A DNA stretch of 62,678 nucleotides, counting the filler, from Basidiobolus ranarum (Eukaryota): NCBI GenBank assembly GCA_040143965.1. It is 8 parts of 8 records of this genome, joined end to end, with 100 filler letters (N's around TTAATTAATTAA, not from the genome) between each part and the next. Parts side by side here need not be neighbours in the genome. Positions count along the whole stretch, not along the records: positions 7,876 to 15,637 come from JASJQH010001068.1; 7 more parts are not named here. One strand, written 5' to 3'. The position numbers and the translations under genes are program-made. Positions 1 to 62,678 of the stretch are shown piece by piece; within the stretch, counting starts at the first letter, position 1; each line of letters starts with the position of its first letter. Below the pieces are notes generated by a model, which saw nothing but the letters and a program-made list of their open reading frames with translations, ran no database searches and was not told the DNA's origin.

Positions 1-1956
1 ATACTGAGTTGGAAACAACTTTTGAAGAATCCGCTGACATGGAATTATCAGCAGGTTTGTATATGCTATAGAACTATATAAGTGGCTATATGCCAACCTG
101 AAAGGTCAAGTACTTACTGAATGTGCTTTGGCTTTGAACCATACAGGAAGCGGACTTAGCCCCACGGCATATCTCGATCAGTCGTCAGGTACACTACTCA
201 TACGTCTGTCACTTGAATGAAAATAATTTAACCATCTTCTTTATTCAATTGCATTCATAGTCAGCAATCGTACAAGAAGCTCACCTATCCATAAGCCTAC
301 CCCTCGAAGTGTATACTCGGTGAGAAAAGCACGACACGTATTCGATGAGAGCATGGATTCCCCTGATATTGGGACCATCAAGAAGAAAATTGTATTCAAA
401 TCGAAAGCTGCACCTGCACGTAAATCTATGACCTCTAGTTCTCCAAAGCCATCTGATCGTAGAAGATACCAAGCGCCTAAAGCTCCGGATCAAAGCATCG
501 ATGATTCTCACAGTGAGTTGAATCATACTATGGAGGAATCAGCTATTGCTGATCTAAATGAACCTGAATCAGTTCTAGAGCCAAGCCCTAATATCATGGA
601 TACTGAACTCGATTCGGTTTTGGATAATTCGATATTATCACCAAGTCCCTCGACAAACAGAGGCTCAAAGAGTATCCCTCAAGAATTAAATGAAGAGGTC
701 GACCAAGCTCTCTCGGAGGATGATCTGAGGGAGAATGATATTCAATTGTCGCCGGCAAGCATAAATCCTTCACCTAAAAAACTACCCCATTCAGGAAAAG
801 GTAATGTTAAGCCATATAAATTTATATATTGTTGGTTTGTGTAAACCAAGTTTTGTCTCTTTAACAATGTAGCTTCCAAGAAGCCTGCTCCCAAAAAAGG
901 TACTGTGCACTTACGAAACCTTCGAAGTTTTCAATATATCTCAATTTTGTATTGCACAATATTTAGAGGCAAAAAAAGTAAAAGCTCAACCTATGCGCGC
1001 TCATAACAAGGAAGAAGAAGAGGAAAATGGTAGTTATTTATATTTCATCAATCAGTAATGAAAAGGTAATTAATTTACTACTCAGCAGGCGTCAGAAGAA
1101 GTGGCAGAACCAGGGTCAAGCCACTTGATTTTTGGCGAAATGAGAGAATCGTTTATGGGCGTCGAAAGTCTGGTAATTGCGGCTCACGATAATTTCAGTC
1201 AGTGTCTTTTGCTAATATCCATCTTAATTCACCCACAGGACCAAATGTTGTACCTGTTGTGAAAGAGATTGTAACGATTCCTGAAGATCATTTAGCACTT
1301 TCCAAGAGGCCAAAGAAAAGAGTGATCGCTAAAAATGTTATGAAAAGTAAAGAGGATGAGGAAATGTACAATGATGAGCCTATTGACGAGATAACCGTTA
1401 TTGATTGGTATAGCGGCGAGGAAGTTAAGAAAGGTAAGCTGCACTTTGAGGTTCTTTCAAAGAATTATCTTCTAATTGAATACCCTGATACCCAGCTATT
1501 GGCCTGACAAGAGACATGGTTGTCACAAAACCAGTTAATAATCAACCTTTCGAATTCGAAAAAACCTTTGGTGAAGCCGCCTTCATGTCCTCGGGCATTA
1601 TAAAGATTCATCAGAATGGAAAAAAACCCAGGAGAAACTCTGGTGATAATGCTATGGTAAAAAGTCAATAACAAGAAAGTATTTCTGAATGCATATTTAC
1701 CACCAATCGCTAGGTTTTCTATGTAATAGCCGGCTCGTGCAGGGTTACCGTCCATACATCTACCTTTGTTATATCCACTGGAGGCCAATTCCATGTGCCA
1801 AGAGGTTAGTATATATTTTTATTCAGCGGCAAATGACAATGGCATCAATTAATAATGGATTTGCATCTAGGCAACCAATACCAACTTGACAATGTTGGCC
1901 CCAACGAAGTACGTTTGTTCTTCGCCCAAGCTCGAGAGACTATACCTACAGAATAA
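1..1956 (+). CDS. MIF2: Centromere protein C (CENP-C/Mif2), 5'-partial, multi-exon
   Basis: The exon at ~1088-1172 encodes GVRRSGRTRVKPLDFWRNERIVYGRRKS (CENP-C motif). Exons at ~1496-1656, 1713-1804 and 1871-1956 encode a cupin domain (FEKTFGEAAFMSSGIIKI..VFYVIAGSCRVTVHTSTFVISTGGQFHVPRGNQYQLDN). Stop TAA at 1954-1956. Confidence 0.88.
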
Positions 1957-3195
1957 TCATTGGCTCAAGCTTGCTCCTTTAAATATCTTTTTGTTCGTGT
2001 TGAATAGCTAAAATCAATTCTTTATAATGTACAGCTCTCTTTTTTCATTCATTTATAAATCACTTGACCCCTTTTATACCATCTGTGCTAGGATCGAACG
2101 TAAGTTCTTCTGTCTGTTGTTTAGGACCATTTCTTACCTTCTCCTTAATTACTTTTCTGTTGCTCGTCTATCTTGCTTAATAATTCAAAGGATTCGGTTA
2201 ATAGGTGACCTTTGCCTATTAACCTCATAATAAATAGTATGTCTGTATTAAAGAAGCTATATCAGAGCGTATAATTCAAGTCAGTGGCTAATACGGAATA
2301 AAGATATAATTACCATGAGAAATATATCCAAACATTCATTTTTGTAATAATAACGCAAAGGTATCGTTGCTTCCTTTCCTTTCCTTTTTATATTCTCGGA
2401 AAGCATACAACTTTGAGAAAACGCTACCTGTGTCTTTTTACACTGAGGATTAATACATCTAATGTATTTTTACACCCTAGCTGATCAACTAATCGATAAT
2501 GAGCTATGTTCTAACGTAACTAAAATTAAGGCTCACCATGTTTGCACACAGTACTAGCTCAATTTCACATAGATTCTTAACGTGACTATAATTTATTTCC
2601 AGTAGATTGATTCTTCTGCTTTACTAAATTAGTATAACCACTAGAATTGGATGAGCTCTTTCTAGTCAATGGTACATACCAAGCAATAAAGTCAGCGGTG
2701 TATTTTCGGCAGTACTTTGCCTCTAGTATGATCTTTCAGAGACCGTTGGCCCAATCGCCACTCACCGTGCCATTTGTGCATATCCAAAGAATTTCTCATA
2801 CTTACATGGTCACGGTAGAAACATCTGATCCTCGAAACAATAAAAATGCCTGTAGGATACAATATATCACACGTTGTTGGGTTCTATTAGTATAGGCTGG
2901 ATTTGATTGTAACACCAACTGCCATTTATCAAATGATATGTAACTTGCGTAGATATTTATCTAGTTTAATATTACAGTATAGCCATCACCACCCACATAT
3001 GATTGGCCTTGCTGCCCTGAATGTGATGCAAGTTCCGAATGTTTAGAGCAATATGTTTCTACTCATTAGTGCTAAATATCCTGTACGACATTCTTATTTT
3101 GTGTCTCGACTCTTGATAAAGTCTGAATTATTTGATTTATTTGAGTAAGGTTGAAATGAAACATATCGATTTGGTTTTGCTGCCTCCAATCCAAT

Positions 3196-4211
3196 ATGGA
3201 CTCTTCACCCTCATCACCAAAGGAAACAAGTACTCTCGAAGCTTTGAGGGATCTCATTCATAAACGCATATCGACCTTTGCCTATTTACAAAGAGTACAT
3301 AATGGAAGCGCTCATTATTTCAATACCATTTTACTTTCCGAAGAAGACCTTCATCGCTTTTACAACAATAAAAAACTAAGAAAAAGGTAAAGTTCAGGCT
3401 TCTTGTGTATCTCTCTACGAATGAGTAAACTCCGAAGGCTAACATACATTCGCAGGTCACAGAAATTTTTCATTTTAGGTACTAGTCTCGGACCTATACT
3501 CGAAATCACTACAATATCAGATTATGTGAGGGCACTTCACCAAATCATACACGAGTATGAGCACTTTATTAGTGATGGTAGTAAAACTAAAAAGGTTTCT
3601 CCTCGCTCTATATAATTCAAGCCATATTCTTGAGACTGCATTCATACTTTTTTCACAGAGAAATTTCTTCCGAAAATCGAAATTTACCGGTGAGCAAGTC
3701 TTTTTTAATCCGAATTTCCAAGAAACGGGTGAATATATACATCTAGATGTGAGGACTACGGTAAGCCAGAGTTTAATATTAGCATGAGGGTTTCCGGGGA
3801 CTGTGAAATGGACGTTACCCAAGCTTGAGGAGCTAAATCATAGTTATAATTGTAGCCTTTTGAGCCTGATTACCTACAGATACTGCATACATTTTGCGAT
3901 ATCATGGTTGTGGTTTATACTAAACTTATGGAGGGGATTCATGAATTCTATCGATCGCCTTTGGCCGATGTTGTTTCTAAAATCGATTCGAAATTCAAGG
4001 TATTAAGCAAATCCACAATGATATCATATCACGTATCTTAGGCACTAAGTTTCTCGTTTAGAAAATACTCACTGCAATCAATCGAGATCTGGACTTGGTC
4101 GTTCATACTCTGATATGTCGCGAATTGGAGAGAATGGATCCCCTTCCATCTCCTAAAAATGGCACTAACGCTGCTGAAGACTGGGAAGCTATGAATGCAC
4201 TTCACATTTGA
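3196..4211 (+). CDS. Hypothetical protein, about 5 exons
   Basis: ATG 3196 (MDSSPSSPKETSTLEALRDLIHKRISTFAYLQRVH..). Frame continues through GT-AG introns (~3387-3455, 3594-3659, 3761-3855, 4000-4061) to ..EDWEAMNALHI*, TGA 4209-4211. Function not recognised. Confidence 0.7.
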
Positions 4212-5299
4212 GTTTGTGAAAGGTTCGGGTTCACTTTCGATAGCATGCAAATGCAGTCCGGCTCTATACGTACCTTTCTTGTATAATCACAATGGGGTGG
4301 CCTCAGGAATGATGGGACTCCCCATCTGGCACTTTGGGAGATCATTTCATTTCTTTACCAATCCTTTTTGACGTGCCAGCATCAATACCTACTTGGCGCG
4401 TAGGGAGCATACCCATTATCAGGGTGCTTTTTCCAGCCCGTTGTTTCAGTTTATCGATGATAATAAATAATATGTAAGAAGAGGTTGTAATATATTCCTA
4501 TCTTTCTTAATAAGCAGTGCTAGTTACGACCAGGTTTACATGCCGTTTGCACAATTATATTGTACATATCGTAGTATTGTTAACTCTATGTCTACCTGTA
4601 TGATTGCTAAAGGCTTTCACTGTATTGTTAAAGCTACCGCTCTTCCTGTGGCACATAAACCACCTACTAGGTGTTTAAGAAATGACTGTCCAATAGCTCG
4701 ATAATTACTGCGGGCTGTTCATTTCAAAGATGTGCCATAATGGAGATTGCTGCCAATTCTCAACGTCATGGATCTGTTGACTCCGCTGATGAACAATGCT
4801 TGAGCTCCAGCAGATGACTATGTCATATATTTGATGTACGAGCTTAATTTCATTTCAATTATTTCCAGATTAATAGTCCTTATATGGAATCTCCGAGCCA
4901 CCTCTAAAAGACGACGTCAGTGAGTGATTGATTAATTCTTGGATAATATCCGGAGATCGAAACTATTAGTCCCCAGCAAAGCTTAGATGTCGAAACTGTG
5001 ATGAGATGGCTCCTTTCTTGGAGCCTTGAATGATCTAAGCCTTTGAATGCAGATATTTTGTATCACGCGCTTCCCCTCTGCAAAGTATGATTGGATACTG
5101 GCATTCATATCTCATTACAATTCTTAATCTAACCCCCTTACGAAAACAAGAGATCATATCCGGAAAGGGGAAATTGAGTTTTTAAAACCAACTAGTTCTG
5201 AAAATGAACTGCGCAACCTTACCCAGCGACAAGTAACACACTTTCTTTAAAATACTTTAACCGACCGAATACACTCTTCTAGACCTTGGTGCTTCTAAA

Positions 5300-7008
5300 A
5301 TGCCTTACATACAACAGAAGTATCTAAATAACCTGTCGAAATACAAGTACAGCGGGGTGGACAAATCTCTCCTATCCAAATATGTCCTGCAGTATTATTG
5401 GAGTGGACTAGTAAAACTTTTTCCCTTGTGGATGGCGTAAGTCACGAAAACTCTTCTTTGCTACTAGAGAACAATCTAACCAAGTTACTTCCTCTAGCCC
5501 GAACCTTATCACTCTACTTGGCTTTTTGTGCGTTATTGTCAACTTCTTCACGGTGATTATCCTGGATCCTACCTTGAGTGAACCCGTACCTAGTTGGATA
5601 TACCTCAGGTGAGCAATTTGTTATCTTGCGGGTTTTTGAAACGTTGTACTTAACAATATGTTATAGTTATGCCCTCGGTCTTTGGGTTTACGCGTCGTTG
5701 GATGCTATCGATGGAAAACAGGCTCGTCGAACCGGTACTTCCGGCCCTTTGGGTGAAATGTTTGACCATGGTGATTATTTTTATCAGAAAGTATCATTTG
5801 ATCAGAAAACTAATCGCTTACTCCTACATTTTTTAGGATGTGACGCTCTAAATACTTCAGTATGATTTCTCAAGGATAAATACTCTACATGCTGATAACT
5901 TATATACGTTTCTTTTGTAGTTTGGAACCATCATTTGTACTTCTGTTCTAGGCATTGGCCAATCCTGGTGGGCCCTGGTTGCGTTCCTTGCTGGTGCGTT
6001 AATGGTCACTTTATTGACATTTACTATGTGGTATTAACACTTGATATGTAGCAACAAGTAATTTCTATCTCTCCACCTGGGAAGAGTATCATACAGGAAC
6101 TCTATATCTTGGTTATTTCAGTGGGCCAGTCGAGGGTATTGTATTACTAGTTAGTGTGTTTGCGTTGACTGGTTTTGTTGGTAAGTTGGTGTGCTGTATG
6201 ATATATTTGGAATTCTCGTTCACTAATTATTTTGAAATGTCAACTAGAGGGAGGATCTGCCTTTTGGAAACTTTCTATTCGACAAATTCTCGGTATCACA
6301 CCTGGAACCTTGACCTGGATTCCTGATTTCCCTACGAACCAAGCATTCAACTTGTTATCGCTTATCGTCCTAGGTGCTAATGTTGTTAGCAGGTTGGAGA
6401 ACTTCACACATCCTTTCCTTGATCTTCGAGATTTGCCATGATACTTGAATCACTAACTCCGATAATTCTTGTAATTCCAATGTATTTAGTATTGTGACTG
6501 TCATCAAGACCTCAAAGAAGAATAATCAATCTCCAGTCAAAGCCTTGCTCGGGCTTCTACCATTCGTCAGTAGTGTCGGGTTGGTCTATGTTTGGGTGAG
6601 CGCTTCTCCCAACATTGTGGCTGGACATTTGACACCTTTCATGGTTTACTGCGGATGTTCCTTTGGCTATATGGTTGGTCGAATGATTCTTGCTCATGTT
6701 ACGAAGGCCCCATTCCCCTACTTCCCTCGAATTTTCCTTCCTCTAATATTTGGAGCGCTCAACGCAGCACTTCCCGCTTATTTCAATAGGTACAGTTGCC
6801 AATCAATTCACCAAAAATCAGTATTAACCCCCCAATTTTTTCCAGAGATCCAATCCTGCCCCTCGAATATGTATTTACCTACATCCTTGTGGCTCTCACA
6901 TACTCCATTGCCGCATACGCACACTTTGCCATATCTGTGATCAATGATGTTTGCGCATATTTTGATATTTGGTGTCTTCGAATTAAGCATCCCAAGAAAA
7001 CCGAGTAA
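5300..7008 (+). CDS. Choline/ethanolamine phosphotransferase (CDP-alcohol phosphotransferase, Ept1/Cpt1 family), multi-exon
   Basis: N-terminus [30 protein letters not shown]; catalytic motif [26 protein letters not shown] across an intron; [14 protein letters not shown]-terminus [15 protein letters not shown]. Confidence 0.93.
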
Positions 7009-7775
7009 ATATTCCACAGCTGAACATTGTAACATTTACCTTGGATTACAAACGGTTCAAGGGAACCACCACTTCAGCGGACTAAAACTTTCTAGCGTTA
7101 AGTTGTCAAATCAACACTAACATTATCTACCTTTAACACAATATTTTTTTAATCTGCGATATCAGTGAGAATCTTCTCGTGGTTTTGTTAATAAAATCTT
7201 TTTAGCTTTCAACTTACTAGACCATGATATATATCACTACTCCACGTATTTATTGATCTACCTATATAAAGCTATTTCTAAATTCCAAGCAAGCCATTCA
7301 ATTCCTTCTTTGCTTGACCTTGAACATTCGATTTTAAGCCATCCCATTGACATGAGAGGTGAGGGAATTTTCTATTCTTCAAAGGATTTCTCACAGGTTG
7401 ATTTAGTTACCACCATATTCAGTAAACCGAATCGGATACCACAGATACACATTAATATATGTAGTTTTTCATTTAATCGTACCCTTATCACATGGAAGGA
7501 GGTCCACTTTTTTACCTACTATCAAGTCTTAATATTCCAATGGTTTTAATTACAATGTAGATAGATACAAACTTTGATACCAAACTGGATTTTGTAGAAA
7601 GGTGAGTTGCATTAAAGTGAAATGGGAATCATTTTGTATGTTAAGTTAACAGTCAAATGAAATAGAGAGGGGGGGGGGATGTATAAAGACAATGGGGGGT
7701 GGATTTCTATGGAGAAAAAGTAGGCTCATTTTGGTTGTTAATAAATAAGAAGATATGGAGGGAAGGTGAGCATTG

Positions 7776-7875
7776 NNNNNNNNNNNNNNNNNNNNNNNNN
7801 NNNNNNNNNNNNNNNNNNNTTAATTAATTAANNNNNNNNNNNNNNNNNNNNNNNNNNNNNNNNNNNNNNNNNNNN
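7776..7875. other. Artificial contig linker (N-TTAATTAATTAA-N). Same linker at 15638-15737, 23496-23595, 31350-31449, 39193-39292, 47024-47123, 54853-54952
   Basis: Identical 100-nt spacer with a six-frame stop core. Intervening segments decrease monotonically in length (7775 to 7726 nt). Confidence 0.98.
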
Positions 7876-8605
7876 ACTTCTCTTTAGCTATGTAAAATCG
7901 CACATGTTTAAAATAAATGTTCACCTGTACGTTCGAGGAACGAACTTTAAATTACACCCCCCCCCCCCTTTACTCACCTTTTCACTTTATATGATTCCTC
8001 GCTAGTCCCATTTGGAAATATTTCTGGAATTTTCTTTTTTTCTTTCTTTCTTATAGTTCCTCTAAAAAGTCGTATCTCCTCATTCCCTCTCTCCACTTCC
8101 CACCAACTCACCATTTTCTTACCTAACTTTCATTATTCATCAAATTTTAATTTGATACAATATTAGTAAATTATAATAATATATAGTATCTGCTTCATTC
8201 AACATATATTTCTCACCTTACTTTCACATCTATTATTCTTTTGATATTTATTTTCGAGTACAAAAACTTGAAAAATTTTCGGGAATCAATCAAACAAGTA
8301 AAGTAATTCATTCTATATAGTAATATAATATACTCAAAGAAACCACCTTAATAAGCAATTCGTTACAAAGAAAGTCAATGGAATGGGTGTAAAGGAGGGA
8401 AGGAAAGAATGGAGTTAGGAAAATAGAGAAGATGGTAACAAGTGGTGTTAAATAATAAGTGAAGAGTTGAATAATTTCCAAATTATTGAAAAAACAAACA
8501 ATAATATTCATGCCAATAAGTAAGATGATAACGAAATTAGAGGGATTTTCTGGATCAAAAATTGGGAAATATCATTGCTACATGTGCATATATATATACA
8601 TAATA

Positions 8606-10608
8606 TTACTGCTTCTTGATCTTCCAGTTACCTGGCTTGGAGAGTTTCATGGCAAGTTTCTCTTTGTTCACAGGCTTGGTTTTGTTACGGTTCTTGTTTT
8701 TGACATTGGCCTTCTCGTAGTAATGTTGACCAACCTTCTTTTTGTTGGTGGTCATACGGGTCTTCTTGGATTTTTTATCATCCTCACTTTCCTCGTCATC
8801 ACTGGTTCTCTTGGTCTTAGGTTGAGTGGAGGCTTCTCCGCTCTCTTCAGGTTGCTCTTCCTCATCATCTTGACCCATCTCACTTACTTCCTCACCAACA
8901 ACACTCTCAAAGACTTCATCCCAATCAGGAATCTCTTCGGCATCCTCGGTAGGTTCAGCACCCTCAACTTCGGATTTCTCCATCATATCTGGCTCTTCAT
9001 CCTCCTCTGGCTCTTCTTCTCCTTCTCTTCTCAAATCATCAGGTAAGAAGTCGGCGGCAACTTGGATCTTACGGAAGATTTGTTCAACACCAATCTTGTT
9101 CTTACCCTTGCTATCGACAGAGCTATCCTCACTTGTGGCTTCTTTGGTTGGCTTCTCGTTTTCAGGTGGGGCGGCGTAGAAAGGAATCTTACCACGTAAC
9201 CAATCGTTCAATACCATCTTGGCAACTGCGGTTAAATCAGGTTCACCACCCTTGAGTAGCTTTCCGGACTTGCTAGCGAGCTGAGTAAGGAAATCAACAT
9301 GATCTTCCCAATCATCAAGCTCATAAGTTCTACTGATGTATTCACGTCTGACACGTTCAAGAATTTGGGGGATATGATCTTCAGGACCCTTGATATTTTC
9401 AACACGAACAACTCCCTTGAGTACGATATCAGTTTCTGTATCATCAGTAGAGGGATGGACAACACCAGGACAATCGATAAGATAGATTCTCTTCATCAAA
9501 GTGATATATTGCCAGACCTTAGTTTCTCCAGGAATGGGTGCAACGGTGCATACCTTCTTCTTCTTGAGTGTATTAATAATGGAACTCTTACCGGTATTAG
9601 GATAACCGATAAAACCAACACTGATTTGCTTCTTATCCGCGTGCAACTTGGCAAATTGACGAAGTAATTGAATCAATGAACCTTTACCAAATGAATTGTT
9701 AACACTGGCATGGAAGGCTAAGGTAGGGTACTCTTGAGAGAGATGTTTAACCCAACGAGCAGTAACCCAGGTGGGCACCAAGTCACATTTGTTAAGAACG
9801 AAGATCAAATGCTTGTGTGGAGTCTCTTTCTTCATGTGACTGATCACATTTTGACAACGAGTACCAAGTGGATCTCTGGAGTCGAGTACATGAATTACCA
9901 CATCAGATGAATCGACAACCTTGTACAATTCATTCCAAATACGTTTCGATTGACCTTTCATGAAAACAGCTTCACGAGCTTCGGTGATATAATCGGTAAT
10001 CTCATTGGCAAGAAGGGAAACATCCTTCTTCTCGCTGTAGTTTTCTAAAGACTCCTCAACGGTGGTGGCCATATCCTCCAAGCTACTAATGTTAAGCTTG
10101 GGCTTCTTACGTTGAGATTTAGGGCCAAAAGTGTGATCGAAAGTCTCAGTCTCCAACATATGCATTCTAGATGTTTTGGTGGGATCGGTCAATAAACTCA
10201 TAGGGAGCTTATTCTGACGAAGAAGAACCTGATAAGGATCATTAACCTTAGTCCCGAGCTTCTCACGGAAATCTTCGAGGGCTTTTTGACCGATAACACG
10301 AGTGTTACCTAAAAGATGTAAATACGAAATGTTAATGCCAATTCAAATACTTTAAGAAAATCAAATATGAACATACCAAACCACTTGCGATTGGGTTCAA
10401 CACGGGCGACTGGGGTTTCTTTACTTTGGAAGGCAGCAGCTTTAATAACGTTTCCGTCTTTGTCGTGAACGGCTCTGCCAGAGTTTAACATATTAACAAA
10501 TTTGACCTTCTTTTTGTCACGATAAAAGTTCTCCCCCTTCAAACGGGTTCCATAGGGTTCGTTATCGGAACGAGCGAGTCTATTCTTTTCCTTCTTAAAT
10601 TTACCCAT
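8606..10608 (-). CDS. NOG2: Nucleolar GTPase Nog2 (exons 10377-10608, 8606-10308)
   Basis: NGP1NT N-terminus ([27 protein letters not shown]), circularly permuted G motifs ([19 protein letters not shown]), acidic/basic tail. Confidence 0.97.
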
Positions 10609-11151
10609 GTTGATGAAATGAAAAGGAAACTTGACTGATAGAGTTTTAAGAAAGGTAAGAAAGAATTATTACAAGCGTATGAAGTAAAACTTTGACCAGC
10701 AATAAGGGCGGGAAAAAAAGATATTAGCTCACTATGAATAGGCTACTTATTTAGGAGTCTACCAACGATTAAACCGTAATTTTCAGCTTTTGAGTAGTCC
10801 TTTTTTTTTCTTCCCACTAGTTGGTGGAGTTTTTTTTTTTTTTCTGACCTTCAATCTTGCACACTAGGATTGAGAAAAAAATTCGCTAGGATCTCTTCCA
10901 CCACTCAGACTAAGCTGAATCATTTAGGATCATGTGGTTAGGGCTAGTGGTTATTTAATTCACTAAATACACCAAATACACTAAATAGCAAGAATGATTA
11001 AATAAAGTACAAAGGTGGTTTTCATTTATTTATTACAGAAATGTGAGTTGGTGGACCCGCATTTATGCATATATTGTGAATGGAAAAGGCTGACATGGAT
11101 TGTATTCTACCATGACCATGGCATCAACTCACCCATAATATGAGCATTTTT

Positions 11152-11668
11152 CTATTTTCTCATTAAGAGGTATATATTTTCAGATACTGTGATGTTTTGA
11201 AGGTGTCTAAAATCTCCTTCAAGAGCCATCAACAAACCACCATAGGAAGCATATACAGATACTTTGGAGCCGGAGCTTTCATCGTACTTGTAGACCTTTC
11301 CGTACATGACGTATTCGTAATCATCGGCGAGGTTCTTTTCAGTACGCTCTCTCCAAGACTCTTTCTTTCCACTGGCATCCAAATCCCGGGCACCATCTAA
11401 AGAGAGTGACGAAGCCAAGACTAAAGAAAACTTCTCTCCAATCTCCAAGGGATATAACTCGTTGTTAAAGTCCAAAGTCAACTCCATATCGTAATTTTCT
11501 GAACGAGCATTTAAACGAGAAACTAGGAAGAATCAGAGAATTAGTTACCATCAGAAACAACCCTTTGTACCAAGAAAAAGATATACCTCTGTCGAATTTC
11601 TTGCCGTCCCGATCAACATCTTTAATATCAAAAATATCGGAAAAAAGGATGTTTTCTCTCTTGTCCAT
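11152..11668 (-). CDS. RPB8: RNA polymerase I/II/III shared subunit Rpb8 (exons 11587-11668, 11152-11522)
   Basis: LFSDIFDIKDVDRDGKKFDR|VSR..LADDYEYVMYGKVYKY..YASYGGLLMALEG. Confidence 0.97.
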
Positions 11669-12140
11669 GTTGTATGTGGTTCAAAAGTTAAGCTAATAAT
11701 AAATTTCCAAGAAATGAGAAACGAACAAACTTTCACTTAATATACAGAATATAGATTCAAATGAAGCTGCTTTCTTTTTGGTTTAGCTTACACTTTTTTT
11801 TCTTTTTTGTTGTTGATAAAAAAATTCCCCATCAATTTCGTTGGATCTTACGATTAGCATACACTCTTGGTTTAAACTATCTGATGCTATCTACACATTG
11901 TTCATTGATTGGATGGTTTTCGATATTTTGGATGAATGCGCATACTGAGAGTAATCATGTCCTACTGATGATACGCAGTTGGTACTTCATTAAATGTGAT
12001 GTTTGAATGTGTGATATAGCTACAGACTAAAGATATTGCAACGGAAGCATATGTTATTGGCTTTTTATTCTCTACACATGTCTGAGTAGATACTTTTCTT
12101 AACAAATTGTCAAAAGCAAAAGGAGTATATGGGGAGATAT

Positions 12141-12485
12141 TTAAGATTCCATCAATTCACGAAGACGACGGACGGTACTGCGAACAGTAGCAGCAGCGGT
12201 GGTGGAAACAGTCCAAGCACCACCAGCCATGACCTTACGGCATCCACGGCATTCCCAAATACCAACGGATTGACGTTTAACGGCATCCTTACCGCAGAAA
12301 GTACAGGTGTACTTGGCGTGTTGAGTGATTTCCATCTTCTTCACTTGTTTACGAAGAGAAGCACCATAACGGGTACCGTACTTACCGACAACTCCGACCT
12401 TTTTGGTACGTTTGGCCTATCATATAAAGCGTAAGGTTAGATGGATGGTTGAGTGTTCCGCTATAGACGACAATATACGTACCAT
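12141..12485 (-). CDS. RPL43: 60S ribosomal protein eL43 (ATG-only first exon 12483-12485, exon 2 12141-12416)
   Basis: [52 protein letters not shown]; 92 aa. Confidence 0.97.
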
Positions 12486-13015
12486 ATTGAATGGGTGAGA
12501 TGGACAAAAAGAAGGATGTACCTCAGCTATCGCTCTCATTTTTGTTTGCAATTCAGAGTCCCAAATTTTAGGGTACATTGATCTTGGAATTTTTGGTGGA
12601 CATAAATAATTGAATCTGATCTTCACGAATAGTCAATCTAAAAATATCCATTTCGTTTGACAGTCCAGGGTGACGGAAAATGCTTCAGGTGAATTCACCT
12701 CGTGGACTTCAAGAATCTGCGGAGATCACGCACTGTCGATGGCATGATGCCATAGAATTAGAATCTTTACTTGGCAATTCGAGATTTCTCCAGATTTGAG
12801 GCGCATGAAACTCATGGTAGTCAATCACCTCATGACGAAGTGGCCAACTTGGGCGTGTTCATTGATGTCCTAAATTCGCAAGTGTTTGTCGAGGAAGAGT
12901 TATTGCATGTCTCTCTCTCCCTCTTGCTCCCTACCTTATTCGAAGTAAAAGGTTTCCTTGGACTATAGACCAATTTACATTTTACAGCAAGTTATTTATT
13001 TCGTGAGTGACCATC

Positions 13016-14730
13016 ATGAGATGTTCGATGTGTTTTCCAGATATAAACTGGGACGAGATTTTCGGGTACTTATTTTATTCCTTGATCAGTGCAGTACCTC
13101 CTGGCTAACATAGAGTATAAGGTACAATACTGCTCGAATAGTCCAAGTTAGAGACCGCAGGCTCGGTTTACTTTACTTATTCTTTCGTCTCGTCATCGCT
13201 GCTTATATAATCTATGCTATCATTGAAAATAAGTCGTATCAGACACAACAGCCGGTGGTCCCTGGTATGTACTAGACCATATCTATGACTATGGTAACTG
13301 ACTAAATAGGCTCTATTCAGGTTCAATTCAAATGACTTTGATCGAGCCACCTGGTGGACTCCAAACACAAGATTATTGTCGCCGTCGTAATTGTCTGTTT
13401 TGGACTACCAATCAGATTGTGTATGTGGGATAGAAATTATATATGTATACTCTCTGATAAAATACTAACTTCACTTTGCTGACCTGTTAATAGAGTGCGA
13501 CAAGACCCAACTGCGGTGTTTTTAACTACCAGTGTATCGATGAAAAGATATTTGCAACCACCTGGGTGTAATAACTTACTTCCGGGTATCCCTGGATGTA
13601 AATTTGATTTACAAGTACCCATCCAAACCGAAGAATACTTCATTGCAGATATTGAGAGGTACACAGTAAGTGTTATGTGCTTTTGTACACAGGCTTGCGG
13701 TTTATCACGCTAATACTTCTTTAAAAACATAGTTGTTAATTCGACATTCTATGAAGCGATTTCCAGAAGGTCCTTTGATTCAAAGTAACTCCTTACCTGG
13801 TTCGTTGATAGGAATGAATGGGAAAGTGTACCCCAATGCAGATCAAGGTCACTTCACCAATGAAACTAGACTGGATAGTTTACCAGGGGATCTTATGTCT
13901 ATTGGAACGATACTAGGTGCATCAAACGTGTATTTGGATGGTAAGAATTCAATTATTAAATCCATGGTAGCTATGGATCTAACAGGCATGTCGCAGATCT
14001 TTCACTAGCTCCAGATGCGGATCGTAGGATAGGGGAGACATTGAGAGCCTCCGGTGTATCTATACCAGTGAGCATTAAGTATCAAAATCAACCCCTGGAT
14101 CCTGGAGATATCTCTTACCAATACTTCCCAGATTCTACCAATGCCGAAGTGTACGGCTTTGAGGAGGCACAATATGATCCAGAAAATGGAAGCTACCTTG
14201 TCTATAAAAGACATGGGTAAGTTAGTAAGAGATCTCCAAGATGATAAGCTCTAACTAATCATCGGTTCAATTATTCATTAGAATTCAGCTAGTTTTCTCT
14301 CAAACAGGTATGATAAGTTAGAATAACGTTCTCTTTAAAATCTCTAAAATTACGTTTAGGAAATCTTGGTCGTTTCTCATTACTCCTCCTACTTACCAGT
14401 CTAGTGGCTGCTCTCGTACCCTTACAAATAGCCCGTTGGTTAATCAATTTACTTATGCTCCGCACTTTTAAAGAACGTCGCATATATAAAAAAGCCAAAT
14501 ATTCTCGCACGCAAACCTTACGAACCATACGTGAGCGACGACGTCACCGTCTCACCAACCGTACCAATTCGAGTCAAATGAAGAACGAGGAGGAGCCACC
14601 GGCCGTCAATAAGCCACTACCAGACCTACCCCCAACTCAACTAGATGAAACAGATGAAGACAGGATCATAGTGCTAGAGCTTGGTAAAAGCGGATATGAG
14701 GGAGAAACATCTCAACGAAGCTTAGTCTAG
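13016..14730 (+). CDS. P2X receptor-like two-TM ligand-gated cation channel, 8 exons, 425 aa
   Basis: Exons 13016-13065, 13122-13264, 13321-13420, 13494-13665, 13733-13940, 14009-14216, 14282-14307, 14360-14730 splice in frame (1278 nt). Hallmarks: FGYNTARIVQVRDRRLGLLY (YxTxK/R plus TM1), FLTTSV, IERYTLLIRH, YKRHGIQLVFSQTGNLGRFS (pre-TM2), and IYKKAKY (YxxxK) after TM2. Confidence 0.88.
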
Positions 14731-15508
14731 ATTGGATTTGTTCAAAATATCTATTAGCAGTCCATCGAGAAGGCCTTTGCTCAGTAAAAGACTGCTCGCA
14801 CTGATCATATGAGATCATCCATAGCTTGGAATACTATATACATGTCTTCATAAACTCTCTCACTCAAAATCTAGGTCCATCTGTTTGTTGTACAGTCCCC
14901 ATGGTGTTGATCTATTCTCTTTTTGATTACTGATATATTATCCTCATCGAAAAATCAACCTTCCCTTATCCTTTAATTATGCATGAATAAACCTACATCA
15001 ATGTTGAATTCAAAAAACTAAGGTTGTTGACTTGATGCACAAGCATAACCTTCTTCGGTGCATGTGGGGAATAATGACATGACTAACATTATGAATACAA
15101 TAATTACGAATACAATAGCAAAATTTGGAATGAATTAGAAAGAGCAATTTTATACCAAGACATGGTAACATATATAAGGAATGGATGTTAATTGACTGCT
15201 TATTTCATTCATACAACATTAGGATTAAGTGTAACGGGGTACCTTTTAAATCGGAAATTACAGACGGTGCGTCACTAAAGCAACAATTCAAAAGCAATAA
15301 ATCAATCATTTCCAATCCGATAAATCAATGATTTCCAATAAACCAACCCGCTTGCGGATAAATAGAAATTTTATCATCGGGTATTTTTGTCACTCCATCG
15401 GATCTTCTTTGTGACATAATGAATATTATCCAAGTATGATGAGATGCTCTTGTCAGATACTGGAATTTAATCTTACGCACTTCTGGCCCTCGTCTGGCCC
15501 AGATCATT

Positions 15509-15568
15509 TAGCACTGATGAATGTACTAGCACTGATGAATGTACTAGCACTGATGAATGTATTAGCAC
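15509..15568. repeat. 18-bp tandem repeat (TAGCACTGATGAATGTAC) x3.3
   Basis: Directly visible; one mismatch in the third copy. Confidence 0.95.
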
Positions 15569-15737
15569 CGGAGAACATAGCTTTTGGAGCGATTCTATTC
15601 CTGGAAAGAGGATAGGAAAGGTGCTGGTTATATTCCTNNNNNNNNNNNNNNNNNNNNNNNNNNNNNNNNNNNNNNNNNNNNTTAATTAATTAANNNNNNN
15701 NNNNNNNNNNNNNNNNNNNNNNNNNNNNNNNNNNNNN

Positions 15738-16919
15738 AATCGTGGAGCGAGCTATGCTGCTGGAGGGGTATGGATTCAGATAGTTGCGGATCAAAAGTTA
15801 TGGATGTAACTAATATACTTCATCGAATTCTAGGATCCAGATGAGACTACTATACCAAATATTTTCCGTCATTATAACACTACAATCAGAGGACCCTCTG
15901 TTGGAGACCACCTAGTAGAGTTATGTTACGGTAGGCCAGTGAAACTTAATCCTAACTAGCTTCAATCGATTAAACGTGACTCGAAGGTTCACTCTGTCCT
16001 CCATTTCAATATAAGCCCGAAAAGGACAATCTCAATGCCGCTCAGACCGGTGCATTGTCCACCAATCTCGAAACAGAAGTAGATTATTTACTGAGTCGTA
16101 TTAAAAAGTACCCGGAAATCGATCTTCAGAATGATTGGAAAATACTCACTTTGCAATTGGGCAGCAACGATATGTGCCAATCATGCCTGGATGCTCTCCA
16201 ATTCACTGGTCCTGATGTATATGAGAAGAACATCCGCTCCGCTATCGATCGTGTTAGAAAGGCCGTACCTAGACTTATCGTCAGCCTTGGTAGTTATACA
16301 TGCCACGAAGATATGTTTCTTATTTCAACTCAACTCAATTCCTTCATTCTTTAGGTGGGGTCTTTGATGTTAGTCAGACTTGGACAAGAACCAAAAATGA
16401 GCCATACTGGTGAGTTTTCATTGGCCTTGACTATCAATTACAGACCATTCTAATGATAAATTCCAGTCAAAGAATCTTGGGTTTACCACACTTGAATCTT
16501 GAATGCCCATGTGCTCTGCTTGAAGGCAAAATAGGGGAAGAAACCAGGAGGAGCATGGATAAACGTGCTGCTGCCTTTAACCAGAGACTTATTAAGATCT
16601 ATCAAGATTACAAGCGTCAACAAAGTGATACTTTCGCTTTGACCCTTCATCCACTTGACGTTGATCTTTCCAGCCTTCCCATCGACCATCTCTCCAACAT
16701 CGATTGCTTTCATCCAAGGTCAATATGAATCCAGCCCTAGCCCTAATGTCCTTACCCTCTAACATTCATCAATTTCATAGCCGCAAGACCCATGCTTATA
16801 TCGCCAAAGGTCTGTGGAATAATTTCTGGATTCCGTTTGAACAACGCCGTAAGACCTGGTCCTTTGACCAAAACATAGAGTTCTATTGTCCCAATGAGAC
16901 TGATCGAATCAAAATCTAA
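15738..16919 (+). CDS. GDSL/SGNH lipase, phospholipase B1-like, 5'-partial, multi-exon
   Basis: RGASYAAGG|DPDETTIPNIFRHYN, LNAAQTGA, DWKILTLQLGSNDMC, LECPC, catalytic DCFHP; stop 16917-16919. Confidence 0.88.
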
Positions 16920-17322
16920 TATCTCTATATATTCCAGATCAGCATCACTGACCTTTTATACCAGAATAAAGCAATTCCGATAAGAATCAAATAGCTCATA
17001 TTAAAATTGAAGTATTCGCTAATATCATTTGCTTATATGAAACTGAAGGCGCTATTCTTTTGCTAAAAAGAGAATACCCAATCATTTAAAAAGCTTCTAA
17101 TTTGATAGGATTGGTCCTTAATTGCTAGTATTGTGTTGCATTGATGAAGTAGTGGCTTTATTTCCTGGGATAATTTGTACTGCGGATAGACAATAGTAAT
17201 AATAATTTCCATAAAGGCACTATCTATATATGCTCCAACTGAAGCCATTTCCTTTGCTTCTAAAGTATCCACCTTACACTAATATTCATAAAGTAGTAGT
17301 AGCGTGCCACATACTTCACTCG

Positions 17323-18099
17323 ATGTCTTTACACACAACCACACAAAGATCATTCGAGGAGCTTGTTGCGGAATCCGAATCAGTTTCCGTTGCTGGATGG
17401 GACTTCTCCTGGCTTGAAGGGCGTGCTACCGAGCAACGACCCTCTTGGGGCTACTCACGAGAAATGGGCGAGCGAATGGCAAAAGCCAAAGCAGCACTCG
17501 ATATCCAAACTGGTGGTGGGGAGGTCCTCGCAAGCGTCCCTAAGCTACCTCCTCTCACTGTCGCCACCGAGTCTTGGCCTCCAAACATTGAGAAGGCAAC
17601 TCAACTCTTGCATCCACTCGGAGTAGCAGTGATAGCTGATGAGGACGCGCCTCCGCTACCGTTTGGAAATAACGCATTCGACCTCGTGGTAAGTCGTCAC
17701 CCGGTAACTACTTGGTGGGAAGAGATTGCTCGCGTTTTGCGTCCTGGTGGTACGTACTTCTCCCAACATGTTGGACCAGCTAGTGTTTTCGAGCTAGTAG
17801 AATACTTCCTCGGACCCCAACCTGAGGCGCGTTTAAGTCGTGACCCAAAGGATGCCAAGGTGGCAGCTGAAGCAGCCGGCCTAGAAGTCATCGACCTGCG
17901 TTTAGAAAGCTTACGCACGGAATTTCACGATATCGGAGCAGTGATCTACTTCCTACGAAAGGTAATTTGGATGGTCCCAGGCTTCACCGTTGACAAATAT
18001 CGTGATAAACTCCGAGCCTTGCACGAACAAATTCAAACTGAAGGTCCCTTCGTTGCCCAAACAACTCGATTCCTCATTGAAGCCCGTAAGCCATTATAA
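17323..18099 (+). CDS. Intronless class I SAM-dependent methyltransferase of actinobacterial type
   Basis: ATG 17323. SFEELVAE..GWDFSWLEGRATEQRPSWGY, motif I LDIQTGGGE, LPFGNNAFDLVVSRH, IARVLRPGGTY. No introns; visibly GC-richer than flanks. Confidence 0.9.
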   Translation: MSLHTTTQRSFEELVAESESVSVAGWDFSWLEGRATEQRPSWGYSREMGERMAKAKAALDIQTGGGEVLASVPKLPPLTVATESWPPNIEKATQLLHPLGVAVIADEDAPPLPFGNNAFDLVVSRHPVTTWWEEIARVLRPGGTYFSQHVGPASVFELVEYFLGPQPEARLSRDPKDAKVAAEAAGLEVIDLRLESLRTEFHDIGAVIYFLRKVIWMVPGFTVDKYRDKLRALHEQIQTEGPFVAQTTRFLIEARKPL

Positions 18100-18606
18100 A
18101 TTGGGAGATACGGTGCCATTCTCATCAAGTAAACACTGGGTCAAGTAACGCTATTTAAATATACGTTTATATATGATAGAAAAGGATAAATAAGCTTGCA
18201 ATTTCCGAACTGGTTGAAGGCAATAGAACTCTATATTATATTATGTCAATAAAGATTAATACCTCTAATCTCAAGTTGTCAAGGGTGTTACTGTCTATTC
18301 CCGTAACCTAGCAGAAACTATAATTACCAAAACACTCAAGAGTAGCTCATTGTATCCAAGCTTCTTTTAATATTCTTACTAAATTATGTGAACTTGCCTG
18401 ATCATGTGTTGGTTAAAGAGAAACTTGAAGCCTACTCATGATAATGGATAGATGACTTTAATTTGATGTATTTTATTTATTATACACCAATACTATTTTT
18501 ATAACATATGGCTCAGTAATTTCCATGTGTACAAGCCAATGAAAGCTAGTCTATATCTATGCAACTCTTCCTCAATCACTCTCTCCCTTTGCTTCAATGC
18601 AGTTTT

Positions 18607-19291
18607 TGTCGAAATTAGCATTGCCTAAACACCTATATAGTCATATATATAGCTTAGTACTGTTAAAGTATTTGGGAACCTGTTGGAAGTGGTTTGGAGA
18701 ATTAGAGGAATTGGTGGTTTTCACTTATTGATTTATTGAGTATTCAGTTGAGATTTATAGTTTTGTCAAGATGTAAACAGACTAACCTGTAGAATGTGCT
18801 AAGGAAGGTTCCAGGAACATGTGTGCAAAGTTTGGGACTTCTAGCATAAGTTTGAAAAAATCTATATATCTGAGAACTTCTAAGTAAATTCCTTATGAGA
18901 ATAATGGATAATATCTTAGTGAATTATAAGATAACTAAGTACTAAGCTATATATGAATATATAGGTGTTCAGGTAATGCTAATTTCAACAAGTACTTAGT
19001 TATCTTACATTGAACTAAGACATTACCTATTATTCTCATGAGGTATTGACTCAGAATATTGACATCAACTTAGAAGTTTGAAGATATATAGATTTTTTGA
19101 ACTTGTGATAGATGCCCCAAACTTTGCACATATATTCCTGGGACCCTCTTTAACACATTTTACATGTTAGTTTGCTTACATCTTGACAAAACCGTAAATT
19201 TCAACTTTCTACTCAATAAATAAATAAGTGAAAATCACCAATTTCTCTAATTCTCCAAGCCACTTTGAACAGGCTCCCAAATACTTTAACA
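18607..19291 (-). mobile_element. Solo LTR (outer copy), interrupted by a nested sister LTR
   Basis: TG..CA ends. 5-bp TSD GTTTT at 18602-18606 and 19292-19296. Segments 18607-18660 plus 18991-19291 together make the reverse complement of the inner element. Confidence 0.85.
18661..18990 (+). mobile_element. Solo LTR (inner copy, 330 bp)
   Basis: TGTTAAAG..TTTCAACA termini. 5-bp TSD AGTAC at 18656-18660 and 18991-18995. Homologous to 44644-44992. Confidence 0.88.
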
Positions 19292-19959
19292 GTTTTTAGA
19301 GCAGTGTAAAAAAGTTCTTATAGATATTATCAAACTGCCCAGCAGCTTAAACTTAGTACTACTGGTATTGCTGAAGATTGGCAAAATAAATATGAATGAA
19401 AAATTCCTGATACTAAGATATTCATGATTGATTTGATTATCATCTATGAAAAATATGAGGATGAGTACCATAGTAATACCAGAGGATATACAAGCTGAGG
19501 CCTAGGAATACCAGAGGAATATTCAAAATTTGGATTTACCATGAGAGAATTAGTGTAATGCCATCAGAATACCATTGACAAATAGTAGGAAAATTGCATG
19601 AAATACAAATTGCAATATTCTTCTTAGGGATCTTGAAGTTGAATCTGTGGGATAATTAACCTTTATTCAACACCTTAGTTAACTTTAGTCAAGATACATA
19701 TATCAGAAACAGAAACCAATTTATATATAGCCCCTGTTCTAATTAGGAATATCTCTATATCTATATAAGAAGTATGTCTTATTACCCCAACTTATTTACT
19801 ATATCTTATCACACAAACTCCCAAGTATCTCAAATAACTGCTTTACTTCTCCACTATATAAGTCATCATATTCTCTTAAGAAGAAAGTAACTGAAAACAC
19901 TACAAGAAGTTTCCTCTAATATGCAAGGTCCACCCCCATTATGTAAAGATCCTCCAACA

Positions 19960-20200
19960 TTAAGATATCAACAAACAAGAATGTTGAATGTGTCAAGAAG
20001 GGTCTCAAGAATATGTGTACCAAGTTTGGGACTTTTAGCTCAAGTTTGAAAAACAAACAGTTGAAAGCTTCTAAGTTGTTATAAATATTCCAAGTAGATT
20101 CCAATTGAGAATTTTGGGTGATATCTTAGTCAAATATGGAATACCAAATTACCAAGCTATATATAATTATAAAGGTGTTTGGTTAATGCTAATTTCAACA
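19960..20200 (+). mobile_element. Diverged partial copy (distal ~240 bp) of the same LTR family
   Basis: Shares GAATATGTGT..AAGTTTGGGACTT..CAAGTTTGAAAAA and ends AATGCTAATTTCAACA. Confidence 0.75.
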
Positions 20201-20218
20201 GATAATACTATCTTAATG

Positions 20219-20920
20219 GTATGCACTTTTGGACACTCAGCTCTCATTCTCATTCATCTCTGATGATGCTAAAACTTTGTAGGGGTACTCTAGGTAACAT
20301 TGTAGAGTTATGGCTCTCATTCTCACCATCTCATTACTCTCATGTTCATTGCATCTTTGCATCTCCTTTACAACAAATCTATTGCTTTTCACTTTTTTGC
20401 ATTTATATTTTCTTTATTTCTTTATACACTCCATTAGCAGGCTTCTTTCTGGCCAGAAAATGTTCATAAAGTTCATGTGAAAAAGTTTCTGGTAGCTCTC
20501 CCAAGCTGATCTGTGCTCTTTACCATAATTCCTCCTTGGATTCTGGTGAGATGCCACATTTTTTCTAATATCTTTGATATATGCCCAGACATATTCATTT
20601 ATTTAAAAATCAAGAGGTCTGACTGGCCAATCTAAAGTGTCAATCCCGGCTTCTTCAAGGAAACTGCTGGTCATGAAAATTCTAGTTTCCTCAAAAGCCT
20701 TTGGGGGTATGCTACCTTCTGACATCAGAAAATTTTCTTGTCTTTATGCTCATATGTGTGCAATAGCTGAATGGGGGATATCAATGCACTCAACAGTCTC
20801 CTGCGTAGATTGTTCATGGTTGAGGAGAATAACTGTGCTGTGAACCATTGAGGTAGTTGTTTGAAGATGTTATGAAAGCAGTAGAATACACAAGATAAAG
20901 CAGATGTGAGAGGAACCATA
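20219..20920 (-). mobile_element. Degenerate Tc1/mariner transposase relic
   Basis: Minus-strand 20575-20670 translates SSFLEEAGIDTLDWPVRPLDF*INEYVWAYIK, resembling the Tc1 WPxxSPDLNPIENxW motif, with stops. ACTTTTGGACAC at ~20226 may be a TIR remnant. Boundaries approximate. Confidence 0.55.
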
Positions 20921-21865
20921 TTGATTGTTGATAAAAAGCCAATATTGTACTCTGAATAACCTTCTACTCACCATATATATAGATTTTTGTAACTCCCACT
21001 CTCAGTACTTAGTCAATCCACCTTTTCCATGCCGACAGATTTACTGACTACAAGAGCTCATCCAAGCAAGAGCATACTCATACAAATGTGATAATCCGAA
21101 GCATGATAGAATCACTATCCAATCCGAGAAGAGTACTTAAATATATCCAAAAGACGGTTTGTGGTTAAAGCGTGTAATCACAACGCAACAGATTAGAATA
21201 CAATATGTGATAGTTATTGACCATACAAGGAAAGTTCGATGGCTAAGGGTAAGGGTTACCTATTTATTATCTATTATTAGAACGGTTGGGGTGTTCACCA
21301 TTTGTTTCTCACAACAATGGGAGGTTTGCTTATATATTGTTTGATGTACTCCAAATCCGTAATGGTAAGTGCATTGCATTACACTATCGAACCAGATTAC
21401 CAGACTTAGATGGCCCAGTTACGGGAATCTCTTGACAACGGGAACGCGGAACCAGCAACGGTAATAGTCTGGTCCCGAACTTAATGTTGGCTTGGATTTT
21501 AGTTCACAAAGTATCCACATAAATTGGATGGTTAATTTATAGGATTACGAAACAAAAGCCACTTAATGGGATTTAATTTACTCCCATGTGTGAAATTCCA
21601 CAGCAATTCTATGGATATTGATCGAGACATGATATGTGTTGAGTGGCATGAAATGAAATCCAATTATCTTAAACAGTATCATTGATAATGTCCTACTTGG
21701 TAAATATTTCAAATTACATTAGTGAGGCATAAAGAATTCGGTATCTTGATTCCTCAAACTAATATTCTGTTTTGCCATCATTTTCTTTCACCATTGGTTG
21801 TGGTACAATCCTGAGTTAAAAATATGCCAAAGAACATATAGTCATTAACTTCCTTTTTTCCCGAT

Positions 21866-22099
21866 TGACCTGCACGGTGCATTAGCATGTACCTTGATCC
21901 TACAATCAAAGGTTGGTGGTTCGAATCCAACAAGGTCAGTTTATCGTTCTAAATGAGTAACAGTGATGATCATGTCTCTGTGTCGGTCGGATATCCGAGG
22001 ACGCTCTTAGCTAGCTTGGAGTGAACCCACCTCGATTCCGATCATGTATGACATAACATTCGCCCTCAAGCGCGTCTGAGTTGTTCATTTACATTTTTT
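21866..22099 (+). ncRNA. tRNA-headed Pol III-type element (candidate tRNA-derived SINE or tRNA-like leader plus structured RNA)
   Basis: Degenerate cloverleaf at 21866-21938 (TGACCT/AGGTCA, GGTGCA/TGTACC, TTGAT/ATCAA, B-box GGTTCGAATCC), a long imperfect hairpin at ~21972-22054, and a T-run at ~22094-22099. Confidence 0.55.
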
Positions 22100-22526
22100 G
22101 CCTTAACACCATATTATGTATGTAAAATTTGCAATCTCCGCTTCATTCGTAATTTTGTAAGCTAGAAATTTAGGCAGAAGTCAAAATACCGAAGATAGAA
22201 ATCTGGAGTTGATAGTGATTTTTACTAGAAAATTTAATCTATTTTCCTAATTGGTTAATCATTGTTGACATTTTCTATCTGCATGCAAAAAAATTGTCTA
22301 GCTTAAGCTTAAACTTGGTTTCGCATATGACAACAACTCTAGACATACCTAATACAATTCTGCTGTACTAGTATTATACTTGCTGTCCCAGACCGCCTCC
22401 TAATACTTTGAGTGATTCTGTAGATGCAGAATTATTCAATTCAGTTTAACTTGTTCATTTTATTACCATACTTCCCTTCAACAACTCGCTGGCACCTGCA
22501 CATATTTTATCGCTTATCCAAGCAAA

Positions 22527-23470
22527 ATGATATCCGCGAAACTGCCTTTGGAGACATCAGAATTTTTTCGAACTTTTCCCGGTTGTCACAAGTTCACAAG
22601 TTCACTGGTTCAACCTCACACTCTAATTACTCCCTCTGTGCCCACTTCCTTACTAAATTGGGCTTTAGGATACATACATCGACTATGTAACTCAAATACG
22701 ATTGCTCAGTTTTTGTCACAACTGAAATTCCGTCACAAGTTCGATATTCTGTGGCAATCAGAAAGTCATGAAACATAATGATCGAAAATCTTGGAATTAT
22801 GTTGCTTCGGGTCCCGAGTATACACTCCGAGTCCCTCATGACGCAACTCTTTTAGCATTTAAACCTCTGTGGGCCGGAATTTTTAGATTGTGCACTTGAG
22901 CAGCTTGGAGTGTGTCAGATGAAGCAATACATGAGAGTCACACTACGATTACTCATTTGTGCCAGTAGCTGTCGTTAAGACAAGGTGCGATGTGACAAAA
23001 TAAAGCAGTTAGGAATCTCTTTGGACATATTTACAGACAAAGAATTGAAAGAGATGAAATATCTTGACCAACATCCAGAAAATGAGAAAAAAAACTCACG
23101 AAAACTCTGAATTGGGATTTAGGCAAATTGTTGTATTTATATTGCATGTACTATATTAATTTCGAGTTTTCAGCAGCAAAGTTATATCAATATAATCCAG
23201 GTGGAAAAAGTATACAGTGGCTAAGCAAATACGGAGATGAGGTTACACAGCATACCATTAGCACTTCCAAGCGACTTTTACCAGAAATCGCATTATTATT
23301 TTAGAAGCCAGCTGGAAGTAGTGCAGTTTTTAATAGAAGAAGTGTATCATGTGGATGGTCAACTGATATATGAAGGATTTACAAATGTATTGAAACTGAC
23401 CTTCAAAGTTGCATGTCGCGGAAACATCGATATCGCTCACTACTTGTTACATTCATATAATTTGGAGTGT
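22527..23470 (+). pseudogene. Possible decayed ankyrin-repeat (perhaps F-box/ankyrin) gene
   Basis: Fragments MISAKLPLE.., QLEVVQFLIEE, ACRGNIDIAHYLL separated by stops or frameshifts; ends at a poly-G contig break. Confidence 0.35.
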
Positions 23471-26400
23471 GGGGGGGGGGGGGGGGGGGGGGGGGNNNNN
23501 NNNNNNNNNNNNNNNNNNNNNNNNNNNNNNNNNNNNNNNTTAATTAATTAANNNNNNNNNNNNNNNNNNNNNNNNNNNNNNNNNNNNNNNNNNNNAGCCA
23601 TGAGCATGAATTGACTCCATGGTTTACTGAGCCTCCATCCAAATCTGACAGGATCAACAAGATCACGACCAAAAAGGATTTATGGAATGAAGAAAAAGGA
23701 ATCACATCCACGTTATCAAAAAGCGAAAACCTGCCGTCAAAGTCACTAACCATACATACTTGGTGGTAAATTCACACCAGCCAAGTTTCACTTCGCCAGT
23801 GAGGATCCTAAGACTATATCACCATACGTTCCTTAACTTTAAAGGATTACAGAAGGTCAGCGTGTATTCATTCTGGACCATTTGAGATGCGGCTACTAAT
23901 GAGATATTTGATGATCAAGAATAGGGGTCGGAGATAGTTCATTGCAATCTATCCCAATGCTCTGAATGAGGAAAGTAGAATTATACTAGATTTGAATTAG
24001 GAAAGGAAGGCGAGTGCTACGCTCAAAACCGGTCGAAGATGGAGCGAATGGATACAGACAAGAAAACGTGGATGCATCCAAATAACCTTTGTGAATAGAC
24101 ATGGACCAAATAAGGAATAAAATGAAACTATACTTGATTCCGCTTCATAGAGTTGGCATCACTAGAGCCGTACTCTAAAGAACATCCAGTATTTCCGCTC
24201 CTCATATATATGCTGCATATTACATGGCAGTCTGGAGCGGATGGAACCATTAAACTTCGCCAATAGCTCGAGATTCGTATCCTAGATAAGGAATAATTAA
24301 TATAGAAGTTACCATATCTGGACACACCAATCTTGATTCTTGAACCATATTACCTCGAACCATCCCCTCTTTAGAGTCACATCCAATACTAGCACATTCC
24401 AAACCGTAACAGGTGGTCCCAATATAGCGAGAGCATTCATGAAGACATGAACCCCATCCATGTTGTGTCACCTTTAGATCATGATACTTTTTATGGTCCA
24501 TCCTCAGAGCCATAATTCGGATGGTGCTTGAGCTTGATTATCCGCCACGAATCTACCGCCGTCTTGAAATGGAATAAGCCCAATGATGGTTAACGGGAAA
24601 TTTGCAGAATGGACTGTTATTCGTTGATTTCATCAGAGTACAACTGCAGAACCGTCGGAACACGCGTACAAAGAAATTAATTCCCTCCATGCTCTTCTGA
24701 TGACAAATAATTACTAAACCAATCTCACCCAGATATGGCAACTCTTTAGCAGTCTTCCATGTTACTCTACGCCATGACGTGTATTTCTTAGGGCTCGTTT
24801 GGTTTCTATAGAGTGTAACTTAGGGTGCTGCAATCTCCATATTACAGGCGGAGGGATGAATTTTGGCATAACTTAAACTTCAGGAATATTGGTCATTTGC
24901 GATTAGGAATACACCATTGCTGGTTCCAGTACCTGCTGCGTAGTACCAAAACTACTGATCTTCGTGCAGATGCCCGGGCAATTAGCCTATGGCTTTTCCC
25001 AGTCCTAGATCCGTGAGATCAGTGGAATCCATCGCAGCCTCTGCGTAGGATCATGTCTCGTTTGGTTGTCAATCGGCTGTTCAGGCCTTGCATTATCAAG
25101 GTTAGAGAAGTATGATGCTATTTTCATATTTCGAGTGGTGCCATTCTCACCATAAACAAAAACTCAATTGCTTTGATTTAGTATGGATCTACTTTTAGGA
25201 TCCAATCATTCTACCTATTGGCTGATGCGCCCTCAAGCCATTCAGACATATCCCGGCTTGAAATAGTCAATATTAGAACAAATATTTGAACACTGTTCAA
25301 TCAATTCAGACCGCCCCAGACGAGTCACTAAGTCGATATGTAACATTCTTGACAACAACTCTTGGCCGCACTCTACAACTCTGCAATTTTCACATGCATG
25401 TACTGATTCTCAAACGACTTGAACCTTATGATCGACCCTAATGACCAACTCAAGAAAGAATCTTGGTAATTTTCGTTGTTTCTGTACAACGCGACTACAA
25501 GCGTCGTTCGCCGTATGTCACTAGGCAGGAAGTTTAACTAGATTTCTCCATGGGAGCAGTAATGGTTACTCAGTTCAACTAAGGAATATTCAACCTCTGT
25601 CATATCGCATCCCATGCCATGTGCATGAAAAATGGATGAATCTAGCCCATTGGCAATGTACCTACTACTTTGAAAGTTACACCGGAATACATTATTTCTC
25701 AACATTACATAGCGTAATTCGGCGGCCATTTCCAATCAAAGACCAGTAAAATTTGTGTGGTGGTGTCGCTATGTGAGCTTCTTATTGTCATCTTCAACGT
25801 TTGTGATTCAGATAATTCAAATTGTAAGTTGGAGTTACAACCGTAGGAGGATACTATAGATGTTTATCGTTCTTATGGGAAAAATTACGCTCCAGAACAA
25901 TATTTAATTCCCACATATATGCCTTTTAACCTTGGTCTCAAATTCATTTAGATGATTAGACCATCCATGGCCAATCAAAGATCTACAATCCGGATCACTC
26001 TGATGTCTTAACTACACCAACATTTAACATAGCAAAGCGACGGTTGGGTTGTATCAAGGAATGAGAAAACCAGCCAAATTAAGCACAATGCTATAATTAC
26101 GGCCTGTCATCGGCTGTGATGTAAGCAGTACTCGGGGGTGAAATTCGTAACAACTTGTGGGCTCATACTAGATTTGAAACAATGTCTAAAGCGCCAGGCT
26201 AATGGAAGGCTGTCAATATTTATAAGCAACTACTCGAGAAGTCCCTATAAATAAACACAAACTAACACTGTGTTGTCATCACACCTAGCATCGGCTGACA
26301 ATCAAGTTGCCCTGACTACCAATGTATCTCGAATAATGCGTCTGCAAGTCGTGACGCATCCAAAGTCCTACAAAGTCCGTGTATTGGCTTTCATAGTGAA

Positions 26401-27444
26401 TGGGTGATATATATATAGCAATGGCCAGTTGGAATGGTGTGTGTGTGTGCTTAGTAACAAATTTAGCTTGGTGATGGAATTCACCCTGGTTAGGATCGAA
26501 ATCTGATGAAAGGGCATCACCATTGGATACATGATCAGGGGAATATATGGAGAGCTTATTAATAACATCGGAAAGCCCTATGATCGCTGGTCTGTAAATG
26601 CTGAATATATGACGAATTTGGATGATTATCTTTCTGATCTATCAACGCTTCCACTTCCCCCAAGCCTCTTGGAGAACCTTAAAAAAAAAGATCCAAAACA
26701 AGAGCACTTTAAAGTGACAAAAGAACTTGGTGGAACGGCTACGTATCAGGGCAACTCAAGCAAATGAAAACTCACCTACTCATGAATATGTGGTGACAAA
26801 GTATAATCCAAATCAAGGATCTTCAGATTTCTGTGAAACTAAGGTCACAGATCGTGCTACACCACTTTTCAATTTAATATACGTAAGATGGGCCAAGCGT
26901 TGGTTCACTTCAATCTGAAATCAGGAGATCGCTTACGCGATATTTGATAAACAGTACTTGTTGGGCGAAATGGGTAATTTGTTTACTCCTGGATAGACCA
27001 ATCCCGGGATTCCAACTCTTATGAGGTCTACGTAAATTTCCATGAGAGCTAATTTGTATTTCTGAAATTTGAAAGGTTAATTTAAGAATCCATTTGAGTT
27101 CATCCCAATGGTGCATTCGTAATCTTTTTTTCTTATTCGTTTTCGATTTTTTTCTAATTTAAATAAATACGTGGATTATTTTGTGTTTTCTTTTTAAATA
27201 CGACGTCGTCGCTGTTGAATCTCTCGACAATTCTATCCTTTTGTCTTCGAAAATTGATTGTAGCTTTAGTACACCTTCCAACTCCAGAAATACATATTTA
27301 GGCACTGACGAGGAGTCATTTCGTCAATATTTCTCGTTTATCTACTCCTATTCCTCATAAATATCACATCTGGTAGGTACTGGCCCTTCAGTTGAACATT
27401 ACGCATAGATACATCTTTACAAGTTTTCGTATACTTGTTTAACA

Positions 27445-28461
27445 ATGACCGCGCATACAATTCAAAAACCCAGTGTCAGAACCTCTCCATACGCTATGGC
27501 CAGACGTAAACGTTCGTTGAAAAATGCCCGTTCATCCTGTCGAGAAACAACGAAAAGAAATGTAACCAAAAAATCCGATCATCGTTCACCCAGCTCTGAT
27601 GATTCCGTTTCTCCTGGTCCTCGCATTCTGTCACCACGTGAACAAGTTTTGGCGGCTTACGCTGGCGTTTACGTCCCAAAATCAAATCACATCCAAGCAC
27701 CGGTCCTGAAGAGATTATTTGCATTCAAGAGTATCTTCATTCCATCACCTCGTCTGATTACGGTAGCAGCTAAACTGATACAAGCCCATTGGGAATCTCT
27801 GACTGTTTTCAACCAAACTCCCGGAAACTCTGAGGATCGGATGCAAACTGTTCGCTCCATGCATCTCACGGGTTACATATCAACCACTTTGGCAAGGTCC
27901 TCCATACTGCAGTCAAATTCTATTGTCTCACTTTTTCCATCCTTTCCTACGGTGGCGCTCATCTTTGCATTGGTATACGTTGAACGATTGAAGAAACTGC
28001 ATCCAAATGCAAGAGGAGAAACGGGTTGTGGACACCGTCTATTTTTAGTTTCGTATATGGTTGCTTGTAAGTATCTTCAGGGTCATTTATTGGCATGTGA
28101 AAGTCGAACTTCTCAGGGAGCCAAAGACTATGCCGCTGAAGTTCCCAACACGGACGAATCAACATCCGAGGATAGACAAAATGGCAATTCACATGTTCCC
28201 GCATCCGTTCTATCTTCTATCATTCTACCCAATGAACAATGGGCTCGTCTGAGTGGTGTTTTCTCTACTCCTGAGCTAACTCGAATGGAATTGGAGCTAC
28301 TAGCATTTTTACAATTTGACTTGTATGTATCATACGAGGATTTTATCTACCATTGGACTAAATATATGGACATTAATCAACTAGTTCCCAGTGAACAACT
28401 TTCGGCAAATATTCAGTATGAGGAAACAGAAAGTGAAGAATGTGTAGTGCCCGACTTCTAA
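27445..28461 (+). CDS. Pho85-cyclin (Pcl/Pho80)-like cyclin, intronless
   Basis: VALIFALVYVERLKK, CGHRLFLVSYMVACKYL, NEQWARLSGVFSTPELTRMELELLAFLQFDLYV cyclin-box motifs. Confidence 0.85.
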   Translation: MTAHTIQKPSVRTSPYAMARRKRSLKNARSSCRETTKRNVTKKSDHRSPSSDDSVSPGPRILSPREQVLAAYAGVYVPKSNHIQAPVLKRLFAFKSIFIPSPRLITVAAKLIQAHWESLTVFNQTPGNSEDRMQTVRSMHLTGYISTTLARSSILQSNSIVSLFPSFPTVALIFALVYVERLKKLHPNARGETGCGHRLFLVSYMVACKYLQGHLLACESRTSQGAKDYAAEVPNTDESTSEDRQNGNSHVPASVLSSIILPNEQWARLSGVFSTPELTRMELELLAFLQFDLYVSYEDFIYHWTKYMDINQLVPSEQLSANIQYEETESEECVVPDF

Positions 28462-31400
28462 ACGTACAATTCTGGAATATACTATTTGGTGCTACTAATA
28501 AGGGAATGATTACTCATCCATATATGCACCTCTATATCCACTTGCATTTATACACTTCTCTACACTTCTTGGCTGAAGAAATCACTTATCCGAACACCAT
28601 GACTCGTTGTTGTGCCAATTGCTTGTAACCACCGGGGAAGTTCATGTCGATTTATGTATTATAGTATTAGCTTCTTTTCCGGAATCCCAGCCAATTCCAT
28701 CTCATCCCATTCACTCAGATCTAGATTTTTATATAGTCTAATATTGCGGTTATTTGCCTTTGCTCACTCTACCCATGTATATTTATTAAGCAACATTCAT
28801 TAGAAACAGCCAACAAGATCATATCAATTAAGTAAACAAACATCCTATTACACCCAACGTTTCTTTCCCGCTATTGCAAGTCATTGCTGGCATCAGATGA
28901 TGCGTTATGGGATGAGGTGGAAGCTCTGAGGTCTGACTGATGCGATTGTTGGTCTCACAATCCATGTCGATTGGAGATTATGGGCACCTCCACAGAGCAT
29001 TCATGTTCGCAGTACTTTACACATTGGTTGGAGGGGATGTAGTATTTCAAACCAGCAACACGTATTGGTTGATTCGCCAAGTGTCACGACCACTTTGGGA
29101 ATTTATCGTCGCTCTGATCGTGTTTAAACTCTAGACTCAAAAACGAAGGATTTAAATCGCATTGTGATCTGGGGTTACCTACAAGAATATAAGCATCCGA
29201 GTTGATGCAAGTATTTCAATGTAAGGGTTTATGGTTGCTAACCTATTGATCCCTAAACCAACATATTCAGGGATTGCATGGTAAGTCTGCCCTGTTTCCA
29301 CTTCCCAAAACAAGCTACTCTTCAAGTCTTAAGTCCTCTCCCAATCTGAATGATAGCGTTTTCCAGTAAGAGTTTCGGGAGGACTTGAAACATATTCTTA
29401 GATAACAGAGCGCAATCTCCTCTCTATAGAGCAGATAACTATGAATAGCATTCTATTCATTTCGCTTCATCTTCAGGTGCGTCATTGATGTACCTGTGAT
29501 GATGGCGCAGTGGATGGTTTAACATCTGACTACAGCGGTTATACAAAGGATTCATTTTGCACCCACCGTACTAACCTATCATCGTAGACGCGTAAACGCA
29601 ATTGAGAAGTTGATTCCTGATGTGGTAAGTGCAGCCGAAGGATCTAGCTCTCTGGTGGGTAAGGTGGTGCAAGCAAGTTGGCGACTGCTCACTTTACTAC
29701 TGTGATAGAGGATTAAGCACTTGCATATGGGTTCAAAAGGTATGTTCTAGACCTGCGCCTATGTGCATATTTCAAACATGTATTGCTGTTAATTCACCTA
29801 AAGCTCAATGGGAAAGGATTGGTCAAGCATAAACAGGACGCGCAACGTCAGTGATACCCACACGAAAAGATTGTAAGTGGTTCAGTGTACAAGTCTGGTT
29901 ATTTGAAGCATCACAGAGCACTTTTTTGGAAATCCAGCTGAACATCATATGCGAGATCGTAGTTGTCGTCGATTCCCATTACTGGGATCATATCCGATAG
30001 TTAGTGTATATGGTTGTGATACATATTTGATTAAATCAGGGCACACCATGCAGTAGATGGTATGCCATTTTGAAAAAAGTGAAATCAACCTCTTAACATG
30101 ATCCCAGCATCCGACACTTCCGTGCTGAAAATCTAGTTGCAAAGACCTGTTGCCATCCAAGAATAGTCCCATGTTATCATATGGATTTCTCTCCACCCCA
30201 CGAAATCATTACATTCCATATGGGAATGGGTTTCCACACTGTTCCTGTATCAATGAGTTGAGATTAACAGGCTTGATTCGGACAATAGATGCTCACTGTT
30301 ATACCATTTACCTAATTTTTTCAATAGCCACTGGATACAATTGTCGAGAGGGTCCTGGTATTATGAACCTGACTTGGGGGAGTAGCTTGCAGCTAAACAG
30401 GTTAGTGAGGAGGTGGACGAGCGAGGGTTGATTGTAACATGGGGTGTTGATGGTGAGATAGTCGAAGCTCAGTAAACAATGGTGATTACGAAATAGTCGT
30501 GGAAATGCAAATTCTTGGCTTCTCAGTATCAACCAAGGGGCACTGGCCCCTATGTTTTATCATCACAAATTGTTTCATAGTTGAAGAGGAAAATCTAGTT
30601 CAATAGTCTCTGTATCCTCATTGTTTGGATTTGGCACATATACATTTGATTCGAAGAGTTCCTGCGGTAGTAAACTATTTTTAAATGGAATTTCTTAACC
30701 AAGCATTTCATCTGCAGGAACCATACCCTTCACCCTCGATCTTAGTTTACTCGAATACGACGTATAGGTCTTTTTGCTGATCAATCACTAGATATCCACC
30801 GATACCAGAGCTAATTAATAATTTTATCACCATGACTGAGTATCATATTCTATCAAACCTTAATTCTATTACTCAGCATGTCATCAAATATGTACACCTC
30901 CATTTGTTATTGAGTGCTCCTTTTATTACTAGACATCTCGGACATCTACATATTTCCGTTGGTCTTTCTGCGCATTACTAGCTTTCCAAATTAATCATCA
31001 AATCCTAATAGCGACATTTAAAGATTTTGCTGGGCATGTAAAATTCCCTATGAAAACCAGATTGCCCTTTTTCAAGGATGTCACTATTGAGTCCTGGGCA
31101 GAGTCATATAGGTGTTTGGATGAGGTACTGTAGCAACTAAATGGATGCTTCTAATGTGACCAGCCGCTTCATATATCAGAATTTAGAGTGTGGATGAGTT
31201 AGGTTATATAATTGGATCTACTTCTTCAGTGCTAGTTATAACTGTTGAAGTTTATTGTCTTTATCATATATGTTATCCCTATCTTTATACACCTAACTAT
31301 TTCATATATCACATATTAGTTAGTCAACATTATTTAGTCAAATATCACTNNNNNNNNNNNNNNNNNNNNNNNNNNNNNNNNNNNNNNNNNNNNTTAATTA

Positions 31401-32929
31401 ATTAANNNNNNNNNNNNNNNNNNNNNNNNNNNNNNNNNNNNNNNNNNNNCTTTGGTGGGAGAAGTTATACAAAGTGGCACTGCAACCACCTTTGTATGTC
31501 TTGCTGAAGATCCTGAAGCTCTTCAGAGATCCCAACCTGAACTTTTTGAGCAAATTCGTCGCACTTATCCTCAAGTTGTCCAAGGTGTCTAAGCTCTCAG
31601 TTTCTAAAGTGTGAATAACCGTTAAAACCATTACTATCATGCTCGCCTAGATGTAACATTTCTCCATGTAAATCTCACGACTTTTCTGTTGAATAAATGA
31701 ATAATAATAATATAGCAATGAATCTGATTAAATGCCCTCATCATGATGTAGAGCAAGCTGATCAATTATGTTTGGGACACTTGACTAAACTGATCATTAT
31801 GAGATCTAGTAGTATTATCAAAAGTTTATTCATCAAAATTATCCAAAATCTGGAATCTATCATCAGTTGTTCTAGTGAGTGGCTTTACTTCGAACAGTTT
31901 ATAGTTAGAAACGATTTTTTGAGAACTTCTTTAGCACAGTACAGAGTATGATGTTTCTGCATAATAATTTGTAAGAATTCCATCATATTAATAATTTTCC
32001 TTTTTCAATTAAGTTCCCCGCTTTTGTTCTTTGATTGACGAGAACCACCTTGAGTTTCTGCAAAGTTCTTGTTGTTTACTTGAGAACCGGCGTTGACGTA
32101 TGTACATGGTGGTGTGATATTCTGTTCATTGGTTTTTGACCTCGAATTATTTATCAAGTTGAAGCAATAGTAAGTCGTATTATTTTCGAAGCTGGGCTAT
32201 AGGCAACTTTTAAACTTAACCTTGTATTATATAACTGTTACGGATTGTACTGACGGTATCGGCAGAGAATTCGTCGTTCAACGTCGTTTTAATTTCTCGT
32301 ACCTTGTCAAAGTTAGAAGGGTTGAGTTCAAAAATATCGTCTGTACACTTCTATTGCCAACTGGCTCGTTGATAACACATTCAGTATGAACTTTTGGTTT
32401 CAAGAATTTCAGCAAGACTTTTACGTAATTTTTACAATCATTGAATCAAACTTTAACTCCATTTTAGTCTACTTTCTACAATTTAGGCATGCATAGTGAA
32501 ATACACAAATGTGCTTTGAATACGAAAGAACATGAAAGACTGCAAAGTCTTCAAGGAATTGAGTGTAGACATTTATTCGAGTGGTTGAATTAACGTATCT
32601 GAATCAACCTAGAAACTTTAGGCAAGACTTGTGTTTACTTTTTCGTCAGAGCTTTTTAAATAAAATGATATGTTCTTCTTGGCCCATGTGCACTCAATTT
32701 GATTAATTACTTTTCAATCCAGAACCAGAAATCGAGGTAAATTATGGTGATGTGTCAAATCAATGGACATTAAAAAATTTTAATTTCCATTCCTGAAAAG
32801 GGAATTCGATACTCAGCAACTCCTCGGATTCGACGAGGCGACCTATAAAGATGTAATCGATAATTGTTTAATCCTCCTTTTACCTGGCTGTTATTTTTCT
32901 TGGCGCGTGTGCCTATTTACTGCAGCATC

Positions 32930-34256
32930 ATGGACACTCTTATCTTGCGTGGAACTCTTCAAGGTATGCATCTTTAATAAACAATCGCTTTTCCTTGCGA
33001 GTTGATCACTCGTTACCTGCATCATCTACGGGATGGATGTATTGGATTCTCTTAAAGATAGCCAGAGTATATATTGACCTTTAGCTTATTCCAGGTCACA
33101 CCAACTGGGTTACCTCCATCGCCACCACCCCTGAGAACCCTGATATGATCTTGTCCGCTTCTCGCGGTATGTACCCTTTATTCCGTCAGAACCACCGGTT
33201 CATATGTTGATAAATCTTTTTTATAGACAAGTCCATCATCATCTGGAACCTCACTCGCGATGAATCCAACTATGGTGTCCCTCGTAAGGCTCTCCACGGC
33301 CACAACCACTTCATTCAAGATGTTGCTATTTCATCTGATGGTCAATTCGCTCTCTCTGCTTCCTGGGATAAGACCCTTCGTCTTTGGGATCTTAACACTG
33401 GTGTCACCACCCGCAGATTCGTTGGCCATACTGGTGATGTTTTGTCTGTTGCTTTCTCTGCTGATAACCGTCAAATCGTTTCCAGTGGTCGTGACAAGTC
33501 CATCAAGTTGTGGAACACTCTTGGAGAGTGCAAGTACAACCTTACCGAGAACGGTCATAGTGACTGGGTTTCTTGCGTTAGATTCTCCCCTAACCCCGCC
33601 AACCCTGTCATCGTTTCTGGTGGTTGGGATAAACTCGTAAAGGTATGGATTATTTCAGTTTCAGTGTCCGGTTGGAGAATATATGATGTTTGAATATATT
33701 TGCTACTTCAGAGACAAGGTTCGCCCCTTGCAATGAGACAAACATTCACCATTTTCTGATTATTCTCTTTCCGTGACTATTGCTTCAATTCAGCCACGAG
33801 AGCATCGTTAGTAACTTCTCACTTTTGCAATAGGTTTGGGATCTCTCCAAGTGCAAGATCCGTACCAACCATATTGGTCATACCGGTTACATCAACACCG
33901 TCACCATCTCTCCTGATGGTTCTCTCTGCGCTACTGCTGGTAAGGATGGTGTTGTCATGTTGTGGGATCTCAACGATGGTAAGCACCTTTACTCTTTGGA
34001 AGCCGGAGATGAAGTCCATGCTTTGATCTTCAGCCCCAACAGATACTGGCTTTGCGCTGCCACCTCATCTGGCATTAAGATTTGGGATCTTGAATCCAAG
34101 TCTGTTGTTGATGAGCTTCGTCCTGAGTTCGTTGGTGTTGGTCGTAAGTCTAACGATCCTCACTGCGTCTCCCTTGCTTGGTCTGCCGATGGTAATACCT
34201 TGTTCTCTGGTTACACCGACAACGAGATTCGTGTCTGGCAAGTCATCAGAGCTTAA
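32930..34256 (+). CDS. ASC1: RACK1 / G-beta-like 40S WD40 protein (exons 32930-32963, 33095-33166, 33228-33642, 33834-34256)
   Basis: [52 protein letters not shown]. Confidence 0.97.
33675..33767 (+). ncRNA. SNR24: Box C/D snoRNA U24/snR24 in RACK1 intron 3
   Basis: Box C ATGATGT 33683-33689, guide ATATTTGCTACT (complementary to LSU AGUAGCAAAUAU) followed by D' CAGA, C' ATGAGAC, box D CTGA 33756-33759, terminal stem GAGAATA/TATTCTC. U24 is known to reside in the yeast ASC1 intron. Confidence 0.9.
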
Positions 34257-34793
34257 GTGTAAACTTTGCTCTACTTTTAATTCCTTAAATTGGATATCTA
34301 GTATTTTAATAAAATCGCAATTTTGTTTGCACTCTAAAGCTATCATTTAACCAAGTGCCAAGTAAAGAAAATGCGAAGAAACAGCAGGTACTTTGTTATG
34401 ATTATCTTGGAATCTTGAGAATCCCCAAGAATCACCTAATCCATCATCCGTGATACCATGATCCTATTGGCCTCATCACCATAGTCTTATAATATGTGAG
34501 AATTCTATAGTTTCATAATTTCAATATCTCACCATCTACCTCAAAATTGTCCCATTAGGAATAAGCGATATTATCTCGTATCGGATAAAATTCCATCGTT
34601 ACTTGTATGCATCTTTATTTCGTATTGATATTCAACATTGTGTAAAGGGGGAAAATACAAGAAATAACTGTGCCACTTTGTTATCTAGCTTCTAAAATAC
34701 GAGGGGCTTCTAAACATTTGTAAATAAGTCAGTTTAACTTTATCATTTTAACTGGGAAGTTGAACGTATTAAAAGGTGAAAACTTGGTAATCA

Positions 34794-36303
34794 ATGGGGA
34801 ACACGAACTCATCTCAACCTGAAAATAAAGCTCCTGAAGCAGTTACATATACTTCACAAGAACACTACAACAACCTACAAGCTGATAAACCCTTAAGAAC
34901 CGCGAAAGGAACCAATGGAGGAGGCGGTAGAAACCCACCTGAGAGTTCAAGACCACTTTCTATACGTAAAGTGTTATTGAACAAACCTCAGTTTCAACCC
35001 AACATTTCGAACTCCCCTTTCGTAGGCTCTCCGTTAATGTCCACAGATGAGTTTGATATGCCTTCTGATTCACCAGTGGTTAGAACTGGTTCGCCCTCTG
35101 CTGGTAAACATACATTACAACCAGACTCTTTTCCCTCTAGTTTTCCTAGTAACGAGGATCATTCAACTAAAAGTGAAGGTTCGTATCGTTTTCCTTATGT
35201 CATTGTATCTTAACGAGCTCAACATTTATACTTGAACTTTTGAATTAGCTTCGATCTCCCCCGAAGTTAGAGTCATTCACGGCTTTGGTCCTGTACCAGA
35301 TGGTATGTGATTGTTTACTTGTCTATCATTGTGTTTTATTTCGGACTGAATATTGATGCAACATAGATACACCAGAGATAGACCCCCTTATACCAACGAT
35401 AATATCCTGGTCACATGGAGGTACTAATGTCTATGTTACTGGAACCTTCAATGGGTGGAAGCATAAAATTCGACTTAACCGAAGGTAACTCATCCCTTCA
35501 CCCTACGTACAGTGAAAGTATTGGTGATATTGATGTAATTCATTTTAGTACTAGTGACTTTACTACGGTGATCGACTTTCCACCAGGCAGACATAGATTA
35601 AAGTTCATTGTGGATGAAGAATGGAAATGTTCCAATGATCTGTTAATCGCACCTGATGCAGATGGTAATCTGGTCAATTTTATCGATGTTTCCCCGACTG
35701 GAGATGAAATTTCCGGACTACAATGTAATCAAGAAGGAGACGGTAATTCCGAGAATCAAAATACTCCAGGTATGACTTTATTGATCCCTTTTAACGCCTT
35801 CAATGAACCATTGGAAAGTTTATATGTTGATGCTAAGAATTGTATTAACAAGTTATCAATGTTCATTACATTTAGTATCTCCTCCTGGATCACCATCCGG
35901 AAGTTATTCAAATATCATACCGGAATACTTGACTAGTTCAGATAAAAGAGATCCATCGAATACACCCGTAAGTGGAGATTCGAAGGGAGCTAAAAAGCCA
36001 CCGATATTGCCACCTCATCTAGAAAAGGTGCTACTTAATAGTGCGTTAGTTTCGAATGATGATCCCATGGCACTACCAGTCCCAAATCATGTCGTTTTAA
36101 ATCATTTATATGCTTGCTCCATCAGAGATGGTGTAATGGCGGTTGCAGGCACTACAAGATATCGCCAGAAAGTAAGTAGTTCAACCATTTCATCCTTCAT
36201 TCACGTTATCTTCCCTTCACTTCATTTTATTCGAGCTAATTTTCACTTCATTTCATTTCCACAGTACATGTCTACCGTATATTATAGGCCAGTTACTATG
36301 TAA
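34794..36303 (+). CDS. AMPK/SNF1 beta subunit (Sip2/Gal83 family), about 6 exons
   Basis: Myristoylation-type MGNTNSS; carbohydrate-binding module (WSHGGTNVYVTGTFNGW, HRLKFIVDEEW); ASC domain PPILPPHLEKVLLN..LPVPNHVVLNHLYACSIRDGV..TTRYRQK|YMSTVYYRP. Confidence 0.95.
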
Positions 36304-36821
36304 ATGGGAGATGTGGATTTTCAATGTTAAAAAGTGAAAATCATTCCGGAAGGCTTCCTTTCTCTCTTACCAGAAAGTAAACGGTTACTCTCCCAGATAA
36401 ATGAGTCCATTTTCTACCCTAGATAATGGATACCAATTTCTTATCTATTCATTCATTTCGTATATTTACTTTGGAATCTTTTCATCTTGGACACTTCCCC
36501 TCATGCAATCTTATATCCAATGCTCTCCCCTCTATCTCTCTACCTGCAAGGCATCTGCTATATTCTTTGAACTATAATTCTCTCTCTCCCCCATTCCCCA
36601 TTTTGATGTAAATATATTAATAAATATATATTTCATTCATTATTTACTAGATGAATAGATTGAGAATAGTAGGAATATACGCAAAGGGAAAGGACAAGGA
36701 AAATGGAAATAGGTTACAAGCGAATAACGAAAGAAGCTGTACTTTAGAAAATATTTTATTGTTAGGAATGTATATTACGTCAATAACCTAACCTAAATTC
36801 ACGAACTCTCTCATCATCCAG

Positions 36822-38458
36822 TTAATTTAATCGTACGTAATTTGCAGGGAACTAACAAATATTCATTGTGGTTAGGGGTTTTCATCAATAAATTTTTATA
36901 TGGATTCACTTACATTTCCTTCCCGTCCGTTACATCTTCCTTTCCACCAATCATTTTGACTCTCGGTTTTTTTAAGAATTACCACTACATCTCCTTGTTT
37001 GAGTGGCAAATCGTCTACTTCAATAGCATTGAAATCGTATAATGCAGTGGCCGTTTCTTCGTTGACTTTGGGTGGTGGTGGTGGGACTACTCTTCCTCTA
37101 GCCGATGACAAAGGGTTGGCTTGAGAGGTTGTGGAGGAATAAGGTGGTGCTGGGGCTTCATATTGATTAGATTCGTAAGATTGATTGTGACTAGGATAAC
37201 CAGATTTAGAATCGAGTGAATTGGAGTAGTTGTTTGTGCTAGCGTTAGTATTGGTGTTGGTGTAAGTACTTGGAGCTCTAGTTGAGCCAGTAGTTGCATA
37301 GGACGATGGTCTGCCTAATCCCTCAGTAGCAGTGCTAGAAGAAGTATATGGATTGGCTGTAGTATGATTATACGCAGTTTGATTACTTCTAGCTGCCTTA
37401 ATGTTAAGAGCACGAAGTAACATATCAGCATCCGGGGGAGCAGGAACCGTACCAGAGAGAATTTCTCTAGCGGTAATTTTACGACCATAAAATTTAGCAT
37501 TTGCATCTTTTCTTTCTACGATTACTGAACCTTCGATAGAAACGCCTAAATATCTAGATATTAATAAAGAAATCCCAATATTCCAACTGATTAAAATTTC
37601 CAATTTACCCGCAAATAGTCCTTTGGTTTTACTAAAATTTTAAACATATCAAAATGATTTTAGTCTTGGAAAAATTTCGGGAGTTCTATGATATTCAGTT
37701 CATTTTCTTTTTTACCTATATGAATAAATGGCGGCGAAATTTCCAACTGTACCTGCCGCCTCTGCATTACGTCCTACCGGTCCAGCAGCGACTAAATCCC
37801 TCGAGTTAATAATTTCTAGGTATATTCGTGACTTCATTTTAATCTCATCCATTACCTGATAAATTTCCTCCGAGGGTGACGTTACCACCGTGACTAAATG
37901 CTTTAACTGCGTCGGCTGTGTTCAGAATTACCACGAAATCGGTTACTTCGGCACCGATTTGTCCACCGAAGCCCTTTGAACATTATAAAGGTGAGAAGAG
38001 ATGCATTTAAGAACAATAACTAAAAAGACTATGTACCATGCCCCCTGTACCGATACAAGAAGGGCCCGACCAACCTCCGTCCGGTAGACTATATGCAAAC
38101 AGTTAGAATGTTTGTGACTAGATGTCTTCAAGTGAAATAAATAGATATATGTATATATATACCGAGCAATGACCACACCAGTTCCAGCTCTCCCAGACCA
38201 TAGGAAACCAGCTTTAATCACAGTGAAAATAGCTAACCCTTTGGCGTTATTCAAGACATTAGGAGGAATGATAGCATCGGGACCTTTTCCAGAAGAAGTA
38301 TCTATCATAATAATAGTTTAATAAATACACACTACTGAAAACATTTCCAACTACTCGAAAAACCCAACTCAGTTTATCACTTTACCTATGAAACTATTCA
38401 CGATTTTGGCGGCTTTCTTACATTCACCAGCTAGATCACTAGGCATAGGATTAACCAT
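36822..38458 (-). CDS. YSC84: Ysc84/Lsb3 (SYLF + SH3) actin/lipid-binding protein, multi-exon
   Basis: MVNPMPSDLAGECKKAAKI, AKGLAIFTVIKAGFLWSGRAGTGVVIAR, GGNVTLGGNLS, GVSIEGSVIVERKDAN, SH3 ALYDF..DWWKG..FPANYV. Confidence 0.92.
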
Positions 38459-38982
38459 ATTTTTTAAGCTGCTTCGAGTTAAAGAAAATTAGATAGTTTC
38501 GTGTGGTAATGGAATATTAACGAGGAAAGAAGATAATGTATCGTTATAAATTGGAAATAATTTGTAGAGAGTGTGTTGATGGAATCTAATGGAAATTCTT
38601 GCTATTAAATATTAGAATATTATTGAACCAAAATATCCATCATCGCTTGGCTGTGCGATGCATAGGCAATCATCACGTCACATAACCTGACGCTATTCCT
38701 TGGAAATTGCGAATAATAAAGTAATCTCATGGTGTGACTAGATTGCGATATCAATTTAGATAGTTTACATTCCGATATTTATTATGCACAAGTTTGATTA
38801 ATGGGTACATATATGAATACATCCAATGAGTTGATGTTCAAAGGAAGGTATCTCTAACACCAAACTGCTCATCTAACTGCTCATAAATTTATCACAAAAC
38901 ACCAGATACATAAGAGAGGAACAGAGAGGAATGGTAGGAAGATAATATACATTGAGAAATTGAGTATCATAAGTAAACAATA

Positions 38983-39192
38983 TTAAACACTGTATTTGGA
39001 TTCTAATTTCGATTCTAAGTTTGATTCCAATTTCTCGGTGGTTTTCACAGGGAAAAGGATGGGTCCTGCGGATAATTGAATGATGGAATTATTGTTGTTC
39101 AACAAATGAACTGCCGCATTATACCAAGCAAATAATGAGGCTAAGATCCCAAAAAAGCCACCAATTCGCATCCAAACTTCGTACCCGGTAAA
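38983..39192 (-). CDS. GPR1/FUN34/YaaH acetate/ammonia transporter, 3' end only
   Basis: RIGGFFGILASLFAWYNAAVHLL matches the last TM of the Ato/Ady2 family; truncated by the contig end. Confidence 0.75.
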   Translation of the reverse strand, partial: FTGYEVWMRIGGFFGILASLFAWYNAAVHLLNNNNSIIQLSAGPILFPVKTTEKLESNLESKLESKYSV

Positions 39193-39924
39193 NNNNNNNN
39201 NNNNNNNNNNNNNNNNNNNNNNNNNNNNNNNNNNNNTTAATTAATTAANNNNNNNNNNNNNNNNNNNNNNNNNNNNNNNNNNNNNNNNNNNNCGTGTGAA
39301 TGAAGAGAGGCGTGAAATGGGTTGTTGGTAACACCAATAGCTACACCTCTAGCCTAAATGCACACTTCTCACATTTAGCTTTACCCATTCGTAGCGTCGC
39401 CTGTTCAATCACTTTATCAGCCGCATCGTCTATCCCCAAATGAGAAGTCCATTGGACCGAAAGTAGAACATGAAATAGTCCATCGAATATTTACCTCATG
39501 ACCTTTTACTTGCTACCTGCCTATTTTGCCCCCATTTTTACTTTATTGGCTATGATTGGAGAGATTTCCGTAATATTGAGTCAACGGAATACGCTCGTTT
39601 TGTGTATACCGTTCCTGTAGGACTGATCTAGCATTGGTCAGGTGGAAAACTATTAGAGTCCCGATAATACAGCAAATCATCGCACCGAGAATGTGAGAAA
39701 CTTCCTAAAGAATCAAGATCATTTCCTCCAAAAAGGAAATGCCTGGGATTGGATTACCGAACTTAGTTGGACTGAACAAGTATAAAACCACAGCACCTTG
39801 TCTGTGATTTGGATATCATTCAAAGCCTGCTCCTTTTACCAACGCTTCCATCACAAAGCGTCTGTCCTTTCGGTTTCCAATCGCTCAAGTATAGCATTTA
39901 ATATATTCATACATATTTCAAGAC

Positions 39925-41172
39925 ATGTCAAAGTACGACGAAAAATCACTCTCTTACGAGGTAAACGAGGACCCTGAATCTGGGAGAACCAGTTCCTCCT
40001 TCGGTGCTTACTTCAATATCGTTTGCGTTATTGCTGGATTGGGTGTTCTACAAATGGCCTCCGCCTTTAGACAAAGTGGTTGGTTTGGCGCCGTCATTAC
40101 AGTATTCTGTTCTCTCCTGTGTATCTATACCGGTCATCTCCTTATCAAGTGCCTATATTTTGATGGTAAAAATAGACTCGCAGGCTACTCTGCCATCGGC
40201 GAGGCAGCTTTTGGAAAATTTGGCAAGTATATGGTTGAAGGATTCCTACTTTGCTTCTACTTTGGTGTTGCGTGCATCTTCATTATCTTGATTAGTCAAG
40301 ATCTCTCAGAATTGTTTGAACTCGTCAACGTGCATATCAATCTGAAAATATGGACCATCATTGCTGCTGTTGTTATCTGGATCCCATTTGTTGCCTTCAA
40401 GGCTATGAAAGAGGTGGAGATTCTAGCGTTGTTTGGTACCTTGGCTACATTCTTCACCGTCGTTGTCATTGTTGTTGTTGGCCTTATGGATTGGCCTAAT
40501 CACAAGTTCGAAACCCATGAATTTATTAAGCCCGCTGGTCTTCCCATTGCTTTGGCCTCCATCAGTTTGTCTTTCGGTGGTAGCCCCGTATTTCCTGCAG
40601 TAGAGAAAACCATGAAGCGACCAAAATCTTGGACTACAGTTTTATCATGTGCTATGGGAACTGCCCTCGTCCTATACATTCTTGCAGGTGTATTTGGATA
40701 TCTTGTTTATGGAGATTCAGTTGTATCACCTATATTTAAAAATTTGACCAAAAATGGACTCACCGTTGCCGCAATGATTGCTATGACTTTCCACATCATG
40801 TTTGCCGCACCTATTTTACTTATCAGCTTCTCGTTGGAGGTAGAGAAATGGCTCAAAATCACCGATAGTTACATGACTCAAACTAAACAAGTAGTGAGCC
40901 GCTTTTTCTTGAGAACTAGTTTGATGGTTGTATTCTGTCTAGTATCCATGTTTGTACCAGCATTTGGTGATTTCATGTCACTCGTAGGTGCTCTCACCAA
41001 CTGTCAAATCATCTTCGTATTCCCAGTAGTCTTCTACTTGAAACTCTATGGATGGAGAAATATTCCTTGGTACGAATTGATCTTGTGCGCTATTATCCTC
41101 GTTGTAGGTATGCTTAGTTGTGTGCTGGGCACCATCGATGCTATTACGAGCTTAAAAGCCGCCTTAGGTTAA
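39925..41172 (+). CDS. Amino acid/auxin permease (AAAP, Aa_trans) transporter, intronless
   Basis: SSFGAYFNIVCVIAGLGVLQM, YTGHLLIKCLY, SFGGSPVFPAVE, FGDFMSLVGA; about 11 hydrophobic segments. Confidence 0.92.
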   Translation: MSKYDEKSLSYEVNEDPESGRTSSSFGAYFNIVCVIAGLGVLQMASAFRQSGWFGAVITVFCSLLCIYTGHLLIKCLYFDGKNRLAGYSAIGEAAFGKFGKYMVEGFLLCFYFGVACIFIILISQDLSELFELVNVHINLKIWTIIAAVVIWIPFVAFKAMKEVEILALFGTLATFFTVVVIVVVGLMDWPNHKFETHEFIKPAGLPIALASISLSFGGSPVFPAVEKTMKRPKSWTTVLSCAMGTALVLYILAGVFGYLVYGDSVVSPIFKNLTKNGLTVAAMIAMTFHIMFAAPILLISFSLEVEKWLKITDSYMTQTKQVVSRFFLRTSLMVVFCLVSMFVPAFGDFMSLVGALTNCQIIFVFPVVFYLKLYGWRNIPWYELILCAIILVVGMLSCVLGTIDAITSLKAALG

Positions 41173-41793
41173 AACCAATCCTTGAATTTCTTACTCCTAC
41201 ATATATCACCTTGAAAGTAACGTAATTTATATCTACCCCTCTCACCCTCACTCTCACCTTTTTGTGAACATACAATCGAATCTTAATGTAAAGTAATATA
41301 TATATATAAATAACTTATACCATATCAAGAGATTTATTTTTACTGCTAATTATGATAGGATTTCGAATACCATTTATAGAATGATCAGTCATCGGTCTAA
41401 ATTGTGTTAATTGGTCAACATTTAGAAAGCAACATAATATTCTTTGTAATATCGGATTAGGATGATTTAAAATCTACTGTATCTTCGAGCTAGGCGTTAT
41501 CTGAATTTTGCTGGTTCTATTAACATTTATTCTAACGAATTGATTGAATTGAGCAATATTTATATATATGTATTGAATCCAATATTTGTATACAATATAT
41601 AGAATTTAGTTCGATAAAATAAAATCAATTCGTCAAGTAGTCACAAATTGACTTATGAATGAAAAAAAAGGGTTTCTTGAGTATATGTCACAACTATATG
41701 AATAATTTATTGGAAAATTCTATTTACATATGGAATTATTTGGGGAGGGGAGAAGGGTGAATGGGAAATTAAGAGTAAAGATCTATTGAATCT

Positions 41794-43056
41794 TTATGAT
41801 AAGACAGCAATCAAATTTTTCACCGCATCAATAGTACCCAATACACAACTAAGCATACCGACAATGATGATAATGGCGCACAAGATCAATTCGTACCAAG
41901 GAACAGTTCTCCATCCATAGAGTTTCAAGTAGAAGACAACTGGGAATACGAAAATAATTTGACAGTTGGTGAGAGCACCTACGAGTGACATGAAATCACC
42001 AAATGCTGGTACATACATGGATACCAATGTAAACAAAACCATTAATCCAGTTCTCAACAATGGACGATACACATATTGTTTGGATTTAGACATGAAAGTG
42101 TCATTAATGCGAAGCCATTTTTCAATATCAAGTGAGAAACTGATCAATAGAATGGGTGCGGCAAACAATACGTGAATGGTAATGGCGGCAGTGGCGGCAT
42201 AGGTAAGTACAGCTCCTTGTGGGAAATTTTGAAAGATAGGTGAGACTACTGTGTTGCCATAGGCAAGATATCCGATAACTCCAGCTAAAATGTATAGAAC
42301 CAAAGTGGTAAGCATGGCACATGTCAAAATTTTGGTCCAGGCCTTTGGAGTCTTCATTGTCTTTTCTACGGCTGGGAATACCGGACTACCACCAAAAGAT
42401 AAACTGATGGAGGCTAGAGCGATGGGAATGCCAGAAACCTTGACAAACTCATGGGTGTACTTCTTACTCTCATCCAAATCCTTAAGTCCAACAATAAGAA
42501 TAACAACAACGGTAAACACGGTGGCAAGTGTTCCAAATACAGCAAGGATTTCGACTTCTTTCATGCTCTTGAAGATGACAAATGGTATCCAGATAACCAC
42601 TGCTGCGATAATAGTCCACACTTGGCGAGATAAGTGGACACTGGTTTGATCAACCATATCCTTTAAATTGATACCAATCAACATGATAAAGGCACATCCG
42701 ACACCGAAATAGAAGCATAGAAGGAAAACTTCAACTAAATATTTTCCAAATTTACCAAAGGCAGCTTCGCCAACAGCGGAATAACCAGCTAGTCTGTCTT
42801 TTCCATTGTAGTATAGACATTTGATCAAAAGATGGCCAGTGTAGATGCAGAGGAAGCAGGAGAAGACGGTGAGGAAGGCTGCGAACCATCCACTTTGATT
42901 GAAGGCATATGCCATTTGAATGACACCCATACCAGCAATTACGCACACAACGTTGAAATAAGCACCAAAATTGGAGCTAGTTGCGGTATGAGGGTCATCG
43001 CATACTTCAAATGTGAAGTCTTTTTGACAGGAATCTTTCCCTTCAATATCTGACAT
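41794..43056 (-). CDS. AAAP transporter paralog, intronless, convergent with 39925-41172
   Basis: Same motifs; collinear with the neighbouring gene. Confidence 0.92.
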   Translation of the reverse strand: MSDIEGKDSCQKDFTFEVCDDPHTATSSNFGAYFNVVCVIAGMGVIQMAYAFNQSGWFAAFLTVFSCFLCIYTGHLLIKCLYYNGKDRLAGYSAVGEAAFGKFGKYLVEVFLLCFYFGVGCAFIMLIGINLKDMVDQTSVHLSRQVWTIIAAVVIWIPFVIFKSMKEVEILAVFGTLATVFTVVVILIVGLKDLDESKKYTHEFVKVSGIPIALASISLSFGGSPVFPAVEKTMKTPKAWTKILTCAMLTTLVLYILAGVIGYLAYGNTVVSPIFQNFPQGAVLTYAATAAITIHVLFAAPILLISFSLDIEKWLRINDTFMSKSKQYVYRPLLRTGLMVLFTLVSMYVPAFGDFMSLVGALTNCQIIFVFPVVFYLKLYGWRTVPWYELILCAIIIIVGMLSCVLGTIDAVKNLIAVLS

Positions 43057-44643
43057 TGCGAAATCGGTGGTTTGTTAGTTTTTCGGATTTTATCACTTGT
43101 TCCGGCAAGATTTTCGGTACAGAAAAGGGAAGATAGGTTTCTTGGTATCTTAGTGTTTGAATGCCGGAATACAGAAGGTGGGGTCTCCTTTTAAATAAAA
43201 TTTCTCTTCAAACTCGACAAACTCTATCATAAACTATCCGCCAATGCAGATGACTTGCTGAATGTCAATAAGTCTAACTGAAGTAGAGAAACTTCCAGCT
43301 TGTCACACTCCCAACGATTGACATTTAGGGACTTGGTGGCGGTTACCATTGGATGAGCAATAAGGTTAGCAAATAATTTTACAGATTTTGGATCCACTCA
43401 GGGATATGAGTCAGACATTGTCAACAGAAATGGAGCAAAAAAGGGAATTCAAAAGCCAAATTCCCAATTAATCCAGAATCATGAATTTTAACTCGTGAAT
43501 AGTAGTACCTATCGTTTCCAAATCATATATATATATGAACATATATATACTTTCTTGATCGAAAAGAAATCACTATTGGTGTACACCATGGGGTTGGTAA
43601 TTAGGGTAATACAGAGAAAAAAATCTCTTAATATAGAAACAGTCAAGTTACTAGTCATGCGACTTTAGATAATGAGCCCTCCAAAACTGCAATTTCAATA
43701 TTACCTTTAGCTATCCTTGGAATACTATCAGCACCATAGTTGTTAGGATTGGGGTGTTTACACCAAAACTGTCTAAATTTAGTGATAACATGATGGTAAG
43801 CTATCGATGGTGGAGGTTTTACTTTTGCCTAGCTCTATCTTTTAGTAGCTACGCTCAGTATCTAGAGAATTTGTGTTACCGTGGTGGGAGAAGTACCGAT
43901 AAAAAGTTTGAATCTCCAGCATAACATGAAGATCGGCAATAGATATAACACTAGTATGAATGACAGCGGTACCTAGATCTATTGCCGGTTTAGTTGGTAA
44001 CCGGAAATATATGGATGACATATTGTTGATATATACTAATTTACCATGTAGATACATTTTTATACTAAATGAATATTTCTTGGTTGAGCATAGCAGATTT
44101 AAACCTTTCCTATGGGATCACACCCTTCTAATATCACACAAATATCTACGACACCTATAGGCATTTTCTTACCTATAAATAAATCGTGCAAAAGGCATGA
44201 AGAATGATATCGCATCTGAAGCTATCCACAGTTTATTAGTGAAATGCCACAAGTAGAACATTGGCACGCATGTTTAGTAGATATTATAAAAGTTTGAAGT
44301 GTGTGGAGTGGCTGAGTATCAAAGCTATTGTGAGCTTGAGAGATGTATACCGATGACTGGAAATAATGTGCTTATACTGTTGAAGGTAATACTTAAAAAT
44401 AATGAAGCTGAGATTAAAACTGTCCATAAACCTCAAATTCAAGTAGAGAAATCACAGTCAGTACAGTATACTAAATATAAACTAGCACCCATAACTGATT
44501 CACTTTTTTGCACACATTTTTCAAATGACAATACCTTGCTATTTCTCATATAACCTACTCAATGACTAAATAACAAAACGAGACCTTACCACTCCTTATG
44601 ATATTATATACACTTTTATTCAACATTATTAGCAAGTTGGTTT

Positions 44644-45427
44644 TGTTAAAGTATTTTGGGAGGCTGTTGGAAGTGGTTTGGAGAATTAGAGGAACTGGTG
44701 GTTTTCACTTATTGATTTATTCAGTAGAAAGTTGACATTTATAGTTTAGTCAAGATGTAAACAAACTAACGTGTAAAAGGTGTTAAGAAAGGTCTCAGGA
44801 GCATGTGTGCAAAGTTTGGGGCTTCTAGCACAAGTTTGAAAAATCTATATATTTGAGAACTTCTAAGTTGGTGTCAATATTCTAAGTAAATTCCTTTTGA
44901 GAATAATGGATAATATCTTAGTGAATTATAAGACAACTAAGTACTAAGCTATATATGACTATATAGGTGTTTAGGCAATGCTAATTTCAACATAGAATAC
45001 GTTAATTTCAACATAGAATACGTTAAAGAAGGTCCCGTAAATATGTGTGCAAAGTTTGGAGCTTCTAGTACAAGTTTGAAAAATCTATTTTTCTGAGAAC
45101 TTCTAAGTTGGTGTCAATATTCCAAACAAATTCTGATCGAGAATAATGGGTAATATCTTTTTTCAATATAAGATTACTAAATACCAAGTTGTATATGACT
45201 ATATAGGTGTTTAGGCAATGCTATTTCCAATACCCGGAATATGTGCGCAAATTTTGGCACTTCTAGAACCTGTTAAAAGTTTATATATCATAAAACTTCA
45301 AAGTTGGTAAAAATATTCCAAGTAGATTGTGATTGAGAATAGTGGGTGATATCTTAGAGAAATATGGAATAGCTAGATACTAAGCTTTATATGACTATAT
45401 AGATGTTTAGGCTATGTTAATTTAGCA
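44644..45427 (+). mobile_element. Full LTR copy (44644-44992) followed by two head-to-tail partial copies
   Basis: Homologous to 18661-18990. Partial units at ~45013-45230 and ~45232-45427 are progressively more diverged. No TSD found. Confidence 0.8.
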
Positions 45428-46600
45428 ATCAAATCACATTTACTGCAATACTGCTCCTATCTCAATCAGTTAAAAGAGGCTATTAAGTATTCATATGTAT
45501 ACCCAAGTCAGTAATAAAAGTTTCACTGAGCGCAGATGTGTGAGTGTCAAAAGCTGGTAAAACTAACATTTGATCCTAATTTCAAAGATTTTGATGTGGT
45601 GGCATGCCATTGTATAATATCTTGTATAAGTTGTAAAGCTGTCTGAGATATTGTTTTGAATAGACCTCATCTGCATGTATATACTTGTTACTATCAGAGA
45701 AACAGAACAAGTCTCCTACAACTTTTATTTAAGGTAGATAAATTATGAGAATTTGTGCAGTAAAAATTACTTTATGAGTCACTGTAAAATGGATGGATAA
45801 ATATATATACTATATAAAATTGTTAATATCTGGGCTGACCCATGTACAGATTTGATTAGTGCTAGCAAATAGTACTTATATCAAACATGTAATGATAATG
45901 GCCAAAACTAAAATGTCAAAAATTTGAATCTTATGTAACATAGTATTAGGAGATACTTTCAGAGCTGAAAACTGATTTATTAAATATAATGAATATAAAT
46001 TTGTGTAATATAAATCAGAGTAGTGGTATCAAAGGCTGCTATTCGAGCTCTGATTACACTATGTGACAAATATTAAGTTGACCTATGTAGTGAATGCAGA
46101 GATATTGTCAATGATGCAAAAGGTATGCAAAAAAATGAATCAGTTATGAGCGCATAATGTTTTTGAAGCTAGGAAACCATCCTGATTTTTTCTACCTGTC
46201 CTTCATCTGATCGTACCAAAATCGACTAGTAGTTAATGTTGGACCGGATCGTGAATTTCCTGAACACGATGTATGTATAAAATATAGTAAATATACCATT
46301 TCAAGTGGCTTAGGAGTCTTTTTTCGCAAACCTAACAATCGTCTTGTTGAAAAACGTCATCGCGTATCTGTCTGGATTGGCAGATGAAAAATAAATAAAT
46401 CAAGAAATATTTCCATTTGCCCTATGAAAATACGACATTAATATGAGACAATAGGAATTCCTACTAAATTGGACATGTCGTGGATTCATTGATCAAATCA
46501 TTTCATTAAAGTATTGAAACACTTGGACTTCTCTTGGTTAGTTTCGTAGAAGAAAACCACTTATCACTTAACTTTTTACTCAACCAAACGTTAAATTAAT

Positions 46601-46994
46601 ATGGATAAACTTAAGGAAGTAGGTTGCCTTTATTTATAGTCCATTTGTTGCATATATATATACTTCATTTTAAGCTTTGTGAGAAACAATCCTAATGCAA
46701 CTGAGTCTCAACTACTTCTTAGAAGTAGTGAGCATCCTATTTTTTATTAATATTAAATATGGTTTCATTTCAATATTTCATAATGAAAATATGTTTTTAT
46801 TAACTTTTGAATCTCTGCTCTCATAGAGACTCAACACACTTCGCGCTGAAGCTGATGCTGCTGCTACTCGTGCTGAAGAAGCTGAAGCTCAACTAAAAAA
46901 GTTGAATGAAACTCAACTTGACCATGACCAAGATTTGGAGGACGATCAAGAAAAATTCATGCAGCATATCAGTTCTTCTTATATACATTATTAG
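46601..46994 (+). pseudogene. Truncated tropomyosin gene (exon 46601-46618, intron, exon 46827-46994)
   Basis: MDKLKE|RLNTLRAEADAAATRAEEAEAQLKKLNE matches the fungal tropomyosin N-terminus. Similarity fades after ~42 aa and TAG ends the frame at 61 aa. Confidence 0.7.
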
Positions 46995-47123
46995 GATCAT
47001 TATTTATGTTATTAGCGATAGGTNNNNNNNNNNNNNNNNNNNNNNNNNNNNNNNNNNNNNNNNNNNNTTAATTAATTAANNNNNNNNNNNNNNNNNNNNN
47101 NNNNNNNNNNNNNNNNNNNNNNN

Positions 47124-49861
47124 ATCGAGTCGTACGGTCCCGATTCAAACTACTAAATCCCACTCCAAAGCGATGCAACTGAGCGCTCGCGGGATTTGGG
47201 TTAGGAATAGGTGTCGCAGCAATTGAGTGCTGAAAACCCCCGCCATAAGTAAACCCCTAGCATAAAATCCATTACTGGTTACGTGGTATTCAAGTCAGAG
47301 GGATGTTCAATGTATTTACCTGCGTTAGCGCCAAAGGGCTGATCCCTTGTGAATCGTGAATGGATTGTCTTGAAAGTTCCAAGATCGGATCAGGTTTAAT
47401 GAACTGAGGACTCAGGTTATTTCCTAAATCAGCCTCTGGTGTTTCAACAACAAACTGTGATGAGTACCTCGGTATTTTTAATGGAGTTCTTGGGTTTGTC
47501 AGAGATGTTGGCTCAAGTTGATCTATTGACCCGACATCAGTTGCAGAGTGACGACGGGGCTGATTGTATGGCAACGCGTATGGATCAATCAAGGAATGAC
47601 GTCGAAGATAAAGATGGCGTCGTTGAGCCCCAGTCTGATGGGATATCGGCGATTGGCCTAACGGTAGGAGAACGTCGTTAAACTCAGAAATTCGAAAAAA
47701 AAATAAGCAAACACTGAATCGAACAAAGGACTTACCGTATGTATTGTTGAGCACATAAGTGGCGTCAATATTGGAGGGTGGCGTACACGATATAGAATTT
47801 GATGTGTCTAGTTTAGATAGTCATTAATATTGGAGAGTAAATTGTCAATGTCAAGACTTTAGACTCGTACTATGTTCTCCTTGCGCTGCTGACCCTACGT
47901 ATGAATAGTTGACCACACTTGATCTAGGACTTGGATTTTTTGGAGTAGGGGTAGGAGGGAAGGTATTATGGAAGGCATCTAGATCCACACTGGCCGTACT
48001 ACTATAACTGGCCGTCTATGAAGAACAAATGAGTGAACTGAAAGCCATAAGTCTGGCATTAATAAAACTTACGTATTTGCCAACAATCTTTCTTAATGCA
48101 TCAGGTAAAACTTTCCAAGGAAAAACTTTTACATCCTTCTCAATATTTCGCGGTTTAGGGTTGGGAAAAGACATAATGAGCTTGAAAAAGTCGGAGCACT
48201 CTTGCTTGCATTTGGAGATTGTTAATGGGCGAAATCCCTCTAAATTACGACGTATACGGTTCTTTTCTTCTACAGTAAACCGGACGGCAATTAAAGATTC
48301 GAGTAAATATATACAGTCCACGCTGGTAATGTAGTAATCGTTCTTTTGCTCCCAATATATACACGAAACTACAATACTATTTGGTGGAAGATCCGCCGGT
48401 ACAACTGATTGAAATGAACATTGAATAGCGCTGTCCTCGTGAGTGCGCCAAAACTGGACTAACCTACGTCTGCATTTGTTTTCATCAGAAGTCCTAAGAA
48501 TTCAAGATAATGCTAAATTTAGACACTTCATTTAGTATTCAATTTCCTCTAATGAAATGAACTAACCAGTCTTTCATCATATCATCGAGATGCCCCTTGA
48601 ATATTAGTGACGCTTTTTTCGTTAATGATGAATACCCATTATAATTCGCTAACGGTGGCGCGGTTGAGGAATTGGTGTTCCCTCCCAACCCCTCACTGCT
48701 TAAGTTGTGATCATTTTCAGCATGACCTTGACTCTCATCACTTTTCATGTCGAATTCGTTGTGAATACCTAAATCGGAGCTACGTCTCAAGCTAGAGTTT
48801 GAGAAGTTTGGCTGGGAGAAATTGCTTGAGTCCATTGAATTGTCTGAGATATACTGAGCCTCTGGTTGGCCAGATATATTCTCATTAATTGAAATACTTG
48901 AAGAAACCCCCATATCGCCATACATGTTCATCATTGAAGAAGTGTTATTCATATTAAAGTGGCCCGCTGAGGAGAATTCCGGTCAGATTTTGCTAGAGCA
49001 TTGAAGATATTGACAGAACGTACCATTTTCAGGTTTGATAAAGCTTGCGGAGTTGATAGGGTTTGTATCGTAATTATCGTTCCCGTGGCCTCCGTTTAAG
49101 AAGTCATAGTTACCATTTTGAACTCCATTTAAAGTAGACATGCGCGGTTCTAATATGTAGTCAAGTCAATAAGGAAAACAACTTTTTGCAAAACCTAATT
49201 GTACCTTTGATTTCCAGATCCTCCAGGATGCCGGTTAGTTGACTGTGATTTTCGTTGGGAAATAGATTTTTTGGAGGTTTCATAAAATTCACTAGAAATA
49301 GATGATTAGCCAACAGAATAGCACCAATATTTTGATAGTGATTGATATTCCATTTACTTTGAGAAAATGTGTATTCTCCAAAATACCAACTATCCAAGAC
49401 GGCATCCCCTTCGATGGCTAGTATACATACAGGAACCTTGCTTTCGAACCATTTTGTGGTAGCAAGTTCCGGTACCATGCAACTCAGAGTAGTATACCCG
49501 TGGGCGTTCCACTGCTTTGTATCTTGAACTACATAAGTACCAAAGCCTAACTTTAGTAGCTCATTAGGGCAGAATTGTAAGACAACCGTAAAGGGCATTC
49601 CTTCTGAGCCATTTTTGGGGTAATACTGTAACACACGTGGGCGAGGAATATCACGTACTCTGCTAAGGTCGGAGGGTTTTAGCTGAGCAGCGAAAGCTAA
49701 GTTGAGAAAGGTATTAAGTCCACCGTTTTGACAATTGTTCAAAGTAGAGATAACAAGTACAAGTTGAATGTAACTCGAGAGAAGTGAGACCAATAATAAA
49801 TATCAAGTTACAAAAAGCAAAAGATAAGTATAAAATAAAACCTACGATTGTCGGTTGACAT
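47124..49861 (-). CDS. MedA/Medusa-like developmental regulator, multi-exon, 3'-partial
   Basis: RRRLVQFWR, VSCIYWEQKNDYYITSVDCIYLLESL, FTVEEKNRIRRNLEGFRPLTISK, PNPKPRNIEKDVKVFPW. Probable ATG 49861 with a short first exon. Confidence 0.82.
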
Positions 49862-52570
49862 GTTGGAAATAAAGAGAGGTGATATATATTACTGAAGAAC
49901 TACTCGATGTCCAAGGTTTATGCGAAAGATAATAGTTGAGCCCTGGTGTTGGGTGTAGTAAGTGTTTTTGGCACTCTCTTAGAGTAAATAGACGATGTTT
50001 GTAGACTCTATACTAAACGGTTGGAAAGTCAGAGACTGTAGCCAGAAAGGACAAAAGAGAAAGCGATAAAAGCCCTTTAGTAAAGAAGATAATCAGGTGG
50101 ATAGTTCTGCAGAATTAGTGGGATAAATAAAGGCACACAGAGGTAGTATATAAAGTGGATATATAAAGCATTCAATATGGTGGGTGAGAAAAGGGTGACG
50201 GGTAAAGTATTCGAAAGAGTGGAGAAAAAGTCCAAATGTGACCGTTCAAACAGTGATTACTGAATCTTAGTGGCCCGAGCCTCCATGAGAAATACTATTT
50301 GGTAATCCAAGGTAGGTCATTCGAAGGCCGTACATTTTGCAGGTGATTCCTGAACTGAGGATTAGTTGGTTAGATTTGAATATTCATTAATATTAACTGC
50401 CTATTAAACTAACTTCAATATCGTTAATTCTTCAGCGGTGATTTGATCAGAAGATCTCAACGGTGATTTTCGTAATAATTATTAAAGCGAACTGGGTCAC
50501 GAGCAACCAGTTATCAGCGAGGTAATATATCCAAGTTGATCTACATGTTGCTTGTCCAAATTCGAAACTCGTGGACAAGTGCTAGCTTTGGGTACAGCTC
50601 CCACAATATATCCTCCTTTGCTGTAGAACTCCCATCTATGCTTTTAGTGCAGTTGCCATCACTCGAATTAACCAAGAAGTGGATTTTACCCAGTGATTAG
50701 CTCATTCATTCTGGAGGTGCATTCAACATGGAATTCAGAGCAATCATATTAATATGTTAGTATTATTATATATATTAATGTATATATACAACCCATTGAA
50801 ATCGTCCTCAGTTTAAGCTTGCAGTGTCTTAGCAATAGATATCAATTGTGGTTTGACGCTGATTAGCGGTGGATTCACAATCTAGCCTCACAGCGACTGC
50901 GTTTCTGTCTGACATGAAGCAGCTGACTCTGACCCGAGATAGAAGAGCAAGCCTGAATGTGCACACTGTGATTAGTGAAATCGAGGCAATCTCATAAAAG
51001 GCCATCTTGTTATGGAGATGAATGAAGGTTTGTGTGACTACCATATGTGTATGTAAGGCTCGTTGCTAGCTGTGCATAATTGGCAGTGTAGAGGATAAGC
51101 TGCAGGCACGCCAGTCCATAAATTCCGGATTAGTCTACAGATTAAGTCAACACTACGGCAGGTCATATGAAGACTGATGGGCCAAGTGAGTCTAAGGACA
51201 GTGAAGATCGTTGAACAAAAGTCTAGTCAAGTTACTTGCCCTCTTTCTCGCTGGGAATAGGATCCTGTTGTATCATCTATTTCCCAAATTAGCCACTCAT
51301 TTTGCGGAAACTCTCACTTACCTCGCATCTAACCATGTATGAACATGGATATTTCAAAGCAGGAATAAGCCATAAGCATACCTGATTTTGGTTTTGGTTT
51401 TGGGATCTACTGTTGCTACGCGTCGAACGGAACACCAGTATTCTACACAAGGATTGGATCCAGCGATGTGAGTGCATATTCTATCAAGTTAAACCTACTG
51501 GGGAGCTGGTCAACGTTTAGGACTCATAGAAGAGGTGAGGAATATCTTGTGAATGATGTGTGAAGACTAGGTAATCCTACTCTTTTGGAAAGATTAAATC
51601 CCAAACAAGGCAATGGAGCCTGATTTGGTTCACAGTGTGCAACTTGGTAGATCTACACTAATTGCTACCACTACACCTTTGCTCATGGATGGAACGCTTT
51701 GAAAGATAGCCAATATTTTGGGCATTCAAGCCAAACGGTCGCCACTATCATGGATTAATAATTATCTGAAACATACTAACCCACCCACCCACTCATCAGT
51801 AAGCATCATATGCCACTTTGCTCATTTTTGTACTTCGATGTTGGTTCCCCACTTAATGTATCTTCCTAATGCGTATGGAACCACTCAGATACCAATGCAT
51901 GCGAAACATGAGCACCAAAAAGGATCTTAGCCGAGCAATATTGCCTACCTGGGAGAGCCCGTTTCCACTGAAGACCAACAATGAGGTGATGTTGAAGCTA
52001 CTGTTGCTGGAGCTTGGAAGAAGGCCACTGTTTTATTGCTCCCCTTCATGGATGCCATTGCAAAAGGTGAAATGCTTATTCAACTTGTTAAGGAGTCGCA
52101 GTAATTGCTTAATCGCACTAGAACAGAACAAATTACATAGCGCTCCTAATAGATTATTCATATCTAGCCACTAGCTTGAGAAAGAACTATTGAACGGTGC
52201 CTTGCTTGGCAAGGGGCGTCAAAACTGCCATTCCCACTGAATTGTTATCATTGTTTAGTATTTGTTGGGATAGAATACAAGACTTTCTATTGGATAAGGT
52301 AGATTCAAGTGTTGAGATGCAACAGTAATAACATGATGACGGTTGCAAGTGTATAATTAATGCTAGTACATAAAGCGACCCACAAACCGGTAATTCTGGA
52401 CAGAATATTATGGTTGGAATCAATACTCAAATAGGGATTATATGTATATATTCAAAGAGTTTGTTGTTGGTTTTCAGCTTGGATCAAATATAAGGAACGT
52501 AAATATAAATAAAAACAGAGAACCGTCGAAGAAATAAATATTGTAGATGTTATGGTTTGACGCAACTGTT

Positions 52571-53840
52571 CTACCAACCTCCCATTCTTCCCTTTTCCGA
52601 CTCCAGTCGATTGTACAAGAGATACAGGGCCATTTGGTTCGACTCTGGAGTGCCGGTGATAGTGACCAACCTTTCGTTGGTATTTCCTTGAGCTTCAGCT
52701 ATTTTGATATGTGAACCAGACATATGGCGAATCTCGTTGATCTTACTACCTCCTTTTCCAATGATACACCCAACCATATCATTCGGAATAAATATTTGTT
52801 GAGATTGGGATCCTGGGCCAGAATGTCCATGGGGTCCGGGACCATTAGCCATCTCTCTGCCCATGGGAGGCATAGGTGGATAGTTGCCATGAGGTCCAGG
52901 ATGCCCGTAAAAAGACTGTGGAGGACCCATACCAGGCATAGGCCCATACATGAAAGGAAATCGCGGTTGTGGGCGATAAGAAATGTGATTGGGAAGAGGA
53001 CGGTCCATGTATTCTTGGAGAATCTGGGAAATATGATACACTGCGATGTGGATGGCATCGGGGACACCAACAACCGTAATGGTTCTCTCTGTAGAGTTGG
53101 GAAGCATTTCTTCGGATGCATTCAGTTTAGCTCCTGAGGCCTCTTGGATTTCTTTGATCTTGGATCCACCTTTACCAATGACTGAGCCCATGCGAGTGTG
53201 AGGAACTAGTAGACGAATTGTGGCACCATGTGAGCTAGAAGATTGGGAAGAATCATTTGAATCGTCGATTAACTTTTGTGCAACAAGTGAATAGGCCTAA
53301 ATGTGGAATTTAAAAAACCAATTAGAAAGATTTATATAGACTGGCAACAAAGAGTGATAATAAACAAGGAAATACCTTAGCGATAGTATCAATAGGACCG
53401 GACACGGTAAGAACTCTGTCAGGTACTCCAGAAACTTGTTCAGAAATATTTATACGTGCACAAGCTCGCTCTCTTATCTCCTTCACGGAAGCACCGCCTT
53501 TACCAATGATAATGCCAGCCTCTTTGACTAGAACAATAGAACGCAAAGACATCGAAGGAGGAGTGCCAGGATTTCCATCTTTGACAGCTTCCTCGTTAGT
53601 TTCTTGACTCCTATCACTTCTTCTGTCAGGTGAGTGGTCACGTTCTTCCGAATGGTCTCTTCGTGTTCTCTTCTCGATCGGAGACCTTTCTCTTCTTGTT
53701 TCTTTTCTGGGACGATCTTCATCTTCCGTGCTGACTGCAGCTCTTTTACTACTGGTTTGGTGAGCACCAGAGTCAGAGTTAGATTCATCATCGGAAAGAT
53801 GACGTTTACGATCAGGGGAGGGTTCGTGATCACTGGGCAT
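52571..53840 (-). CDS. Three-KH-domain RNA-binding protein (Pbp2/Hek2/Rnc1, hnRNP K-like); exons 53376-53840, 52571-53296
   Basis: Three IGKGG KH loops; spliced product 396 aa. Confidence 0.93.
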
Positions 53841-54952
53841 AATTACTAATGGGTTGGTTCGTGGTAGACGATAGATGAGGATGAGTACACTGGGCCTAAA
53901 GTAAACATTGGTGGGTCAAGGGTTACGAAAAAAAGGGGGAAATCTGAACAGAGGAAAGGAAATTTTAGGTAGGAAAGGGAAGGAAAGGACTGTACCACTA
54001 AAGAGGCTGGTGATGTTTGGGAAAGTGAGGAGTTGTAGATAGTTGGTTTGAAGTTTGATGAATCGGACGAAGAGATAGAGAATAGCAACTATAGAAGAAA
54101 ACGTTTGACAAGAACAAATAAGCAGTTAGTTTCTTGAAGGGACTTCTATGTTTGCAAAAATATACCAAACTAGGAAAGCCTACCTCAGCAGCTGAAGTAG
54201 TAAATACGAGTAAAAGTATTTGTAGTAAATATCAAAAGCAATCTCAGAGTTTCTTAATAACCAGACTACCTCACTTGACGATTAGGCCAAGAGTAATCAG
54301 TTTCACCCCGCGCCGTATTTTTTTTCATTCCATCATTTTTTTGCACAAATCATATCCTCTCTTCACCCCCTCCATTAATGAAAGCTCTCCTGACTGTATA
54401 AATCAATGAGGTCTCTATTTTTGAAATATACCAGAAGATGCTAGGTTCCAAATTGCGTCAGGATCTCACAGATCCCATGAATTCCTAGGAGTCTTTGGTA
54501 CTAACATTGCCCCTGCGAGCCAAGCATGCAAATCCGGAATCAACGTGAATTGCACAGTGAGTATGCATTAGCCATATTTGAGAACAACAGAGGCAATCAG
54601 AAGCCCTAGGTTAAACAATCCCCGAGGTTGGCCAATGAAGTGCTTACGCCTTTGGTTAACCACAAACCTCATTGAAGCAATGCATGGATTGTTTATTCAT
54701 CCCTGTAAACATATGAAACGTGTACTCGTCCAAAAGGGCCGGTAATCGTCTCAGTACTGACCAAGTTAATCCCGAGTAGCACTTTGCTCCATACTACGAT
54801 CTTGTTACTGTTCCATGCCACCAGTGCTCAACCAATCTTCTCTCACCAGCGANNNNNNNNNNNNNNNNNNNNNNNNNNNNNNNNNNNNNNNNNNNNTTAA
54901 TTAATTAANNNNNNNNNNNNNNNNNNNNNNNNNNNNNNNNNNNNNNNNNNNN

Positions 54953-55477
54953 ATCAGCTACTCTCTCAGGCTGCTGATGCCTGACTTGCCTGAGACTCCC
55001 TATGATCATGCTCTGAATGGAACTTTTGGATTCTTCCCATATCATATTAGAGTAGTTTTACTCAGGGCAAGATTTCTACTCCAACTAAATGACTGCAGAA
55101 ATCCACTGATCAAGAAGTGGCTAGCCACACCATCTTCAAATGCACTATTGTGCTGGAATTTGATACAAGATGATCCTCTTGTTTCTGAGTTAGCTTTACA
55201 GCTGCATGAAACAAAACAGCCTAAAATTGTTGTTATAGACTTCCAGCTAGACCTTTGGAAGCAATACCTTGCCTCTAAGACACATTTCTTGATTCCTATA
55301 ATTCCAGGTTTTTGTCCTGTTGTCCATCTAGTATATACTGAGTATGTTCCTTTCTGCCTACCACCTCTGCCCCTTAAAACTATATTAACATCCTCTGAAC
55401 TTGATTACATTGGTCATCAAGTTAAGTATGGATACAATCCAGTATTGTCACAATTTCTCAAAAGATTAATGTCTTGA
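54953..55477 (+). mobile_element. Possible 3' portion of a non-LTR (LINE) retrotransposon ORF2
   Basis: SLRLLMPDLPETPYDHALNGTFGFFPYHIRVVLLRARFLLQL resembles the post-RT region of LINE ORF2. Open from the contig start; no RT core present. Confidence 0.4.
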
Positions 55478-55703
55478 TTGTCACTTTGTTTAGATTTTTA
55501 TTCAAGCTAAATAAAGTCTACACCACATGGTGCTTTTCATCCCCCCCCCTAATTGCTCTAAAATAGCAGCTTGTCCTTAATATGCCAAATGTTTTCAAGA
55601 CAATTTGAGTGATTTTATTTAATGGGATTTCCATTTTATGAGAGGACAGAGCCTTGCCCATGCAGTAACCATGTATAAATAAAATAGTACAATCATCATT
55701 TTC

Positions 55704-56030
55704 TCAATCAAAGCACGTCTTCTTCACTGATGCAGCAAATGAAGATTTCTTTGCTCCTGGTCGTAGCGTGCAAAGCTTGGCAGCATATCGGCACTTATCA
55801 CCGCGTTTAGTACCTTCTGGGGCACGTTCACAGTTGGTTATTACTGCTTGATCACGTACACACATGGATGCCCATACCAACCCGTTACATCGTGGATCCC
55901 TTGATGATGCTCCATCTTCTCCATCTCCTTCAGCCCCTCCTACCCTCAGCTCACCGGTCTGTCCTACCGTCTGTTTTGCCATCAGGAGTACTATCAGGAT
56001 GCTGAGTAAAAGAATAGTAATTTTGGTCAT
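55704..56030 (-). CDS. Small secreted cysteine-rich protein (108 aa, 6 Cys)
   Basis: Hydrophobic signal-like N-terminus MTKITILLLSILIVLLMAKQTVG, acidic Gly-rich linker, basic 6-Cys C-terminal domain. Confidence 0.7.
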   Translation of the reverse strand: MTKITILLLSILIVLLMAKQTVGQTGELRVGGAEGDGEDGASSRDPRCNGLVWASMCVRDQAVITNCERAPEGTKRGDKCRYAAKLCTLRPGAKKSSFAASVKKTCFD

Positions 56031-57987
56031 TGTTATAAGGGATTAATATAAAATTTATGTATTCCTAGGAAAAAGTAATTTTATTACGTTTCTCTCTCTG
56101 TCTATTTAAGTAGTTCTTCTCCTATTGTATTTAGGGAGTACGAATTTAGGAGTAAGTGTACAATTTCTTCATTTTCTCTCTTCTTACATACATATTCTCC
56201 TATTTTATTCAAGGAGTACGAATTGTGAACCTAATGTAATGCAGAGTAGGTATCCGTATTTTACGCTATGTATTGAGTGCTGCACATCCAGTAGGAAAGA
56301 AGGAAGGTTGGTTGAACGGAATGCTGTGATGGATTCTCTTGAAAGACCAATGCTTATAGCGATGTGCCTGGTGCTAATTATACACTAATGAGCCATTACC
56401 ACGTTCCTTAGTTCCATTTGTATCTCAAAGCAGAACTAAGTCGATCAGGAATTTGACCTTTGTACTCGCTCTTTATGTATACATCTCATTTCATATAAAT
56501 TTTAGAATAAATTACAAACCATCAAACGAAATGTTTTTGTGAATATACTGTGTAGTGTCTAATATCAACGTAGTCCTCGACACAACCTTTAAAGAAAGTC
56601 GGAATAAACCTGGCGAGAGAAGCATTCTCTGAGTGTCATCGTCTTTGTTCTCAGGAACAAAATCACTACCTCCTTATCATGCATAGACTTGATGTCTTCT
56701 GCAACTCCTTAGCCATCAGGCTTCATGATGACTGTCCAAAAGCAGCTAATACCAAGGTGGTGGATGAGCTTTAACTGTGAAAGACCTTAATCTACTTGTG
56801 TTATTTAATTAGGCTGAGGTAAAAGATTATTTTCTAACTGGACCTGGATTCTAAGATTTTTCTTTGCTGTAGTGCAACTCTCTACTTCATGGCTGATACG
56901 TCAATATATCCTTGATGTTTGAAACTCGCATCATTCAAATTATCATTTAGGACACTTTAGCGAGTGAGGCTGAATCGAGGAGTAAGGCAGATGATTAATA
57001 AAAATATGAGCTTGATCAATCTGATTCCAATCTGACAGAGCATGGCCTGCTTGTGCTGCATTTCCTTGGACCTGATCAGGTAACGCTTGCTGAGGTAAAG
57101 ACTGACCAAGAGTATTAGCTAACTGTAAGGGGAGATCGAAGAGGATAACGTTCCGAAGAATCTGTATCCTCTATTCTCTGTGCATCGTTACTCTCATTAT
57201 TGAATCCTAAACCTATTGTTTGAGGTGATATAGCCTCGCCAGAGCTAGAATCTTCCATAAGTGATATTGGAGCAATTTGCAACCTACTCTCAGAGTCCTG
57301 CGGTACATCATACATTCCTTGTGGAATATTACTACTTCCAGCTGACCCCAATTCTTCAACTTCTCCTTGCTCAGCTTTTACGCCACTACCTCCACTTCAA
57401 AGCTAGGGCTGGACTGAAACTTTACGTCAGAACTTCCTTGGCCATTGATACTTGCATTTTTACGGTTAACGTTCTGCCCAAAGGAATGGCGCCTGATACT
57501 CTAACCAGTAGAACCGAAGTGAGGAGTAGGCCTAGTTTAACATGCCTAATTGTGATGTTCTTCTATGCGTATACTCATTCGTATATATATTAGCAAAGAC
57601 GAGTATATCAAGTTTATAGTACTGAGTTATTACTGAATGTACTATCCTCTATTAATTTATTAATATATAGACTGATCTTATAATATCCTACCGAGTGTTT
57701 GGTTCTTATACAAATCAGTACAAGAGTGATGGTAGTGTTGACAAAATAACTAGTGTTACGCTTATTCAAGTATATTACTCAGCGGGTGCACACGGGAATG
57801 ACACGACTTCACGAAGAGACTATCCTCATTGTCGGTAGTAAAAGTGTATCTGAATGTAAATGAATTTGCTCAACACTTCAAATTATGAGATAGCATCATT
57901 GTTACATTATAAAAAAGTATCCATGTGGGAAATCTGGCTGCAGATTAGGCTACGTCATTAATCCCTGTAGACATCTAAACATGTTGA

Positions 57988-58095
57988 GTCCAAGTAGATT
58001 TGTGAGCTTCGTATGTCTCAGCAGACATGTGAGTTTCCAGAGCCTTAATAGACCTGTGAGTACCCTTAGTCTCAGTAGACTAATGAGCACTGTGA
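57988..58095. repeat. Degenerate 27-bp minisatellite x4
   Basis: AGTCCAAGTAGATTTGTGAGCTTCGTA / TGTCTCAGCAGACATGTGAGTTTCCAG / AGCCTTAATAGACCTGTGAGTACCCTT / AGTCTCAGTAGACTAATGAGCACTGTG. Confidence 0.7.
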
Positions 58096-58544
58096 GCTGT
58101 ACTACAAGATAATATGTTTTCAAGATGCGTGACAGGCCATGTTTTTGGACATACGTTACACACAAAGGATATCAAGTAATCCTACGTTAATCCCATTTTT
58201 TATTACCAGATCCGCATACCAAAGTTATAGAGTAGTACCATATTTATATGCTGCATTGTATGATAATTGCATATTGTATTAACAGTTATAGATATTTAAA
58301 ACTTGGTATGGCTTAAGACTAAAAGAATAGAATAAGTAATCACAAATAAAATAATATTTACCAAATTGCATAATAGTAATGTTTTAAATTTATGATTCTG
58401 ACAATTTTCAAGTTCTTCTTGGAATATTTTCATAAAGGAAACATTTTTAAGTCCTTAGGTGATTCCAGTCCTTACTTGGGTATAAAGTCACAATATATTA
58501 GGAGAGTGCTGTCCTAGCTGTCACACCACTTGGTGCTTTTCATC

Positions 58545-59350
58545 CCCACTGTACCCTTATTTCTGACCAAAGGAAAAGAGACACTTGGAGTTGATTACAA
58601 CTTCAATGGCTGGGGGAAGAAAACCCCTCTCAAGCACCGCAAGAATGATGGGAGTGTATCTCGTAACTATCTAGCTCACCACAAGTTTCCTAGGCTCCAA
58701 TCTAGCCTGATTGCTGAAGAAGGGGCTATCGAGACTGATGGCCAGGGAACTCTGTTACTCACTAAGAGTAGTATTGTGAATAACAACCGGAATTCTGGTA
58801 TGAGTCGGAAAGAGATTGAAGCTGCTCTCAAGTCTGAGTTTGAGATCCAGAAAATTATTTGGCTTAAAGGAGTCAAAGGAAAGGATATTACTGACTCGCA
58901 TGTGGATACCTTGGCTCGATTTGTTGCACCAGGCGTTGTGGTGGTTAGTCGCCCAGGGCCAGCTAGAAAGAATGACCTAGACTCTGCTATCTGGGCTCAG
59001 CAATATAGCCAAGCAATGCAAGTCTTGACTCAAGCTACTGATGCAAAGGGGAACCGACTGAAGATCGTACAACCACCTGAACCTAATTATGAGAAAATCA
59101 GAGGAATGCCTGCTGAAGGAGCGCCTGATGAAGTGTCCCTGAAGGTATTTGGAGACTCGTTTTTGGCATCCTATGCTAATTTTTACCTTGCCAATGGAGT
59201 CATCATCGTGCCAGAATTTGGTGATGTAGAAGCGGATCGGATGGCACAGGGTATTCTTCAAGGAGTATTCCCTTGACGACAAATTGTTTCCTTGAATATC
59301 GAGGTGGTGGAGGTATTCATTGTGCAACCCATGACCAACCTGAAGTTTAG
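58545..59350 (+). pseudogene. Agmatine deiminase / PPAD-family pseudogene, intronless
   Basis: GVDYNFNGWGKK, EEGAIETDGQGTLL, DITDSHVDTLARF, SYANFYLANG. Premature TGA at 59274-59276, then a frameshift before GGGGIHCATHDQPEV* (TAG 59348-59350). N-terminal part missing. Confidence 0.87.
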
Positions 59351-62149
59351 ATATTCTTTATTGCTAAGCCGACATTTTCGATCGGACAATAAGAATAGTA
59401 AACATCCCTTACCCCATTACCTTCTAGAGCACATATCCACCCACCAACTCCTATCTTTAGACGGCTTAATGCTTTCAGTGGGACATTACAATAATGAATG
59501 AGAAGAGTACTAACTGAAGAGCCTATATATGAAGGTCAAGTTTGATCACAGATACTCACCAAAGTGGATCAAGAATTAGTTTATGCACTTTCTCCATTCT
59601 AGGCAAGTGTCGTTTATTTAGGGTTAGGGTTCTCGATGCTTTTCGGCCACACCTGAAGCTGACTATGTAAGCAACACTAGGTATATCCATCCGCTGTGAC
59701 AAATATCTCGGTTGGTTCTGAGATAAGAACTTCCAATAACTTTCTATTAATGATGTTGTTGTACAGGATTCAAAATTGCAGCGTCGTCAGATATGTTGGT
59801 ATATTTATTCAACGCTTGGCAACTACACTGAGTATATTTGCAACCACTAGTATCCTTCCAACCCAGAGTAATGAGAACCAAAAAGAAGAGGAAAAAGAGC
59901 CTCTTGGTTGTTCAAGAACTGAGGACGGTTTGCTAACTCCTCGATGCATACTATCTGATCCGCTTTTACTACTTTATTCACCAGTGACCAAATCTGTATT
60001 GTCACCTTCACAGTGTGGTGAACAGTATTGGTGAATGGCTAAATGGGTATTCACTCTAGCATTTTCACCCACTAAAATATAGATATGATGGTAATCGAAC
60101 CTGTATATTATTTGGTTCCACTCAGTATATCTACTCTTATATCAATTATCAGTATATCCACACTTACATCAATTGGTTACACTCAGTATATCTTGAATTC
60201 TGTTCGAGTTTTGTTTAGTCAATCACACATCTCGTGCCAAGCCAATTCACATCCAAGATCAACGAATCTGGCAATAAATGTATTGATAGGTATGAAGATA
60301 CCTGCATACCTGAATTGAGGCGGTAATTAACTTCTAACAACATATATATCATGGTAATCTGAATTTTTCGTTCGCAACCAACAAGTGGGATTGTATATTG
60401 TATACAGCTTATGTAGTTGTCCTGATATTTATGCAACAATGTAAAATGGGAAATTGGCCCAATAAACTAAGTAACCTCTAATAGAACGTAAATTAGCAGA
60501 TGGGGATTTGTAATTTTGACCACTTTTTTGATATAACAAGTACTTAACTACAATCACGAATAAGCATTATTCTTGAAATCACTCCAATACCAATCATGAC
60601 ACTTCTCTGAAGATGAAACGTACCATATTTTCAGATGAACCACTTGAGGTAGGTATCGCATGTATAACAGCGCTCAAATTTGCTTAGTACATCTTGGTTA
60701 TATATTGATATAGTATAGTATTACTAAATAGGAGATTCCTTCCCTGACTAACAGCAAGTCATGAACATTAAGTTTTCGTGGTTGACGAACGTCTTGTAAT
60801 AAAAAACAATGGAGTACATATAGCAGTATCAAAAGCGCGGCTTATAATTTGACATCAATTCCACTGTTCGTTAGTACTGATATACAGGAATTGAAGAAAA
60901 CGGTATGTCTTATAATGACGGTAATTAATATTGTCTAAGGCTGTACTCATAAACTTATTACTGATCATAGACTGACCTAAATAAGGCGATATTTCAGATT
61001 AATTACTTGCGAGAATGTTAATAGCTTATTTGTGTTAATCAATAGTCTGTTTGAGCCATTTAAATCCAGTAAGTGTAGTTTATTATGAATATACTGTGCC
61101 GATCTTTAAAGACAAAAATGTAACATCTGTTTCTTTTTGTAATGAGAGAGTACAGGGAGTGGTGTATCAGGGTTCTGTCATAAGAAATGTTACTTTTAAC
61201 GTGAAGCATAATATTCGGATATTTGTCACGCGTGGCCACAATTGCTTATATTACTGATCATTATGATGAGGACAAGCGATACTATTTGAGCTATGATTTA
61301 CTGTACTATCAGAATTGTACTTAGGGTATAGCGTCTAAATGGTATGCTTAAAGGATTGGTGGGTAAGGATAATGAAAATCTGGATTGTATTGAATTGAAT
61401 ATTTGGCTTTGCCTATATTTAAAATAAAGAAAAGCGTTGGAATAATGGTAATACTTGAGGGCCAAGATAGCTGGGAAAGAATCTTTAAGAAGTTTGTATT
61501 TTTCCTTGTTTCTCAGCGATATCAAAAAAGATCTACAAAATATTTAGCAAGCAAGCAACAAATATGCCATAGAAATACTTAGCTTTAATGTCCACTTTAT
61601 TAATCGTCTAATAGAGCTTGTCAGGGTATCTGTAATGAATGGGGATCTGCCTACCTCAAGCATCAAAACACCTCACAAGATTTTTCACTAGCAATAGTGG
61701 AAAAATATTTTATATTCACAGGTTTTGGACACAGATTAAAAGACAAATGACTTCAGTTATCAAGCATATAAAAATTGTGCAAATCAAAACAATAGTCAAA
61801 CCATCAGAACAAGACTATTGGTAAATGAGGGAAGAACTCAAGACTTCAACCAAGTAACTTCTCGCGTATACATCGAATAGGTCACATCTTCTTGATTATA
61901 ATAATTGGATAGTGAGGAACATAAATGAACACCGAACGCCAATTGATTATGCGTTGTACTGAAATATGGTGCCGTTGTACATAACGGTGTACCTTACAGA
62001 AGCACCTATCCAATGTATATGCGATGGCAATCCCAAAATATCTAGTATTTTTCTTTCATTAGTGGTACTAAGCCAGACTTAGTCAGTTTTGAACGCAATG
62101 ATATAGCTAACTATCATCTTAATAACCTAACGAATACCTTCAAAGTGCT

Positions 62150-62390
62150 CTAGTCGCTGCATTGAATAAGAGAGCATGATTTGCAGTTGGCGTAGTTCAT
62201 CCAGCGCTGGGCCTGGCACGTCACATTCTGGTCCGTGAACGGTAGTTCCGGAGACATAGCAGTTTCTGGTGCCAAGAGAAATAGAGCTTGAGCACTTTTG
62301 AGCAGCAGATCCACACTGAAGGGAGAATTGAGTGGCACCGAGAGTCAGTCCGCAAAAGGCGAGTGCAGGGATAACAGTTCTGGTAAACAT
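62150..62390 (-). CDS. Small secreted Cys-rich peptide, apparently split by a frameshift near 62220
   Basis: Frame A: MFTRTVIPALAFCGLTLGATQFSLQCGSAAQKCSSSISLGTRNCYVSGTTVHGPECD. Frame B continues CQAQRWMNYANCKSCSLIQCSD*. Confidence 0.55.
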
Positions 62391-62678
62391 TATGGCAAAG
62401 TGATTATTTTCTAGAATTTCCATAACGTTCAATGCTATTATTTTGGATTAGCAAAGAAAACTAATGAGCATAGAAATCAATGCATAGAATTGAGAGCAAT
62501 CATATTAATCCATGTATTTTCTCTAATTGGCTTGGTAGCTGAGAAATAAAGAATGGATTGACTGAAACTCTTGAAATGTATAGTTTTTTTATTGAGTCAG
62601 ATATAGCTATATGTAGGATATGGAAGAAAGTATTCTCAAACTGTGTGTCGCAGTTGGAGATACATGATTGGTCTCTAC

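Follow-up and report, generated by a model that had tools for sequence, protein, structure and literature searches.

A divergent P2X-family gene with eight exons in the fungus Basidiobolus ranarum

The window analysed here, a 62,678-nt stretch of Basidiobolus ranarum DNA, carries on its plus strand a gene (13016-14730) that, when rebuilt from the raw sequence, runs from start to stop codon in a single intact frame through eight exons and seven introns. The introns are short (56, 56, 73, 67, 56, 65 and 52 nt, in order) and all seven have GT..AG borders, and the coding sequence of 1290 nt specifies 429 amino acids plus the stop codon. The original prediction of eight exons splicing in frame is therefore correct, except that it put the product at 425 amino acids. 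It also described the gene as hidden by its introns; however, the spliced 429-residue product is, letter for letter, the NCBI entry “hypothetical protein K7432_012377 [Basidiobolus ranarum]” (P0001), which means that gene predictors already find it. Genes for a Nog2-type GTPase, Rpb8 and ribosomal protein L37ae lie upstream and one for a GDSL lipase lies downstream, and tblastn found no second P2X-like copy within the window. The exons are as follows:

Exon 1, 13016-13065, plus strand: amino acids 1-16 and 2 nt; predicted cytoplasmic N-terminus with the conserved D-x-x-W-D-x-I-F, aligning with the N-terminus of the family; donor GTACTT
Exon 2, 13122-13264, plus strand: YNTAR (13123-13137) and predicted transmembrane helix TM1 (amino acids 29-53, 13156-13230)
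Exon 3, 13321-13420, plus strand: first strand of the predicted ectodomain, amino acids 65-98; G65 in a split codon; Q68, T70, I72; C84 and C89, both invariant in the family
Exon 4, 13494-13665, plus strand: predicted ectodomain, amino acids 98-155; C123 and C133, both invariant in the family
Exon 5, 13733-13940, plus strand: predicted ectodomain, amino acids 156-225, with H160 and a loop (191-198) modelled at low confidence
Exon 6, 13997-14216, plus strand: predicted ectodomain, amino acids 225-298, with R241, V276-Y277-G278 (in the place of NFR) and K295-R296-H297
Exon 7, 14282-14307, plus strand: 26-nt micro-exon, IQLVFSQT (amino acids 299-306), with Q300 where relatives carry R or K
Exon 8, 14360-14730, plus strand: GNLGRF, predicted TM2 (amino acids 314-341, 14380-14463; R332, N336), YKKAK (14485-14499) and the predicted cytoplasmic tail

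Homology speaks for the predicted splice junctions: of the six split codons, three yield glycines that are near-invariant across the P2X-like family, namely G65 (conserved in 32 of 37 fungal and 84 of 99 other relatives), G298 (36/37 and 92/99) and G307 (34/37 and 95/99). The latter two flank micro-exon 7, whose 26 nt code for part of the best-conserved motif of the family. All sequence features named in the original prediction could be located in the rebuilt product and its model, i.e., TM1, TM2 and the motifs YNTAR (18-22), KRHGI (295-299), GNLGRF (307-312) and YKKAK (349-353). Two of these correspond to the family signatures YxTxK/R and YxxxK, which have been named as the N-terminal and C-terminal P2X motifs, respectively (PMC3853471).

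The gene encodes a P2X-family protein, a relative of ATP-gated channels. The whole protein matches the Pfam family PF00864 in two stretches with 66.1 bits (E 3.9e-18; cut-off 27), in agreement with the P2X-like identity first proposed, and exons 2 and 8 match by themselves, with 33.6 bits over profile positions 3-48 and 17.5 bits over positions 315-360. PF00864 is likewise matched by 55 of 55 aligned relatives. A search with the family profile led to human P2X4 (9bqh, E 1.3e-35) and retrieved 34 PDB sequences, every one of them a P2X receptor; 5f1c, the sole PDB row of this search without P2X in its name, is titled tick P2X receptor in the Foldseek results. In the AlphaFold (AF2) model (pLDDT 86.3, pTM 0.74) helices 29-53 and 314-341 flank a beta-rich domain, with low confidence in the loop 191-198 and the tail 384-429. 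The anticipated P2X fold was recovered with Foldseek: among the PDB matches listed, 46 of 46 are P2X receptors (best E 2.0e-18, probability 1.00), with a target TM-score of up to 0.63 and 13-19% identity in the structural alignments. According to the model, the protein consists of two transmembrane helices around a large ectodomain, and by homology both termini would lie on one side of the membrane.

As a homotrimer, the protein was predicted with a score of 0.72, compared to 0.00 for the best of three controls; contact agreement in the trimer runs was at least 74% and the pLDDT of the partner at least 68. In calibration, 21 of 30 proteins solved as one-chain pairs attained the mark for this score, compared to 0 of 23 solved as single chains; among eukaryotes, 17 of 29 did so overall, but just 1 of the 7 that have no older solved relative. 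Since P2X trimers have already been solved, the score may stem from resemblance to these structures and need not be independent evidence. Where the modelled copies meet, 63-66 and 68 of one contact 246-252, 266-282 and 300-307 of the next. Gene structure, family membership, fold and residue pattern are thus observed, and we infer that the Basidiobolus protein assembles as a trimer and acts as a channel, as we infer its location, ligand and physiological role.

This divergent family is nearly invisible to word-index protein searches, which found 2 and 9 proteins, and an exhaustive HMMER search yielded 831 representatives at E<=1e-3. The orthologue P0002 in the independent genome of Basidiobolus meristosporus is 81-82% identical; together with the 100% match to the NCBI protein, it indicates that the contig comes from Basidiobolus and not from a protist or chytrid, an origin that would have refuted the original prediction. 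The nearest named relatives, all of them unstudied “hypothetical proteins”, are 32-37% identical and occur in Syncephalis, Jimgerdemannia, Mortierella, Glomeromycotina, chytrids and blastoclads. By taxonomic group, the named near relatives belong to Zoopagomycota, Mucoromycota, Chytridiomycota, Blastocladiomycota and Monoblepharidomycota, plus a nucleariid, with Dictyostelium, a choanoflagellate and Syssomonas in the sister groups; these taxon statements refer to 30 of the 150 best-listed representatives, looked up by name, and three further names. The protein is a member of this divergent “Dictyostelium/fungal” P2X branch. The presence of relatives in many early-diverging fungi, among them Zoopagomycota and Mucoromycota, means that the gene is not special to Basidiobolus and that it was probably inherited vertically within fungi. 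B. ranarum itself is assigned to the phylum Basidiobolomycota by NCBI and is not known to have a flagellated stage. Among its nearest named relatives, Syncephalis, Jimgerdemannia, Mortierella/Haplosporangium, Diversispora and Geosiphon are likewise non-flagellated early-diverging fungi, and their proteins show 33-37% full-length identity; the forms in Mortierellaceae reach 1018-1193 amino acids through C-terminal extensions, in which no Pfam domain was found.

The consensus of the branch comprises G-S-[VI]-R after TM1, four cysteines, H160, R241, E-[YF]-K, N-R-H-G-I-R, Q-T-G-x-[IL]-G-x-F and [DE] in TM2, and Basidiobolus departs from it by R68Q, K278G, R300Q and D/E336N. The family-typical residues are R at position 68 (30/37 fungal and 61/99 other relatives), K at 278 (29/37 and 76/99), R at 300 (24/37 and 65/99) and D or E at 336 (36/37 and 86/99). 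Moreover, R332 in TM2, a lysine in B. meristosporus, stands where the family has T or S. A basic residue is missing at both 68 and 278 in 6 of 117 relatives, and the Basidiobolus pattern of basic residues at 68, 72, 278 and 295 is found in none of the 117. Syncephalis (P0003), Jimgerdemannia (P0004) and Diversispora (P0006) keep R68 and K278, unlike Basidiobolus, and in P0003 and P0006 a basic residue (K or R) stands in place of Q300 and a glutamate in place of N336.

The ATP contacts of human P2X1 include K68 and K70 after TM1, the NFR motif and K309 before G-I-R; residue equivalence was taken from the numbering in PMC2787382 and from residue counts in the alignments made here. The positions of K67/K69 of human P2X4 correspond to T70/I72 in the profile alignment or L71/E73 in the single-sequence alignment, and the NFR position reads V-Y-G, or G-F-E in an alternative alignment, so that the animal NFR arginine is absent either way. 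The K309/K313 position is occupied by K295, three residues before G-I-R, which is the sole basic contact kept (Q in B. meristosporus); the near-invariant R296 is retained as well. Four of the five canonical animal ATP contacts are absent. The ectodomain has four cysteines (C84, C89, C123, C133), all near-invariant in the family, compared to ten in animal P2X, and lacks the five-disulfide pattern of the latter; the profile alignment matches C123 and C133 to two human P2X4 cysteines and puts C84 and C89 into an insertion specific to the family. Animal P2X receptors (e.g., human P2X4 9bqh; P2X2 9z32 and 9ddv; P2X3 5svk; P2X7 9e3n) share with the Basidiobolus protein the fold, topology and both signature motifs, the G-I-x motif before TM2, the two aligned cysteines and an equivalent modelled trimer interface.

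Among characterised systems, Dictyostelium provides a close comparison. P2XA-E of D. discoideum belong to the same wider sequence group, although identity is only about 27%; as in Basidiobolus, the sequences are only distantly similar to animal P2X and have not conserved its ten cysteines (PMC3853471), and the canonical lysines are partly missing in dP2XB and dP2XE (PMC2787382). Dictyostelium P2XA is reported to work despite the absence of all ten animal cysteines (PMC3853471). Four of the five Dictyostelium receptors are described as ATP-activated and the receptors as residing on the contractile vacuole (PMC3774368; PMC2787382), while P2XC gave no ATP current (PMC2787382; PMC3774368); the assays are reported to have required low Na+ and varied pH (PMC2787382). 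One of the 150 best representatives, the “P2X receptor” P0087 of D. firmibasis, carries the family consensus: it keeps R68, K278 and R300, all three of which are lost in Basidiobolus, and has S and D at the TM2 positions where Basidiobolus has R332 and N336.

We consider it likely that the gene encodes a P2X channel subunit of the divergent branch that descended vertically, resembles the Dictyostelium receptors in location and role, and has an altered pocket. The ligand-gated pore would be made by three subunits, each with a large ectodomain that is stabilised by cysteines and flanked by two transmembrane helices. By analogy with Dictyostelium, this channel might be situated in the vacuolar or another endomembrane, possibly in the plasma membrane, with its ligand domain facing the lumen or the outside, and might release ions for osmotic, turgor or Ca2+ control; Basidiobolus hyphae are not known to have a contractile vacuole. 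In the Basidiobolus lineage, three basic residues of the inter-subunit pocket have been replaced and TM2 carries a different charge at its inner end, and the channel probably differs from its relatives in agonist sensitivity or ion selectivity. ATP is the default candidate ligand. The missing canonical lysines do not settle the matter, because a Dictyostelium P2X without both of them is described as still ATP-responsive (PMC2787382), and family membership is no guarantee of ATP gating either, because Dictyostelium P2XC is reported to give no ATP current. Family and fold agree with the ligand-gated signalling channel of the original prediction, but its attribute “purinergic” is not established, as most canonical ATP-contact residues are absent.

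A possible, although rather unlikely, alternative is that the protein has kept the P2X fold and lost the response to ATP, in which case it might bind another ligand, be constitutively open, have an altered selectivity owing to the TM2 charge, or serve only as a modulatory subunit. The disappearance of R68, K278 and R300 from the modelled contact between subunits, an arrangement of basic residues seen in none of 117 relatives, the exchange of T/S for R332 and of D/E for N336 in TM2, and the very long stem branch of Basidiobolus (1.22-1.77 changes per column) all point in this direction. In addition, non-nucleotide ligands have been suggested as one reason why dP2XC and dP2XD gave no currents in oocytes, and dP2XA and dP2XB are reported to pass Cl- (PMC2787382). 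However, the protein retains conserved columns at the family median, and predictions from residues have failed before in this family, e.g., for dP2XE (PMC2787382). The modulatory option is further weakened by the tblastn search of the 62,678-nt window, which found no partner subunit of Basidiobolus there.

It is doubtful that the protein is a classical purinergic receptor, i.e., a cation channel of the plasma membrane that opens when ATP from outside the cell binds to an animal-type pocket; ATP from the animal gut or from damaged cells would be examples of its sources. P2X fold and family membership, both signature motifs, K295 at the position of an ATP-contact lysine and the retained R296 would fit such a receptor, as would the reported ATP gating of Dictyostelium P2XB without the first lysine and of P2XE without both (PMC2787382). 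Against it stand the absence of four of the five canonical contacts, the glutamine that replaces K295 in B. meristosporus and the replacement of the family-typical basic residues R68, K278 and R300. Moreover, for the non-animal relatives that have been characterised, a predominantly or even exclusively intracellular location is reported (PMC8199792).

It is very improbable that the gene is decaying or silent and has no function today. Several conserved charged residues are lost, and B. ranarum has P327 where B. meristosporus, 33 of 37 fungal and 91 of 99 other relatives have leucine. But the frame is intact over eight exons with canonical splice signals and conserved glycines coded across junctions, the P2X fold is predicted with confidence (pLDDT 86.3), and P0001 agrees with the family at 57 of the 66 conserved columns scored (86%), a share that equals the family median and rules out that it is a degenerate outlier. 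The B. meristosporus orthologue, whose gene model is short at the N-terminus, is intact over 361 aligned residues, and identity between the two species is higher at family-conserved columns (46/50) than elsewhere (246/307).

Trees were calculated from an alignment (A2) without 14 proteins longer than 700 amino acids and without P0153; 122 of its 138 rows, each with residues in at least 75% of core columns, entered FastTree, and 48 chosen rows (36 of the fungal clade and 12 others) were used for IQ-TREE and the AU test. The quick IQ-TREE tree places the gene inside a 38-row group (SH-aLRT 84), every named member of which is a fungus or a nucleariid, and FastTree places it inside a starred 39-row clade. 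No firm sister group was obtained within the fungal clade: FastTree groups the Basidiobolus pair with zygomycetes (support 93), IQ-TREE weakly with chytrids (87, fork drawn open), and the AU test does not reject the grouping with the zygomycete clade (p 0.586) and makes no choice between the two. Contamination or horizontal transfer is unlikely: that the gene is non-fungal, from a protist or chytrid contig or by recent transfer, is hardly credible in spite of the very long stem branch, the unstable sister group and the horizontally acquired genes reported for Basidiobolus (10.1101/2020.04.08.030916), given orthologues in two independently sequenced Basidiobolus species, flanking genes that are ordinary nuclear housekeeping genes plus the GDSL lipase, seven short GT..AG introns, a tree position among fungi and the outcome of the AU test.

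According to two reviews (PMC3853471, PMC8199792), P2X receptors occur in animals, amoebae, algae and “basal fungi”, for which three zoosporic species are cited, and both reviews treat the fungal P2X-like proteins as predicted or putative only. The homologues predicted in Allomyces, Spizellomyces and Batrachochytrium (Cai 2012, via PMC3853471, PMC3410928) resemble the Basidiobolus gene in being predictions only, and chytrids and blastoclads fall into the same clade here; they represent flagellated lineages, in contrast to the non-flagellated Basidiobolus, and are presumably orthologous. Our literature search brought up no publication that deals with P2X in fungi without a flagellum.

The finding is real but modest, as the gene is already annotated with a Pfam match in public databases, and its value is likewise comparative and modest. 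The P2X family persists beyond zoosporic fungi in non-flagellated lineages, including the ecologically important Mortierella and arbuscular-mycorrhizal fungi. Basidiobolus itself is an animal-gut associate and occasional pathogen. For hyphal fungi, from which few ligand-gated ion channels are known, the protein is a concrete candidate for such a channel, and its natural pocket variants offer a way to ask how the divergent branch recognises ATP. A more far-reaching and speculative idea, which we would not expect to hold in full, is that an endomembrane P2X of the Dictyostelium type outlasted the loss of the flagellum in terrestrial fungi, and that the Basidiobolus copy has a rebuilt pocket with a non-ATP ligand or an altered selectivity. 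The fungi concerned would be Basidiobolus, Syncephalis, Mortierellaceae, Endogonales and the arbuscular-mycorrhizal Glomeromycotina, the gene being missing from model Dikarya, and the changes invoked are R68Q, K278G and R300Q in the pocket and T/S332R and D/E336N, which alter the charge of TM2 at its inner end and possibly favour anions. If true, this would mean that hyphal fungi possess an unrecognised ligand-gated ion-release system.

The gene at 13016-14730 (+) is confirmed as a complete gene of the P2X family, carried by an early-diverging, non-flagellated fungus, and this core of the original prediction is supported by Pfam, PDB and Foldseek matches. The Pfam scan that had been proposed gives the whole product 66.1 bits (E 3.9e-18) against the P2X_receptor profile, PF00864, whose cut-off is 27. 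When exons are tested singly, exon 2 matches profile positions 3-48 (33.6 bits) and exon 8 positions 315-360 (17.5 bits), and four other exons show no PF00864 match; the ectodomain is therefore very divergent. Every one of the 28 PDB sequences matched at E<=1 is a P2X receptor; human P2X2 ranks first (E 3.3e-11), and the alignment is confined to the surroundings of TM1 and TM2. An AlphaFold2 model built from 138 sequences (mean pLDDT 86.3, pTM 0.74) has helices 29-53 and 314-341 flanking a beta-rich domain, and the P2X fold on which the prediction depended was recovered by Foldseek: P2X receptors make up 46/46 of the PDB matches listed, with a best E of 2.0e-18 and a target TM-score of up to 0.63. 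All 55 members of A1, an alignment of relatives, match PF00864, and a profile built from A1 finds human P2X4 (9bqh) with E 1.3e-35.

Read in three frames, 12700-15100 contains eight + strand open segments with short AT-rich stretches between them, and GT..AG joining of these segments gives the following exons:
13016-13065, + strand, exon 1
13122-13264, + strand, exon 2
13321-13420, + strand, exon 3
13494-13665, + strand, exon 4
13733-13940, + strand, exon 5
13997-14216, + strand, exon 6
14282-14307, + strand, exon 7 (26 nt)
14360-14730, + strand, exon 8

The seven introns measure, in order, 56, 56, 73, 67, 56, 65 and 52 nt, with the donor sites GTACTT, GTATGT, GTATGT, GTAAGT, GTAAGA, GTAAGT and GTATGA. 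This structure, rebuilt from the raw sequence with all junctions GT..AG, agrees with the eight exons and seven introns predicted to be in frame, and every motif named beforehand was found (YNTAR 18-22, KRHGI 295-299, GNLGRF 307-312, YKKAK 349-353); the predicted product of 425 aa was four residues too short, the spliced CDS of 1290 nt encoding 429 aa plus a stop. Introns split a codon at six of the seven junctions, and three of these codons encode glycines that hardly vary across the family: G65 (shared by 32/37 fungal relatives and 84/99 others), G298 (36/37; 92/99) and G307 (34/37; 95/99). Exon 7 codes for part of the best-conserved motif of the P2X-like relatives, and the AlphaFold model is confident at every exon junction. 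Conserved split-codon glycines, the exon 7 motif and the predicted structure thus support the putative splice junctions.

A search with exon 8 only returned P0001, a 429-aa 'hypothetical protein K7432_012377 [Basidiobolus ranarum]' that equals the spliced product letter for letter. The gene is not hidden, as had been supposed, because the public model already has the same eight exons, and its fungal relatives are many. The same search returned P0002 (369 aa), named 'hypothetical protein K493DRAFT_361585 [Basidiobolus meristosporus CBS 931.73]', which is 81-82% identical to the B. ranarum protein. P0002 lacks TM1, has first residues unlike those of B. ranarum, scores 25.2 bits with Pfam (just below the cut-off of 27) and begins inside the ectodomain; its model is therefore probably short at the N-terminus, the gene predictor having probably overlooked exons there.

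In the NCBI taxonomy, B. ranarum belongs to the fungal phylum Basidiobolomycota; the species is not known to have a flagellated stage. The window (38% G+C, 616 N) is ordinary eukaryotic nuclear DNA, and no second P2X-like copy was found within it. The neighbouring genes are:
8606-10665, - strand, Nog2/NGP1-type GTPase, upstream
11152-11532, - strand, Rpb8, upstream
12141-12416, - strand, ribosomal protein L37ae, upstream
15980-16354, GDSL lipase fragment, downstream

A run of N lies at about 15640-15690, ~900 bases downstream of the P2X-like gene. Elsewhere, two long frames without introns (425 aa at 39895-41172 (+), 426 aa at 41794-43074 (-)) point at each other, and both match the full Aa_trans transporter profile (~240 bits), which looks like a recent inverted duplication. 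An open frame of 252 aa at 58518-59276 (+) scores 208 bits against PAD_porph, the Porphyromonas-type peptidyl-arginine deiminase; its origin may merit attention, because bacterial gene transfer has been reported into Basidiobolus.

Exhaustive searching with HMMER yielded 43 representatives at E<=1e-30, rising to 336 at E<=1e-10 and 831 at E<=1e-3. Outside Basidiobolus, the best of them share 32-37% identity along their full length. Names come from 30 of the 150 listed representatives (12 of the 30 without an organism name) and two further fungal proteins. Non-flagellated fungi are represented by Syncephalis fuscata, Jimgerdemannia flammicorona, Diversispora epigaea, Geosiphon pyriformis, Mortierella (two records) and Haplosporangium (two records); zoosporic fungi by Blastocladiella (two species), Sorochytrium, Paraphysoderma, Fimicolochytrium, Synchytrium, Powellomyces, Gorgonomyces, Phlyctochytrium and Gonapodya; and other lineages by the nucleariid Lithocolla, the choanoflagellate Savillea, Syssomonas and Dictyostelium firmibasis, whose UniRef name is 'P2X receptor'. 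No Dikarya or Mucorales occur among these names, a sample too small for a claim of absence. Of the neighbouring protein Atlas clusters, one is commonest in Chytridiomycota and another in Mucoromycota.

In the FastTree tree (122 rows), the Basidiobolus pair shares a group of 11 rows (support 93) with Syncephalis, Jimgerdemannia, Haplosporangium, Diversispora and Geosiphon, nested in a starred clade of 39 rows where only fungi occur among the named members. An IQ-TREE quick tree built on a selection of 48 rows puts the pair weakly beside chytrids (87, fork drawn open), with the remaining zygomycetes as a starred clade. The Basidiobolus stem is 1.22 changes per column in the former and 1.77 in the latter, and the exact sister group is not firm because of this long branch. 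Grouping Basidiobolus with the zygomycete clade is not rejected by the AU test (p 0.586), the constrained tree being 1.7 log units better. The P2X-like gene is accordingly read as fungal, with vertical inheritance as the simplest account.

The NCBI name 'cytochrome c oxidase subunit 1' is carried by P2X-like proteins of Mortierella sp. GBA43 (P0005), two Haplosporangium strains (P0015, P0158), Gonapodya sp. JEL0774 (P0012) and Phlyctochytrium bullatum (P0049); P2X_receptor is the sole Pfam hit in P0005, and P0012 and P0049 match P2X_receptor as A1 members. This naming looks like a propagated annotation error. P0103 (817 aa) has an N-terminal P2X_receptor domain and, behind it, several EF-hand domains at residues ~458-691. 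Eleven long relatives of 1018-1724 aa (P0005, P0014, P0017, P0018, P0021, P0027, P0032, P0034, P0040, P0069, P0152; those with names are Mortierella) have the P2X domain in their first ~400 residues; the very long C-terminal extension that follows lacks any Pfam match at E<=1e-5 and could be a true long tail or a fused gene model. A 54-aa 'hypothetical protein [Clostridium senegalense]' (P0160) shares a 90%-identity cluster with a Powellomyces hirtus P2X-like protein; it is probably a piece of eukaryotic sequence that strayed into a bacterial assembly.

P2X receptors have been placed in 'basal fungi', as predictions only, for Allomyces, Spizellomyces and Batrachochytrium (PMC3853471, PMC3410928, PMC8199792), a statement that goes back to Cai 2012 as cited in these reviews. 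Full-text literature covering few subscription journals yielded, as judged by title and abstract start, no related paper on P2X in Basidiobolus or Mucoromycota; on P2X in early-diverging fungi it yielded none. By title and abstract start, chytrid and P2X literature contained nothing on non-flagellated fungi, and the mycorrhiza and P2X matches listed contained nothing on fungal P2X. Within these searches only, P2X in non-flagellated fungi is not in print.

The family has 67 conserved columns, of which P0001 is scorable at 66 and agrees at 57 (86%), the family median (0.866; rank 57th from the bottom of 120). A degenerate protein is rejected by this retention. Between the two Basidiobolus species, 46/50 conserved columns are identical vs 246/307 others, as purifying selection would give. 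Three copies of residues 14-345 modelled together score 0.72 vs 0.00 for the best of three controls; P2X trimers are already solved, and the score therefore indicates likeness and may derive from those known structures. The trimer mark was reached by 21/30 proteins solved as one-chain pairs and 0/23 solved single chains, and by 17/29 eukaryotic proteins, with only 1/7 among those without an older solved relative. Trimer runs share at least 74% of contacts (partner pLDDT at least 68), and the modelled contacts join residues 63-66 and 68 in one copy to 246-252, 266-282 and 300-307 in its neighbour.

Canonical ATP-pocket positions were located by residue counts in the alignments, with equivalences as given in PMC2787382:
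hP2X4 K67 / K69 (hP2X1 K68 / K70): T70 / I72 in the profile alignment, L71 / E73 in the single-sequence alignment
NFR (hP2X1 290-292): V276-Y277-G278 in the profile alignment, G278-F279-E280 in the single-sequence alignment
hP2X1 K309 (hP2X4 K313): K295 in both alignments

K295 is Q in B. meristosporus and mostly N or D across relatives. The divergent branch has conserved basic residues of its own:
position 68: R in 30/37 fungal and 61/99 other relatives; Q in B. ranarum, a position that the P0002 model does not reach
position 241: R in 36/37 fungal and 92/99 other; R in Basidiobolus
position 278: K in 29/37 fungal and 76/99 other; G in Basidiobolus
position 296: R in 31/37 fungal and 88/99 other; R in Basidiobolus
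position 300: R in 24/37 fungal, R in 65/99 and K in 20/99 other; Q in Basidiobolus

Both Basidiobolus species share the same residue at 241, 278, 296 and 300. In 117 relatives, columns 68, 72, 278 and 295 are all occupied; a basic residue is missing at both 68 and 278 in only six of them, and none has the Basidiobolus pattern over these four columns. Since the modelled contacts between copies include 68 and the ranges of 278 and 300, the replacements would lie at the subunit interface, the place of ATP binding in animal P2X receptors according to PMC2787382. TM2 of Basidiobolus carries N336 at a site that is D or E in 36/37 fungal relatives and 86/99 others; four residues before it, B. ranarum has R332 and B. 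meristosporus K in place of the customary T or S.

For Dictyostelium, the same paper reports that mutation of P2XA Lys67 (hP2X1 K70) or Lys289 (K309) disrupts currents, that P2XB, without the first lysine, and P2XE, without both, keep ATP gating, that P2XA and P2XB also pass Cl-, and that five of five P2X proteins face the vacuole lumen (PMC2787382). Missing canonical residues would thus make ATP gating of the Basidiobolus protein less likely without removing the possibility. The most interesting result at the residue level, one that may bear on ligand or selectivity, is that the Basidiobolus lineage, as judged from alignment and modelled contacts, has lost three interface basic residues kept by its relatives and has altered the charge of TM2 at its inner end.
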